NCBI GenBank assembly: GCA_029259185.1 | Contig: JAPDJF010000006.1 | Location: 1-47,940, forward strand | DNA from: Hadesarchaea archaeon | GTDB taxonomy: Archaea; Hadarchaeota; Hadarchaeia; Hadarchaeales; WYZ-LMO6 | Direction: 5' to 3' | DNA: 47,940 nucleotides | Part shown: positions 1-47,940 of the stretch, piece by piece | How positions within the stretch are numbered: the stretch's first letter is position 1 | Layout of the letters: every line of letters begins with the position of its first letter | The notes under the pieces: model-generated | The model's database searches: none | Told to the model about the DNA's origin: nothing | The model's input: only the letters and a program-made list of their open reading frames with translations | Translations under genes and position numbers: made by a program

Positions 1-641
1 CCATCACAATGGTTGAGAAAAGGGAGGATATTCCTGAGTTCAAGGGTACCTTAGGAGACTGGGTCGCGTTGGGATCCATAGAAGGGACACGGGAATTCGT
101 GAAGTATGCGCGCTCAGTAGTTGAAAAGGAAATACAGAATCACTGGGATAACATCGATGAGGGGAGAGAAGTGGTTTTGATGTCAAAGATGCTAAGAGAT
201 GAACTCAAAGCAGCCCGGAGGATATTCAGGTGGTTCAGGCTCGGGAATTATTACGCGTTGGCTTGGTGGGGACCGTTCAAGAGATTCCCCGACTACTACT
301 ACACGGCGTTGAAGATATGGCAAGATCTAGGGATAACGGAGGAACTCTCCATAGTTGGGATACCCGCGTATCCCTACTGTGGGCAACTATGTTATTACGA
401 GTTTGATAGCTACTGGGACTCAACCGATGAAAAGAACACGGAGAGGATAAAGGAGTTCACGAAGATAATGTACGACAAGATGCTGGACTTGGGGATCTAC
501 TGTTGGTTCAGACCCTACCCTGGAGTGTACGAAAGCACCATCCCGCGCTTGAAGGGATGTATGGGAGATTTGTGGTTAAAGATAAAGAGACTCCTCGACC
601 CGAACAACATAATGAATCCAGGCAAAGTATTTCCGGAATGA
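1..641 (+). CDS. FAD-binding oxidoreductase (GlcD/VAO-like), C-terminal part; probably begins upstream of the window
   Basis: Ends LWLKIKRLLDPNNIMNPGK (FAD-oxidase C-terminal signature); frame open back to the window edge; shares WFRP(Y/F)PG and DPNNIMNPGK with the paralog at 25024-26475. Confidence 0.8.
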   Translation, partial: ITMVEKREDIPEFKGTLGDWVALGSIEGTREFVKYARSVVEKEIQNHWDNIDEGREVVLMSKMLRDELKAARRIFRWFRLGNYYALAWWGPFKRFPDYYYTALKIWQDLGITEELSIVGIPAYPYCGQLCYYEFDSYWDSTDEKNTERIKEFTKIMYDKMLDLGIYCWFRPYPGVYESTIPRLKGCMGDLWLKIKRLLDPNNIMNPGKVFPE

Positions 642-676
642 AGCGAGTTTTTCCATGATCTACAGGGTTGGGAAAG

Positions 677-1711
677 ATGGGCGAGTCGGACAAGCTGATG
701 ACAGCTAAGGAGGCTATTAAAAAGTTCGTGAAAGATGGGTGCAGCATTACGCTTGCGAATTTCGCCACCTCCGAACCCTTTGCCTTAACCCATGAAGTAA
801 TAAGACAACAGAAGCGAAATCTCTATCTCATAAAATCCTCAAGTTTTATGGCCTCAGACCAACTTCTGGCCGCTGGATGTTTGAGGAAGATACTAACATC
901 TTGGCATCTCCGTATGTCCCCTACCTCGTACTACTCACCCATAGACAAGTTATTGAAGGAGAAAAAAATCGAAATAGAAGATTACAGCAACTGGACGGTG
1001 GCCGCGAGGACATTGGCGGGTGCATGGGGGCTTCCTTTTTTCCCCGTCAAGGGTAACTCCTTGTTAGTATCCGATATAGGTAAGATCAGGAGTTTTGAGG
1101 GTGAGAATAAGCTCAAAGTGATAGAGAATCCTTTCAACCCTGGTGAAAAGGTCGTTTTGGTTCCACCCGTGAACCCAGATGTGGCACTGATTCATGCTCA
1201 ACGTGCGGATGAAAACGGGAACGTTCAGCTTTGGGGTCCTCTGGGGGATACGGTATATGCGGCACTGGCGAGTAAAGTGATTATCGCCAGCGTGGAGGAG
1301 ATAGTGGACGAGGAGACGGTGAGGAGGTCTCCATTTCTCACGGTCATTCCTGAGTTCAGAGTGAACGCACTTGTCCACGAGGAGTGGGGTGCCCACCCGA
1401 TGGAGTGCTTAGGATATTACGATATGGATGAGCCATTCTTGGTTCAGTGGTACGCCCTTCTCACGAGGAAAATGATGGAGAGTTGGATGGATGAGTGGAT
1501 ATTCAGTGTGGAGAATAGGACCGAGTATATCGAGCATTACATTGAGCGGTTCGGGATAGAGAAACTTAACAAGTTGAGGGCCAAGAAGTACATGTCGGCT
1601 CCCGTTAACTTGGGATCGACGTTCGAAAGGGACATGGAAAAGTGGGGTATCGGTTGGGAGACGTTTGAACAGCCGATCTCTGAGATGGTGGAGTGGGAAG
1701 TGGAAGAATGA
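677..1711 (+). CDS. Family I CoA-transferase subunit A (glutaconate CoA-transferase GctA-like)
   Basis: KLMTAKEAIKKFVKDG, AGAWGLPFFP, PDVALIHAQRADENGN and WGAHP motifs; ATG 677 preferred over TTG 668. Confidence 0.85.
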   Translation: MGESDKLMTAKEAIKKFVKDGCSITLANFATSEPFALTHEVIRQQKRNLYLIKSSSFMASDQLLAAGCLRKILTSWHLRMSPTSYYSPIDKLLKEKKIEIEDYSNWTVAARTLAGAWGLPFFPVKGNSLLVSDIGKIRSFEGENKLKVIENPFNPGEKVVLVPPVNPDVALIHAQRADENGNVQLWGPLGDTVYAALASKVIIASVEEIVDEETVRRSPFLTVIPEFRVNALVHEEWGAHPMECLGYYDMDEPFLVQWYALLTRKMMESWMDEWIFSVENRTEYIEHYIERFGIEKLNKLRAKKYMSAPVNLGSTFERDMEKWGIGWETFEQPISEMVEWEVEE

Positions 1712-2649
1712 AAAAAATCAGAATAACCCCTCTTGAGATGCTTGCATATTCACTGGCTAGAGAATTGCGAGACAACGAAATAGCATTCGTTGGACAAGGG
1801 CATCCGATCGTAGCTGCTTGTTTGGCCAAGAAGTTCTTTGCCCCTAACTTAAAGATTCTGATGGAGGGGGGGATGTACGGCACCGAACCCTACAGACCAA
1901 ACTGGCACATAGCGGACTTGACGGCTTCGAGAGGCGCCCGATGGCTGACCGATTTCGCGGGGGTGTTTCTTGCCACCCTCTCGCGGGGGTTTGTCGATGT
2001 GGGCATCCTCGGAGCTTCTCAGCTCGATAAGTATGGGAACATAAACACCACCGTAGTCGGAGATTACTTCCAGCCAACCCTCCGTTTACCCGGGAGCGGG
2101 GGGGCTCACGAGGTGGGCGCTTTCTCGAAAAGGCTCTTGATCACGATAGCTGGAGGAAGATTCGTGAATAAGCTCGATTACATGACCACTCCGGGCTGGC
2201 TTGAGGGCGGGGACTCGAGGGAGCGGGCCGGCCTTCCGGGTGGGCCTGCAGCCGTGATAACTAAAAAAGCGATCTTCAGGTTTGATCCAGAAACTAAGGA
2301 GATGTATCTCGATGCTCGTTATCCTTGGGTTTCGGTGGAAGAAATAAAAAAAGACATCCCTTGGGACCTCAAGCTGGCTCCAGATGGGGTTAAAGTCGCC
2401 CCCTTGCCCACCGATGAGCAACTTCGCTTCATGAGGGAGTTCTCTCCCCTCACCGCGCTGAGGAGAGATTACTACATCATGGAGAAGATCACGGAGAAGC
2501 ACTGGATGTTAGAGCCTTCAGATGAACCCCTCATAACGAGGATAATAGAAATAAGGGATGAGGATAGAGAAGCCATCAAGAAGAGGATTCAACTAAAGCG
2601 AGTCGCCCGTGGTAGTTTCTTCAAGAAGGAAATCGAGAGATGGAAGTAA
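1708..2649 (+). CDS. Family I CoA-transferase subunit B (GctB-like)
   Basis: LMEGG catalytic Glu, DVGILGASQLDKYGNINTT, RLPGSGGA; ATGA overlap with the subunit A stop. Confidence 0.85.
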   Translation: MKKIRITPLEMLAYSLARELRDNEIAFVGQGHPIVAACLAKKFFAPNLKILMEGGMYGTEPYRPNWHIADLTASRGARWLTDFAGVFLATLSRGFVDVGILGASQLDKYGNINTTVVGDYFQPTLRLPGSGGAHEVGAFSKRLLITIAGGRFVNKLDYMTTPGWLEGGDSRERAGLPGGPAAVITKKAIFRFDPETKEMYLDARYPWVSVEEIKKDIPWDLKLAPDGVKVAPLPTDEQLRFMREFSPLTALRRDYYIMEKITEKHWMLEPSDEPLITRIIEIRDEDREAIKKRIQLKRVARGSFFKKEIERWK

Positions 2650-2913
2650 TTGTGCCAAGCGCTTCGCCGACCTTTAAACGGAACCTAACGTGGAGGGTAC
2701 CAATCACTGAGTTATGACTAAGCTAACCAGCGCGATCAGAGGTGTTCCACTATCATTTCCAAGGTCTTTTCAAGCTCTGTGGTCAGAAACTGAGGATCGG
2801 GTACCAGAACGCAAGTCAGCGATCAATCCGAGTGTCCTGATTGTACCTGAAGTTAAACCAAAGCAAAAATCCTATCTTAGCGGGTGTCTTTGGGGGCTTT
2901 CGTCGTTTGTCGA

Positions 2914-4785
2914 TTACGTGACCCGAGTTCTGACCAACTCTTCTAGACCCAATTCTTTAACCTTCTCTTTAGTCGGTACTCCATTTTCATCCCATCCGAC
3001 CATCCGGTAGTACTCATCCAACATCTCATCAAAAGTTTTGCGATCGATCACTTGACCTTGGGAGAAGCCATTAGGTAATTTCTCGGTAAAGAACCGTTCT
3101 GGAAGGGTGTCGTCTTTCCTGCTTATCCCAGCTTCCACGTTATACATTCGTTGCAGCGTCCAGATGCGTTCGCCTATGCGATCCATTTCTGGAGCATCGA
3201 TCTCCCACCCCGTGACCGCCGAGAGAATCGAAGCCATCAACTCTGGGGTGAAAACAATTCCTGCAAAGAATTTGCATAGCACGGAGGACTCCACAACTGT
3301 GTACCGTCGTTCTAGGGCGACTTCGGCTTTTACTTTTTCCAAATCCAGCACTTGCGGATCGAGAGGGGAGTCCACTGGATACATCCAAGTCATCGTGCCC
3401 ATATCTAGGTAGAGCATACCTGTGGTTATGTGGCATCCTCCTCTGTTCCCGACGGCGTAGGTTAGGGCCATTCCCTTCATCCCCCTAGGTTCATACCCAG
3501 CGTATTCCAGTCCTTTCGTTTGCATCGCGTACTTCTCCGCACCTCTCCCTATCCGCTGGGCGGCTATCCTCGATCCTTCTGCGAGTAAATCCCCAATCCC
3601 CTCCCTCTCCCCGATCTTCTTTACGAGTTCGATGATGGTTTCAGAATTTCCCCAGCTGAGGTCTAATCCGTCTGCATCTTCTCTTTTCAGTATTCCCTTC
3701 TCATAACATTCCATGGCAAAGGATATCACCCTCCCACATGTTATTCCATCCATTCCGTACTCGTTCACGAGTTGGTGGCAGATGGAGACGGTTTGCAAGT
3801 CAGGGTTCCCACATCCAGCCCCCAAGGTGTTTATGTGCTCGTATTCGGGGCCCCATACCACCATCCCCTTGTAGGGTCCAGATTTTATTCTGGATATCCT
3901 CCCACAAGCTATCAAACACCCAAAGCATCCACTCTTTTTGACCAACAAAGTTTTTGAGAGAGTCGGTCCGGAGAGCTTTTCCCACTCTGGGAAGAAACCG
4001 CTTTGGAAGTTTCGAGTTGGGAAAGCTGCTATCCCGCTTGTGAACGAAGTTACCGCGGCAGTTCCGTAGAGGGTAAGGGATCTCGCAAACGGTTCGGATT
4101 TCCATATCCTGTATATCTCATCCATGAGTTGGACTACCCTATCAAAATCAGCAACCTCCACATCGCGTGTTCCTCTCACGGCAATCGCTTTCAATCGTTT
4201 GTGACCCATCACTGCCCCGGCCCCACATCTTCCTGCCGCTCGCCCCTCATCGTTGATGATTGACGCGAACCTGACAAGTTTTTCACCCGCACGGCCGATT
4301 GCGGCAACTCTTATTTCTTCATCTCCGAGTTCCTTTCTTATGCGGGATTGGGTCTCACTCGTGCTTGTTCCCCAAATATTTTTGGCCGATCGTAATTCCA
4401 CGAAATCATCGTCTATCCAGAGATAAACAGGTCTTGGTGAAATACCCTCAACGATTAGTCCATCGTACCCAGCGAACTTGAGTTCCGGGCCCCAGTGTCC
4501 CGCCGAGCTGGACCAACCTAGGATGGAGGTTAAGGGGGACTTGAATACCACCACGTATCTGCCCGTGGGTATCCGAGTACCTGTTACCGGTCCTGTAAAA
4601 AAGAGGAGTTTGTTCTCCTCTCCCAGCGGATTGGTCTTGGGGGGTACCTCTTTATAGAGTATGCAACTAGCGAGACCAACCCCGCCCAGAAATTTCTTGG
4701 CGAGCCTCATGTCAAGATTTTCGATCGTGATCCTATCCTCGGTGAGGTTTATCCTTAAGATCTTTCCCATATATCCTCTTCCCAT
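2914..4785 (-). CDS. aor: Aldehyde:ferredoxin oxidoreductase family protein (tungsten/molybdopterin)
   Basis: GYMGKILRINLT, KSPLT, ELKFAGYDG, RAAGRCGAGAVMG-K-LKAI, CFGCLIAC, GPEYE, RGGCH, YYRMVGWDENGVPT. Confidence 0.93.
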   Translation of the reverse strand: MGRGYMGKILRINLTEDRITIENLDMRLAKKFLGGVGLASCILYKEVPPKTNPLGEENKLLFFTGPVTGTRIPTGRYVVVFKSPLTSILGWSSSAGHWGPELKFAGYDGLIVEGISPRPVYLWIDDDFVELRSAKNIWGTSTSETQSRIRKELGDEEIRVAAIGRAGEKLVRFASIINDEGRAAGRCGAGAVMGHKRLKAIAVRGTRDVEVADFDRVVQLMDEIYRIWKSEPFARSLTLYGTAAVTSFTSGIAAFPTRNFQSGFFPEWEKLSGPTLSKTLLVKKSGCFGCLIACGRISRIKSGPYKGMVVWGPEYEHINTLGAGCGNPDLQTVSICHQLVNEYGMDGITCGRVISFAMECYEKGILKREDADGLDLSWGNSETIIELVKKIGEREGIGDLLAEGSRIAAQRIGRGAEKYAMQTKGLEYAGYEPRGMKGMALTYAVGNRGGCHITTGMLYLDMGTMTWMYPVDSPLDPQVLDLEKVKAEVALERRYTVVESSVLCKFFAGIVFTPELMASILSAVTGWEIDAPEMDRIGERIWTLQRMYNVEAGISRKDDTLPERFFTEKLPNGFSQGQVIDRKTFDEMLDEYYRMVGWDENGVPTKEKVKELGLEELVRTRVT

Positions 4786-4788
4786 CTT

Positions 4789-5280
4789 TCACCCGCCTCC
4801 CAGGATCTCGCCGGCCAAGTTTTGTGCCGATATCAATTTTTGGGCTGCGAGGATCCTATTTTTTCCGCCGACTTGTTCTAATGTAGCGAGTTCAATCGCT
4901 CCAGTTGGGCAGGCTTTGGCACATTCAGGTTCGCCATCGCACAGGTCACATATCCGGACGGTATTTTCTTCCCGATCGAGCACTATCGCCCCAAAAGGAC
5001 AAGCGTTGAAACACCAAGTACATCCTATGCATTTCTCTTTATCGATTCTTATTCTGCCAGTTTCGTCGACCTCCAGTGCCCTTTCCGGACACGAAGTAAC
5101 ACATGGGGGCTTTTCGCAGAATTGACAGTTTATGGGCACGTAGAAGTAAGGGGAAACCAAAACGACCCTTATCAAGGATTTTTTAGGATTGTAGACCTTT
5201 TTCTTGGATTCCACACAGGCCAATTCACACGCTCTACATCCAGTACATTTATCCAAATCGATTTTCAAGTACTGGCGCAT
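4789..5280 (-). CDS. 4x[4Fe-4S] ferredoxin-like subunit co-transcribed with AOR
   Basis: Four Cys clusters: CTGCRACELAC, CQFCEKPPCVTSC, CIGCTWCFNAC, CDLCDGEPECAKAC; directly upstream of aor. Confidence 0.9.
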   Translation of the reverse strand: MRQYLKIDLDKCTGCRACELACVESKKKVYNPKKSLIRVVLVSPYFYVPINCQFCEKPPCVTSCPERALEVDETGRIRIDKEKCIGCTWCFNACPFGAIVLDREENTVRICDLCDGEPECAKACPTGAIELATLEQVGGKNRILAAQKLISAQNLAGEILGGG

Positions 5281-5339
5281 AGCTATATAGTTTTATCTTG
5301 ACGGATTTAATCCTATCGACAAAATCGGTACTTTAGATC

Positions 5340-7079
5340 TTAGAATTCTGTAAAGGGGAATCCAGCACCAGCGATTCTTATGAAGTTTTCTATTACTTCG
5401 CTCGGATCTCCGGACTGAATTATCATTCCCTCTTTCATGAGTATAACCCTGTGGGCGATTTCTCTCACGAAGTCCAAGTGATGGCTAACGATGACCATCG
5501 TTAGCCCCAACTCCCTATTTATCAGTTTCAGCACGTTTGCTATGGCGCGGAGGGTTACTGGGTCGAGATCTCCAAACGGTTCATCGAGGAACAAGACCTT
5601 CGGTCGGGAGAGGAGCTCCAGCGCTATGGCGAGCCTTATCCTTTCCCCCCAAGAGAGTTCATACGTTTTTCTCTCGAGCGTGTTGGATGGGAGTTTACAC
5701 AGGTTCAAGGTTGGTTCTATCGTCTTGGAGATGGCCTCCCAAGGGGCGAGGGGGAACAGCTCCTTCATGACCTCCCGATCGAGACCTAAGGTCTCAAGTC
5801 GGGGCCCTATTTCTTTCTCCGGATAGTCCGCTAGCCTGTAGAGAGCGTCCACCACTTCTTCTCTCAGTCCTAGCTCCCTCGCCCTAACCCTAGCTGTGGC
5901 TAGGACCCTCTCACCTTTCAACCCGACTCTTGCCATAGCCAATTCTTTCACGGTGGCGTGATAGGGAAGATCCATTTCTTGGTGGATTCTGCCGATTGCC
6001 CGCCGCGCGGCCATCGCGCGGTAGCCCAGTTTTGTTATGTCTATCTCCCGCCTGTCTAACTTGTAGATCACCCTCCCCCCGTCCGGAAGTTCAAGTCCAG
6101 ACATGAGTCTCAAAAAAACAGTTTTCCCAACTCCGGAGGGTCCAATGATGGCCAGTATCTCCCCCTCCAGAACGTCGAAGTTTACTCCTTTGAGTTCAAA
6201 GGTTTCCTTAAGGACTTCGGCATGATATTTCTTTTTCAACTCTCTGACTTTGATTATCACCCGTTTGCGCTTGGTTGGGGGGGTGAGCGGGATGGGCGGA
6301 TCCATTTGAGACAGGAACGAGTCTATTACTTCCTCGGCTGATCCATCATTCAAGATCTTTTTTTCAAGCCAGAGTACTCTGTCCGATAGTGATTTCAGAA
6401 GGGAGGGGAGATGAGAGGCCACGATGATCGATACATCGAATTCCCTCCGAACGTTTTTGATCCAGTCTATAGCTTGGTACTTCGTGGCCGGGCATGTCAT
6501 GGTTACCGGTTCGTCGAGTAGTAGAACGGTTGGTCTTCTTGTTGCTATAGCAACTTGTCTTGCCAACACGAGCCTCTGTTTTTCTCCCCCGCTCAAAGTA
6601 TGGACCGGGTGGGTGGCTTTCTGGTCGAGGGAGACAGCCCGCAAGAGTTTTTCGCTCTCCTTTTTGAGTGCGTGATATTCGTTTGAGTCTTCAGGTGGTA
6701 GGGGGGCGGTTTCATCTCCCACCGCGAGGGCGTTAAGCCTCCTCATCAAGTTTTCCAGTACGGTCCCTTCCCAAAGCCCGAAGGAGCGCTGGAGGTGTAA
6801 GGCTGTGGCTTCTCGCAGTTTTCTCAGTTCGGTCTCAGGGGAATCGGGAGTTATCCGACTTCCGCTTAACCATATCTCTCCTTTCTCAAAAGGCTCCACC
6901 CCCCTTAACACTCGGATCAGAGTACTTTTTCCACCCCCACTTCTCCCGATGATACCGAGGATTTCTCTCCTATGGAGTTCAAACGATACTCCCTCAAGCA
7001 CCCGGATTTTTTCCCCAGTCTCCAAGGTGTAGCTCTTATGTAGATCCCTTATTTGGAGCACCACTTCTCCGCTTTTCAA
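5340..7079 (-). CDS. atwA: MCR component A2 (AtwA)-type double ABC ATPase, lacking the Cys4 Zn motif
   Basis: Two NBDs (GRSGGGKS, LSGGEKQR, LLLDEP; GPSGVGKT, LSWGER, LFLDEP), HLQRSFGLW and IGRIHQE segments; no TM partner; adjacent to the marker cluster. Start placed at TTG 7079 (or GTG 7064), not 7328. Confidence 0.75.
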   Translation of the reverse strand: MKSGEVVLQIRDLHKSYTLETGEKIRVLEGVSFELHRREILGIIGRSGGGKSTLIRVLRGVEPFEKGEIWLSGSRITPDSPETELRKLREATALHLQRSFGLWEGTVLENLMRRLNALAVGDETAPLPPEDSNEYHALKKESEKLLRAVSLDQKATHPVHTLSGGEKQRLVLARQVAIATRRPTVLLLDEPVTMTCPATKYQAIDWIKNVRREFDVSIIVASHLPSLLKSLSDRVLWLEKKILNDGSAEEVIDSFLSQMDPPIPLTPPTKRKRVIIKVRELKKKYHAEVLKETFELKGVNFDVLEGEILAIIGPSGVGKTVFLRLMSGLELPDGGRVIYKLDRREIDITKLGYRAMAARRAIGRIHQEMDLPYHATVKELAMARVGLKGERVLATARVRARELGLREEVVDALYRLADYPEKEIGPRLETLGLDREVMKELFPLAPWEAISKTIEPTLNLCKLPSNTLERKTYELSWGERIRLAIALELLSRPKVLFLDEPFGDLDPVTLRAIANVLKLINRELGLTMVIVSHHLDFVREIAHRVILMKEGMIIQSGDPSEVIENFIRIAGAGFPFTEF

Positions 7080-7160
7080 TCTGATCCCTTCAAGCCGTCT
7101 TTTTCTGAGATTTAGTACCGGTGGATGTAAAAGCCAATCTCCTTTAAATTTGATGGGAAC

Positions 7161-8513
7161 ATGAAGAGTGTTTTGATCGTTTCTCCGGATGTATACTCCT
7201 ATGGCGCGATGCTGGTTGGTGGGGTGCTGAGAGATCGGGGATACCGGGTCAGGATAGCTAGGGGTCTTCATCCGAGTGATGTGGAAAAAAGAGAAATCGT
7301 GGGGTTGAGCCTCGTTTCGGTTTCCCACTTGTTAGGAGCAAGAGGATTCGTGGAGGAAGTGAAGAGAAAGGAGGGGGTAAAAGTTGTGGTAGGCGGTCCT
7401 ATCACTCAGGCTCCAGAACTCGTTTTCGGGATCCTTCCCCGGGTCGACGCGGTGGTGATGGGTGAAGGGGAAGACACTGCTCCTGAGTTGGTCAATGCTA
7501 TCGAATCCGGAGAGGAGTTAGAGACGGTAGAGGGGATAGCTTTCTTAGAGGATGGAACGGTTGTGAGGACGAGCCCCAGAGATCCCCCCGAGCTGGTTGG
7601 GAGGCCGCTTCCCGAAATTCCCTCCGATATAGGACACCAAGACATCAGAGGAGCCAATGTTTACGTAGAAACTCATCGAGGATGTTTGGGGAGTTGTGGG
7701 TTCTGTCAGGTCCCTTGTCTTTTTGGCCGCCACGTGCGCTCAAGACCCGTGGATGAGATCGTCGCAGAAGTCAAAGCCTTTAAGGCGAAGGGAGCACGTA
7801 GAATTTCCCTTTTCGGTGGTACTTCGAGTCAGTATGGATCAGACTCGCCTCCCCAAGAGGAAATGTTCGTGGAGATGTTAAGGAGAGTAAGCGAGGTGGT
7901 GGGGGCGAGAAATCTCTCCGTCCCTGACTTGAGAGTAGACGGAAATAGCGACGAAATCCTTGAATCCTTGAAAAGGTACACCATCGGATTCGTGATATTC
8001 GGGATAGAGTCAGGAAGTAACCGGATGTTGGTCAAAATGAGGAAGGGAATCACCGTCCAAAAGATCAGAGATGGGGTGGAGAGAGCGAAGGAAGCAGGGC
8101 TGGAGGTCGCAGGAGCGTTTATCGTGGGCTATCCGGGTGAAAGCGAGGAAGATTATCTCCAGACTAGGGAGTTGGTGGAAGAATTGATGCTTGATGACTA
8201 CACCATAAGCATAGCCGATCCGATCGTTGGAACTCCACTAGCCCAAGAAGTCATTTCCCTTCCCGAAGAGGAGATCCCGGTTTTCATGAAAGACGAAGGA
8301 AAAATTGGTTCCATCCATGGACTCTCAGTAGCAGAAGCGAGAGCTTTGGACCTGATGCTCACAGCTTCCTCGGCTAGGTCTAGACCTATCGTGGTTACGA
8401 ATGGGCTTTACGGGAGGTTCCTTGAAGAGGTGAAGAAGCAAGGTGAGGAGATACGGCAAAGTATAAAGATGTTAAAAAAGTTTTTGGGGAGGTGGAAGGT
8501 GAAAAGGTCCTAG
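7161..8513 (+). CDS. mgmA: Cobalamin-dependent radical SAM, MCR glutamine C-methyltransferase (MJ0865/QCMT-like)
   Basis: N-terminal SPDVYSYGAMLVGGVL B12-binding domain, IRGANVYVETHRGCLGSCGFCQVP (CX3CX2C), GIESGS; heads the MCR marker operon. Confidence 0.75.
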   Translation: MKSVLIVSPDVYSYGAMLVGGVLRDRGYRVRIARGLHPSDVEKREIVGLSLVSVSHLLGARGFVEEVKRKEGVKVVVGGPITQAPELVFGILPRVDAVVMGEGEDTAPELVNAIESGEELETVEGIAFLEDGTVVRTSPRDPPELVGRPLPEIPSDIGHQDIRGANVYVETHRGCLGSCGFCQVPCLFGRHVRSRPVDEIVAEVKAFKAKGARRISLFGGTSSQYGSDSPPQEEMFVEMLRRVSEVVGARNLSVPDLRVDGNSDEILESLKRYTIGFVIFGIESGSNRMLVKMRKGITVQKIRDGVERAKEAGLEVAGAFIVGYPGESEEDYLQTRELVEELMLDDYTISIADPIVGTPLAQEVISLPEEEIPVFMKDEGKIGSIHGLSVAEARALDLMLTASSARSRPIVVTNGLYGRFLEEVKKQGEEIRQSIKMLKKFLGRWKVKRS

Positions 8514-8547
8514 AGTTTTTTAGGTAGGATGATATCAAAATTTGATA

Positions 8548-10071
8548 ATGGTTGGTGTCTTCGTTAATGGAGGGAGGGTAGAGGCCCCTACCGGAACATC
8601 CGTTCTCGATGTTTTGAGGATGATCGGAGCCCCTTATAGAGAGGGGTGTAAGGTAACAGTACTCAGAAGAGTCAAACTTCCCTCCCCTGCTTCTAGAGAT
8701 TACTCGATCGAGACTAACAAGGGAAAGATCGTGGTCAACGTGGAGGAGTCCTTCTTCCCATTATGGTTGAAGCACTTTCAACTCTTAGATGGAGTTGGTA
8801 TGGGATGGAGCACGGGAAATGTTGTAGCATTTGGCCCGGTGGACTTCAGCTCCCTCGGTCTTCGACCTGCGAGAGAAAAACTGAGGTTTGCAAGATTCGA
8901 TCTCTTTCTGAGTTTTGGAGGATTCGATCCCTCCCAAGCTTTTTTGGTTCTCAGCAAGGTCCCTCACGAGGGGATATATGGTGTTCCTGAGGAATACCCA
9001 ATCATCGGGAGAGTTGTAAGTGGTGGGCACCTCATAACCGAACTCGAGAAGGGGGATCGGATCCTCGCTGTCAAGCCCTTGATCACAGAAAAAAAAGAGT
9101 TGGTGACAGGAAAACTGGGAGATATCAAGGTGGAAGAGGGGATGGAAATCTACACATTCGTGGAGGTCGCTCTTAATTTGGAGGCACGTGTTTGTGCAGA
9201 GCATTTTCTAGGGGTAGTGAGGGAGGGGACTTTTAATGTCGATCGGGTGGCAACGAGCTTCATCTCGAGTGGGGCAGCGGTGGGAGTTGGTCTCCCCAGT
9301 GAAAACACGGTGTATAGGGCTAGAGGAACAGTAACGGTGAGAAACTCGGGCAACGGAGTTGGGGCTATCTACATTTACAGAAGGGACTCTCCTTTTGTGA
9401 CTTCTCACAGCGTAGTCGGCAAGGTGATTCGGGGTATCGAGATAGTGGATCACGCGGAATCTAGAGATCGTTTTTTGATAAAGACGATCCCGGAGAGGTT
9501 GATGGTGGTGGGGATGACTCAAGGAGAAGCGTCTGAATACTTGGCCCGATGGGGGATCAAGCACGTGAGAGTCAATGACGAAAGCGACGATGCGGTGGTC
9601 ATAGAGCAGAGACCAAAATTCACGATGGATGTGAAGGAACAAGGAGTGGCCGTGACGTTGGGGGTAGACCCAGAGTCAGTAGTTCAAATAGAACTATGGG
9701 AAGACGAAGCTCCTGTGAGTACCTCTCACTTCAAGTCGGTTGCTGAGATGACGATGTCGAACGTGGGAAAGCTCCAGGTCATAGCTACCACCGATGAGGT
9801 TTTACTGCTCTCGAGCACAAGTGCCAAAACGTTCAAGTCGATCCCGCCCGAAAATCCTCCATCAGTAGAAGTTGAGGAGGGATCGGTGGGGGTGACGAAT
9901 TCGTTCAGAAAGCTGACGGGTGTGATAGGAGTCAGACTGAAACCTAGCAAGTCCTACGGTCCCACGGGGGAGGCATTTGAGGGTACGAATCTTATAGGAA
10001 GAGTGGTGAAAGGGCTAGACTCTTTAAAGAACAGAAAAGTAGGTGATGTGATATACTTTATGAAGAGATGA
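8548..10071 (+). CDS. mmp3: Methanogenesis marker protein 3 (cyclophilin-like MCR activation complex component)
   Basis: IETNKG, VAFGP, RGTVTVRNSGNGVGAIYIYRRD, SHSVVGKV, GVRL, YGPTGE-FEGTNLIG. Confidence 0.9.
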   Translation: MVGVFVNGGRVEAPTGTSVLDVLRMIGAPYREGCKVTVLRRVKLPSPASRDYSIETNKGKIVVNVEESFFPLWLKHFQLLDGVGMGWSTGNVVAFGPVDFSSLGLRPAREKLRFARFDLFLSFGGFDPSQAFLVLSKVPHEGIYGVPEEYPIIGRVVSGGHLITELEKGDRILAVKPLITEKKELVTGKLGDIKVEEGMEIYTFVEVALNLEARVCAEHFLGVVREGTFNVDRVATSFISSGAAVGVGLPSENTVYRARGTVTVRNSGNGVGAIYIYRRDSPFVTSHSVVGKVIRGIEIVDHAESRDRFLIKTIPERLMVVGMTQGEASEYLARWGIKHVRVNDESDDAVVIEQRPKFTMDVKEQGVAVTLGVDPESVVQIELWEDEAPVSTSHFKSVAEMTMSNVGKLQVIATTDEVLLLSSTSAKTFKSIPPENPPSVEVEEGSVGVTNSFRKLTGVIGVRLKPSKSYGPTGEAFEGTNLIGRVVKGLDSLKNRKVGDVIYFMKR

Positions 10072-10502
10072 GGGAAAAAAGGGATGTGGTACGCATCTTC
10101 GTCATATCACCGGACTCCGATCTCACACCGGAGCTTCTTTACAGGTATATGGTAAACCAGAAGATGAATTTGAAAATGAAAGAGACGTGCTTTGGACTAA
10201 TAGTTGTGGGTGATGAGAAGTCACTCGCTGAAGCACTACATGAAGTGAAGAAGCTTGACAAATATGGGATTTTCTCTAAAGTTAGGGGGTACCCGCCTGG
10301 AGATCCAAGGATATGCAGAGCGAGTAGGGGTGGAGGCCCTAGGATGGGATTTCACTTTTTAGAATACGAGTTTTCTGTCCTTCCTTTGATAAGGGAGGGC
10401 TTAGAGTCGGTAGAGCGTGGTGAGGAAGTTCGGGAGAGACATGTTGAGGAGAGGGTATCAGTAAAGGAGGTGGAAAAAGCCTTTCGGGAAGTGGAACTTT
10501 GA
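10068..10502 (+). CDS. mmp6: Methanogenesis marker protein 6
   Basis: KETCFG and RGYPPGDPRICRA...GPRMGFH motifs; canonical position after mmp3. Confidence 0.9.
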   Translation: MREKRDVVRIFVISPDSDLTPELLYRYMVNQKMNLKMKETCFGLIVVGDEKSLAEALHEVKKLDKYGIFSKVRGYPPGDPRICRASRGGGPRMGFHFLEYEFSVLPLIREGLESVERGEEVRERHVEERVSVKEVEKAFREVEL

Positions 10503-10945
10503 GAATTTTTATCTTTCCTCCGAATAGTTTGATACTCTCTGATTTAGTGGAAAGATTTGGCCATCATCCCTTGGGCATAGGTCAGGAGATAGGAAGGATG
10601 GTAACGACCCCCGGTTTGGACAATCCACCTTTGAATATAACCGAGAAAGAACTCACCCGGGGGTTGAGGTACGTTGCTGTCGAGGCTCCCTCCGGGATAA
10701 GGGGGAGAATGGGTGTGCTGGGCCCCCTCGTGGAACAGGCGGAGGCTGCGATCGTGGTGAAAAACGCGGATTACGCTTTTGGGTGCTCGGGATGCGCTCG
10801 CGCGAACATCCAACTCATCTACATGCTGAGGCGGAAGAAAATTCCAACACTGGAGATCGAATATCCGAAAACCCGTGAGGAGGCAAAAGTCATGGTGAAG
10901 AGGGTGGTAGATTTCCTCAGAGGATTGGGTGGTACGAATGGCTAG
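10499..10945 (+). CDS. mmp5: Methanogenesis marker protein 5
   Basis: IFIFPPNSLILSDLVERFGH, PSGIRGRM, FGCSGCARAN. Confidence 0.9.
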   Translation: MRIFIFPPNSLILSDLVERFGHHPLGIGQEIGRMVTTPGLDNPPLNITEKELTRGLRYVAVEAPSGIRGRMGVLGPLVEQAEAAIVVKNADYAFGCSGCARANIQLIYMLRRKKIPTLEIEYPKTREEAKVMVKRVVDFLRGLGGTNG

Positions 10946-12155
10946 GATTGCCCAGATCTCATGTGGGACAGAGTGGAGCGGAATCCAGGACTTGCTTGAG
11001 AAGGCCGCCAACATGGTGGGGGCAGAGTTGTTCTTCCCAGAGGTAGACTTGGAGTCGATAGATAAAGCCGTGGAAGAGGTAGGGGTGAATGCCCAGAGCC
11101 CAAACTTGCGGCTCATGACCGCGAGGGCCAAGGCGGTCGTGGATGGAGCACCCGCCGAGGCTGTTCTTCTCTTGACGTGTTTTAGGTGTGCGGAGGGAGT
11201 CATCACCAAGCACGCCATCCGGAGATATCTCCAAGAGAAGACGAAGATACCGCTCGTCATGTATTCCTTCACAGAAAAACCTAAGCTCGGAGAACTCTTG
11301 ATAAGGCTGGAAGCACTCGTCACGCTCGCTGAGAAGAAAGCGCTGTTAGCCAGAGAAAGACAAGAGGGAATAACGTTAGGTATCGACTCGGGTTCCTCTA
11401 CCACGAAGGCGGTAGTGATGATGGATAACGAGATAATCGGCACGGGGTGGACTCCCACTACCACAGTTCTGGATTCTGCTGAGAAGGTCAAGCGGGAGGC
11501 ACTGGAACAAGCTAAGTTGAACGGGAGAGATATAGAGGGGATCGGGGTGACTGGCTACGGGAGATTTTTGCTCAAAGAAAAAATGAGTGTTGATTTAGTT
11601 CAAGAAGAGCTCACAGTGGTGTCCAAGGGAACGGCGTTTTTGGCGAACAGACAGCGAGGAGAGGCTATGGTGATAGATATAGGAGGATTAGACAACAAAG
11701 TGATGACTCTCCTTAATGGGGTTCCGGACAATTTCACGATGGGGGGCGTGTGTGCGGGCTCGTCTGGAAGATTTTTGGAGTTGGCTGCTGCGAGGCTTGG
11801 AGTGGATGTTCCAACTCTGGGAAAGTTAGCCCTGAGAGGGGATCCGGAGAGAGTGAAAATGGACAGTTACTGCGCGATCTTTGGGATCCAAGACCTAGTT
11901 TCAGGTTTGGCGAGCGGAGTTTCTAAGGAGGATGTTGCAGCGGCTGCATGCAGGAGTGTTGCTCGACAGGTCTTTGAAACCCAGCTTCAGGAGATAGATC
12001 TGAGGCAACCCATTATAGAGGTTGGAGGAACCTCCCTCGTAGACGGTCTCGTGAAAGAGATGGGTGAGATCCTGAATGCGGACATCGTGGTACCTAGGTT
12101 CCCCCAGTTCGGCGGAGCAGTCGGTGCGGCGCTGCTGGTTTCGGGAGTGGTGTAA
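10938..12155 (+). CDS. mmp15: Methanogenesis marker protein 15 (ASKHA-type Fe-S ATPase/activase)
   Basis: IAQISCGTEWSG, TCFRCAEG, GIDSGSSTTKA, TGYGR, DIGG-DNK, MGGVCAGSSGRFLE, SYCAIFG; ATG 10938. Confidence 0.92.
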   Translation: MARIAQISCGTEWSGIQDLLEKAANMVGAELFFPEVDLESIDKAVEEVGVNAQSPNLRLMTARAKAVVDGAPAEAVLLLTCFRCAEGVITKHAIRRYLQEKTKIPLVMYSFTEKPKLGELLIRLEALVTLAEKKALLARERQEGITLGIDSGSSTTKAVVMMDNEIIGTGWTPTTTVLDSAEKVKREALEQAKLNGRDIEGIGVTGYGRFLLKEKMSVDLVQEELTVVSKGTAFLANRQRGEAMVIDIGGLDNKVMTLLNGVPDNFTMGGVCAGSSGRFLELAAARLGVDVPTLGKLALRGDPERVKMDSYCAIFGIQDLVSGLASGVSKEDVAAAACRSVARQVFETQLQEIDLRQPIIEVGGTSLVDGLVKEMGEILNADIVVPRFPQFGGAVGAALLVSGVV

Positions 12156-12158
12156 ACA

Positions 12159-12836
12159 ATGGTTGAGAAAATTTTCGTTGAATCGATGGGCGAATCGCGT
12201 GCATATGATTACGGAATCCTGATCTCCAAGGTGATAGCCGAGCATGCGTTCACCGATCTAGCACTGGGAAAAGCTGTGGAGCAGCTCAGGATACTCGTGG
12301 ACATAAAAGAACCACTCTTTGCCGTACATGCTCGTCTTGGTCCGCCGCTCCCTCCGTTGAGGATGGAAGATTATGCCCAGCTGGAGGAAAACCCGGATGG
12401 GATACATGTGATAATTCGAGATGAGACGTACGTAGCCGATATGTTGAGAGTTCTGCGTGAGAGATTCGGCAGAGAGAAGGTTAAACAGGTGGATCGATGG
12501 GAGACGGTCATTTCAGTGACTTCTTTAGAGGAACTCAAGCGGATGGTGATCGCGGAGCCTCAAACGAAAATGGTGGATAGATTGATGGATGCGGTGCAAA
12601 GGATAATCCCCGTGGGTTTCAGAGTTGGTTTCTTAGAGCATGACGAAAACTCCATAACCCTCATAGCGTCTGAGAATCCCATTCGGGAGGAGTGGATAAG
12701 AGAAGTGAAGGATGCCTTGAAGAAACCTCCAAAGCCCATACCCCCTGAAGAACTGGAGAAAGTGAGGAGGAAGGTGGAAGCGGCAGAAGTAATGCCCGAG
12801 TTCAAGGACATCGTGGCTCCCTGGAGGCCGGGGTGA
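12159..12836 (+). CDS. mmp17: Methanogenesis marker protein 17
   Basis: DETYVADML, RIIPVGFRV (PEGFR-like), IASE; position between mmp15 and mmp7. Confidence 0.85.
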   Translation: MVEKIFVESMGESRAYDYGILISKVIAEHAFTDLALGKAVEQLRILVDIKEPLFAVHARLGPPLPPLRMEDYAQLEENPDGIHVIIRDETYVADMLRVLRERFGREKVKQVDRWETVISVTSLEELKRMVIAEPQTKMVDRLMDAVQRIIPVGFRVGFLEHDENSITLIASENPIREEWIREVKDALKKPPKPIPPEELEKVRRKVEAAEVMPEFKDIVAPWRPG

Positions 12837-13780
12837 GGGAAGTGCTCGGGTTCACATTTGAGGGCGGGGGGTATAGGCATCAAGAACTCCTAGAGTTGGT
12901 TGAAGACTTGGGCGGGTCAATTCTTAGGGTGAGGTTGGTTGCCCAAGAGGCCACTATAATGTTTTTGGTTCCGGAGGAGGATGTGGAGCTGGTAAAAAAG
13001 TTAGTGCAGGACTTGAGGGGAAAACTCACGAGTGTCCCATTGGTCGGTTCAGAGATAGCCGTAGTTTCACCTACAATGACGAGACACCATCTCCCCCACC
13101 CCCTCTGTGATATAGCCGAATATCTTAGGAGGATGGGTGCCAAGACGAATATGGTGGGGCTCTCTCGTGGAGTGGGACAGCGGATCTGTCAGCTTAATCT
13201 CAAGGAGAAAAATCTAATCGAGGAGCATGATGTGGCAGTTTTTGTACTCGGGAACTTTGAGTACTGTTTGCTAGAGCATAAATGGAGGCTCTACAAAGAT
13301 ATCAACATTCCTGTGGTCGTGGTGGGTGGTCCTGAGCTAGATCGTGTCCCCCATGCTTTCGCTTATGTCAGCGGGATCGGTAGGATTCCCTACAGAACGA
13401 GGACCCTTAGTGAAATAGGTAAATTGGATGAGTTGGCCAAGGCTGTGGGTCGTGCTCTAGACGAAAGGAAAAAGCTCATAGCTCGAGATCCTCCACTCAT
13501 CTCTCCTTTGATCTTAAAAGGAGAAATAGAAAATAGGATCGAGGAACTCAAGCGGTGCAGATCCCCGACCCCGGTGGTTCCTCAGCTCGATGGCGTGAGG
13601 GTAAAACTACCGTATGATAGGTTTGCTTCCGTTTTAGCCCAAATCGAAATAGGTGGATACAGACTGAGCGATATAGCGGATATACGTAGGTCGGTGATGA
13701 GAAACTTCATCTTGGTCAAGCTCCGTCCTTCCTCTCGTGTGGAGTTAGAAAAAGGTAGACGGATCGGAGTTTTGGCGTGA
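12833..13780 (+). CDS. mmp7: Methanogenesis marker protein 7
   Basis: FEGG-YRH-ELLELVEDLGG, RHHLPHPLCDIAEYLRRMGAKTNMVGLSRG, DGVRVKLPY. Confidence 0.92.
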   Translation: MREVLGFTFEGGGYRHQELLELVEDLGGSILRVRLVAQEATIMFLVPEEDVELVKKLVQDLRGKLTSVPLVGSEIAVVSPTMTRHHLPHPLCDIAEYLRRMGAKTNMVGLSRGVGQRICQLNLKEKNLIEEHDVAVFVLGNFEYCLLEHKWRLYKDINIPVVVVGGPELDRVPHAFAYVSGIGRIPYRTRTLSEIGKLDELAKAVGRALDERKKLIARDPPLISPLILKGEIENRIEELKRCRSPTPVVPQLDGVRVKLPYDRFASVLAQIEIGGYRLSDIADIRRSVMRNFILVKLRPSSRVELEKGRRIGVLA

Positions 13781-13813
13781 ACTATAAATCGAAAGTGGGC
13801 GAAATCAAACAGA

Positions 13814-14191
13814 GTGGAGACGGATAGAGAAATGCAAGAGGTGGAGGTTTTTCCATACCGTTTTCCCAGTGATGAAACAGTGACTAATTTTTTGAAAAAG
13901 ATTCGAGAAGTCAAAGGTATTGTTCAGGTCGTGATGCAGGGCCCCAGTGTTTTCTACCGGAGGAGGATCAAAATCGGGGAGAAGGTAATTCCGCTGAACA
14001 TTCAGGTCGGGAGGTTCTGGATCGAGATGCAGGAATTGGAAGAGTTGGAAAAACTCAGAGAGATATGTGCGGAGGTGTTCCCTTACGGTTTTGAGATGAG
14101 AGTTGGAAAGTTCACCGCTCCCAGGGATCCTCTGAGCGGGCGCAGGTTGGTCTTGAGGATGGATTTGTTTTCCTGTGGAGAGGAGCGATAA
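13814..14191 (+). CDS. mcrD: MCR operon protein D
   Basis: VEVFPYRF..ETV..FL, VVMQGP, RRRIKI...IPL.IQVGRFW, CAEVFPYGF...GKF; alternative start ATG 13832. Confidence 0.85.
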   Translation: METDREMQEVEVFPYRFPSDETVTNFLKKIREVKGIVQVVMQGPSVFYRRRIKIGEKVIPLNIQVGRFWIEMQELEELEKLREICAEVFPYGFEMRVGKFTAPRDPLSGRRLVLRMDLFSCGEER

Positions 14192-14808
14192 TGAGGAAGT
14201 TTGGGAGAGAGTTTCAGGTCGTGGATTGTAGAGAGACAGCAGGTTTGGGCTTGGGCGGTGGTTTGGCCCAGCGGGCAACATTTGCAGAGGCGGTGAAGCC
14301 AGACATAATAGTTCTGTCGATGGGTCCCAGCCCTAGGCACATAACGAAACCCGTGTGTGAAATAACCTATGGTTTAAGAGAGACAGGGTTTAACGTGAGC
14401 GTGCTCGTGCTTGGTGCGGGGATAGGTCCTCCCGAGGAGCTGATGGATCAGGTGGTAGGTTCTGCATATTCAGGGATATCGCCTGAGGAGGAGGAACAGA
14501 TAGCGAGACACAAGCTTGCGATAATTCACGTTGGGAACGTTCCCCGACATTTCATACCCAAAGTTAAAGTCTTCCTGAGGAATGTGGATATTCCGGCAAT
14601 CGTCGTATGTCAAGCTCCTGTGGACCTCATAGACTTTGCGATGGGTGGGGTGAGAACGAGCAAGGTGGAGCCCGATCAACCTGAGACGAAGGGGATTGTA
14701 TTAGATGTGGTGACCGGGGTTGTTAGAGGACAGACGTGTCCCCAATCCAAGCTTGATGAGATAGTTGGAAAGGTGAAATACTGGTTCGAACGGATCGGGG
14801 GTGAGTAG
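14191..14808 (+). CDS. mcrC: MCR operon protein C (activation complex subunit)
   Basis: GREFQVVDCRETAGLG-GGGLAQRATFAE, RHITKPVCEITYGLR, VVTGVVRGQTCP. Confidence 0.93.
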   Translation: MRKFGREFQVVDCRETAGLGLGGGLAQRATFAEAVKPDIIVLSMGPSPRHITKPVCEITYGLRETGFNVSVLVLGAGIGPPEELMDQVVGSAYSGISPEEEEQIARHKLAIIHVGNVPRHFIPKVKVFLRNVDIPAIVVCQAPVDLIDFAMGGVRTSKVEPDQPETKGIVLDVVTGVVRGQTCPQSKLDEIVGKVKYWFERIGGE

Positions 14809-15654
14809 GTGGATAGACACGTGTGGGAAGTAGCCAAGGCTAGGATAGTGGTGAGTGATGGGAAAGTGGTATCGGTGGGAGAACCAAAAACGAAATTTTG
14901 TCCCATCATTCATGCGATGATGGGTGAACACGAGCGCACGGTAGACAATATAAGAGAATCGATGGAGACTAGGATAGAAGCTTTTGGGCTTTCCACTCCC
15001 CGTAGGGTTTTAGAGGCAGAGGAGTTTGGAGTCGGGTTTGGAGCGAGCGAGTGTCTGGCTACCGCGCTCAGAGAAAAAATACTGGAGACTACCGTCACGG
15101 TTTGTGATGGAGCTGGGACGATCATTGCAGCGAAACCGTCGGTGGTCCAAGGAGTAGGTATGATCATGAGCGCCCTTATCGAGACTACTCCTATTCCTGA
15201 GCTGGTAGAGAGACTCGAACGGGAGGGTATAACGGTATTGGACCCAACCAATGCGACGATAGATCAAGTCGGGGGGGTTGAGAGGGCTTTTGAGATGGGA
15301 TACAGAAAAGTGGGGGTTACCGTCATGGGGCCAGATGCGAGGATGATATCTGTGATGAGGGAGCTTGAAGAAAAAAATGGGGCGACCCTCCTCATAATCG
15401 TGATCCACACCACGGGAATCGGGAAGGATATGGTTCCTTTCATAGAGAAGGCAGACATCGTTCATGCATGTGCTTCGAAAATTGTGAGAGAGCTTATCGC
15501 CCCAAAGGCCAAAGTCACCTTCGGGAAAAGCATACCGGTTTATGCCCTTACCGAGCTGGGTGAGAGAGTGTTGGGGGCTCAGGAGAAGATGGTTGTGAAA
15601 ACGGGCAGGATACTTGAAATAGGGACCCCGAAATCACCCTCTCCACTTTCGTGA
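14809..15654 (+). CDS. mmp8: Methanogenesis marker protein 8 (DUF2099)
   Basis: DRHVWE...ARIVV.DGKVV.VGEP...CP, VGFGASE, VCDGAGT, HTTG, ACASK. Confidence 0.88.
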   Translation: MDRHVWEVAKARIVVSDGKVVSVGEPKTKFCPIIHAMMGEHERTVDNIRESMETRIEAFGLSTPRRVLEAEEFGVGFGASECLATALREKILETTVTVCDGAGTIIAAKPSVVQGVGMIMSALIETTPIPELVERLEREGITVLDPTNATIDQVGGVERAFEMGYRKVGVTVMGPDARMISVMRELEEKNGATLLIIVIHTTGIGKDMVPFIEKADIVHACASKIVRELIAPKAKVTFGKSIPVYALTELGERVLGAQEKMVVKTGRILEIGTPKSPSPLS

Positions 15655-15658
15655 AGAT

Positions 15659-16237
15659 ATGCAGATCAGAGACGGGATATACTTGATAAAACCTGGAAAG
15701 GTCGTGTACGACGAGGTCAGCGTGAGGTATGCTTCTTCTTCTGTTGTCCTGATAGACGATGGTTCGCTCATAGTGGTGGATACGGGTTTGGAAGAAGATT
15801 GGGGGGAGATAGAGAGAGGTATAAGGCGGGCGGGCTTCCATCCTTCGGAGGTGGATACGATTATCAACACACATCTCCATGTAGATCATATCGGCTGTAA
15901 CCACCGTTTCAGCGCTGAGTGTTATGCTCATCCTAAAGAAATAGAGCGTGTGGGTGTTTCTGGATATCTCCCTTGTCCGAAAAGGATTTCGAAGAGAGTC
16001 TGTATCTTAGAAACCCCTGGTCATGTGGATGGCCATATTTCAGTAGTTTTCGAAGGGGTCGTAGTGGCTGGGGATGCCATTCCTACTAAGGAGCATTACT
16101 TCCGGAGGATAATCCCTCGTATCCACACGGATGCGGAGAAAGCCAAGGAAAGCATGCAGAAGATCATAGATGTTGCGGAAATAATACTTCCCGGGCATGA
16201 TGGCCCCGTGTGGATCGGTAGAAAAAGTAAGTTTTAA
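15659..16237 (+). CDS. MBL-fold metallo-hydrolase
   Basis: VVDTG, THLHVDHIG (HxHxDH), TPGH, AGDA, PGHD; 4 nt after mmp8. Confidence 0.88.
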   Translation: MQIRDGIYLIKPGKVVYDEVSVRYASSSVVLIDDGSLIVVDTGLEEDWGEIERGIRRAGFHPSEVDTIINTHLHVDHIGCNHRFSAECYAHPKEIERVGVSGYLPCPKRISKRVCILETPGHVDGHISVVFEGVVVAGDAIPTKEHYFRRIIPRIHTDAEKAKESMQKIIDVAEIILPGHDGPVWIGRKSKF

Positions 16238-16494
16238 CCATTATTGCATTTTCGACCCCAACTTTATGATATCTGAAGGTAGATAACATACGTTTTAGCC
16301 AATCAGAGCACTTATTGAGCGGCGAACAACGAAATACGGATTAAACAGTCCTTTTTCATACGTTACCTATTCTTCCCCCCTTTCGCCTTCGACCAAAACC
16401 CCGAAAATCGAATTAGGGTCAGGGGTTTGGGTCATGCAGATTTTCCGCCAACGCTTTTAGGGTTTAGAGAACGGAGAACGGGCTTAGTCATTTT

Positions 16495-17137
16495 GTGGCC
16501 ATCTCACTTTCGCAAATCACCGACGGTCTTCCAGAACGCCCCGGGCGCTTCAGTGTCTCCAAGGCGACCGTCCATAGCGTACACCTCCGACGGTTGCAGG
16601 CCGAGATCGCCACGGCTCTGCGACAGAGGGATGAGGCGCTGAGGCGGAGGGGCGAGGCAAGGAAGGCGGAGGCGGAGTACGAAGAGAGGAGGCGGGTCAA
16701 AGAGGCGGAACTCGAAAAGTTGCGGGCGAGGAAAGCCGAGCTGGTGGGGGAGATCAAAAGGCGGGGCTTAACGCTCAAGGAGAACCGTGGAGGAGAGGAG
16801 GCGCCCGCCGTTCCCGTTTGACCTGCCCCACAGGATCGCCGACCTTGTTGAGTCCGCAACCAGAGGCATCAGGGCGCTGGACGAATCGATCAGGGAACTC
16901 GACCGGGAGCTCGGAGGGGGCAGGGTGAAAGCGGGCGGTGAGGATCTGGTCGCCCGTACCGCGGGACTCGACCAAGTTCCAGCTACACGCACGGCTCTTT
17001 TCCAACCCCGGTCCCGCTGGAGCTGGAGCTCTCCCCCAAGACCAGGGAAGTCTTGGAGAAGGTCAAAGGCAAGAGAGAGGGATCTTGACCAAAAGCGAAA
17101 TCGCCCAGCTTGTGGAAGAGTTAGACTGAATATTTGA
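16495..17137 (+). pseudogene. GC-rich degraded coding segment (coiled-coil ORFs in shifting frames), probably mobile-element debris
   Basis: Overlapping short ORFs 16495-16821 (E/R/K-rich coiled coil), 16787-17137 and 16938-17129; composition visibly more GC-rich than the flanks; no recognisable family. Confidence 0.35.
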
Positions 17138-17260
17138 ACTTCGGTTCATTTGTTTCCGACCCCAATTATGAAGGGAGCGATGGGATGTGGTTGAGCAAGA
17201 AACAGCGATCGAGGCTATTCTGGGGCACTTTAAAGTCGGCGCCCGTAGGTCATTTTCTTT

Positions 17261-17632
17261 TCAAGCGATGATTTGACAATAGAGTAATACCTCAGCGATT
17301 ACCACCACAGCCACGGCAATTCCGCCTATCAGGATCCATAAGATCGGCTCGACAGGAGCGGGTAAAGCCGCGGTTATCGTGATCGTATGCGTCGAGAAGC
17401 TTGGGATCGAAACGAGAATTTGAATCCCCTTCGCTCCCACCAATACCAGATATTTTTCCCTATCTGGATTCAATACGTCAGAATAATCGTCTGCTAGGGG
17501 TATTTCCTTTCCATCAAGGAGAACGGAGATTTCACCTACCCTTGCAACTGGTAAGATGCGGTTGTCGACGTACATCTGCTGATTCGCAGAATCGGTACTG
17601 GGGCTTGGTCGTGGGCTTCCCTCCGCGACCAT
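17261..17632 (-). pseudogene. C-terminal fragment of a membrane-anchored surface/S-layer-like protein
   Basis: ISVLLDGKEIPLADDYSDVL...LVSIPSFSTHTITIT, then a Pro-rich linker and hydrophobic TM anchor; no signal peptide or N-terminal part. Confidence 0.5.
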
Positions 17633-17753
17633 CCCCCCGGTTCGTCCCCTGACAGAACTCGCTTTCTGGGATTAAATCATCTCCCGAGTTTGCAACAAAG
17701 CCGAGGATAGTAAATACTTATTTTTACTGAAATTATTGGATGGAGGAATGTAA

Positions 17754-18437
17754 ATGCCATATGATGAGTCTTTGTTAAGGGATTTTTTGGATAAAGCGAG
17801 GTTTTTCCATGGACATGTGTGTCCTTTTGTGGCGCTTGGGATAAAGGCTTCCTTTGTAGCTATGGATAGGCTTGGTGTAGGAAGATTGGGTTTTGATGAG
17901 AGTGTTGGCGAAAGCATACTTGCCATAGTTGAGTGTAATAATTGCTTTACTGATGGTGTTCAAGTTGCCACTGGCTACACGTTAGGCAATAACTGCCTTC
18001 TATATTTCGACCTTGGCAAGGTTGCCTTAACCATTGTGAAGGGAAGCACATGGGATGGTGTAAGAGTCTATATTGACTCGCAAATGCTGAAAAAGGAATA
18101 TTTCCCGGAAGAGGCACTTCGTCTTTTCCGCAAAGTTGTTGCAATGCGAAAGGGAAGCAAGAAGGATAAAGAAATGCTTTCGCAAATATGGGAAAAACTT
18201 GGTTATGAGATGCTTAAAATTCCCGAAAATAAGTTTAAAATTGACAAGGTAAATGTTCCTCCCATTGAAAAAGCACCAATAGTTAAAAGTGTCCGATGTG
18301 AATCCTGCAAGGAGCTAGTTATGGAAACGAGGGCTGTTAGAATTTCAGGGAAGAATTATTGTCTTAAGTGTGCTGGTATGCGTTATCGAGCCCTCATCGG
18401 GAGAGGAATAGTAGAGATGGAAACTGACAAACAATAA
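17754..18437 (+). CDS. fmdE: FmdE/FwdE-family protein with C-terminal Zn finger
   Basis: FHGHVCP, VECNNCFTDGVQVATG-TLGN, CESCKE...CLKC; GGAGG RBS upstream. Confidence 0.88.
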   Translation: MPYDESLLRDFLDKARFFHGHVCPFVALGIKASFVAMDRLGVGRLGFDESVGESILAIVECNNCFTDGVQVATGYTLGNNCLLYFDLGKVALTIVKGSTWDGVRVYIDSQMLKKEYFPEEALRLFRKVVAMRKGSKKDKEMLSQIWEKLGYEMLKIPENKFKIDKVNVPPIEKAPIVKSVRCESCKELVMETRAVRISGKNYCLKCAGMRYRALIGRGIVEMETDKQ

Positions 18438-18448
18438 AAGCGATATTG

Positions 18449-18476
18449 GTGTTACTTTTTTAAACAACCGTAACAC
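18449..18476. promoter_or_regulatory. Perfect palindromic operator GTGTTAC-N14-GTAACAC (NikR-like), just upstream of a TATA box (TTATAAAT, 18477-18484)
   Basis: Read directly from the sequence; 28-bp GTGTTA-N16-TAACAC geometry matches NikR-type operators; precedes a secreted FmdE-family gene. Confidence 0.6.
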
Positions 18477-18513
18477 TTATAAATTGAACATCTAAATTGG
18501 ATAGGTCTTTAAA

Positions 18514-19869
18514 ATGCATCGAAAGAAAAACCCTAATTTACAGGCAATATTGCTTCTTGCATTTTTGGTTATTGCATCTCTCAGCGCAGCCGTTCCAGCA
18601 CATGCCAATAGCTCCATAGTTGACGATTATCCAGAGCTAGCCAACATAGTTGATTTTGTCGGAGAAGAGAATCTTTCCATTCTGCATCTACTCGCATTCA
18701 AGGCATGCAACATCTCAATGGAATCTTTATCGTTTAATGTAAACGAAAGCAGCATATTGGTACTAACCGATGCTGGCTACTGCATGATTGGGAGCTACAC
18801 AACCGAAAAATGCATAGATGTAATCCCCATAAAAACAGGCTGCTCAATAGGCAAAGGAAGTCTTATGATGATACATAGAGCTAAGGAAAGCAGCCTCTGG
18901 TTTGCTTTCTTCAAAAACTCAACTAACGAATGCGTATACTTAGAAGCGAATAGTACCCTGCTGAAAGAATATTTAGATCGAGAAAGCGAGAATCCCTCTG
19001 AAAAATACACAATTCACAAGGAATTTATGGAACTTCCAGCCGAAAAAATATTTGTCAAGAATGTTAAGGAGCAAATAGGTGCCGACAAACTGCTTAACAA
19101 TCCTGAAGATTGGCAAGCAAAAATGGAGAACAAGGTCTTCGGCGGAAACGAGTTTACCATAATAACGATTGCCAATGTTTGGGCGAAAGGTATGAGCTAC
19201 GATTTTATGCAAGCAGCGCAATTTCACAATCACATCTGCCCCGGACTAACCTCCGGATACATTATGATAAAATATCTAGATAAGCATTTGCCGCTTCAAA
19301 GCCCCAGCCAAGGGTATATAATACTCGCCGTTCCGCCTTGGTGTAAGGACGACGCTTTTCAGGCGATATTGGATACAACTGTTGGAAAACGAAAGATGAC
19401 AGTTATGATGCTTTCTAAGGAACAAAAAGATGCATTGCCAGAAGAAGCCAAAAATGTGGCGGGAATTTACATAAGATGGGATAAGAAAGCCGGAAACGGA
19501 ACTGCGCTCGTTCTTGCATTCGATTGGGATAAAGCTTCAAACATGTGTGGGATAGAGAGGTCATGGTTCAAGGACTTTAAATCATATAAATGGTGGTGGA
19601 CAAGGCTTAAGATGGACCTTTGGATGATGGACTATCTGGACAATCCTGAAATGCTAGTTTCAACGATTAAAGAAGTTACTATCGAGAGTCCGGACGAGCT
19701 AATGAAACTGAGATGTGCGGGAATAAATCCTCTAGCTGAGCTTGGAATAATGCCAAGCCAGCAAGCTGAAACGATTCCAACATGGGTTTACGTCGTAATA
19801 GGCATTCTTCTTATAGCAATAGTCTTAACCATAGCCGTATGCGCAGTTAGAGTAAGGAAGCAAACTTAG
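18514..19869 (+). CDS. Secreted, membrane-anchored FmdE-domain (putative metal-binding) protein
   Basis: Signal peptide (K-rich, hydrophobic core, AHA), VLTDAGY, FHNHICPGLTSG, PPWCKDDA, C-terminal TM helix with basic tail. Confidence 0.8.
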   Translation: MHRKKNPNLQAILLLAFLVIASLSAAVPAHANSSIVDDYPELANIVDFVGEENLSILHLLAFKACNISMESLSFNVNESSILVLTDAGYCMIGSYTTEKCIDVIPIKTGCSIGKGSLMMIHRAKESSLWFAFFKNSTNECVYLEANSTLLKEYLDRESENPSEKYTIHKEFMELPAEKIFVKNVKEQIGADKLLNNPEDWQAKMENKVFGGNEFTIITIANVWAKGMSYDFMQAAQFHNHICPGLTSGYIMIKYLDKHLPLQSPSQGYIILAVPPWCKDDAFQAILDTTVGKRKMTVMMLSKEQKDALPEEAKNVAGIYIRWDKKAGNGTALVLAFDWDKASNMCGIERSWFKDFKSYKWWWTRLKMDLWMMDYLDNPEMLVSTIKEVTIESPDELMKLRCAGINPLAELGIMPSQQAETIPTWVYVVIGILLIAIVLTIAVCAVRVRKQT

Positions 19870-19871
19870 CT

Positions 19872-20441
19872 CTAATCCCTCTTTTCTTTACGAATAAAGC
19901 TGATAAAAACTTCAGCTATGAGACTTCCTAAAACTCCAGATACGAACGCCACAATTAAGTATATAAGAAGATTCTCTTTAAGCGGCCACACATTAGTATG
20001 GAAGCCTATAGCAGTCCATGTAGTTATGACGCATACAAAATTTGCCAATCCTCCACCAATAGAAAAGCCGAGGAAATCACCTTTTAACCTGAAAAATACT
20101 TCAATAATCAAACCTACTATCAGAAAAGTTATGATGCCGTAAATTCCAAACCATGGGGGATCTACTATTCCGTACCAAGGAGAAATTGGTAAGCAAAAAG
20201 CTGGAATAAGAACTGAAGTGGCAACTGCTGAAAAATTCTTTTTCGTTATTAATGGTGCCAAGGAAATCCAGAGTGTAAATATGAAGCCTCCGAAGAAGAC
20301 CATCCCACCTGCGGGCCCTTTTATGCCCATATTGTTGAGAATTATTTTTATGGGAATAATTATGTTTATTGCGGCGCTTATCATTGCTAAAAGAAAGATA
20401 ACTGCAATATCTTTTAAGTTAAAGTAGGCTGCGCTCCTCAT
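19872..20441 (-). CDS. Integral membrane protein, possibly an ECF-type transporter substrate component
   Basis: 189 aa with about 6 hydrophobic segments; directly downstream of the radical SAM gene on the same strand. Confidence 0.6.
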   Translation of the reverse strand: MRSAAYFNLKDIAVIFLLAMISAAINIIIPIKIILNNMGIKGPAGGMVFFGGFIFTLWISLAPLITKKNFSAVATSVLIPAFCLPISPWYGIVDPPWFGIYGIITFLIVGLIIEVFFRLKGDFLGFSIGGGLANFVCVITTWTAIGFHTNVWPLKENLLIYLIVAFVSGVLGSLIAEVFISFIRKEKRD

Positions 20442-21299
20442 TTAGATCACACATCTACTGCAGACAGGGTGACTATTCATATTTCGAATAAATTCCTTAT
20501 ATTCTCGCGACTTTACCACTTCTTTTATACTTACTTTCAACGCATCAGCCAAGCAGCTGTCCGGCATGAAACAGCAAGGCGTTAGCATAGCGTCCCAGGT
20601 AACAAAAATGCAGTTTTTAGCTATTCTACAGGGATAAGAATGTTTCTTCGGTAGAATAAGCTTCATTCTATAATTTTTAGTCAAAGCATTAATTTTCTGA
20701 AAAAGTTGCTTTTCTCTGTGAGTACTCAACGGTTTAAATTCAGAGTTGTATAGATGGAAGATTCTGTGAACATTTATGGCCTCTACTCCTAACCGAGAAG
20801 ATTCCTCTATTATTTGTAGAATCTCACTTTCATTTCTTTCATAAATGGTTATGTCTAAGAAAATTTTCGGCTCTTTAAGCTTGAATTTTTGTTTTAAGGA
20901 TGAGACGAGCTTTACTTTATCTTTGATTTCCTTTAGCCTTTCAAGTTTATACACGCCAAACGCCAATTCGTTAAGTTTCAAATTTAACAAGATTTTAGCA
21001 CTTCCCTCGTTTAGCAAAGTTCCATTTGTTATAAGGCTTGTCTTTGCCCGCTTTTTTGAGGCATAGGTTATCATTTCGTAAATTTTATCATTTAGTAGAG
21101 GCTCACCCCACCCATGAAAAGCAACGTACAGCGGCCTGTTAACATCAATAATCCTCTGAAAATCTTCAACTTTCATGTCCCCCAGGGGCCTCTTAGAAAA
21201 TCTTCTTATGCATATTTCACAGTCAAGATTACAACGGTTAGTAGGTTCAACCTGCACTATCCACCTTCCACCAAACAATAAAGACACCCGAATAAACAA
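20442..21299 (-). CDS. Radical SAM protein with SPASM/twitch-like C-terminal domain
   Basis: EPTNRCNLDCEIC, HGWGEPLL, ITNGTLL, C...VTWDA..TPCC, C-terminal CSRC; start uncertain. Confidence 0.85.
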   Translation of the reverse strand: MFIRVSLLFGGRWIVQVEPTNRCNLDCEICIRRFSKRPLGDMKVEDFQRIIDVNRPLYVAFHGWGEPLLNDKIYEMITYASKKRAKTSLITNGTLLNEGSAKILLNLKLNELAFGVYKLERLKEIKDKVKLVSSLKQKFKLKEPKIFLDITIYERNESEILQIIEESSRLGVEAINVHRIFHLYNSEFKPLSTHREKQLFQKINALTKNYRMKLILPKKHSYPCRIAKNCIFVTWDAMLTPCCFMPDSCLADALKVSIKEVVKSREYKEFIRNMNSHPVCSRCVI

Positions 21300-21311
21300 A
21301 AAAAGAAAAGA

Positions 21312-21671
21312 TTAGGGGTGATTTCTGAAAATCCCGAGAATCCTCGTTAACATTCTTCCCTTGAAAGTCAGCAGAAGTAATGTTCCGATGGTTGCTGCTG
21401 AGGCTATATAGTTGACTAGCATAGCCAACGTAGCAAAAGTCGCGTTTGCAGCATTAGCAGCAATAGGTGCACACATCTTAGATCGTAAAATTGCATTCAG
21501 AAAGTATATAAGTGTTACGATTCCGGGTTCCGGGTTCTGGTAAATATTCGTGACTTGTTTTGAATGGTAAATTTCGAGACCTAAACCCATTGCATTTGAA
21601 GCCAAAAAAGCTACTGAAAAGGCACCAGGCGTGGGTAAAACAGCCACAGATATGGCTATCATAACAGCCAA
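21312..21671 (-). CDS. Hypothetical hydrophobic protein or gene fragment
   Basis: 119-aa Ala-rich hydrophobic ORF in the AT-rich islet, co-oriented with the radical SAM gene; no motif recognised. Confidence 0.3.
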   Translation of the reverse strand: MAVMIAISVAVLPTPGAFSVAFLASNAMGLGLEIYHSKQVTNIYQNPEPGIVTLIYFLNAILRSKMCAPIAANAANATFATLAMLVNYIASAATIGTLLLLTFKGRMLTRILGIFRNHP

Positions 21672-21803
21672 AGGAGTTACTTCTGTGCCTATTGATATTA
21701 TCGACAGATTAAATTCAATTTACATTGAGAGAACCAAAAACATTAATGAAGTGGGAAAATGATAAAAAGTAAGTTTTAACCTTGGGAAGAATACAACAGC
21801 TCT

Positions 21804-22964
21804 GTGGACGTGAAGAAGTTGGGGTTCTCCACGAGAGCTGTGCATGCTGGGGAGGAGCCATGTCCGACCACGGGTGCTCACGTCACCCCCATATATCAAA
21901 CCTCAACCTTTGTCCTCGCGGGTAAGATCCCACGTTATTTCTACACGAGACATGGGAATCCCACTCACGCGGTGCTCGAGGAAAAGATGAAAATCTTAGA
22001 GGGTGGAGGTTCCGCCCTCGCCACAGCCTCTGGAATGGCTGCCCTGTTGACGGTGATGTTGACCTCCCTTGAGAAAGGGGACAAAGTACTTTCTTCAGAG
22101 GCGATATATGGTGGTACTTACAATATGCTCAAATTTCTTTTACCCAAATTCGGGGTGGAGCCGATCTTCATAGACATGAGGGACCCAGCGAACGTTAAAA
22201 GAACATTAGATCAAGAGACCAAAGTCAGGATCGTCTTCTTCGAAACTCCGGCTAATCCAACCCTAGACATAATAGATATCGAGAAGATCTCTCGGGTAGC
22301 GAGGGATGCTGGGGCGGATGTAGTGGTAGACAACACATTGATGACTCCCTACTACCAACGTCCGCTAGAATTAGGGGCCGACATAGTGGTCTACAGTGCT
22401 ACCAAGTACCTGAGTGGCCATGGAGATACTTTGGGTGGGATTGTAGTGGGGAAAGAGGAATTCATAACGGAGGCGAGAAGGATATTGGCGGTCACTGGGA
22501 GTGTGATAAGTCCTTTCAACGCTTGGCTCATAATCCGAGGGCTCAAAACGCTTTCGGTGAGGATGGAAAAGCACAGCGAAAATGCTATGAAAGTGGCAAG
22601 ATTCTTGGACTCTCACCCCAAGGTCAGACGGGTGTTGTATCCTGGGTTGTCCACTCATCCCCAGTATAAGCTAGCCCGACAGCAGATGAGGGGATTTGGG
22701 GGAATGGTAGCGTTTGAGATAGATGGAGATACTGGGGATGTTTACGAAGTTTTAGAAGGGTTAAAACTTTGCAGGTGTGCCGTTAGTTTGGGGGATGTAT
22801 CTACTCTTATAGAGCATCCGGCTTCAATGACTCACAGGTCTATCCCGGAGGAGGAGAGGGTGAGAATCGGTATAACCGAAGGACTGATGAGGATTTCGGT
22901 GGGTATCGAGGATGCAGATGATGTGATAGCAGATCTTAACCAGGCACTAAGTCTTTTAAGTTGA
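21804..22964 (+). CDS. PLP-dependent trans-sulfuration enzyme (methionine gamma-lyase/cystathionine gamma-synthase family)
   Basis: TPIYQTSTF, YTRHGNPT, SGMAA, ETPANP, VDNT, SATKYLSGHGD (PLP Lys), AVSLG, HPASMTH. Confidence 0.92.
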   Translation: MDVKKLGFSTRAVHAGEEPCPTTGAHVTPIYQTSTFVLAGKIPRYFYTRHGNPTHAVLEEKMKILEGGGSALATASGMAALLTVMLTSLEKGDKVLSSEAIYGGTYNMLKFLLPKFGVEPIFIDMRDPANVKRTLDQETKVRIVFFETPANPTLDIIDIEKISRVARDAGADVVVDNTLMTPYYQRPLELGADIVVYSATKYLSGHGDTLGGIVVGKEEFITEARRILAVTGSVISPFNAWLIIRGLKTLSVRMEKHSENAMKVARFLDSHPKVRRVLYPGLSTHPQYKLARQQMRGFGGMVAFEIDGDTGDVYEVLEGLKLCRCAVSLGDVSTLIEHPASMTHRSIPEEERVRIGITEGLMRISVGIEDADDVIADLNQALSLLS

Positions 22965-22984
22965 GTCACGGAAAAAACGGAAAG

Positions 22985-24427
22985 ATGCCGGAGAGGGACT
23001 TTGATAGAGTTTTCAACCCCCGTGGGATCGCAGTAGTGGGTGCTTCCAATAACCCCTCCAAGTTCGGGTTCATCTTTTACTACGGATTGAAAAATTCCGG
23101 AGGAACGGTTTATCCCGTTAACCCAAAGGAAAAAGAAGTGTTAGGGGATAAGGCGTATCCGAGCGTGGATCGGATACCTTACGAAGTTGATTACGCCGTT
23201 ATTTCCATTCCAGCCAAAGGGGTTCCCAAGGTCGTGGAAGATTGTGGCAAGAAGGGTGTGAAAGCCGTCAGCATTTACACCGCAGGCTACAGCGAAGAAG
23301 GGACGGAAGAGGGTAAGAGAAGGGAAAAAGAATTGGCGGAGGTGGCGAAGAGGAGCAGAGTCAGGGTGATAGGTCCTAACTGTATTGGGATATACTGCCC
23401 AAAGGGAAAACTGTCTTTTTTCGCCGGGCTTCCTCTCCTCTCCGGGGACGTGGCTTTTCTTTCCCAGAGTGGAGGTCATGCTGAGGAGTTCGCATACAAG
23501 GCCGAGAATTGGGGAATACGGTTTAGCAAGATAGTGAGTTTTGGGAATTCATGTGATGTTACATGTGAGGAACTTTTAGAATATCTCGGGGAGGATCCGG
23601 AGACAAAAATCATCGGGATCTACATAGAAGGATCAAAGAATGGCAGGAAATTTTTCGAGACTCTCAAAGAAGTCGCGAAGAAAAAGCCAGTCGTGGTATG
23701 GAAAGGTGGTGAGACGGAGGCCGGTGTCAGAGCCGTGGCTTCCCACACAGGTTCGCTGGCGGGTTCTCCTCTAATCTGGTCCGCCATGATCAGACAGGCG
23801 GGAGCGGTGAAAGTCGAGGATTTTGAAGAGCTCGCCGACACGATATGTGCTTTTAAATACCTCCCGCTCCCGCGTGGGAGAAGAGTGGCGGTGGTAGGGG
23901 CGGGTGGGGGGGCGGGAGTGGCATCCACGGATGTGTGTGAAAAGAATGGTCTGAAGGTTGTCCCCCTTCGAGAGGAAACGAGGAAAAAATTGGGGGAGAT
24001 CGTCCCCCCGCTGGGAACGAGTGTAAAAAATCCGGTCGATCTCTCGTACTTCGTGTTGTTCGACTTTTCAATGATGAAAGATTGTGTAGAGATAGTGATG
24101 GAGGATCCAGATGTGGACATGGTAATCGTGCACGTAAGCCACTTTGACATGATGATGAAGGCTCTCCCAACCATGGAAGAGATTGTATTCAAGACACTTA
24201 TGGAGATCAAGGAGGTCGTAAAGAAATTTCCAGAAAAACCGATAGCGGTGGTTCTCTCCCCTGAATCAGATTTCGATTTGGAGATAGAAAAAGTTAAGCT
24301 GCGCGAACGATTGGTCAGAGAGGGATTATGTGTGTTTGCCTCCACTGTTCGGGCGGCCAGGGCTCTCTCTAATCTCGCTTTTTTGAGAGAGGCGCGTGAC
24401 AGGCGACGGTCAACTACCCCTCCCTAA
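22985..24427 (+). CDS. ADP-forming acyl-CoA synthetase alpha-subunit-like (CoA-binding) protein
   Basis: IAVVGASNNP, YPVNP, GPNCIG, SQSGG, ASHTGSLAG phospho-His loop, NPVD; no ATP-grasp domain. Confidence 0.88.
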   Translation: MPERDFDRVFNPRGIAVVGASNNPSKFGFIFYYGLKNSGGTVYPVNPKEKEVLGDKAYPSVDRIPYEVDYAVISIPAKGVPKVVEDCGKKGVKAVSIYTAGYSEEGTEEGKRREKELAEVAKRSRVRVIGPNCIGIYCPKGKLSFFAGLPLLSGDVAFLSQSGGHAEEFAYKAENWGIRFSKIVSFGNSCDVTCEELLEYLGEDPETKIIGIYIEGSKNGRKFFETLKEVAKKKPVVVWKGGETEAGVRAVASHTGSLAGSPLIWSAMIRQAGAVKVEDFEELADTICAFKYLPLPRGRRVAVVGAGGGAGVASTDVCEKNGLKVVPLREETRKKLGEIVPPLGTSVKNPVDLSYFVLFDFSMMKDCVEIVMEDPDVDMVIVHVSHFDMMMKALPTMEEIVFKTLMEIKEVVKKFPEKPIAVVLSPESDFDLEIEKVKLRERLVREGLCVFASTVRAARALSNLAFLREARDRRRSTTPP

Positions 24428-24442
24428 AGGAGGGGTCTTGCA
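24409..24442 (-). repeat. IS200/IS605-type end hairpin (REP-like), copy A
   Basis: Minus strand reads TGCAAGACCCCTCCTTTAGGGAGGGGTAGTTGAC; 8-bp stem ACCCCTCC/GGAGGGGT; supplies the stop codon of the upstream ACD gene. Confidence 0.65.
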
Positions 24443-24548
24443 GGTGAGCATGGCGCTCAAAACTCATCGCACTCAGACCGCATAAGGCCTGATCGAGATA
24501 TCCGGAGGGATTAAATTTCTTACTCACTTCATTCAAATCGGTGAAAGA

Positions 24549-24947
24549 ATGGCCAAAATGCCCAAAGAGGCCCTGGACATGCTTAACGATTTGGAGAGTT
24601 CCAAAGTCCTGGCAACCGTAGATAGGGAAGGAAGGGTGAACGCGGTACCCGTGGGATCTCTCATGGCCGCCGATGACGAGACCATCCTATTCGCCGAAAT
24701 CTTCCTACAAAAGACGAAGTCGAATCTTGAAACCACGGGGAAGGCGAGTGTACTCGTGTTCAAAGCTCTGGATGGATATCAGATTAAGGGAAAATTCTTG
24801 GGTTTTCAAACGTCTGGAGAACTTTTCGAGCAGACGGCAAAGCGTGTCAAGGAGCTGTTGGGGCTGGAAATAAAGAGTGTTGGAACGATAAGAGTTGAGG
24901 AGGTTTACTCGGTAGGTCCACCCGAGCCTGGTAAAAGACTCGTTTGA
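24549..24947 (+). CDS. Pyridoxamine 5'-phosphate oxidase-like flavin-binding split-barrel protein
   Basis: KVLATVDREGRVNAVPVGS, KTKSNL, GYQIKG, VEEVYS..P..PGK. Confidence 0.85.
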   Translation: MAKMPKEALDMLNDLESSKVLATVDREGRVNAVPVGSLMAADDETILFAEIFLQKTKSNLETTGKASVLVFKALDGYQIKGKFLGFQTSGELFEQTAKRVKELLGLEIKSVGTIRVEEVYSVGPPEPGKRLV

Positions 24948-24960
24948 ACACGATACATCT

Positions 24961-24991
24961 TGCAAGCCCATCCGTTATGGCGGGGTAGTTG
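24961..24991 (+). repeat. IS200/IS605-type end (REP-like), degenerate copy B, inverted relative to copy A
   Basis: TGCAAGCCCATCCGTTATGGCGGGGTAGTTG shares TGCAAG and GGGGTAGTTG with copy A. Confidence 0.55.
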
Positions 24992-25023
24992 GGAGCAACG
25001 AACCGAGAGAAAACCAGCAGGAG

Positions 25024-26475
25024 TCAACTTAGAGGAGGTTTGCCCGGGTTCATTATGTTGTTTGGATCTATGAGCTTCTTCACGGCTATCCACAGCTCCC
25101 CATACTTTCCGAGTTCGGAAGCGTCCACAACTCCAGGAAACGGTCTGAACCATCCGTAGATACCGGTTCTCAAGAGGGCCTTCATTATTTCTCTGTGGAG
25201 TTTTTTCATCTTTCGTACTTGCTCTGGATCCCCAGCGTCCCAGAGGATACACGGATCGTTATAAGAGAGCTGGCCGTGAAACGGAGCTACTGGAACCGCT
25301 TCATAGTGAAACTCATCGAATCCGTATTTGAAGCTAAGTTTCCTGCATACCCTATAGTAGGTTGGAGCAAGCTTCATTACTCCATAGAATGAGCAACCGT
25401 ACAGATTTCCTTTTTTCCATCCTCTGACACTCGTCCTTTCCCATATTTCGTCTTTTATCATTTCCTCTTCGCTCTCCGGGGGGAGGGGAAGGATCGTCCC
25501 CCCACTCTCCGCCACGATTTTTCTCATGATTTCCTCATCCTTTTCCGCTCTTTCCCTCTCCCCAGCCACATACAGCCACATGGTTAGGAAGTCCTCACTT
25601 CCCATCGCCTCTGCCAATTGTACGGATACGCTCTCTAAGTGAGATCCCTTGGTTAGCGTTCTCAGAGAAGAGGGGGTAAACGTCATCGTCCAACATGCCT
25701 CCACCACGTCTTTGATCGTTAGTTCGATGGCGGGTTTGACCATAGATTCATAGTTCGGATAGGCCACCATAAACGGTTTCATTACCTCTGGCATCGGGTA
25801 GAGCCTTATCGTGCCCTTGGTTAGCACGCCGAATGTGCCCGGGTTAGCTTGGAAGAGCTTACATAAGTCAGGTCCATTCACGATGTTGCAATAGGGTTTC
25901 GGATTCGTAGTTGGGGTATTGAGGGAGCCGGTTTGAAGGAGGTCCCCGTTAGGGAGCACAACCTCTATGGAGATCAGGTGGTCTGTCCCGTACCTCGTAG
26001 CTGGCCCATAGATCCCTCTCAGCATGTAATTGGCGAGCACTGATGCCGTTGAGGGGGCCCAAGGGGTTATGACCCTCAATCCCGTTTTCCTAACTTCATT
26101 CACGAGTTGTCCAAAGCTCACAGCCGGCTCTATCGTGGCTGTCATCATCTCCTCGTTTATTTCCAAGATGCGGTTCATTCTTCGAAGGTCTAGCATTATC
26201 CCACCCTTGGAAGGAATGCACAGCCCCTTTCTGTTAATTCCAGAGGCCAGGGGCACAACTGGCACTCGATATTTGTTGGCCAGTCTGAGGATGGCTTGAA
26301 TTTCTTCTTTCGTTGAGGGTCTGACTACCACATCGGGTCTGTGGGGAGGGATTAGGAAGAATTGGTCATCTCTTTCGTACGCCACTAGGTCAGACACATC
26401 CGAGGATACGTGTTCCTGACCGACTATATCGATTAATAGCTTCTCGATGCGCCGCATTTTCCCCTTTCTTTTCAT
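25024..26475 (-). CDS. FAD-binding oxidoreductase (GlcD/D-2-hydroxyacid dehydrogenase-like fold)
   Basis: PDVVVRP, GGIMLDLRRMNRILEIN, EVVLPNG, GPDL, GTFGVLTK, DPNNIMNPGK. Confidence 0.88.
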   Translation of the reverse strand: MKRKGKMRRIEKLLIDIVGQEHVSSDVSDLVAYERDDQFFLIPPHRPDVVVRPSTKEEIQAILRLANKYRVPVVPLASGINRKGLCIPSKGGIMLDLRRMNRILEINEEMMTATIEPAVSFGQLVNEVRKTGLRVITPWAPSTASVLANYMLRGIYGPATRYGTDHLISIEVVLPNGDLLQTGSLNTPTTNPKPYCNIVNGPDLCKLFQANPGTFGVLTKGTIRLYPMPEVMKPFMVAYPNYESMVKPAIELTIKDVVEACWTMTFTPSSLRTLTKGSHLESVSVQLAEAMGSEDFLTMWLYVAGERERAEKDEEIMRKIVAESGGTILPLPPESEEEMIKDEIWERTSVRGWKKGNLYGCSFYGVMKLAPTYYRVCRKLSFKYGFDEFHYEAVPVAPFHGQLSYNDPCILWDAGDPEQVRKMKKLHREIMKALLRTGIYGWFRPFPGVVDASELGKYGELWIAVKKLIDPNNIMNPGKPPLS

Positions 26476-27644
26476 GTCAATCTCTCCGAGAGTAGCTCGC
26501 TCAAGTCACGCACTTCCATTCCTTTCTTAACTTTTTTTTCGGCGTCTTCTAGATTTCTCTTGCAAAATGGACATGTTGAAGCGAGGATGTTAGCCCCCGT
26601 TTTCTCGGCTTCTTCGAGACGTTGGGTTGCCGACCAGATGGCGAAGTCCGGGAGAGCGGCTTTCACACCACTTCCCGCCCCACAACACCAAGCATTCTCT
26701 TTTGTGCGTTTCATCTCCACGAAATATCGTCCAAATATTTCCCTTAGAACTTGGCGCGGGGGGTCATAAAGGCCGGTTCCTCTACCGAGGTGACATGGAT
26801 CGTGATAAGTGACTTTTATCCCCTCCTCTCTCCGCGGCCGAAGTTTCTTCTCCTTGATGAGGTTCCAAAAATATTCGCTCGTGTGTAGGACTTCAAAGTC
26901 AAGTGTCCTTCCCAAGAGTTTAGGATAATCCTTTTTGAAGGTTTTGTAGCAGCCGGCACACGAAAATATCACTTTCTCAGCCCCCGCGTCCTTTAGCGCT
27001 CTTAGATTGTGCTTGGCCAGATCCCTGGCGAGTTTCCTCTGTCCTGTTCGTAGGAGGGGGGATCCGCAGCACCACTCCTCACCATCCATGATCCCGAACT
27101 CTACTCCAGAAGCGGAAAGGATCTCGACGGTGGCTCTAGCTATTTCTTGGGTTCGGTATGAAGAGGTGCAACCTACGAAATACACGATCTTCCCACCTTT
27201 CGGAATTCGAGAGTTGAGCCATGAGGTTCTCTTTTCATGTTTTTCCCAGTAGGGATTGTGGTTTCTCTGTATGCTCCTCGCGTAATCCGCTTGTTTGGGT
27301 AGAGGTCCGTACCCCTCCTCAACGAGCTTTGTCTTAAGCTCTTCAAAAAACTCGACGTGATCTATGTTCAACCCCGTCAGATCTTTGCACTGACTATGGC
27401 AAGCTCCACACCCCAAGTCACCAAATATTATTTGGAGCATGCGAGAGGAGGGCTTCTTTATCTTACCTTGGATGAACGCTCTTCCTATTTCTATCTTCCC
27501 AGCGGCTGAGAATGATTCGAACCCAAAGTAGGCGTAGGTAGGGCAGATGGAAACCCATTCATCGAGTTCGTGCCAGTTTCCCACATTACAGAGATGACAG
27601 TGAAAACAGTGGTAGAGTTCTTTTAAATAATCTTTCAGCTTCAT
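26472..27644 (-). CDS. Fe-S oxidoreductase with CCG domains (HdrD/GlpC/GlcF-like)
   Basis: CFHCHLC...CP, YFVGC, EWCCG, SCAGC, YHDPCHLGR, WCCGAG, TCPFC; overlaps the FAD oxidoreductase start. Confidence 0.9.
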   Translation of the reverse strand: MKLKDYLKELYHCFHCHLCNVGNWHELDEWVSICPTYAYFGFESFSAAGKIEIGRAFIQGKIKKPSSRMLQIIFGDLGCGACHSQCKDLTGLNIDHVEFFEELKTKLVEEGYGPLPKQADYARSIQRNHNPYWEKHEKRTSWLNSRIPKGGKIVYFVGCTSSYRTQEIARATVEILSASGVEFGIMDGEEWCCGSPLLRTGQRKLARDLAKHNLRALKDAGAEKVIFSCAGCYKTFKKDYPKLLGRTLDFEVLHTSEYFWNLIKEKKLRPRREEGIKVTYHDPCHLGRGTGLYDPPRQVLREIFGRYFVEMKRTKENAWCCGAGSGVKAALPDFAIWSATQRLEEAEKTGANILASTCPFCKRNLEDAEKKVKKGMEVRDLSELLSERLT

Positions 27645-27777
27645 CCACCCATTTCCAACCCTCGACTAAAAAATTTTACTCAAAGGGAGCAAAACTTCAC
27701 GAAGAGGAAAACAGAGGCTAGAATTTAGACAGTAGGACATCCATCGGGTACAATTGATCCTTCTCGTTCCCGAGCTC

Positions 27778-29184
27778 CTAAGTGGGTGGATTCTCGGTTC
27801 GGTCTCCTCCGATTACCACTTCCACTAGCTCGTTCAAAAGTCTCACTACTTTCGCTCTTACAGCGTCCACGTCGTTTCTCTTTAGCTTCACAACGTTTTT
27901 CCCACGAAAGATCCTGTCTTTGATGAGTTTTCCCGCCTCATCATCCATACCAGGTCTCACCCGTATCAACACAGAATGACGATCCTTGGTTCTCCCCGTG
28001 TCCCGACTCAATCGTTCGAGAATCCCGTCTGCATCCCCATCCACAACTCCAAGCACAGGAACTCCAAATCTAGAGAGGATTTCGCTGGCTATCATGGTAG
28101 TATCGTCTCCTATCGTTATGACTAGACTGGCACGAGTTGCTGTATCCAAGACTACCTCAGCTCTTTCTATCAAGATCATTTCTGCTTTTCTTTTGACTCT
28201 TCTAAAGCGCGTCTCCTTCGGGGATGTCCTCCTCAAGGTACGGAGAGTTTTGACTACTGCTTTTCGAAGATCTATTCTCCCGATCTTCCTGACCCCCCGG
28301 GCGTACAGCTTTCCACCGATTATTTCATTTAGGATACCGTTTCGGGTCACCAGTATAACGTCGTCCGAGACGCTTTCACCGACTACGTATCCGTTCACCA
28401 GTATTTTTTCGCCGGGGCGAACACCCATCAAGGTTCGATACATCTTGTCTCCTTTTTTCTCCACCCTTCTCGTAATCACGGACGGTGACTTCACCTCCAA
28501 CCTGAGCGAGTCCGCCAACTTTTGGACGAGTGGTTGAGAATTGCCCGACCAAGGTATGATTGCACCCTTTTTCTCCCCCGTTCCCTCTATCTGGATCACC
28601 GGTATCCTCAACAGCCGAATGAGTTTGGCATTTTCTATTATTCTCATACCGAGCGAGATTCCAGCTTCTAGTGATTTTGAGTCGTTAAGGAGAATGACCA
28701 AGTCAACGTTTTTCCTACCGAATTCATCCAATACTTCACTAGGCAGCATAGGTTTTTCTGTCATTATCAAATTGTCCAGTCCCGCATCTAGGACGGCGAT
28801 TCTTCCCATCGTCCCTCCTATTCTCGCGTCAACCACAGCCCCGGTGTTTCGGAGTATTGTCAAGACTTTCTCAGCCAACCCCGTGTCGATCACCTCGGGT
28901 CCGTGAACAAGGACACCCACCACACTAGTTGGTCCGATCTCCACTTGTTGCCCCCTTAGTTTGGATAGGGGGATAGGCTTCCACTCAGAAATCAGGACGG
29001 TTCCTCCCAGGGTTCGGATTTCGTCTATCATCCGGAGGAGTTCAGGGGTTATGGAGGGGATAATCCAAGCAGATCGCTGAACGGGGATACCTCCACTCTT
29101 CCGGAGTAGCCTAACCAGACGAACTCGTGCTCCGTGTTTGTCTAGTTCCGGCTTTATGTCGTAAAAGATGATCACGGTTCTCAA
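27778..29184 (-). CDS. DUF2117-family protein with an extra N-terminal Cas2/VapD-like domain
   Basis: GVLVHGPEVIDTG, GGTMGR.AVLDA, PGEKILVNG, TIGDDTT, GVVDGDAD (DUF2117); N-terminus IIFYDI...RVRLVRLL...G..VQRSAW. Confidence 0.7.
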   Translation of the reverse strand: MRTVIIFYDIKPELDKHGARVRLVRLLRKSGGIPVQRSAWIIPSITPELLRMIDEIRTLGGTVLISEWKPIPLSKLRGQQVEIGPTSVVGVLVHGPEVIDTGLAEKVLTILRNTGAVVDARIGGTMGRIAVLDAGLDNLIMTEKPMLPSEVLDEFGRKNVDLVILLNDSKSLEAGISLGMRIIENAKLIRLLRIPVIQIEGTGEKKGAIIPWSGNSQPLVQKLADSLRLEVKSPSVITRRVEKKGDKMYRTLMGVRPGEKILVNGYVVGESVSDDVILVTRNGILNEIIGGKLYARGVRKIGRIDLRKAVVKTLRTLRRTSPKETRFRRVKRKAEMILIERAEVVLDTATRASLVITIGDDTTMIASEILSRFGVPVLGVVDGDADGILERLSRDTGRTKDRHSVLIRVRPGMDDEAGKLIKDRIFRGKNVVKLKRNDVDAVRAKVVRLLNELVEVVIGGDRTENPPT

Positions 29185-29222
29185 TCAAATTTTTATCCAA
29201 GCTCTTAAAACAAGATTAGATC

Positions 29223-29699
29223 GTGTCAGCAGATGTGAAGGTCGAGCAGCTCTCCCCCCAAGATGCATCCGAAATCGAATCGCTGTTCAGAGAAGTGTGG
29301 CCCAAAGCCAGAGAATATCCGGAGGAATGGAGAAGGAAAAGAACGTTGTCGAGGGAAAAGATTTTAAAAGAAATGGAGGAAGGAGTTTATTATTTCGGAG
29401 TTCGAAAGGAGGGACGTATAGTTGGTCTGTACAAGGCCATTATCCGGGGTGAGAGTGTTCTAGGGGAGCATCAAACGGTTCATCCAGCGTGGAGAGGGAG
29501 GGGTTTGGCGATCGCGATGTACAAACAGTTACTTGAGTTCGCTAAGGAAATGGGGTGTAAAAAAGTGGTTGTGAACATCCTGCCTGAGCAAAGGCCTAGT
29601 AGAAGATGTGTGAATGAGTTAGGTTTCCACAAGCGAGGGTCTATTTGGGAACAGGCTAAAGGGATGTGGGTTCAGACGTATGAGAAGGAGGTGAAGTAG
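29223..29699 (+). CDS. GNAT family N-acetyltransferase
   Basis: VHPAWRGRGLA acetyl-CoA-binding motif A; LGF motif B. Confidence 0.85.
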   Translation: MSADVKVEQLSPQDASEIESLFREVWPKAREYPEEWRRKRTLSREKILKEMEEGVYYFGVRKEGRIVGLYKAIIRGESVLGEHQTVHPAWRGRGLAIAMYKQLLEFAKEMGCKKVVVNILPEQRPSRRCVNELGFHKRGSIWEQAKGMWVQTYEKEVK

Positions 29700-30259
29700 T
29701 GGAGGGTAAGCAGGTTGGGCTCAGGGACCTGTTTTCAATGCAGTTCACGAGTCCGGGGTTCAGTCGAGAGCTGTTAAAAGTAGTTGGCGACCAACAGCCG
29801 GATGCGTGCTTCCAATGCATGAAGTGTAGTAGTGGGTGTGATGCACTCAAATTTCAAGGAGACTTCAGGCCTCACCAGCTGGTAGGACTGGCTAGACTTG
29901 GGTTGCGGGATAGACTCCTGAACGCCAAACTAATTTGGAGTTGCACCACGTGTTCCTATTGTAGGGAGGTCTGTCCCCAAGATGTTTCTCCGGTAGATGT
30001 CATTAAGGCTTTAAGGAGGATGGCAGTGAAGGAAGGGCAATTGCTTGAAGATCATCGAAAGATAGCCGGATACCTGTTCAAGACTGGACACCTAGTTCCA
30101 GTTAACGAGGAAGTGATGGAGCTGAGAAAGAAACTCGGTCTCTCGAGTGTTCCCCCGACTACTCACGCTCACCCCCAGTCGCTAGAGGAGGTCAAAAAGC
30201 TCTTGAGGGCTACCAAATTCGTGGAGATCATCGGAGGAGGCGGAGGAAGTGATCGATAA
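29699..30259 (+). CDS. hdrC: Heterodisulfide reductase subunit C
   Basis: CFQCMKCSSGC and IWSCTTCSYCREVCPQ; GHLVP...RKKLGL...PPT tail. Confidence 0.88.
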   Translation: MEGKQVGLRDLFSMQFTSPGFSRELLKVVGDQQPDACFQCMKCSSGCDALKFQGDFRPHQLVGLARLGLRDRLLNAKLIWSCTTCSYCREVCPQDVSPVDVIKALRRMAVKEGQLLEDHRKIAGYLFKTGHLVPVNEEVMELRKKLGLSSVPPTTHAHPQSLEEVKKLLRATKFVEIIGGGGGSDR

Positions 30260-31142
30260 GAGGTACGCATTTTACTTGGGGTGTATAACTCCCAACCGCT
30301 ATCCTGGGATAGAATCGGCCACAAGGAAAATTTTTGGTAGGCTTGGGATCGAGCTCGTCGACATTCCAGGGGCATCGTGTTGTCCAGCTCCGGGTGTGGT
30401 TGGTTCCTTCGACGCGATGACTTGGCTTGTGGTTGGTGCTAGGAATATCACACTAGCAGAAGGGCTTGGTCTCAATATCCTCACGGTATGTAATGGGTGC
30501 TTCGATACCCTTTTTGAGGTGAACAGGTTATTGAGGGAAGATTCAAAGCTCAGGGATGATGTCAATGCCGTTTTGGCCAAAGTAGACCATGAGTACCGAG
30601 GGACGGTGGAGGTTCGGCACTTCTCTGAAGTGTTGCGCGAATACGGAATCGAAAATTTGAAGAAACACATCAAAAAAAGACTCGGCTTGAGAGTAGCTGT
30701 GCATTACGGATGTCATCTCCTACGCCCCTATGAGAAGAAAAAGATAGATCATCCGATGGTCCCCACCCTCGTCGATGAACTCGTGAAAGCGGTTGGATGC
30801 GAGAGTGTGCCCTATATGACGAAGATGATGTGTTGTGGTGCTGGTGGAGGGGTGAGATCGGCCTTCCTCAAATACTCACTAGAGTTTACGAAGAGAAAGC
30901 TAGAGGAACTCAAAAAGCTGAACGTGGATTGCCTTGTTAACGTTTGTTCCTTTTGTCATTTACAGTTCGATAGAGGTCAGAAAGAAATCGAGAAACTTTT
31001 TGGAGAGCATTTTGCAATACCTGTGATTCACTATTCGCAGTTGTTAGGATTAAGCATGGGGATGTCTCCTGAGGAGGTTGGGGTGCGAGCTCATGTGATA
31101 TCCTGTGATCCGTTATTAGAGAAGTTGACGAGTGGGAGGTGA
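30249..31142 (+). CDS. hdrB: Heterodisulfide reductase subunit B (canonical CoB-CoM type)
   Basis: FYLGC..PNRYPGIE, ASCCPAPG, CNGC, HYGCH, CCGAGGGVRS, CSFCHLQFDRGQ. Confidence 0.92.
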   Translation: MIDKRYAFYLGCITPNRYPGIESATRKIFGRLGIELVDIPGASCCPAPGVVGSFDAMTWLVVGARNITLAEGLGLNILTVCNGCFDTLFEVNRLLREDSKLRDDVNAVLAKVDHEYRGTVEVRHFSEVLREYGIENLKKHIKKRLGLRVAVHYGCHLLRPYEKKKIDHPMVPTLVDELVKAVGCESVPYMTKMMCCGAGGGVRSAFLKYSLEFTKRKLEELKKLNVDCLVNVCSFCHLQFDRGQKEIEKLFGEHFAIPVIHYSQLLGLSMGMSPEEVGVRAHVISCDPLLEKLTSGR

Positions 31143-31277
31143 ACAACAGTTGCCTATACCCGCGGGGAGCTTGAAAACCGACCTGCCATGTCTTCGGGTA
31201 AGATATGTTAGGTTATTGGAACTAGGTAGAGGATATGGTCGCATGAAGAATTTGGGTAAGAGTTGGGGGAGATAGGA

Positions 31278-32471
31278 ATGCGTGATGTGGCGATAATTGG
31301 CGTGGGTCATACCAAGTTCGGGAAGTGGGAAACCAAAACGGCTGTGGAGTTATTCGCTGAGGCAGCACTCCAAGCGATGGAAGATGCGGGGGTGGAGGGG
31401 AAAGAGATTGAAGCTCTTTTTGTGGGTTCCGCTCTCCCAGACTTTGGGGAGGGACAGGCGATGATCAACGTGCACTGTACATCGGAGCTAGGTCTGGGCC
31501 AGATCCCATCGACTAGATTTGAGGGAGCATGTGCTTCATCTACGGTTGCGATAAGAGATGCACATATGTGGGTAGCATCTGGAGAGTTCGATGTGGTCCT
31601 AGTGGGAGGAACTGAGAGGGTGTTACCGATGGGGACCCCTCTGGCCACTCGAACCTTCGCGATGGCGATGCATGCGGTTTCCGAGGTTCCAGCCGGTCTG
31701 ACTTTCCCAGGGGTTTTTGCACTGGTTGCGATGCTTTATTCCAAGACCTACGGAATACCCTTGGAGAAGTTGAGGGAAAAGATGGCCCATGTATCGGTGC
31801 AAAATCACAGACACGGTGCACTCAACCCACTCGCCCAATTCTACCGGAAATATGGGGATCTAAAAGTGGAAGATGTGCTCGGTTCTAGGATGGTGTGTGA
31901 TCCTCTCACCCTGCTCGATTGTTGCCCGTTTTCAGATGGTGCAGCTGCCCTCGTGCTGTGCGCGGCCGAGAAAGCGAGAAAGTACACGGATACACCCGTG
32001 TACATTCTAGGAACCGGCCAGGGTACAGGTGGGGCGATGGGCAGGTTTGGAGAAGAACTCATCAGGCCACCTTCTAGAGTGATGTCCGCCCGGATGGCCC
32101 TCAAAAAATCAGGCTTGGAGCCAAAGGATATCCAAATCTTGGAACTTCACGATTGTTTTACTCCAGCCGAAATAATAGCGTTGGAGGGGATGGGCTTCTT
32201 CGAGTGGGGAAAGGCCGCTGATGCGGTCGAGGATGGTCAAGTAGATATTGGTGGAAAAATCCCCACCAACATGTCCGGAGGGTTGATCGGCAAGGGTCAT
32301 CCCATAGGTGCGACTGGTGCATCTCAAGTCTGTATGATCGTGGAGCAGATGAGGGGAAATGCTCCCAAGGGCAACCAAGTCGACCCGGTGCCGGAGACGG
32401 GGATGACAGACACAATGGGGGGAAGCTTCGGGACCCTTTCGCACATCGTTTTGGGTAGATCGAGGAGATGA
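31278..32471 (+). CDS. SCP2-type thiolase (acetyl-CoA C-acyltransferase)
   Basis: EGACASS, CCPFSDGAAA, ELHDCF, SGGLIGKGHPIGATG. Confidence 0.9.
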   Translation: MRDVAIIGVGHTKFGKWETKTAVELFAEAALQAMEDAGVEGKEIEALFVGSALPDFGEGQAMINVHCTSELGLGQIPSTRFEGACASSTVAIRDAHMWVASGEFDVVLVGGTERVLPMGTPLATRTFAMAMHAVSEVPAGLTFPGVFALVAMLYSKTYGIPLEKLREKMAHVSVQNHRHGALNPLAQFYRKYGDLKVEDVLGSRMVCDPLTLLDCCPFSDGAAALVLCAAEKARKYTDTPVYILGTGQGTGGAMGRFGEELIRPPSRVMSARMALKKSGLEPKDIQILELHDCFTPAEIIALEGMGFFEWGKAADAVEDGQVDIGGKIPTNMSGGLIGKGHPIGATGASQVCMIVEQMRGNAPKGNQVDPVPETGMTDTMGGSFGTLSHIVLGRSRR

Positions 32472-32472
32472 G

Positions 32473-32904
32473 GTGGAAGATTTGAAAATAGATGAAAACA
32501 CAGATCATTACATCCTCACCCTCAAGGATTATGAGCAGGGATTGAGGGCAGGAAAGATGCTCGGGTTGAGGTGTAGGAATTGCGGGGAGATCATGTGTCC
32601 TCCTATGCCAGTTTGTTGTGGGTGTGGGGGGAAAGAATTAGAAAAAACGGAAATGGGTGGGGAGGGTGAGCTAATGGCGTTTACGATAACCAGGGTCCCG
32701 CCGGAGGGAATGGATGCCCCATACATAGTTTGCTTGGTAAAGCTGAGCGAGGGACCTTGGGTGATGGGGAGATTGGATCACGATCCGGAAAAGATTACTC
32801 CAGAAATGTTGGGGAGAAAAGTTAAAGTGAGTGGAGCCTATGCATGGTCGGATAAGTTCTCAGCGGGAGAACACACGTGTCCTGTTTTCAAAGTAATCCC
32901 TTAG
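32473..32904 (+). CDS. DUF35 Zn-ribbon/OB-fold thiolase partner
   Basis: CRNCG...PP..VC..C, PYIVCLVKLSEG; directly after the thiolase. Confidence 0.88.
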   Translation: MEDLKIDENTDHYILTLKDYEQGLRAGKMLGLRCRNCGEIMCPPMPVCCGCGGKELEKTEMGGEGELMAFTITRVPPEGMDAPYIVCLVKLSEGPWVMGRLDHDPEKITPEMLGRKVKVSGAYAWSDKFSAGEHTCPVFKVIP

Positions 32905-33018
32905 GTACGTGTCGAAGCTTCTATCAAAGAATCCTCTATGGATAATGCTAGGGTTCCCGGATCTTCCGGCGCAAGGGTTAAATATGTACCATAACTGAAT
33001 AATTCGTTCAAAAAAGGG

Positions 33019-33552
33019 ATGGAAATGAATGGGATCACCGACCTGCTTAGAAACGTTAGACCCTCACCCGAGCTCGTTGAGAAGTTCAATCAGATAGTAT
33101 CTAAACTCAACCTGGAATATCCCTACCATTGTTTTCAGTGCTTTAAGTGCACTAGCGGATGCACCTCTTTTCGTCTCACGGAGATCAAACCTCACGCATT
33201 CGTTAACCTAGCTAGACTGGGGTTTGTAGAAGATCTAATGAAATCGGACCTCCTCTGGGCATGTTGTCAGTGTTTGAAGTGTAAAGAAAGATGTCCGCAG
33301 GATGTAGCGCCCGTGGATATAATTTTCCTGCTCAGGCGCATGACCGTTAGCTCTGGGGCCGAGATACCCGAGGAACTCTCGAAAATCATAATGAACGTGA
33401 CCGATACCGGGTTCATCCAAGGAATCCAGAAAGTGAAGGTGGGAGAGGAAGCTGTCGATAGGGAGCAACTCGGTCTCCCATCCTTGGAAATTCCAAATCT
33501 AGACAATTTCAGATCGGTATTGATGAAGGCATTGGAGGCACAGATAGAATGA
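33019..33552 (+). CDS. hdrC: Heterodisulfide reductase subunit C, second copy
   Basis: CFQCFKCTSGC, LWACCQCLKCKERCPQ. Confidence 0.85.
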   Translation: MEMNGITDLLRNVRPSPELVEKFNQIVSKLNLEYPYHCFQCFKCTSGCTSFRLTEIKPHAFVNLARLGFVEDLMKSDLLWACCQCLKCKERCPQDVAPVDIIFLLRRMTVSSGAEIPEELSKIIMNVTDTGFIQGIQKVKVGEEAVDREQLGLPSLEIPNLDNFRSVLMKALEAQIE

Positions 33553-34418
33553 AGATAGCGATCTTTCCTGGTTGTGTGGGTGCAACCGAGCAATATGCTT
33601 GTGAGATGTCGGTCAGACAGGTTTTACCCGAACTGGGTGTGGAGTTGGTGGATATTCCCGGATTCACGTGTTGTGGATGGCCTCTCCAAAATGTTGGAAC
33701 GGTTGGTTGGATGTATCTCGCGGTTAGAAACATGGCGCTGGCCGCGAAGGAAAATGTTGGGATGCTAACCCTGTGTAATGTGTGCAACCGCATGTTTCAT
33801 GAAGCCCTTGACACGATGAGCAAAAATGGGGAACTTAGGGAGACGATTGGTGCACTATTGAGAGAAGAAGGTCTCGAGCTGAACGGGCAGGTCAAGGTAA
33901 TTCATCCCCTTGAGCTGTTTTATGATGAGATCGGAGTGGACAGAATAAAGCAGGGAGTCAAAAAACCCCTGACAGACCTGAAGTTGGCAGCCCATACGGG
34001 GTGTCAGGCCATCAGACCTAGGAAGTTGAGGACCATAGACGATTCCGAATATCCGCAGAAGCTAATGAAATTGATTGAGGCGTTGGGAGCCAAAAGTCCT
34101 CACTATCCCGAGAGACTCGACTGTTGTGGTGCTTACCTCTTTTATACCAGACGTGATGCGTCGCTTACTCTGGCGGGAGAGAAGCTAGATGCCGTTCAAG
34201 CTAGGGGCTTCGACGGGCTCGTCACGATATGTTCTAGCGGGCACAGGATGTTCGATGGAAAACAGGACTCCGCCGCTACCACGGTAGGAAAAACCATAAG
34301 CCTTCCGGTGGTGTACTACACCCAGCTCCTAGGTTTGGCACTAGGCATAGACCCGAATAAGTTGGGCTTCCAACTCAACCGAAGTCCCGTGAAGACCTTG
34401 CTGGAAAAGATAGGATAG
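33549..34418 (+). CDS. hdrB: Heterodisulfide reductase subunit B-like, second divergent copy
   Basis: FPGC, TCCG, CNVC, HTGCQ..RP, DCCG; final motif is CSSG instead of CxxC. Confidence 0.85.
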   Translation: MKIAIFPGCVGATEQYACEMSVRQVLPELGVELVDIPGFTCCGWPLQNVGTVGWMYLAVRNMALAAKENVGMLTLCNVCNRMFHEALDTMSKNGELRETIGALLREEGLELNGQVKVIHPLELFYDEIGVDRIKQGVKKPLTDLKLAAHTGCQAIRPRKLRTIDDSEYPQKLMKLIEALGAKSPHYPERLDCCGAYLFYTRRDASLTLAGEKLDAVQARGFDGLVTICSSGHRMFDGKQDSAATTVGKTISLPVVYYTQLLGLALGIDPNKLGFQLNRSPVKTLLEKIG

Positions 34419-34462
34419 AGTTAAACCGAAGCTGTTTTAAGAGTTCCTTCTTTTAGGAAATT

Positions 34463-35923
34463 GTGAAACTTCCGGAGTTCGAGAAGCTGGATGAACTTTT
34501 CAATCCAAAGAGCGTGGCGTTAGTGGGGGCATCCCCCAACCCGTACTCAGGAGGGTATGCGTATGCGGTTCATTTGTTGGAGGATTTCAAGGGCAGAACT
34601 TTCCTCGTGAACCCGAAAGTGGATGAGATACTAGGAGTAAAAACTTATCCCAGCTTGATGGATATCCCTGAACGAGTGGATTACGTAATTTGTAGTATCT
34701 CGGCGGAGAAGGTTCTTCGGCTCTTAGATGAATGCAGTCGGAAGGGTGTTAAGCTCGTTCACCTCTTCACAGCGAGGATGGCAGAGACAGGAAGGAGCGA
34801 GGGGGCTAGACTAGAAAAGGAAATAGTGAAGAAAGCTAGGGAACTTGGAATAAGGTTACTAGGTCCGAACTGTATGGGGCTGTACAACCCAGAGGTCGGA
34901 CTCACCTATGGATACTGGTTTCCAAAGGAAGGAGGGTCGGTTGGTGCGATATTCCAAAGCGGGGGGGCATCAACAGATTTTGTTCACTATGGGACTCTTC
35001 GAGGGTTAAGGTTCAGCAAGGTCGTTAGTTACGGTAACGGGGCCGACATAGACGAGTCAGAGTTGCTGTATTACTTCGCCCATGATCGGCGGACGAGAGT
35101 GATAGCGATGTACGTTGAAGGGGTCAAAAATGGGAAGAAGTTCATCGATGCTCTCCAGTACGCAACGGAGAGGAAGCCGGTAGTGGTGTTAAAGGGAGGA
35201 AGGGGGAGCGCGGGCGCACGTTCGGTGAAGTCCCATACGGCCTCTTTGGCTGGACGGATGGAAGTGTGGAGAGCCGTCTTCAAGAAATGCAATGCGGTGG
35301 AGGTGGAAACGTTCGACGAACTCATAGATCAAGTAGTTGTTTTCAGCTTTCTCCCTCCGATTAGGGGGTACAGGGTCCTGATCGCCGGGGGTGGGGGTGG
35401 GAAGAGCGTTTTTTCAGCTGATCAGTGGGAGGAGGAAGGATTTGAGCTCCCAGATCTTTCGCCCCAGGCTAGGGAACGGCTGAAAGAAATCGCACCAGGA
35501 GTGTGGGATTGGCTCCGGAATCCCATCGATCTCTCTATCCTCCAAGACACCCCTCTCTTGCCAGAAGAACTCTTCCGGATAGTGGGGGAGAATGAGGAAT
35601 TTGATTTGTTCGTTTTCAATCTCACCGAGGACGATCCCCTCCCGCTGGACTTGTGGGAATTCTGGATGGGGGAACAAATCAAAGGGGTTCTGAGGTTCAA
35701 AAGGGAAGGTAAACCAGTGGTAGCAGTAGTTTCGAATGGAGAGGTGAGCATGCTGGAGATAAAGGAGTGGAGATGGGGGTTGATCGCCGAGATGCGAAAG
35801 CGGATGATAGATGGAGCGATACCCGTTTTCTCCTCACCGAGGAAGGCTGCTAGAGCGGTCAAGAGAGCGATCGAGTATTGGAGACGGTCTCAGGGAAATT
35901 CGGTCAACCTTTCTTGCCTTTGA
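34463..35923 (+). CDS. ADP-forming acyl-CoA synthetase alpha-subunit-like protein, second copy
   Basis: VALVGASPNP, GPNCMG, FQSGG, KSHTASLAG, NPID. Confidence 0.87.
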   Translation: MKLPEFEKLDELFNPKSVALVGASPNPYSGGYAYAVHLLEDFKGRTFLVNPKVDEILGVKTYPSLMDIPERVDYVICSISAEKVLRLLDECSRKGVKLVHLFTARMAETGRSEGARLEKEIVKKARELGIRLLGPNCMGLYNPEVGLTYGYWFPKEGGSVGAIFQSGGASTDFVHYGTLRGLRFSKVVSYGNGADIDESELLYYFAHDRRTRVIAMYVEGVKNGKKFIDALQYATERKPVVVLKGGRGSAGARSVKSHTASLAGRMEVWRAVFKKCNAVEVETFDELIDQVVVFSFLPPIRGYRVLIAGGGGGKSVFSADQWEEEGFELPDLSPQARERLKEIAPGVWDWLRNPIDLSILQDTPLLPEELFRIVGENEEFDLFVFNLTEDDPLPLDLWEFWMGEQIKGVLRFKREGKPVVAVVSNGEVSMLEIKEWRWGLIAEMRKRMIDGAIPVFSSPRKAARAVKRAIEYWRRSQGNSVNLSCL

Positions 35924-36869
35924 GGTAGTCAATCATTGCTGGAAGAACTTGGTAGAGGTCACCGACTATTCCATAATCAGCGACTTTGAATATGGGCGCC
36001 TCGGGATCTTTGTTGATAGCCACTATTATTTTTGAATCCCTCATGCCAGCGAGATGTTGTACCTGTCCAGAGATCCCGACTGCCATGTACATCTTTGGCT
36101 TGACTTTATGCCCTGAAAGTCCGACCCAGTGATCCTCGGGTAGCCACTTCAAGTCCGCGGCTATGGGTCTTGAACATCCTATCGTAGCACCGATGAGATT
36201 GGCCAACTCCTCCAGCAATTTTATGTCCTCTTTCTTTCTGAATCCTCTACCGCAAGAGGTTATGAGCTCAGCCTCTTCGATTTTGATACCCTTAACCTCT
36301 TTCTTTTTCAGTTCAATTATCTTCTTGTCCACTTTGGAGATCTCTGCTTTCACTTCTAACACTTCCCCCTGTCGAGAGTCATCCCTAGGTGGCTTCTCAA
36401 AAGTTCTCGGGGGCACCGTGGCCATCTGGGGTTTAGTTCGGGAAAACTCAGTGGCTACCACCATCGCGGAAACTGCAGGACGTTCTGCTATCAGCTGCTT
36501 TTTCTCCTTGTCTATCCTCAGGTTCGTGGCGGCAGCAGCGCATCCCGTGTTTAGCTTCGTGGCTACTCTGGGGGCGAGCTCTTTCCCACGCTTGGTCGCT
36601 CCTATCAAGAGGATTTCTGGGTTAGCTTGGTTCACCACGCTCAGCATGGCGTCCGAATAGGTTTCAGGGTAGAACTCAGCTAGGAGGGGATCATCCACCA
36701 CATAAACTACATCTGCACCGTGGGCTATGAGTTCACTAGCACTGGTTTTCACGTTCTGTCCGAGCAAGATTCCCCCCAGTTTCACGTTAAGGTCATTTGC
36801 TAACTCTCTTCCCTTACCGAGCAATTCGAGGGCGACATCAAGGTTTTCTGAAAATACCAATACCGTCAT
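35904..36869 (-). CDS. etfA: Electron transfer flavoprotein alpha subunit
   Basis: GRGF, GCSRP, VGLSGHKVKP, AVGISGQVQHLAGM, AINKDPEAPIF. Confidence 0.95.
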   Translation of the reverse strand: MTVLVFSENLDVALELLGKGRELANDLNVKLGGILLGQNVKTSASELIAHGADVVYVVDDPLLAEFYPETYSDAMLSVVNQANPEILLIGATKRGKELAPRVATKLNTGCAAAATNLRIDKEKKQLIAERPAVSAMVVATEFSRTKPQMATVPPRTFEKPPRDDSRQGEVLEVKAEISKVDKKIIELKKKEVKGIKIEEAELITSCGRGFRKKEDIKLLEELANLIGATIGCSRPIAADLKWLPEDHWVGLSGHKVKPKMYMAVGISGQVQHLAGMRDSKIIVAINKDPEAPIFKVADYGIVGDLYQVLPAMIDYLKGKKG

Positions 36870-36873
36870 ATCC

Positions 36874-37665
36874 TCACACCTTTATTATCCCTTCTTTACT
36901 TAGGGCTTTCATCAATTCTTCGACAACCTGCGGGATTTCTCCCTCGAATACCACATTCTTCCTCCCCATCACCGGGGCCTCTGCTTTCATCACTTGGATA
37001 GCCGAACCGGTGGATCCCACCTCTTCTTTTCCTAACCCCAAGTCCGATGCACCCCATGTCTCTATCTTTTTCTTAGAGGCAGCCATTATCTTAGGAAGGG
37101 TGGCGAATCTAGGTTCATTTATTTCCTTCGTAACGGTGATCAGTACAGGGAGTTTCGATTCAACCACTTCGTACCCCTCTTCCAGATCCCTCTCCACAAC
37201 CATCTTGCCATCTTCTACTGAAACGATATTCCGAACATAAGTGAGCTGAGGAAGATTCAGAAGAGTAGCTAGGCGGGGTCCTACCATGCCCGAGTATCCA
37301 TCCATGCTTGCCTCTGCCGTAAGAACGATGTCGATATTTCCGATCTTCCTTATGGCCGCTGCTAACACCTTCGCGGTGGCTAGGGTATCCGAGTTTTCGA
37401 AAGCGGGATCACTTAACAAGTAAGCGTTGTCTATCCCCATGGCGAGAGCCTCCCTGAGTGCCCTCATAGCATCCGAGGGCCCCATGGTGATCACTATGGT
37501 TTCGGCCTTGTATTTCTCTTTCATTTTCACAGCTTCTTCTATCGCGTTTTTATCGAAATCACTTATTTTCCGAGAAACACCCTCAGTAACGAGCGTGCGG
37601 GTATTCGGATCAACTTTCAGTTCAGCTGGATCAAACACCTGTTTAATGCACACCAATACGCGCAT
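36874..37665 (-). CDS. etfB: Electron transfer flavoprotein beta subunit
   Basis: MRVLVCIKQV, DKNAIEEA, ALAMG, SDTLATA, NEPR; start ATG 37665 after a GGAG RBS. Confidence 0.95.
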   Translation of the reverse strand: MRVLVCIKQVFDPAELKVDPNTRTLVTEGVSRKISDFDKNAIEEAVKMKEKYKAETIVITMGPSDAMRALREALAMGIDNAYLLSDPAFENSDTLATAKVLAAAIRKIGNIDIVLTAEASMDGYSGMVGPRLATLLNLPQLTYVRNIVSVEDGKMVVERDLEEGYEVVESKLPVLITVTKEINEPRFATLPKIMAASKKKIETWGASDLGLGKEEVGSTGSAIQVMKAEAPVMGRKNVVFEGEIPQVVEELMKALSKEGIIKV

Positions 37666-37863
37666 TTTTTCTCCTTTCTCTTTCTGTATAAAAAATTTTC
37701 GATGAAAGAGAGGAACAAATTTTCTCAGCACTGGATGGTAGTCAGAAGAAAACAGCTAGGGCATCTCACTCAACAACAGGGTTCACGCGGAGTTTGGTTC
37801 CAGAGGACGTTGAACTCGGCGATAGACCTTTAGATTTTTGTAGATGCACGAGGATGGGTTTTG

Positions 37864-38415
37864 ATGCCAATCTATGAATTTGAGGGAAAAAAACCGAAGA
37901 TTCATCCTCGGGCATTCATCGCACCAACCGCGTGCGTGATAGGCGATGTAGCCATCGGAGAGGGTAGTAGCGTTTGGCCAGGTGCTGTTGTGCGCGGAGA
38001 TTTGAACCCAATAGTTGTGGGGAAGTACACGAGTATTCAGGATAATTCTGTGATTCATACCGATCCTGGAGGCATGGCGAGCATCGGGGATTATGTGACG
38101 GTAGGTCATGGAGCGATAGTCCATGGGGCAGAAGTTGGTGATCACGTGCTCGTTGGGATGAGATCTATACTTCTAAACAGGGCTAGAGTAGGAAGGTGCT
38201 CAGTCATTGCAGCGGGGTCGGTGCTTCTCGAAAGGACGGAGATCCCTCCCGCCACGATGGTCGCTGGAACTCCCGCTAAGGTGGTCAAGACTCTGAGTGA
38301 GAAGGAGCAGGAGATTAGGGCAGAGCTCGGAGCCCAAGCATATTTTGAGCTCGCCCGGAGGCATCTGAAGCTGTTTGGTGGAGAAGCTCTCGGCAACGAA
38401 CGGAGGGCACTCTAG
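37864..38415 (+). CDS. Gamma-carbonic anhydrase-like left-handed beta-helix protein (CaiE/PaaY/YrdA)
   Basis: AFIAPTACVIGDV, VRGD, IQDNSVIH, TVGHGAIVHG. Confidence 0.9.
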   Translation: MPIYEFEGKKPKIHPRAFIAPTACVIGDVAIGEGSSVWPGAVVRGDLNPIVVGKYTSIQDNSVIHTDPGGMASIGDYVTVGHGAIVHGAEVGDHVLVGMRSILLNRARVGRCSVIAAGSVLLERTEIPPATMVAGTPAKVVKTLSEKEQEIRAELGAQAYFELARRHLKLFGGEALGNERRAL

Positions 38416-39572
38416 TGCAACCTTTAGAGGGGATCAGGGTCATCGACCTTACGAGGCTCCTCCCATTCACAAGCTGGTTAGCGGATATGGGGGCTGAGGT
38501 GATAAAAGTTGAGGAGCCAGAGGTTGGCGATTACTCCAGATGGTTTCCTCCGACCATTAACGGCCAAGGGGCTTACTTCATGTTGGTTCATAGGAACAAG
38601 AAGAGTTTGACATTGAATTTGAAATCAGATAAGGGAAAGGAAGTTTTCCGCAAGTTGGTTCGGGTTAGTGATGTCGTAATTGAGAGTTTCAGACCGGGAG
38701 TGAGTGAGAGGCTAGGGGTAGACTACAAGTCCGTCAAAGAGGTGAATCCGAAAATCGTTTATTGTTCGGTTTCTGGTTACGGCCAGACTGGACCGTACCG
38801 CAACTTTCCCGGCCATGACATCAACTACATAGCCTTGGGCGGAGTACTCGCTCTCACGGGACGAAAAGGAGAACCTCCGGTAGTCCCGGGAACCCAGATA
38901 GCAGATCTAGGCAGTTGTTTGCTCGCCACCGTTGCCATCCTCTCAGCCCTTATCTTCAGGAGTAAAACTGGTGAAGGACAATACATAGATATCTCGATGA
39001 CTGACACCGCGATCTCTTGGATGACTATCCCCTCAGCATTTTACTTCGCAGGGTTTGAGGTGGAGAGAGGAGAACTTCCAGTACTTGGTGGTTTCCCGTG
39101 TTATGGGGTGTATGAAACAAAAGATGGTAAGTACATAAGCGTAGGGTGTCTGGAGGAGCATTTTTGGGTTAAACTCTGCAAGGTGTTGGGTAGGGAGGAG
39201 TATGGGGGATACCAGTGGGACATGGAGAAGAGGGATGAGATCTTCAACTCTTTCAGAGAGATTTTTAAAACGAAGACGAGAGATGAGTGGTTTAGTATCC
39301 TAGCGAAGGAGGACATATGTGTGGCGCCCGTTTATTCTCTCCAAGAAGTTTTTTCGGATTCTCACGTTCTAGAGAGGGAGATGGTCTTGGAGACAGAGCA
39401 TCCCCGCTTGGGCAAGATCAAACAGATAGGCTTCCCCGTGAAATTTTCGAAAACCCCATGTGAATTTCGAAGGTTCGCCCCACTGCTTGGAGAGCACACA
39501 GTGGAGATACTGAAACAGCTCGGCTACAGGACGGAAGAGATAGATGAAATGAAAAAATCAGGGGTCATCTAA
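38415..39572 (+). CDS. Family III CoA-transferase / alpha-methylacyl-CoA racemase-like protein (CaiB/BaiF)
   Basis: PLEGIRVIDLT, LADMGAEVIKVE, RNKKS, ESFRPG, GHDINY, QIAD. Confidence 0.9.
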   Translation: MQPLEGIRVIDLTRLLPFTSWLADMGAEVIKVEEPEVGDYSRWFPPTINGQGAYFMLVHRNKKSLTLNLKSDKGKEVFRKLVRVSDVVIESFRPGVSERLGVDYKSVKEVNPKIVYCSVSGYGQTGPYRNFPGHDINYIALGGVLALTGRKGEPPVVPGTQIADLGSCLLATVAILSALIFRSKTGEGQYIDISMTDTAISWMTIPSAFYFAGFEVERGELPVLGGFPCYGVYETKDGKYISVGCLEEHFWVKLCKVLGREEYGGYQWDMEKRDEIFNSFREIFKTKTRDEWFSILAKEDICVAPVYSLQEVFSDSHVLEREMVLETEHPRLGKIKQIGFPVKFSKTPCEFRRFAPLLGEHTVEILKQLGYRTEEIDEMKKSGVI

Positions 39573-39640
39573 TCGAACCATTCCAAGTTTTTTTTCTCCA
39601 TCACCCGAAGGATTTAATTCACTCTCGATTTAACTTAACG

Positions 39641-40840
39641 ATGGTGGACTTCGACTTCACGGAGGAGCAGGAGATATACAGAAGGACACTCCGTGAGTTC
39701 TTGGAAAAGCGTTTGATGCCGGAGTCAAAAAAGATCTTTGAGAAAAAGGATATCTCGGAAAATGTGTGGAGGGCGGTGGCGGACTTTGGTCTCACGGGTT
39801 TGCTCCTGCCTGAAGAATACGGGGGATCGAATTCAGATTTCGTCTCATTCGTTGTAGCCATTGAAGAACTCTCTAGGGCCGATTATAGTGGACTCGTCTC
39901 AACCGCAGTTTTACTGTCCAACACCGAGGGGGCTATCGTCGCGAGACACGGCAATGAGCTACTAAAAGAAGAACTCTTGCCGAAGATCACGAAGGGGGAA
40001 GCGATTTTGGGGCTTGGTTCCACCGAGCCGGGATGTGGTACGGATTTCACTGCTGTACAAACGAGAGTCGAGAGAAGAGGGGAGGAGTACGTGGTGAATG
40101 GTGAGAAACAGTGTATAAGTCTCACTCGTGAAACGAGAAAATTTGGTGGTGGGCACTTGGTGACCGGAAAAACCACACCCGAGTTGGGCCATCGGGGTAT
40201 GAGCCTTGTGTACGTGCCCATTGATTCAAAAGGGGTGGAGTCCTCTGAGTTCGATACGCTTGGTCCGCTGATAGGAAGGATAAGGTATGAAGATGTGAGG
40301 GTTCCAGTCCATTACTTGGTAGGAGAGGAGAACGGGGGGGTTTACCTTGTCCAAGAGAGTTTTGTTATAACGAGGATCCCAGTTGCTGCGAGTTTGCTCG
40401 GTCCGTTAGGGAGAATACTGCGGGATGGTATCGAATACGTGAAGCAGAGAAAAGCGTTCGGGTATCCGATAGGCAAGTTTCAAGGAATCCAGTTCCAGCT
40501 GGCAGAGCATTACTCAAGGTGGGAGGCTAACCGATGGCTGGTTTACCGGGCGGCATGGATGGTTGATGAGGCGATGAAAAAAGGAAGGTTCGACCCATTT
40601 CAGTTGGCACTGGCAGCATCAGAGGCCAAATTGCTCTCGTCCATGGATTCACTGAGAGCGGTTAACGATATAGCGATGTGGTACGGGGCCATGGGGATAA
40701 CCACGGAAGTAGATGTTCACTTTGCGTTGAGGGGACTGATAGGTGCAGCCATAGCAGAGGGAACGGTAGAGGCCCAGAAGATCGTCATAGGGAACGTTCT
40801 GTTGGGGAAAGAGTGCTCCTCAACGAGGTTCGGTGATTGA
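39641..40840 (+). CDS. Acyl-CoA dehydrogenase
   Basis: PEEYGG, STEPGCGTD, VNGEK, RKAFGYPIGKFQGIQFQLA, IAEGT.EAQ. Confidence 0.93.
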   Translation: MVDFDFTEEQEIYRRTLREFLEKRLMPESKKIFEKKDISENVWRAVADFGLTGLLLPEEYGGSNSDFVSFVVAIEELSRADYSGLVSTAVLLSNTEGAIVARHGNELLKEELLPKITKGEAILGLGSTEPGCGTDFTAVQTRVERRGEEYVVNGEKQCISLTRETRKFGGGHLVTGKTTPELGHRGMSLVYVPIDSKGVESSEFDTLGPLIGRIRYEDVRVPVHYLVGEENGGVYLVQESFVITRIPVAASLLGPLGRILRDGIEYVKQRKAFGYPIGKFQGIQFQLAEHYSRWEANRWLVYRAAWMVDEAMKKGRFDPFQLALAASEAKLLSSMDSLRAVNDIAMWYGAMGITTEVDVHFALRGLIGAAIAEGTVEAQKIVIGNVLLGKECSSTRFGD

Positions 40841-41450
40841 CACCGATCGAACTCCGGTGGTTCAAGTGGATCCAGTACACACGGTGAGAGCCTTTGTAGC
40901 GTTGTTCATAGTGATGGACTTGCCCGGCAATATCCCTATCTTTCTCTCCCTCACTAAGGGGATGACTTTGTTGGAGCAAAAGAGAGCTTTCAACCGGGCG
41001 GTGGTCAGTGCAGTGATAATCCTCTTGACATTTGCCCTATTTGGTGAGGCAATTTTGGAGTTATTCAACATCAGCATTGGAAGTTTCATGATAGCAGGAG
41101 GGGCTCTGTTGCTCGTCATATCTGTGGATCTGTTGCTGGGTACGAGTTTGGTCCAAAAAGCGGAGCGTGAGGATGTAGCGGTGGTTCCGATGGGTACCCC
41201 TCTCTTGGCTGGACCGGGGGCGATAACGATGGCGATCATGTTTATTCGAACCTACGGTAGAGTTGAAACTCTCTGCGCTATCGCTCTTTGCTTCCTAGTA
41301 TCTAGGGTGGTTCTGAGATATGCGGCGGAGATAGGGAGGGTCCTAGGAAAGGCGGGTTCGAATATCCTGTCTCGCCTTTTGGCCCTCCTCGTGGCCGCTA
41401 TAGCGGTTCAATTTATAATAAACGGAGTGACAGAGGTCTTCGGGCTGTAA
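40833..41450 (+). CDS. marC: MarC family integral membrane protein
   Basis: DLPGNIPIF, SFMIAGG, VAVVPMGTPLLAGPGAI. Confidence 0.9.
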   Translation: MIDTDRTPVVQVDPVHTVRAFVALFIVMDLPGNIPIFLSLTKGMTLLEQKRAFNRAVVSAVIILLTFALFGEAILELFNISIGSFMIAGGALLLVISVDLLLGTSLVQKAEREDVAVVPMGTPLLAGPGAITMAIMFIRTYGRVETLCAIALCFLVSRVVLRYAAEIGRVLGKAGSNILSRLLALLVAAIAVQFIINGVTEVFGL

Positions 41451-41990
41451 CTTTCACTCGACGGTCACCGGTTCTGTTGCGCGATCTGGAGCCGCGCAAC
41501 TGGTGGGGTCACAATCATTTCCCACCACCCGGCCGAACCTCAGCCCCCCATCTTCGGGTTCGGCGACGTTCACCCAAGCCATGCGGTTCCTGTCCCCTTC
41601 AATCCCGCAACTCGGGCACATCAGGTGGCGCAAATCTGGGCCGACCTTCAGCCTTTCCCCACATCTCGGACACACGCTTGACGTGCTCCTCGGCGGAACA
41701 TTGGAGAGAGGAGCGGAGTTCCAGTTCGACTTGTATTGGACTGTCTGCCGGATCCTTCGACCATCCGGCTCCAGTCCGTGCCTTTCTCTTATCCCTCCAG
41801 CCGTTGATGCTCCCCAGCGAGGTGATCCCGCGCCGACCGCTGTGCCAAAGAAGTCCTGAACCGCCCTGGGTACCGCTCGATGAGCTCTCCCTCGGCGTTG
41901 GGCTCGTAACCGATGCGGATGCCCTTCAGCGCGACCGCCCTCCAATCAGCATAGGTATGATGCCAACCAAAACGAAGACCGATCACGCAA
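41451..41990 (-). mobile_element. tnpB: Degenerate IS200/IS605/IS607 TnpB remnant
   Basis: Minus-strand YKS...V.PRSTSSVCPRCG...LMCPSCG...DRNRMAWVNV (Zn ribbon plus degenerate RuvC-III); upstream part frameshifted; left boundary approximate. Confidence 0.75.
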
Positions 41991-42049
41991 CAGGATCTGG
42001 TCTTGGTCCCCAAAGACTTTTTAATTCGTTCTCAAAAATTATAGATTAC

Positions 42050-43468
42050 TTGGTCGGGATAGCTTCATACGGTCTCCACATACCTAGGTATAGGATAGAC
42101 AGAGTGACCCTTTATGAGGCATTCGCCTCCTGGATAAACCCCCCTGCCTTCTTACCCGGTGAGAGACCCGTAGCCAACTATGATGAGGACAGCGTGACGA
42201 TGGGTGTGGAAGCCGCTAGAGATTGTATACGTGATGTTGAGGATGAGATAGGTGCAGTGTATTTCGCCACCACGACTCCCCCCTATGCTGAAAGACTGAA
42301 TGCCGGGATAATTGCCACAGCGTTGGATTTGGGAGAGAATATCAAGACAGCAGACTTCACGGATTCTACCAAGGCTGGAATGACTGCCCTCATATCCGCG
42401 TATGAGACCGTCAAAGCCGGAGGGGCCAAAAATGTTTTGGTGGTAGCTTCCGATTGCAGACTCGGAAAAGCGGGGAGTCTACAAGAAACCCTCTACGGGG
42501 ATGCGGCAGCGGCGGTACTAGTTGGGGAGGATCGGATCGCCAGTTTTGAGGAATTCTACACGCTGTCTGAGGATTTCGTGGATAATTGGCGCACCGCTAG
42601 AGACGTTTTCACCAGATCTTGGGAAGACAGGTGGATAAGGGAGGAAGGCTATACCCGTTTCATTTACTCTTCGATAATGGGTTTGATGAAGAAACAAAAA
42701 TTGACTTCCAACGATGTAGCTAAAGTGGTTTTTCCAGCTCTCTTCGTTAGAGATCACCCAAAGATAGGAAAAGCACTGGGATTCGATGGAGGGCGGGTGC
42801 AACCTCACCTCCTAGAGAGTTTAGGAAACACCGGTACAGCCTACCCACTCATCTTATTGATAGCGGCACTCGAAGACTCAAGCGTGGGGGACCGGATCGT
42901 GGCCTCAAGCTATGGGAACGGGAGTGACACGGTTTCGTTACGGGTTGTAGGGAAGATAGAGGATCGGAAGCTTGAGAAGGCGTTGAAACGGAAGAAAGAG
43001 CTAAGGAGCTACGAGAAGTATCTCGCGTGGAAGGGAATGACTTCGGTAGAAAAAGGGATAAGGGGGGAAGAGGAGGCTCCAACGGCGATCTCTTTGACTT
43101 GGAGGGAAAGAAGGGAAATACTCGGGCTAGTGGGTTCGAGGTGCCGGAGGTGTGGGCTTCCCCAGTATCCTAGGCAGAGGATTTGTGTCAATTGTGGTGG
43201 TGTGGATATGGAGCCGTATCGATTCGCTGATAAGAAGGGAAAGTTGTTCAGTTATACCGAAGACATGCTCGCGTTCTCCATCAATCGACCAGCTATCTAC
43301 GGGATAGTTGAATTCGAGGGGGGAGGGAGATTCTGGTTCGATATAACCGACTGTGAGGCTGGAGAGTTGAAGGTAGGGGCTAGTGTGAGAATGAGCTTCA
43401 GGAGGAAGTATTCAGATGAAAAAAGAGGGGTTTATGGATATTTTTGGAAAGCAGTTCCCGATGAGTGA
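42050..43468 (+). CDS. HMG-CoA synthase/KAS-III-like domain fused to C-terminal DUF35 Zn-ribbon/OB fold
   Basis: VGIASYGLHIPRYRI, DEDSVTMGVEAA, GDAAAA, GNTG, SYGNG; C-terminal CRRCG..QYP...C..C and YFWKA; start TTG 42050 downstream of a TTTTTAAT box. Confidence 0.85.
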   Translation: MVGIASYGLHIPRYRIDRVTLYEAFASWINPPAFLPGERPVANYDEDSVTMGVEAARDCIRDVEDEIGAVYFATTTPPYAERLNAGIIATALDLGENIKTADFTDSTKAGMTALISAYETVKAGGAKNVLVVASDCRLGKAGSLQETLYGDAAAAVLVGEDRIASFEEFYTLSEDFVDNWRTARDVFTRSWEDRWIREEGYTRFIYSSIMGLMKKQKLTSNDVAKVVFPALFVRDHPKIGKALGFDGGRVQPHLLESLGNTGTAYPLILLIAALEDSSVGDRIVASSYGNGSDTVSLRVVGKIEDRKLEKALKRKKELRSYEKYLAWKGMTSVEKGIRGEEEAPTAISLTWRERREILGLVGSRCRRCGLPQYPRQRICVNCGGVDMEPYRFADKKGKLFSYTEDMLAFSINRPAIYGIVEFEGGGRFWFDITDCEAGELKVGASVRMSFRRKYSDEKRGVYGYFWKAVPDE

Positions 43469-43473
43469 ATGAG

Positions 43474-44670
43474 ATGGGAATCAAGGATAAGGTTGCCATC
43501 ATAGGGATGGGTTGCACGAAGTTCGGGGAGAGGTGGGATGCCAGCTATGAAGATTTGATAGTGGAGGCGTTCACCGAGGCAATTGATGACGCAGGGATAG
43601 AAAAAAAAGACATAGAAATGGCTTGGCTCGGTACGTGCTTCGACGAGGTTTTCAGCGGTAAGAGTGCGCTCCCACTTTCTACCGTGCTGAAACTCCCCTT
43701 CATCCCGGCGACGAGGGTGGAGAACTTTTGTGCTACGGGATCGGAGGCTTTGAGAGGGGCATGCTATGCGGTTGCGGCTGGGGCGTGTGATATAGCACTA
43801 GCGTTGGGGGTAGAGAAGCTGAAAGACGTCGGGTATGGAGGACTTCCGGAGTTCGGAGCTGGTATGGGATCTAAAAATAGGGTGATCTTCCCGAACATAA
43901 CTGCCCCAGGGGCATTCGCCATGATGGCCGTGAAATACTTCGACAAGTATGGGATAGATCCCGAGAAGGGGAAGGAAATATTGGCTAAAATTTCGGTGAA
44001 GAGCCACCATAACGGCGCGATAAATCCAAAAGCCCACTTGAGAAGAGAAATCACGGTGGAGGATGCACTGAAGTCTCCGATCATAGCCTGGCCCTTGGGA
44101 CTGTACGATTGCTGCGGTGTTAGCGACGGTGCAGCGGCGGCAGTGATTGTCAGGGCCGACATTGCGAGGGAATTCAGGGAGGATCCAGTTTACATCAAAT
44201 CCATGCAAATAGCCACGACCCCAGGAGAGGAACTGCTGTACAGGTGGGACGGTGCTCATGTAGAGACAACTGTGAAGGCGGTACAGAGGGCTTACAAAGA
44301 GGCGGGGATAGAAAATCCCAGAAAGGAGCTAGGGATCCTAGAAGTTCACGATTGCTTCTCCATAACGGAGCTAGTAACCTACGAGGATCTGGGAGTATCC
44401 CCAAGAGGGCGCGCGCGAGAGGATGTCGAGGCCGGGTTCTTCAACTTGGATGGTGAGTTACCCTGCCAGCCCGATGGAGGGTTGAAGTGTTTTGGACATC
44501 CCATAGGGGCATCGGGTCTTAGAATGGCGTACGAGGTATATAAGCAACTTCAAGGAAAGGCTGGAAACAGACAGATACGTGATCCTAGGCTCGGGTTGAC
44601 CCATAACCTAGGTGGTTTCCCAGCTATGAGTGTGGTTAGCATATGTATATTCGGGATGGAGAGGGGGTAA
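43474..44670 (+). CDS. SCP2-type thiolase (acetyl-CoA acetyltransferase), second copy
   Basis: VENFCATG, DCCGVSDGAAA, EVHDCF, GGLKCFGHPIGASG, HNLGG. Confidence 0.92.
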   Translation: MGIKDKVAIIGMGCTKFGERWDASYEDLIVEAFTEAIDDAGIEKKDIEMAWLGTCFDEVFSGKSALPLSTVLKLPFIPATRVENFCATGSEALRGACYAVAAGACDIALALGVEKLKDVGYGGLPEFGAGMGSKNRVIFPNITAPGAFAMMAVKYFDKYGIDPEKGKEILAKISVKSHHNGAINPKAHLRREITVEDALKSPIIAWPLGLYDCCGVSDGAAAAVIVRADIAREFREDPVYIKSMQIATTPGEELLYRWDGAHVETTVKAVQRAYKEAGIENPRKELGILEVHDCFSITELVTYEDLGVSPRGRAREDVEAGFFNLDGELPCQPDGGLKCFGHPIGASGLRMAYEVYKQLQGKAGNRQIRDPRLGLTHNLGGFPAMSVVSICIFGMERG

Positions 44671-44867
44671 CATCTTGGACGGTCTTCTTGCGTTGAATCT
44701 AGTTTTATTCAGGTAAAATGGGCATGGGCACGACAAGATTTTTTAGGTTGGGGGCAGACTTTTAAAGAGCCAGGGTGGTCTGGTTCTGGTAGTGAGGATC
44801 GCCTTTGAAAGAGAAATCGTTAAAAGAATTGGTCAAAAGCCATGCGAACAAGAAGGAGGGTGAGAAC

Positions 44868-46019
44868 ATGAGGGAAGATTTTGGTACAGTTAAGTACTTG
44901 ATCCACGCGAGAATAGAGGCCAACGGAGTGGTCGAGCGTCCAGATGTAGTAGGAGCCATCTTTGGACAGGTTGAAGGTTTACTCGGGGATGATCTAGATC
45001 TGAGAGAGCTCTTGAAGTCCGGAAGGATAGGAAGGATCAAGGTTGACATAAACTCCGTACAGGGGAAGTCCGTAGGCACGATAACAATTCCCTCGAGTCT
45101 GGACAAGGTCGAAACTGCGATCATAGCGGCTGCACTAGAGACCGTAGACAGAGTAGGCCCTTGCGAGGCGAAGATAAAAACAGAGCGCATAGAGGACGTA
45201 CGGGATGCGAAACGTAAGTACATCATCGATCGGGCTAGGGAGATAATGTCCCAACTGGAACGCGAGGCTCCGGAGACCCAGGAGATATCAGAACGGGTGA
45301 GGGAGAATTTACGCGTAGAGGAGTTAGTGGACTACCAGGGGCTCCCTGCTGGTCCAGGAGTTGTGGACTCGGATGCTGTGATACTTGTGGAAGGACGTGC
45401 GGATGTTCTGAATCTTCTTCGAGCTGGTATTCGGAACGCAATCGCCGTGGAAGGAACCAACGTGCCAAAAGCGATCATCGATCTCTGTAAAGAGAAAACG
45501 GTAACGGCTTTCGTGGATAGCGATCGAGGTGGGGATCTGATTTTAAAAGAACTACTGCAGGTCGCAGACATAGACTTCGTCGCTAGGCCTCCGAACGGAA
45601 GAACTGTGGAAGAGCTTACACGCAAAGAAGTTCTGAAAGCGTTACGGAACAAAGTTCCCGTCGACGAACTACAAGAGTTCAAGAGACTCCGCGGTAAGAT
45701 CGGTCAAGATGAAAAGAAGACGGAGATGGCAAAACTAGCCGAATTGATGGATTCGTTAATGGGGACGTTGAAAGCGTATTTCCTCGACGGTTCGATGGAA
45801 AAAATAGGAGAAGTGCCAGTGAGGGATTTAAAGGAGAAACTCGTGCAGACTCGCGGAGTGCAAACCGTGGTTCTGGATGGGATAATCACCCAAGAGCTTG
45901 CAGAACAAGCCTCCAAACAACGGGTACGAAACCTCATTGGGGTTCATTCTCGCGTGGAGAAAGTTCCCCCCGGATTGCGTGTACTTACCCTAGACGATAT
46001 CCGTAAGGCCCATCCTTGA
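44868..46019 (+). CDS. dnaG: Archaeal DnaG primase-like protein (exosome-associated)
   Basis: KYLIHA...GVVERPDVVGAIFGQ.EGLLG, VEGRADV, DSDRGG TOPRIM motifs; ATG 44868 after GGAGGGTGA RBS. Confidence 0.95.
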   Translation: MREDFGTVKYLIHARIEANGVVERPDVVGAIFGQVEGLLGDDLDLRELLKSGRIGRIKVDINSVQGKSVGTITIPSSLDKVETAIIAAALETVDRVGPCEAKIKTERIEDVRDAKRKYIIDRAREIMSQLEREAPETQEISERVRENLRVEELVDYQGLPAGPGVVDSDAVILVEGRADVLNLLRAGIRNAIAVEGTNVPKAIIDLCKEKTVTAFVDSDRGGDLILKELLQVADIDFVARPPNGRTVEELTRKEVLKALRNKVPVDELQEFKRLRGKIGQDEKKTEMAKLAELMDSLMGTLKAYFLDGSMEKIGEVPVRDLKEKLVQTRGVQTVVLDGIITQELAEQASKQRVRNLIGVHSRVEKVPPGLRVLTLDDIRKAHP

Positions 46020-46481
46020 TCAGGTGTTTGGGTAAGTATACCACATGAGTACGGCGGTTTCGCCGTCCTCGTAGTAGTGGGGAAGCTCTCTTTCTTCTTT
46101 AAACCCTAGGGTGAGGTAGAACATCCTAGCACCGATGTTGCTCTTCCTGGCTTCAAGTCTCACCGTTCGTGCTCCATCCGCTTTGAGATCTTCAAGAGCC
46201 TTTCTTACCAAAGCCGATCCTATCCCTCGTCGTTGATACGGGGGATCGACCGCTAAGGAGAGAATATGACCTATCCCCCCCCATCGCATGGTAAAAATGA
46301 GATAGCCCACTAGCCTTCCTTCCAATTCGGCACCTATAAATCCGCGGGGGTAGCTGCTGTAGAGTTGTTCTAACAGACTGAGGGGGTAGGGATCGGGAAA
46401 ACATCTGTACTCTATCTCCAACACCGCTTGAAGATCAGCTGGGGTGAGTTCCTTTATTTTGAATGTTTTTTGTGCGACCAT
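46020..46481 (-). CDS. rimI: RimI/Ard1-like N-acetyltransferase
   Basis: IEYRCFPDPY, GHILSLAVDP.YQRRGIG, LEARKSN, YYEDGE. Confidence 0.88.
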   Translation of the reverse strand: MVAQKTFKIKELTPADLQAVLEIEYRCFPDPYPLSLLEQLYSSYPRGFIGAELEGRLVGYLIFTMRWGGIGHILSLAVDPPYQRRGIGSALVRKALEDLKADGARTVRLEARKSNIGARMFYLTLGFKEERELPHYYEDGETAVLMWYTYPNT

Positions 46482-46568
46482 TTCAATTTCCTTTCGGATT
46501 TTTTTGACTTATAAAAGAAGGGGACTCATAGCAAATCGTTTTTTGGATGAACTTGAGAGTTTTAGTAG

Positions 46569-46656
46569 GCCCCGGTAGCTCAGTCTCGGTGAGAGCGCGC
46601 GCTTGGTATCCCTGCCGAAGAGCGCGAGGTCGCGGGTTCAATCCCCGCCCGGGGCT
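46569..46656 (+). tRNA. tRNA-Thr(GGT) with a 12-nt intron at 37/38 (46609-46620)
   Basis: Acceptor GCCCCGG/CCGGGGC, D-stem GCTC/GAGC, anticodon stem CGCGC/GCGCG with GGT at 46605-46607, T arm GCGGG-TTCAATC-CCCGC; bulge-helix-bulge with TTGG/CCGA; CCA not encoded. Confidence 0.93.
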
Positions 46657-46696
46657 TACTAAAAGATTTGAAAAAATAAAAGGGAGGGGTTATTGC

Positions 46697-47065
46697 TTAC
46701 TTGCTCTTCGCGATTTCGTAGATCGCTTTCAGCGCTATCACGAGCACACCAGCACCGATGAGCACAACGATGTTCGTAGCCAGTCGTGTTAGCTCCGTAG
46801 GAATCGTCACCGTAGCCTCAGCACTGATCATCTGTTGCATTGCCATCGCCGTTAAGATGAAGGCGATCGAGCTGATCATGAATTTATTGACTTCTGGGGC
46901 TGTCACGTTGAAAAGACCGACGATTACTCCTAGAACCGCCAACACGATGTAGAACTCTCCCGAAGGGGTGTAAGCCGCTGCAGCCACAACTGAGATCAGC
47001 AGACCGATGTAGAAGACCAGAGGGCCTACTAGACTCTCGATTCTTATTACAGACTTCTTTTTCAT
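46697..47065 (-). CDS. Small 4-TM hypothetical membrane protein
   Basis: Four hydrophobic segments, LGVIVGLFNVT..EV.KF, IALKAIY; start ATG 47065 or 47083. Confidence 0.7.
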   Translation of the reverse strand: MKKKSVIRIESLVGPLVFYIGLLISVVAAAAYTPSGEFYIVLAVLGVIVGLFNVTAPEVNKFMISSIAFILTAMAMQQMISAEATVTIPTELTRLATNIVVLIGAGVLVIALKAIYEIAKSK

Positions 47066-47128
47066 GTTTGGCCCATTTCTCATTTAAACACGGGTTTTAA
47101 AACATTTCCTATGTAAATTAAATTCAAT

Positions 47129-47171
47129 GCCGAGCGCAGTCCCTTTCCGAAAGGGAGGGGTTAGCGAGGCG
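47129..47171 (+). repeat. IS200/IS605-like left-end hairpin
   Basis: GCC-GAG-CGC-AGT-CCCTTTCC-GAAA-GGGAGGGG-TTA-GCG-A-GGC; shares AGGGAGGGGT with the hairpin at 24409-24442. Confidence 0.5.
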
Positions 47172-47200
47172 GTATATTTACGGAGAAACAACAAACCAAT

Positions 47201-47496
47201 GGCCGGTTAGGTTCCGAAGGAGATCAACATGCCCCTCTCGCACGGGGCGTGGGCTTCGGAGAACGCCACCCAGCAGGCGTCAAACGCGCTTGGCGGTCAA
47301 CTCTCCGAAATAGAAGTGCATCGGGCGAAAGCCGCAAAGCTGGTCGGAACCTGACTGAGGCGGCTCGGTATATCCGAACCGCCGGGGGCGCTACCGTGAG
47401 CACCCACGGTGGAGTGACCGCGCCCGAAAGTCCTGCCGGCAATGGCGTGCAAAGGACAACCGGAAGCCCCCTGCAAAAGCGAGGGGAGGAGGTGAG
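47201..47496 (+). ncRNA. Putative highly structured non-coding RNA ending in an IS605/TnpB right-end-like hairpin
   Basis: Nested helices: 47205-47217/47344-47356, 47228-47235/47244-47251, 47255-47262/47302-47309, GGC-GAAA-GCC, 47359-47383 hairpin, 47386-47391/47420-47425, 47430-47434/47453-47457; TATA-like TATATTTA at 47173-47180; ends GGAAGCCCCC...GGGGAGGAGGTGAG. Confidence 0.6.
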
Positions 47497-47535
47497 TAAC
47501 AGTTGCCGATAACTTCACAAATACTAATACAATTG

Positions 47536-47940
47536 ATGGCACTAATGGAAATGAAGGAGGCCGCCGAGTACACGGGATTACACCCCCATACGCTACGGAA
47601 GTACATCGATCAAGGAGTGATAAGGGGAGTGAGGATTGGAAAACATCGTGGAGAAGGCGGAGCTGGACAGATTGATGGGTATTATAGAAAGAAGACCCGC
47701 CGGAGTGGCCATTTACGCGAGGGTCTCGGCAAAGAAACAGCAGGATGCCGGGAACCTGAACAGGCAGAGAGAAAGGCTGCTGAGCTACTGCGTAACAAAC
47801 AAGTTGAAAGTTATCGATGTAATCGAAGATGTGGCTTCTGGAGTGAACGAGAACAGGAAGGGATTGAAGAAGCTGTTCGAACTCGCCAGAAGGGGCGAGA
47901 TAGATGCAGTTGTGGTGGAGTACAAAGATCGACTGGCGAG
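47536..47940 (+). mobile_element. tnpA: IS607-family serine recombinase TnpA, frameshifted near 47647 and truncated by the window end
   Basis: HTH part MKEAAEYTGLHPHTLRKY...GKHR, then in the +1 frame VEKAELDRL...AIYARVS...NLNRQ...DVASGVNENRKGLKKL...VVVEYKDRLA. Confidence 0.85.

What the first reader, a model, noticed from the sequence alone, without database searches (positions are those of the whole stretch)
47129..47520. Orphan ~300-nt multi-domain structured RNA inside IS200/IS605-like ends: possible stand-alone guide RNA or new RNA class
Seen: a left-end-like hairpin (47129-47171), a TATA-like box ~25 nt before 47201, then dense nested helices with several G-U pairs. A 13-bp helix (GGUUAGGUUCCGA/UCGGAACCUGACU) closes a ~150-nt branched 5' domain. 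Further hairpins follow, with an alternative outer pairing CCGGUU/AACCGG (47203-47208/47458-47463) and possible pseudoknots (GCAGG 47273-47277 with CCUGC 47432-47436; loop GCAC with GUGC). It ends in GGAAGCCCCC..GGGGAGGAGGTGAG, resembling archaeal TnpB right ends, but no TnpB coding motifs lie between the ends. Inference: a non-autonomous element expressing an omega-like RNA in trans with an extra 5' domain (the following TAACAGTTGCCGATAACTTC would be its guide), or a ribozyme-like leader of the adjacent IS607.
Basis: partly seen in the sequence, partly recalled or inferred. Interest (0 to 1): 0.8.

Follow-up and report, generated by a model that had tools for sequence, protein, structure and literature searches.

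The report
Gene-less transposon carrying long guide-like RNA
This is one of four copies of a small gene-less mobile element of an archaeon that seems to express a 300-base folded RNA ending in a known transposon guide-RNA module; the kind is known, but the RNA's large front part has no relative anywhere.

Summary
The sequence features are real, but the RNA is not an orphan. Window 47124-47493 is one of four 94-98% identical copies of a ~370-bp, gene-less IS200/IS605-type element (a PATE) in this 1.27-Mb vent archaeon.

- **Left end:** it has the same layout as the left ends of full-length IS1341-type tnpB elements in the genome, including a TATA box that places a start near 47201.
- **3' third of the RNA (47384-47493):** it resembles Rfam HgcC below threshold. 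My model of it matches other tnpB-less elements and, marginally, the 3' ends of full-length tnpB genes in related genomes. It is an omega-RNA-type scaffold.
- **5' two-thirds (47201-47383):** a very stable four-way-junction fold with no detectable relative in the genome, the phylum, metagenome or genome scans, or protein databases. It shows no decayed tnpB.
it is the left end of an IS607 copy inserted into the last 3-9 bases of the right end. The other three copies do not abut IS607, so the "IS607 leader" idea fails.

PATEs that encode omega RNAs for TnpB acting in trans are already described. The new points are the large family-specific 5' domain and a second, unrelated 5'-extended family in three other genera. 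Expression could not be tested.

The parts
47119..47123 (+). Pentanucleotide directly 5' of the shared element. It reads TAAAT here and TGAAC in the other three copies. I read it as the target/TAM position.
   Evidence: Flank alignment. Contig loose ends begin at 47124. Family B elements follow TTTAAC. That this is the target or TAM is inferred by analogy with IS200/IS605; no empty site was seen.
47124..47172 (+). Left end (LE) with a subterminal hairpin; core stem 47141-47148/47153-47160.
   Evidence: Shared by all 4 copies. It has the same layout as the left ends of full-length IS1341-type elements in the genome: T(T/G)AAC, TC.., hairpin AGTCCC..CCG.AAGGGAGG, then a TATA box. BLAST hits to this part alone occur in relatives G005, G011 and G035. 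The fold energy alone is not significant.
47173..47180 (+). TATA-box-like TATATTTA. It would place an archaeal transcription start near 47201.
   Evidence: Sequence. A TATA-like box sits at the same position in the left ends of the full-length elements, where it precedes a small ORF and tnpB. Promoter activity is inferred, not shown.
47201..47383 (+). 5' domain of the putative RNA. P1 (47204-47217/47344-47357) closes a four-way junction of P2 (47228-47235/47244-47251), P3 (47255-47262/47302-47309, with an inner arm) and P4 (47311-47326/47331-47342). A separate hairpin follows at 47359-47368/47374-47383.
   Evidence: MFE equals the consensus fold; z -4.49. Only the 4 own copies match covariance model R1 in 65 genomes of the order and 62 of the phylum. 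nhmmer, pattern scans, plasmid and phage BLAST and protein searches found no other relative.
47384..47493 (+). 3' domain: a three-hairpin, omega-RNA-scaffold-like module of HgcC type. Hairpins at 47384-47425, 47430-47457 and 47468-47486, then GGAGGAGGT.
   Evidence: Rfam HgcC RF00062 scores 25.3 bits here and 29.4 bits in the C19 copy, against a gathering score of 50. Model R2 built from it matches in 15 of 65 genomes, including tnpB-less elements and the exact 3' ends of full-length tnpB genes.
47468..47486 (+). Right-end (RE) subterminal hairpin CCCCCTGC-AAAA-GCGAGGGG.
   Evidence: It is shared with family B elements and is close to the right end of IS1341-type tnpB elements, GGAAGCCCCCTGCGAGAGCTGGGGGTAGTTCAC. 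The complete right end ends in GGTCAC in the C19, C2 and C1 copies. Here the final CAC is missing.
47488..47940 (+). IS607-family copy. Its left end starts GGAGGTGAGTAACAG and overlaps the last 6 nt of the family A right end. The tnpA gene has a MerR-type HTH (47530-47637) and a resolvase domain (47636-47938) in different frames. The contig ends inside it.
   Evidence: The left end recurs at 8 other places. Pfam MerR 29.5 bits and Resolvase 66.3 bits. The frameshift shows by comparison with the C26 copy.

Best explanation
Window 47124-47493 is a copy of a gene-less, non-autonomous IS200/IS605-family element (a PATE). I call it family A.

**Shown**
- It is repeated four times.
- Its left end is built like the left ends of the genome's IS1341-type tnpB elements. 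Each has a T(T/G)AAC site, a subterminal hairpin and a TATA box.
- Its right end and last ~110 nt are of the same type as the 3' ends of tnpB genes and of HgcC RNAs.
- It has no coding capacity that any search recognises.

**Inferred**
- A Y1 TnpA made elsewhere moves it as single-stranded DNA, using the two hairpins.
- The left-end promoter starts an RNA near 47201. That RNA runs through a 183-nt four-way-junction domain and the 110-nt omega-RNA scaffold into the 3' flank, which would serve as the guide.
- The RNA is loaded onto an IS1341-type TnpB made in trans, for example the ISDra2-like gene on contig C34. The complex would cut empty T(T/G)AAC sites, so that repair copies the element back.
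- The 5' domain is most likely an element-specific extension of the guide RNA that adds stability or TnpB loading. It is not a separate machine.

**This copy**
- An IS607 has landed in the last 3-9 nt of the right end. Its read-through 'guide' is therefore IS607 sequence, and this copy is probably disabled for homing.

**My odds**
- PATE identity: about 0.9.
- Transcribed omega-type RNA: about 0.6.
- Still working with a TnpB: about 0.4.
For: - **Copies:** four copies at 94-98% identity with unrelated flanks.
- **Left end:** it is homologous in layout to the left ends of full-length elements that carry a small ORF plus tnpB, and to a tnpA-bearing element on C9.
- **Right end:** it ends GGTCAC in 3 of 4 copies. 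The terminal hairpin is shared with family B, with relatives, and with tnpB right ends.
- **HgcC:** it is the only Rfam family with an E-value below 0.01. It scores 25-29 bits and aligns end to end.
- **Model R2 of the 3' domain:** it finds matches in 15 of 65 genomes. Three matches end exactly at the right-end boundary of 388-389-aa and fragmentary tnpB genes (L097, L090, L086; E 0.005-0.08 per genome).
- **Pairing across matches:** on the 42 matches, 94.4% of cells pair and 27 of 30 pairs change on both sides. 0 of 500 shuffles reach this. The alignment was fitted to the model, so it leans that way.
- **Flanks:** the 3' flank differs between copies, as a guide would.
- **Candidate trans factors:** a TnpB on C34 matches ISDra2 TnpB with E 3.5e-38. 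Y1 TnpA remnants are present.
- **Variation among copies:** all 6 transitions seen at predicted paired sites, in the copies and in other runs, keep pairing on the + strand through G-U. None would on the - strand.
- **Precedent:** PATEs 'often encode omega RNAs' acted on in trans (passage). A PATE-derived ncRNA and the HgcC link are described in PMC4615843 (passages). The archaeal SisTnpB1 has TAM TTTAA, close to TTTAAC here (passages).
Against: - **The HgcC score is half the gathering score.**
- **The R2 matches to tnpB ends are marginal.** R2 was built from two near-identical sequences.
- **A sequence-only profile of six tnpB 3' ends recognises little of family A.** It finds only the terminal hairpin.
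- **The 5' domain cannot be tied to guide function.** It has no homologue and no covariation (0 of 86 pairs with double changes among 4 copies).
- **Strand and variation evidence is weak.** The minus strand folds nearly as well. The six compatible transitions could reflect C-to-T bias on one strand.
- **The Y1 tnpA on C9 looks frameshifted**.
- **The candidate TnpB is doubtful.** It lies at a contig edge and lacks the zinc-finger half of PF07282.
- **Most copies are damaged or variant.** The C1 copy lacks the last two hairpins, the C2 copy has a variant right end, and the C8 copy is cut by IS607. The family may be decaying.
Confidence: 0.6

Rival explanations
1. It is a decaying relic. The four copies are recent, inert leftovers of an IS605-type element. 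The central 183 nt is filler, and its stable fold is a by-product of high G+C. No RNA made from it does anything.
For: - The 5' domain is confined to one species-level population.
- Both strands fold almost equally well.
- Three of 4 copies are damaged or variant at the right end.
- The Y1 tnpA looks frameshifted, and most of the 23 tnpB matches in the genome are fragments.
- PATE cores are known to be heterogeneous (passages of PMC3119063).
Against: - z -4.49 against dinucleotide shuffles already allows for composition.
- The promoter is kept at the right distance in all 4 copies.
- Substitutions at paired sites are all pair-preserving on the + strand.
- A second 5'-extended family, E, keeps its fold across three genera, with compensatory changes in 13 of 75 pairs. 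Long 5' parts can therefore be under selection.
Confidence: 0.25
2. The 183-nt 5' domain is a functional RNA module of a new kind that rides the PATE as cargo. It could be a sponge, a regulator or a protein-binding domain, and it would work independently of guide function.
For: - It forms a self-contained four-way junction closed by a 14-bp helix, with a GNRA-type GAAA loop.
- No Rfam family matches.
- It shows no relation to tnpB coding sequence.
- It is separable from the 3' module: a relative of the 3' module stands alone in G045 without any 5' domain.
Against: - It has no homologues, so there is no evidence of conservation beyond recent copies.
- No partner or target was found; nhmmer on both strands shows no extended complementarity elsewhere in the genome.
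Confidence: 0.1
3. The region encodes a small protein. Either the 41-codon ORF 47229-47354, preceded by AAGGAG 6 nt upstream, is translated, or the frame open from 47201 to 47512 is.
For: - A Shine-Dalgarno-like GGAG sits 6 nt before the ATG at 47229.
- One frame is open across the whole RNA.
- Gene callers predicted read-through ORFs in three copies.
Against: - The ATG is ACG in 2 of 4 copies.
- No Pfam family matches in 3 frames.
- An exhaustive HMMER search of 1.84 billion representatives found only the element's own read-through ORFs and one spurious tandem-repeat protein.
- The open frame runs on into unrelated flanks in each copy.
Confidence: 0.03
4. It is a leader or ribozyme that belongs to the adjacent IS607.
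For: It lies directly upstream of the IS607 tnpA in this window.
Against: - The other three copies are not next to IS607.
- The other eight IS607 left ends are not preceded by this element.
- No ribozyme or intron family matched.
Confidence: 0.01

Closest known systems
PATEs (palindrome-associated transposable elements) of IS200/IS605 type, including PATEs that encode omega RNAs
   Same: [quoted passage not shown]
- No terminal inverted repeats.
- Near-terminal palindromes like those of IS605-type transposons in the same genome.
- Multi-copy and homogeneous.
- Hit by another mobile element near a terminal palindrome.
- Expected to depend on TnpA and TnpB made in trans.
- Sources: passages of PMC3119063 and of 10.1101/2023.03.14.532601.
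   Different: - The core is not a simple fusion of left and right ends.
- It holds a 183-nt, strongly folded domain with no relation to the parent tnpB element.
- It appears to be driven by the retained left-end promoter.
HgcC RNA family (Rfam RF00062) and the sotRNA/PATE-derived ncRNA VNG_R0052 of Halobacterium
   Same: - The 3' 110 nt align end to end with the HgcC model, including the terminal hairpin and GAGGAGGUCA.
- HgcC was linked to IS1341 right ends, and a PATE-derived RNA was shown to be expressed (passages of PMC4615843).
   Different: - The score is 25-29 bits against a gathering score of 50, so it is not a member by Rfam's rule.
- HgcC is about 130 nt, whereas this RNA would be about 300 nt.
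- That HgcC was first found as G+C-rich islands in Methanocaldococcus is taken from the passage.
Omega RNA (reRNA) of ISDra2-type TnpB
   Same: - It sits at the right end, its scaffold ends at the transposon boundary, and the guide would come from the 3' flank.
- The genome's IS1341-type TnpB is an ISDra2 TnpB relative (8EXA/8H1J, E 3.5e-38).
- The conserved 5' site T(T/G)AAC resembles known TAMs, such as TTTAA for archaeal SisTnpB1.
   Different: - There is no tnpB in cis.
- The scaffold is preceded by an unrelated 183-nt domain.
- Binding and cleavage are untested.
- That the ISDra2 scaffold is roughly 130 nt is recalled, not taken from a call.
IStrons (IS605-family elements with a 5' group I intron and a 3' omega RNA)
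   Same: One element combines a structured RNA at the 5' side with an omega RNA at the 3' side. I saw only the search listing and the start of the abstract of 10.1101/2023.11.20.567912.
   Different: - No group I intron or other ribozyme family matched at E up to 10.
- At 183 nt, the domain is much smaller than a group I intron.
- There is no tnpB.

Membership tests
IS200/IS605-type PATE | [quoted passage not shown] | tested here: met
   The element is 370 bp. blastx against the genome's TnpB set gives a best E of 0.30. Pfam finds 0 families in 3 frames. The protein databases hold only its own read-through ORFs.
IS200/IS605-type PATE | Near-terminal palindromes related to those of IS605-type transposons, with no terminal inverted repeats. 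| tested here: met
   The left-end and right-end hairpins resemble those of full-length tnpB and tnpA elements of the same genome. The two ends are not inverted repeats of each other.
IS200/IS605-type PATE | Several copies at different sites, each inserted 3' of a short conserved oligonucleotide, with no target duplication. | tested here: met
   There are 4 copies. TGAAC precedes 3 of them and TAAAT precedes this one. No duplication flanks any copy. No empty site was available to fix the boundaries.
IS200/IS605-type PATE | A Y1 TnpA is available in trans. | tested here: inconclusive
   PF01797 gives 4 matches, 2 of them over the cut-off. The best one, on C9, looks frameshifted. The genome is 95% complete and in 54 contigs.
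TnpB omega RNA | Located at the right end, with the scaffold ending at the element boundary and a variable flank as guide. | tested here: met
   In this copy the flank is IS607.
TnpB omega RNA | Sequence and structure homologous to the 3' end of tnpB genes. | tested here: inconclusive
   R2 matches three tnpB 3' ends end to end, but only at E 0.005-0.08 per genome. A sequence profile of six tnpB 3' ends finds only the terminal hairpin.
TnpB omega RNA | Transcribed, bound by TnpB, and able to guide DNA cleavage. | not testable with these tools
   No RNA holder was listed among 9 runs. This needs bench work.
Rfam HgcC (RF00062) | Score at or above the gathering score of 50 bits. | tested here: not met
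   25.3 bits here and 29.4 bits in the C19 copy. 0 of 6 matches in the genome are over the cut-off.
IStron / group I intron or other self-cleaving ribozyme | A match to an intron or ribozyme covariance model. | tested here: not met
   cmscan of 47050-47600 at E up to 10 gives only HgcC and one chance hit.
SRP RNA / RNase P RNA | A match to the archaeal models, as a single essential gene. | tested here: not met
   Both lie elsewhere: C40:335-665 (162.9 bits) and C9:21703-21997 (223.2 bits).

The most novel reading that the evidence does not exclude
Gene-less IS605-type elements of this archaeal phylum have evolved enlarged guide RNAs. An HgcC-type scaffold is fused to a large, family-specific folded 5' domain. 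Family A has one here. The unrelated family E has another in three other genera, with compensatory changes. On this reading the 5' domains are functional modules. They might out-compete the autonomous element's own RNA for TnpB, protect the guide at high temperature, or act as TnpB decoys. PATEs would then be RNA-level parasites or regulators of TnpB rather than mere deletion products.
Probability: 0.15. Interest if true: 0.6.

Novelty: new variant of a known kind. Interest (0 to 1): 0.33.

Why it matters
If the 5' domain is part of a working guide RNA, tnpB-less elements are not just truncated copies. They would be able to elaborate their RNA while borrowing TnpB and TnpA from other elements. 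That bears on how guide RNAs and nucleases separated on the road to CRISPR-Cas12. It also offers thermostable, naturally extended omega-RNA scaffolds.

If it is filler, the finding is an ordinary PATE in a transposon-ridden genome. Either way the locus shows IS607 inserting into the GGAGG-rich right end of an IS605-type element.

Tried and rejected
- **Known RNA families.** Rfam at gathering thresholds on the whole window gave only a tRNA. At E up to 10 on 47050-47600 it gave only sub-threshold HgcC and a chance hit.
- **SRP or RNase P RNA.** Rejected, because both are elsewhere in the genome.
- **Decayed tnpB.**
  - blastx against 21 TnpB frames of the genome gave a best E of 0.30, and Pfam gave nothing.
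  - The word-indexed protein search, run with 'longer' and 'near', gave only P0001-P0003, which are read-through ORFs of the C2, C19 and C1 copies.
  - The exhaustive HMMER search added only P0004, a 7-fold tandem-repeat protein. I take that match to be spurious.
  - By eye I thought part of family E resembled the FDRD-coding part of tnpB. A profile of six tnpB 3' ends did not support this.
- **Homologues of the 5' domain.**
  - BLAST in 40 relatives matched only the two ends.
  - Model R1 found nothing foreign in 65 genomes. The 'class' search returned the same 65 genomes, so one search was a wasted duplicate. The phylum search covered 62 genomes.
  - R1 with filters off on five loci gave nothing, and nhmmer --max in the genome gave nothing.
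  - The genome contigs pattern scan gave 2 chance hits in methanotrophs.
  - The metagenome-contig scan gave one contig of the same population and one chance hit.
  - Plasmids and phages gave no match.
- **Expression.** No RNA holder was listed among the 9 runs. The four runs I laid were DNA contigs. They showed only variants of the known copies plus two new transitions.
- **Synteny of family E.** tblastx showed that the flanks are not homologous.
- **ARAGORN.** It found no tRNA beside the C2 copy. Rfam found one with an intron.
- **Literature.** I ran 3 literature searches. None turned up a 5'-extended PATE RNA, but they were not exhaustive. Fig. S8 and File S4 of PMC4615843 and the Extended Data of the Meers preprint may show PATE or HgcC alignments that bear on novelty.

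Full report
**What is in the sequence.** The window is a whole contig (C8) of a 1.27-Mb, 54-contig archaeal genome. DNA runs that hold the stretch come from hydrothermal-vent and marine metagenomes.
- a hairpin-forming stretch at 47127-47175;
- TATATTTA at 47173-47180;
- a 14-bp helix 47204-47217/47344-47357 with two G-U pairs, closing a branched domain;
- further hairpins, and the end GGAAGCCCCCTGCAAAAGCGAGGGGAGGAGGT.

The 301-nt stretch folds better than shuffles (z -3.12). The 183-nt 5' domain does so more strongly (z -4.49, 0 of 200 shuffles). The opposite strand is nearly as good. G+C is 63% against about 50% around it.

**It is a repeat, not an orphan.** The genome holds four copies:
- C8 47124-47493;
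- C19, 98% identical;
- C2, 94% identical;
- C1, 97% identical.

The flanks are unrelated. The shared sequence begins at TCAATGC. It is preceded by TGAAC in three copies and TAAAT here. It ends in GGTCAC in the three other copies. The C2 copy has a variant terminal hairpin and stops 8 nt before an intron-bearing tRNA. The C1 copy has lost the last two hairpins.

In the window the final CAC is replaced by sequence that recurs at eight other places, always starting GGAGGTGAGTAACAG. This is the left end of an IS607-family element. Its tnpA has a MerR-type HTH and a resolvase domain, here in two frames. So the IS607 sits inside the last 3-9 nt of the right end. The element is not an IS607 leader, because the other copies lack IS607 and the other IS607 copies lack the element.

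**What kind of element.**
- The left end has the same layout as the left ends of the genome's full-length IS1341-type elements and of a tnpA-bearing element: T(T/G)AAC, TC, a hairpin AGTCCC..CCG.AAGGGAGG, then a TATA-like box. In the full-length elements that box precedes a small ORF and tnpB.
- The right-end hairpin is shared with a second gene-less family. This family B is about 310 nt, occurs at six loci here, and is also present in relatives G011 and G035. It still carries recognisable tnpB-tail sequence.
- The right end is also close to that of IS1341-type tnpB genes, GGAAGCCCCCTGCGAGAGCTGGGGGTAGTTCAC.
- The genome has 23 matches to the TnpB TNB domain, 19 of them over the cut-off and most of them fragments.
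- One ISDra2-like TnpB of 373 aa lies at a contig edge. It matches 8EXA/8H1J at E 3.5e-38 but lacks the zinc-finger half.
- Remnants of a Y1 TnpA are present.

This is the anatomy of a PATE, as defined in Haloquadratum (passages of PMC3119063).

**The 3' third is an omega-RNA-type scaffold.**
- HgcC is the only Rfam family with a meaningful E-value. It aligns end to end at 47384-47506, with 25.3 bits here and 29.4 bits in the C19 copy, against a gathering score of 50. HgcC has been linked to IS1341 right ends, and a PATE-derived RNA is expressed in Halobacterium (passages of PMC4615843).
- A covariance model of 47384-47496 (R2) finds matches in 15 of 65 genomes of the order. Of the 14 loci I inspected, 9 show no tnpB-like frame upstream, and one (L102) also ends in the tnpB-type right end.
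- Three matches end exactly at the right-end boundary of tnpB genes: 389 aa, 388 aa and one fragment. They score only E 0.005-0.08 per genome.
- The best foreign match, in G045 at 39.9 bits, is a solo ~125-nt module after TTTTAAC with no 5' domain.
- On the 42 aligned matches the three-hairpin structure is 94.4% paired, and 27 of 30 pairs change on both sides. The alignment was fitted to the model, so this leans towards the structure.
- The flank after GGTCAC differs at every site.

**The 5' two-thirds stand alone.**
- Model R1 of 47201-47383 matches only the four own copies, in 65 genomes of the order (which equals the class) and 62 of the phylum.
- BLAST in 40 relatives, nhmmer in the genome, and plasmid and phage BLAST gave nothing.
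- Two collection scans gave chance hits plus one contig of the same population.
- Laid contigs of four runs show the same variants as the genome's copies plus two new transitions.
- The frame that is open across the RNA has no relative in 5.8 billion clustered or 1.84 billion representative proteins, apart from its own read-through ORFs and one spurious repeat protein.
- There is no blastx or Pfam signal of tnpB.

Covariation therefore cannot be tested: 0 of 86 pairs have double changes among the copies. What variation exists is mildly informative:
- All six transitions at predicted paired sites keep pairing on the + strand through G-U, and none would on the - strand. One transversion breaks a pair. 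A strand-biased C-to-T process would look similar.
- The 47434 T>C change in the C2 copy breaks the proposed GCAGG/CCUGC pseudoknot and strengthens the local hairpin.
- The ATG of the 41-codon ORF is ACG in two copies.

**A parallel case.** Three other genera each hold one copy of a ~270-nt gene-less element, family E, with the same HgcC-like end. L087 scores 29.8 bits to HgcC.
- Its 5' half is unrelated to family A's and to tnpB 3' ends.
- The flanks are not homologous.
- 13 of 75 predicted pairs show compensatory change among three sequences.

Long, family-specific 5' parts in front of the HgcC-type module are therefore recurrent in this phylum, and at least one is conserved as a fold.

**Mechanism and verdict.**
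- Most likely this is a PATE mobilised by a Y1 TnpA in trans.
- Its retained left-end promoter would make a ~300-nt RNA consisting of a 5' domain, an omega scaffold and a flank-derived guide, for use by an IS1341-type TnpB in trans. This mechanism is established for IS605-family elements, and it is expected for PATEs (passage of 10.1101/2023.03.14.532601).
- Transcription, TnpB binding and any role of the 5' domain are inferred. No RNA run was available.
- This particular copy is cut by IS607 and probably cannot home.
- The kind is known. The variant feature is the large orphan 5' domain. Interest is moderate to low unless that domain proves functional.

Noticed in passing
L087:1501-1767 (-), L088:1501-1771 (-), L078:1250-1516 (+): 'Family E' is a ~270-nt gene-less element with the same HgcC-like right end, found in three other genera with one copy per assembly. 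The flanks are not homologous. 13 of 75 predicted pairs show compensatory change. Its 5' half is unrelated to family A and to tnpB 3' ends.
   Followed up: partly
window 47488-47940; also G000 C10:1-454, C5:11794-12451, C26:14851-15197, C15:1835-3898: All IS607-family copies start GGAGGTGAGTAACAG. The one in the window sits inside the GGAGG-rich right end of the PATE. tnpA is frameshifted between the HTH and the resolvase domain in the C8, C10 and C5 copies, but reads through in C26. Two truncated copies face each other on C15.
   Followed up: partly
G000 C34:2-1120 (L033): The IS1341-type TnpB (373 aa) is clearly related to ISDra2 TnpB, but it lacks the zinc-finger half of the TNB domain (TSQNIPEGFDRDY). 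Relatives in G030 and G034 share this.
   Followed up: partly
G000 C2:71770-72090, C2:62686-62918, C9:6578-6873, C29:2547-2821, C6:51534-51663, C6:45666-45811: Family B is a second gene-less PATE of about 310 nt after TTTAAC. It still carries tnpB-tail-derived sequence and the same right end as family A. It is also common in relatives G011 and G035.
   Followed up: partly
G000 C2:17494-17900 (L003): The C2 copy of family A directly follows a family-B-like remnant (..GGGATCGAGTCCGGTGGATGAAC). It ends 8 nt before an intron-bearing tRNA gene that ARAGORN missed and Rfam found.
   Followed up: partly
L074 (metagenome contig, 5788 nt): This contig joins the C8 left flank and the element to the C1 right flank. 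It is either an assembly chimera across the repeat or a real recombination between copies.
   Followed up: no
window 46569-46656: A tRNA gene with a 14-nt insertion in the anticodon loop, which looks like an archaeal intron. It lies about 470 nt upstream of the element.
   Followed up: no
window 41568-41759 (-): A further TnpB TNB-domain match (50.7 bits) within a 163-aa open frame inside the window. It is probably another tnpB fragment.
   Followed up: no
G000 C9:42044-42478 (-): A tnpA-bearing IS605-type element with a left end like those of families B and D. The Y1 tnpA and the following tnpB both look frameshifted or truncated.
   Followed up: partly
G000 C11:25303-26956: A resolvase fragment lies directly upstream of a 483-aa TnpB-like frame. 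This may be a second, different IS607-type unit. No HgcC-like right end follows it.
   Followed up: no
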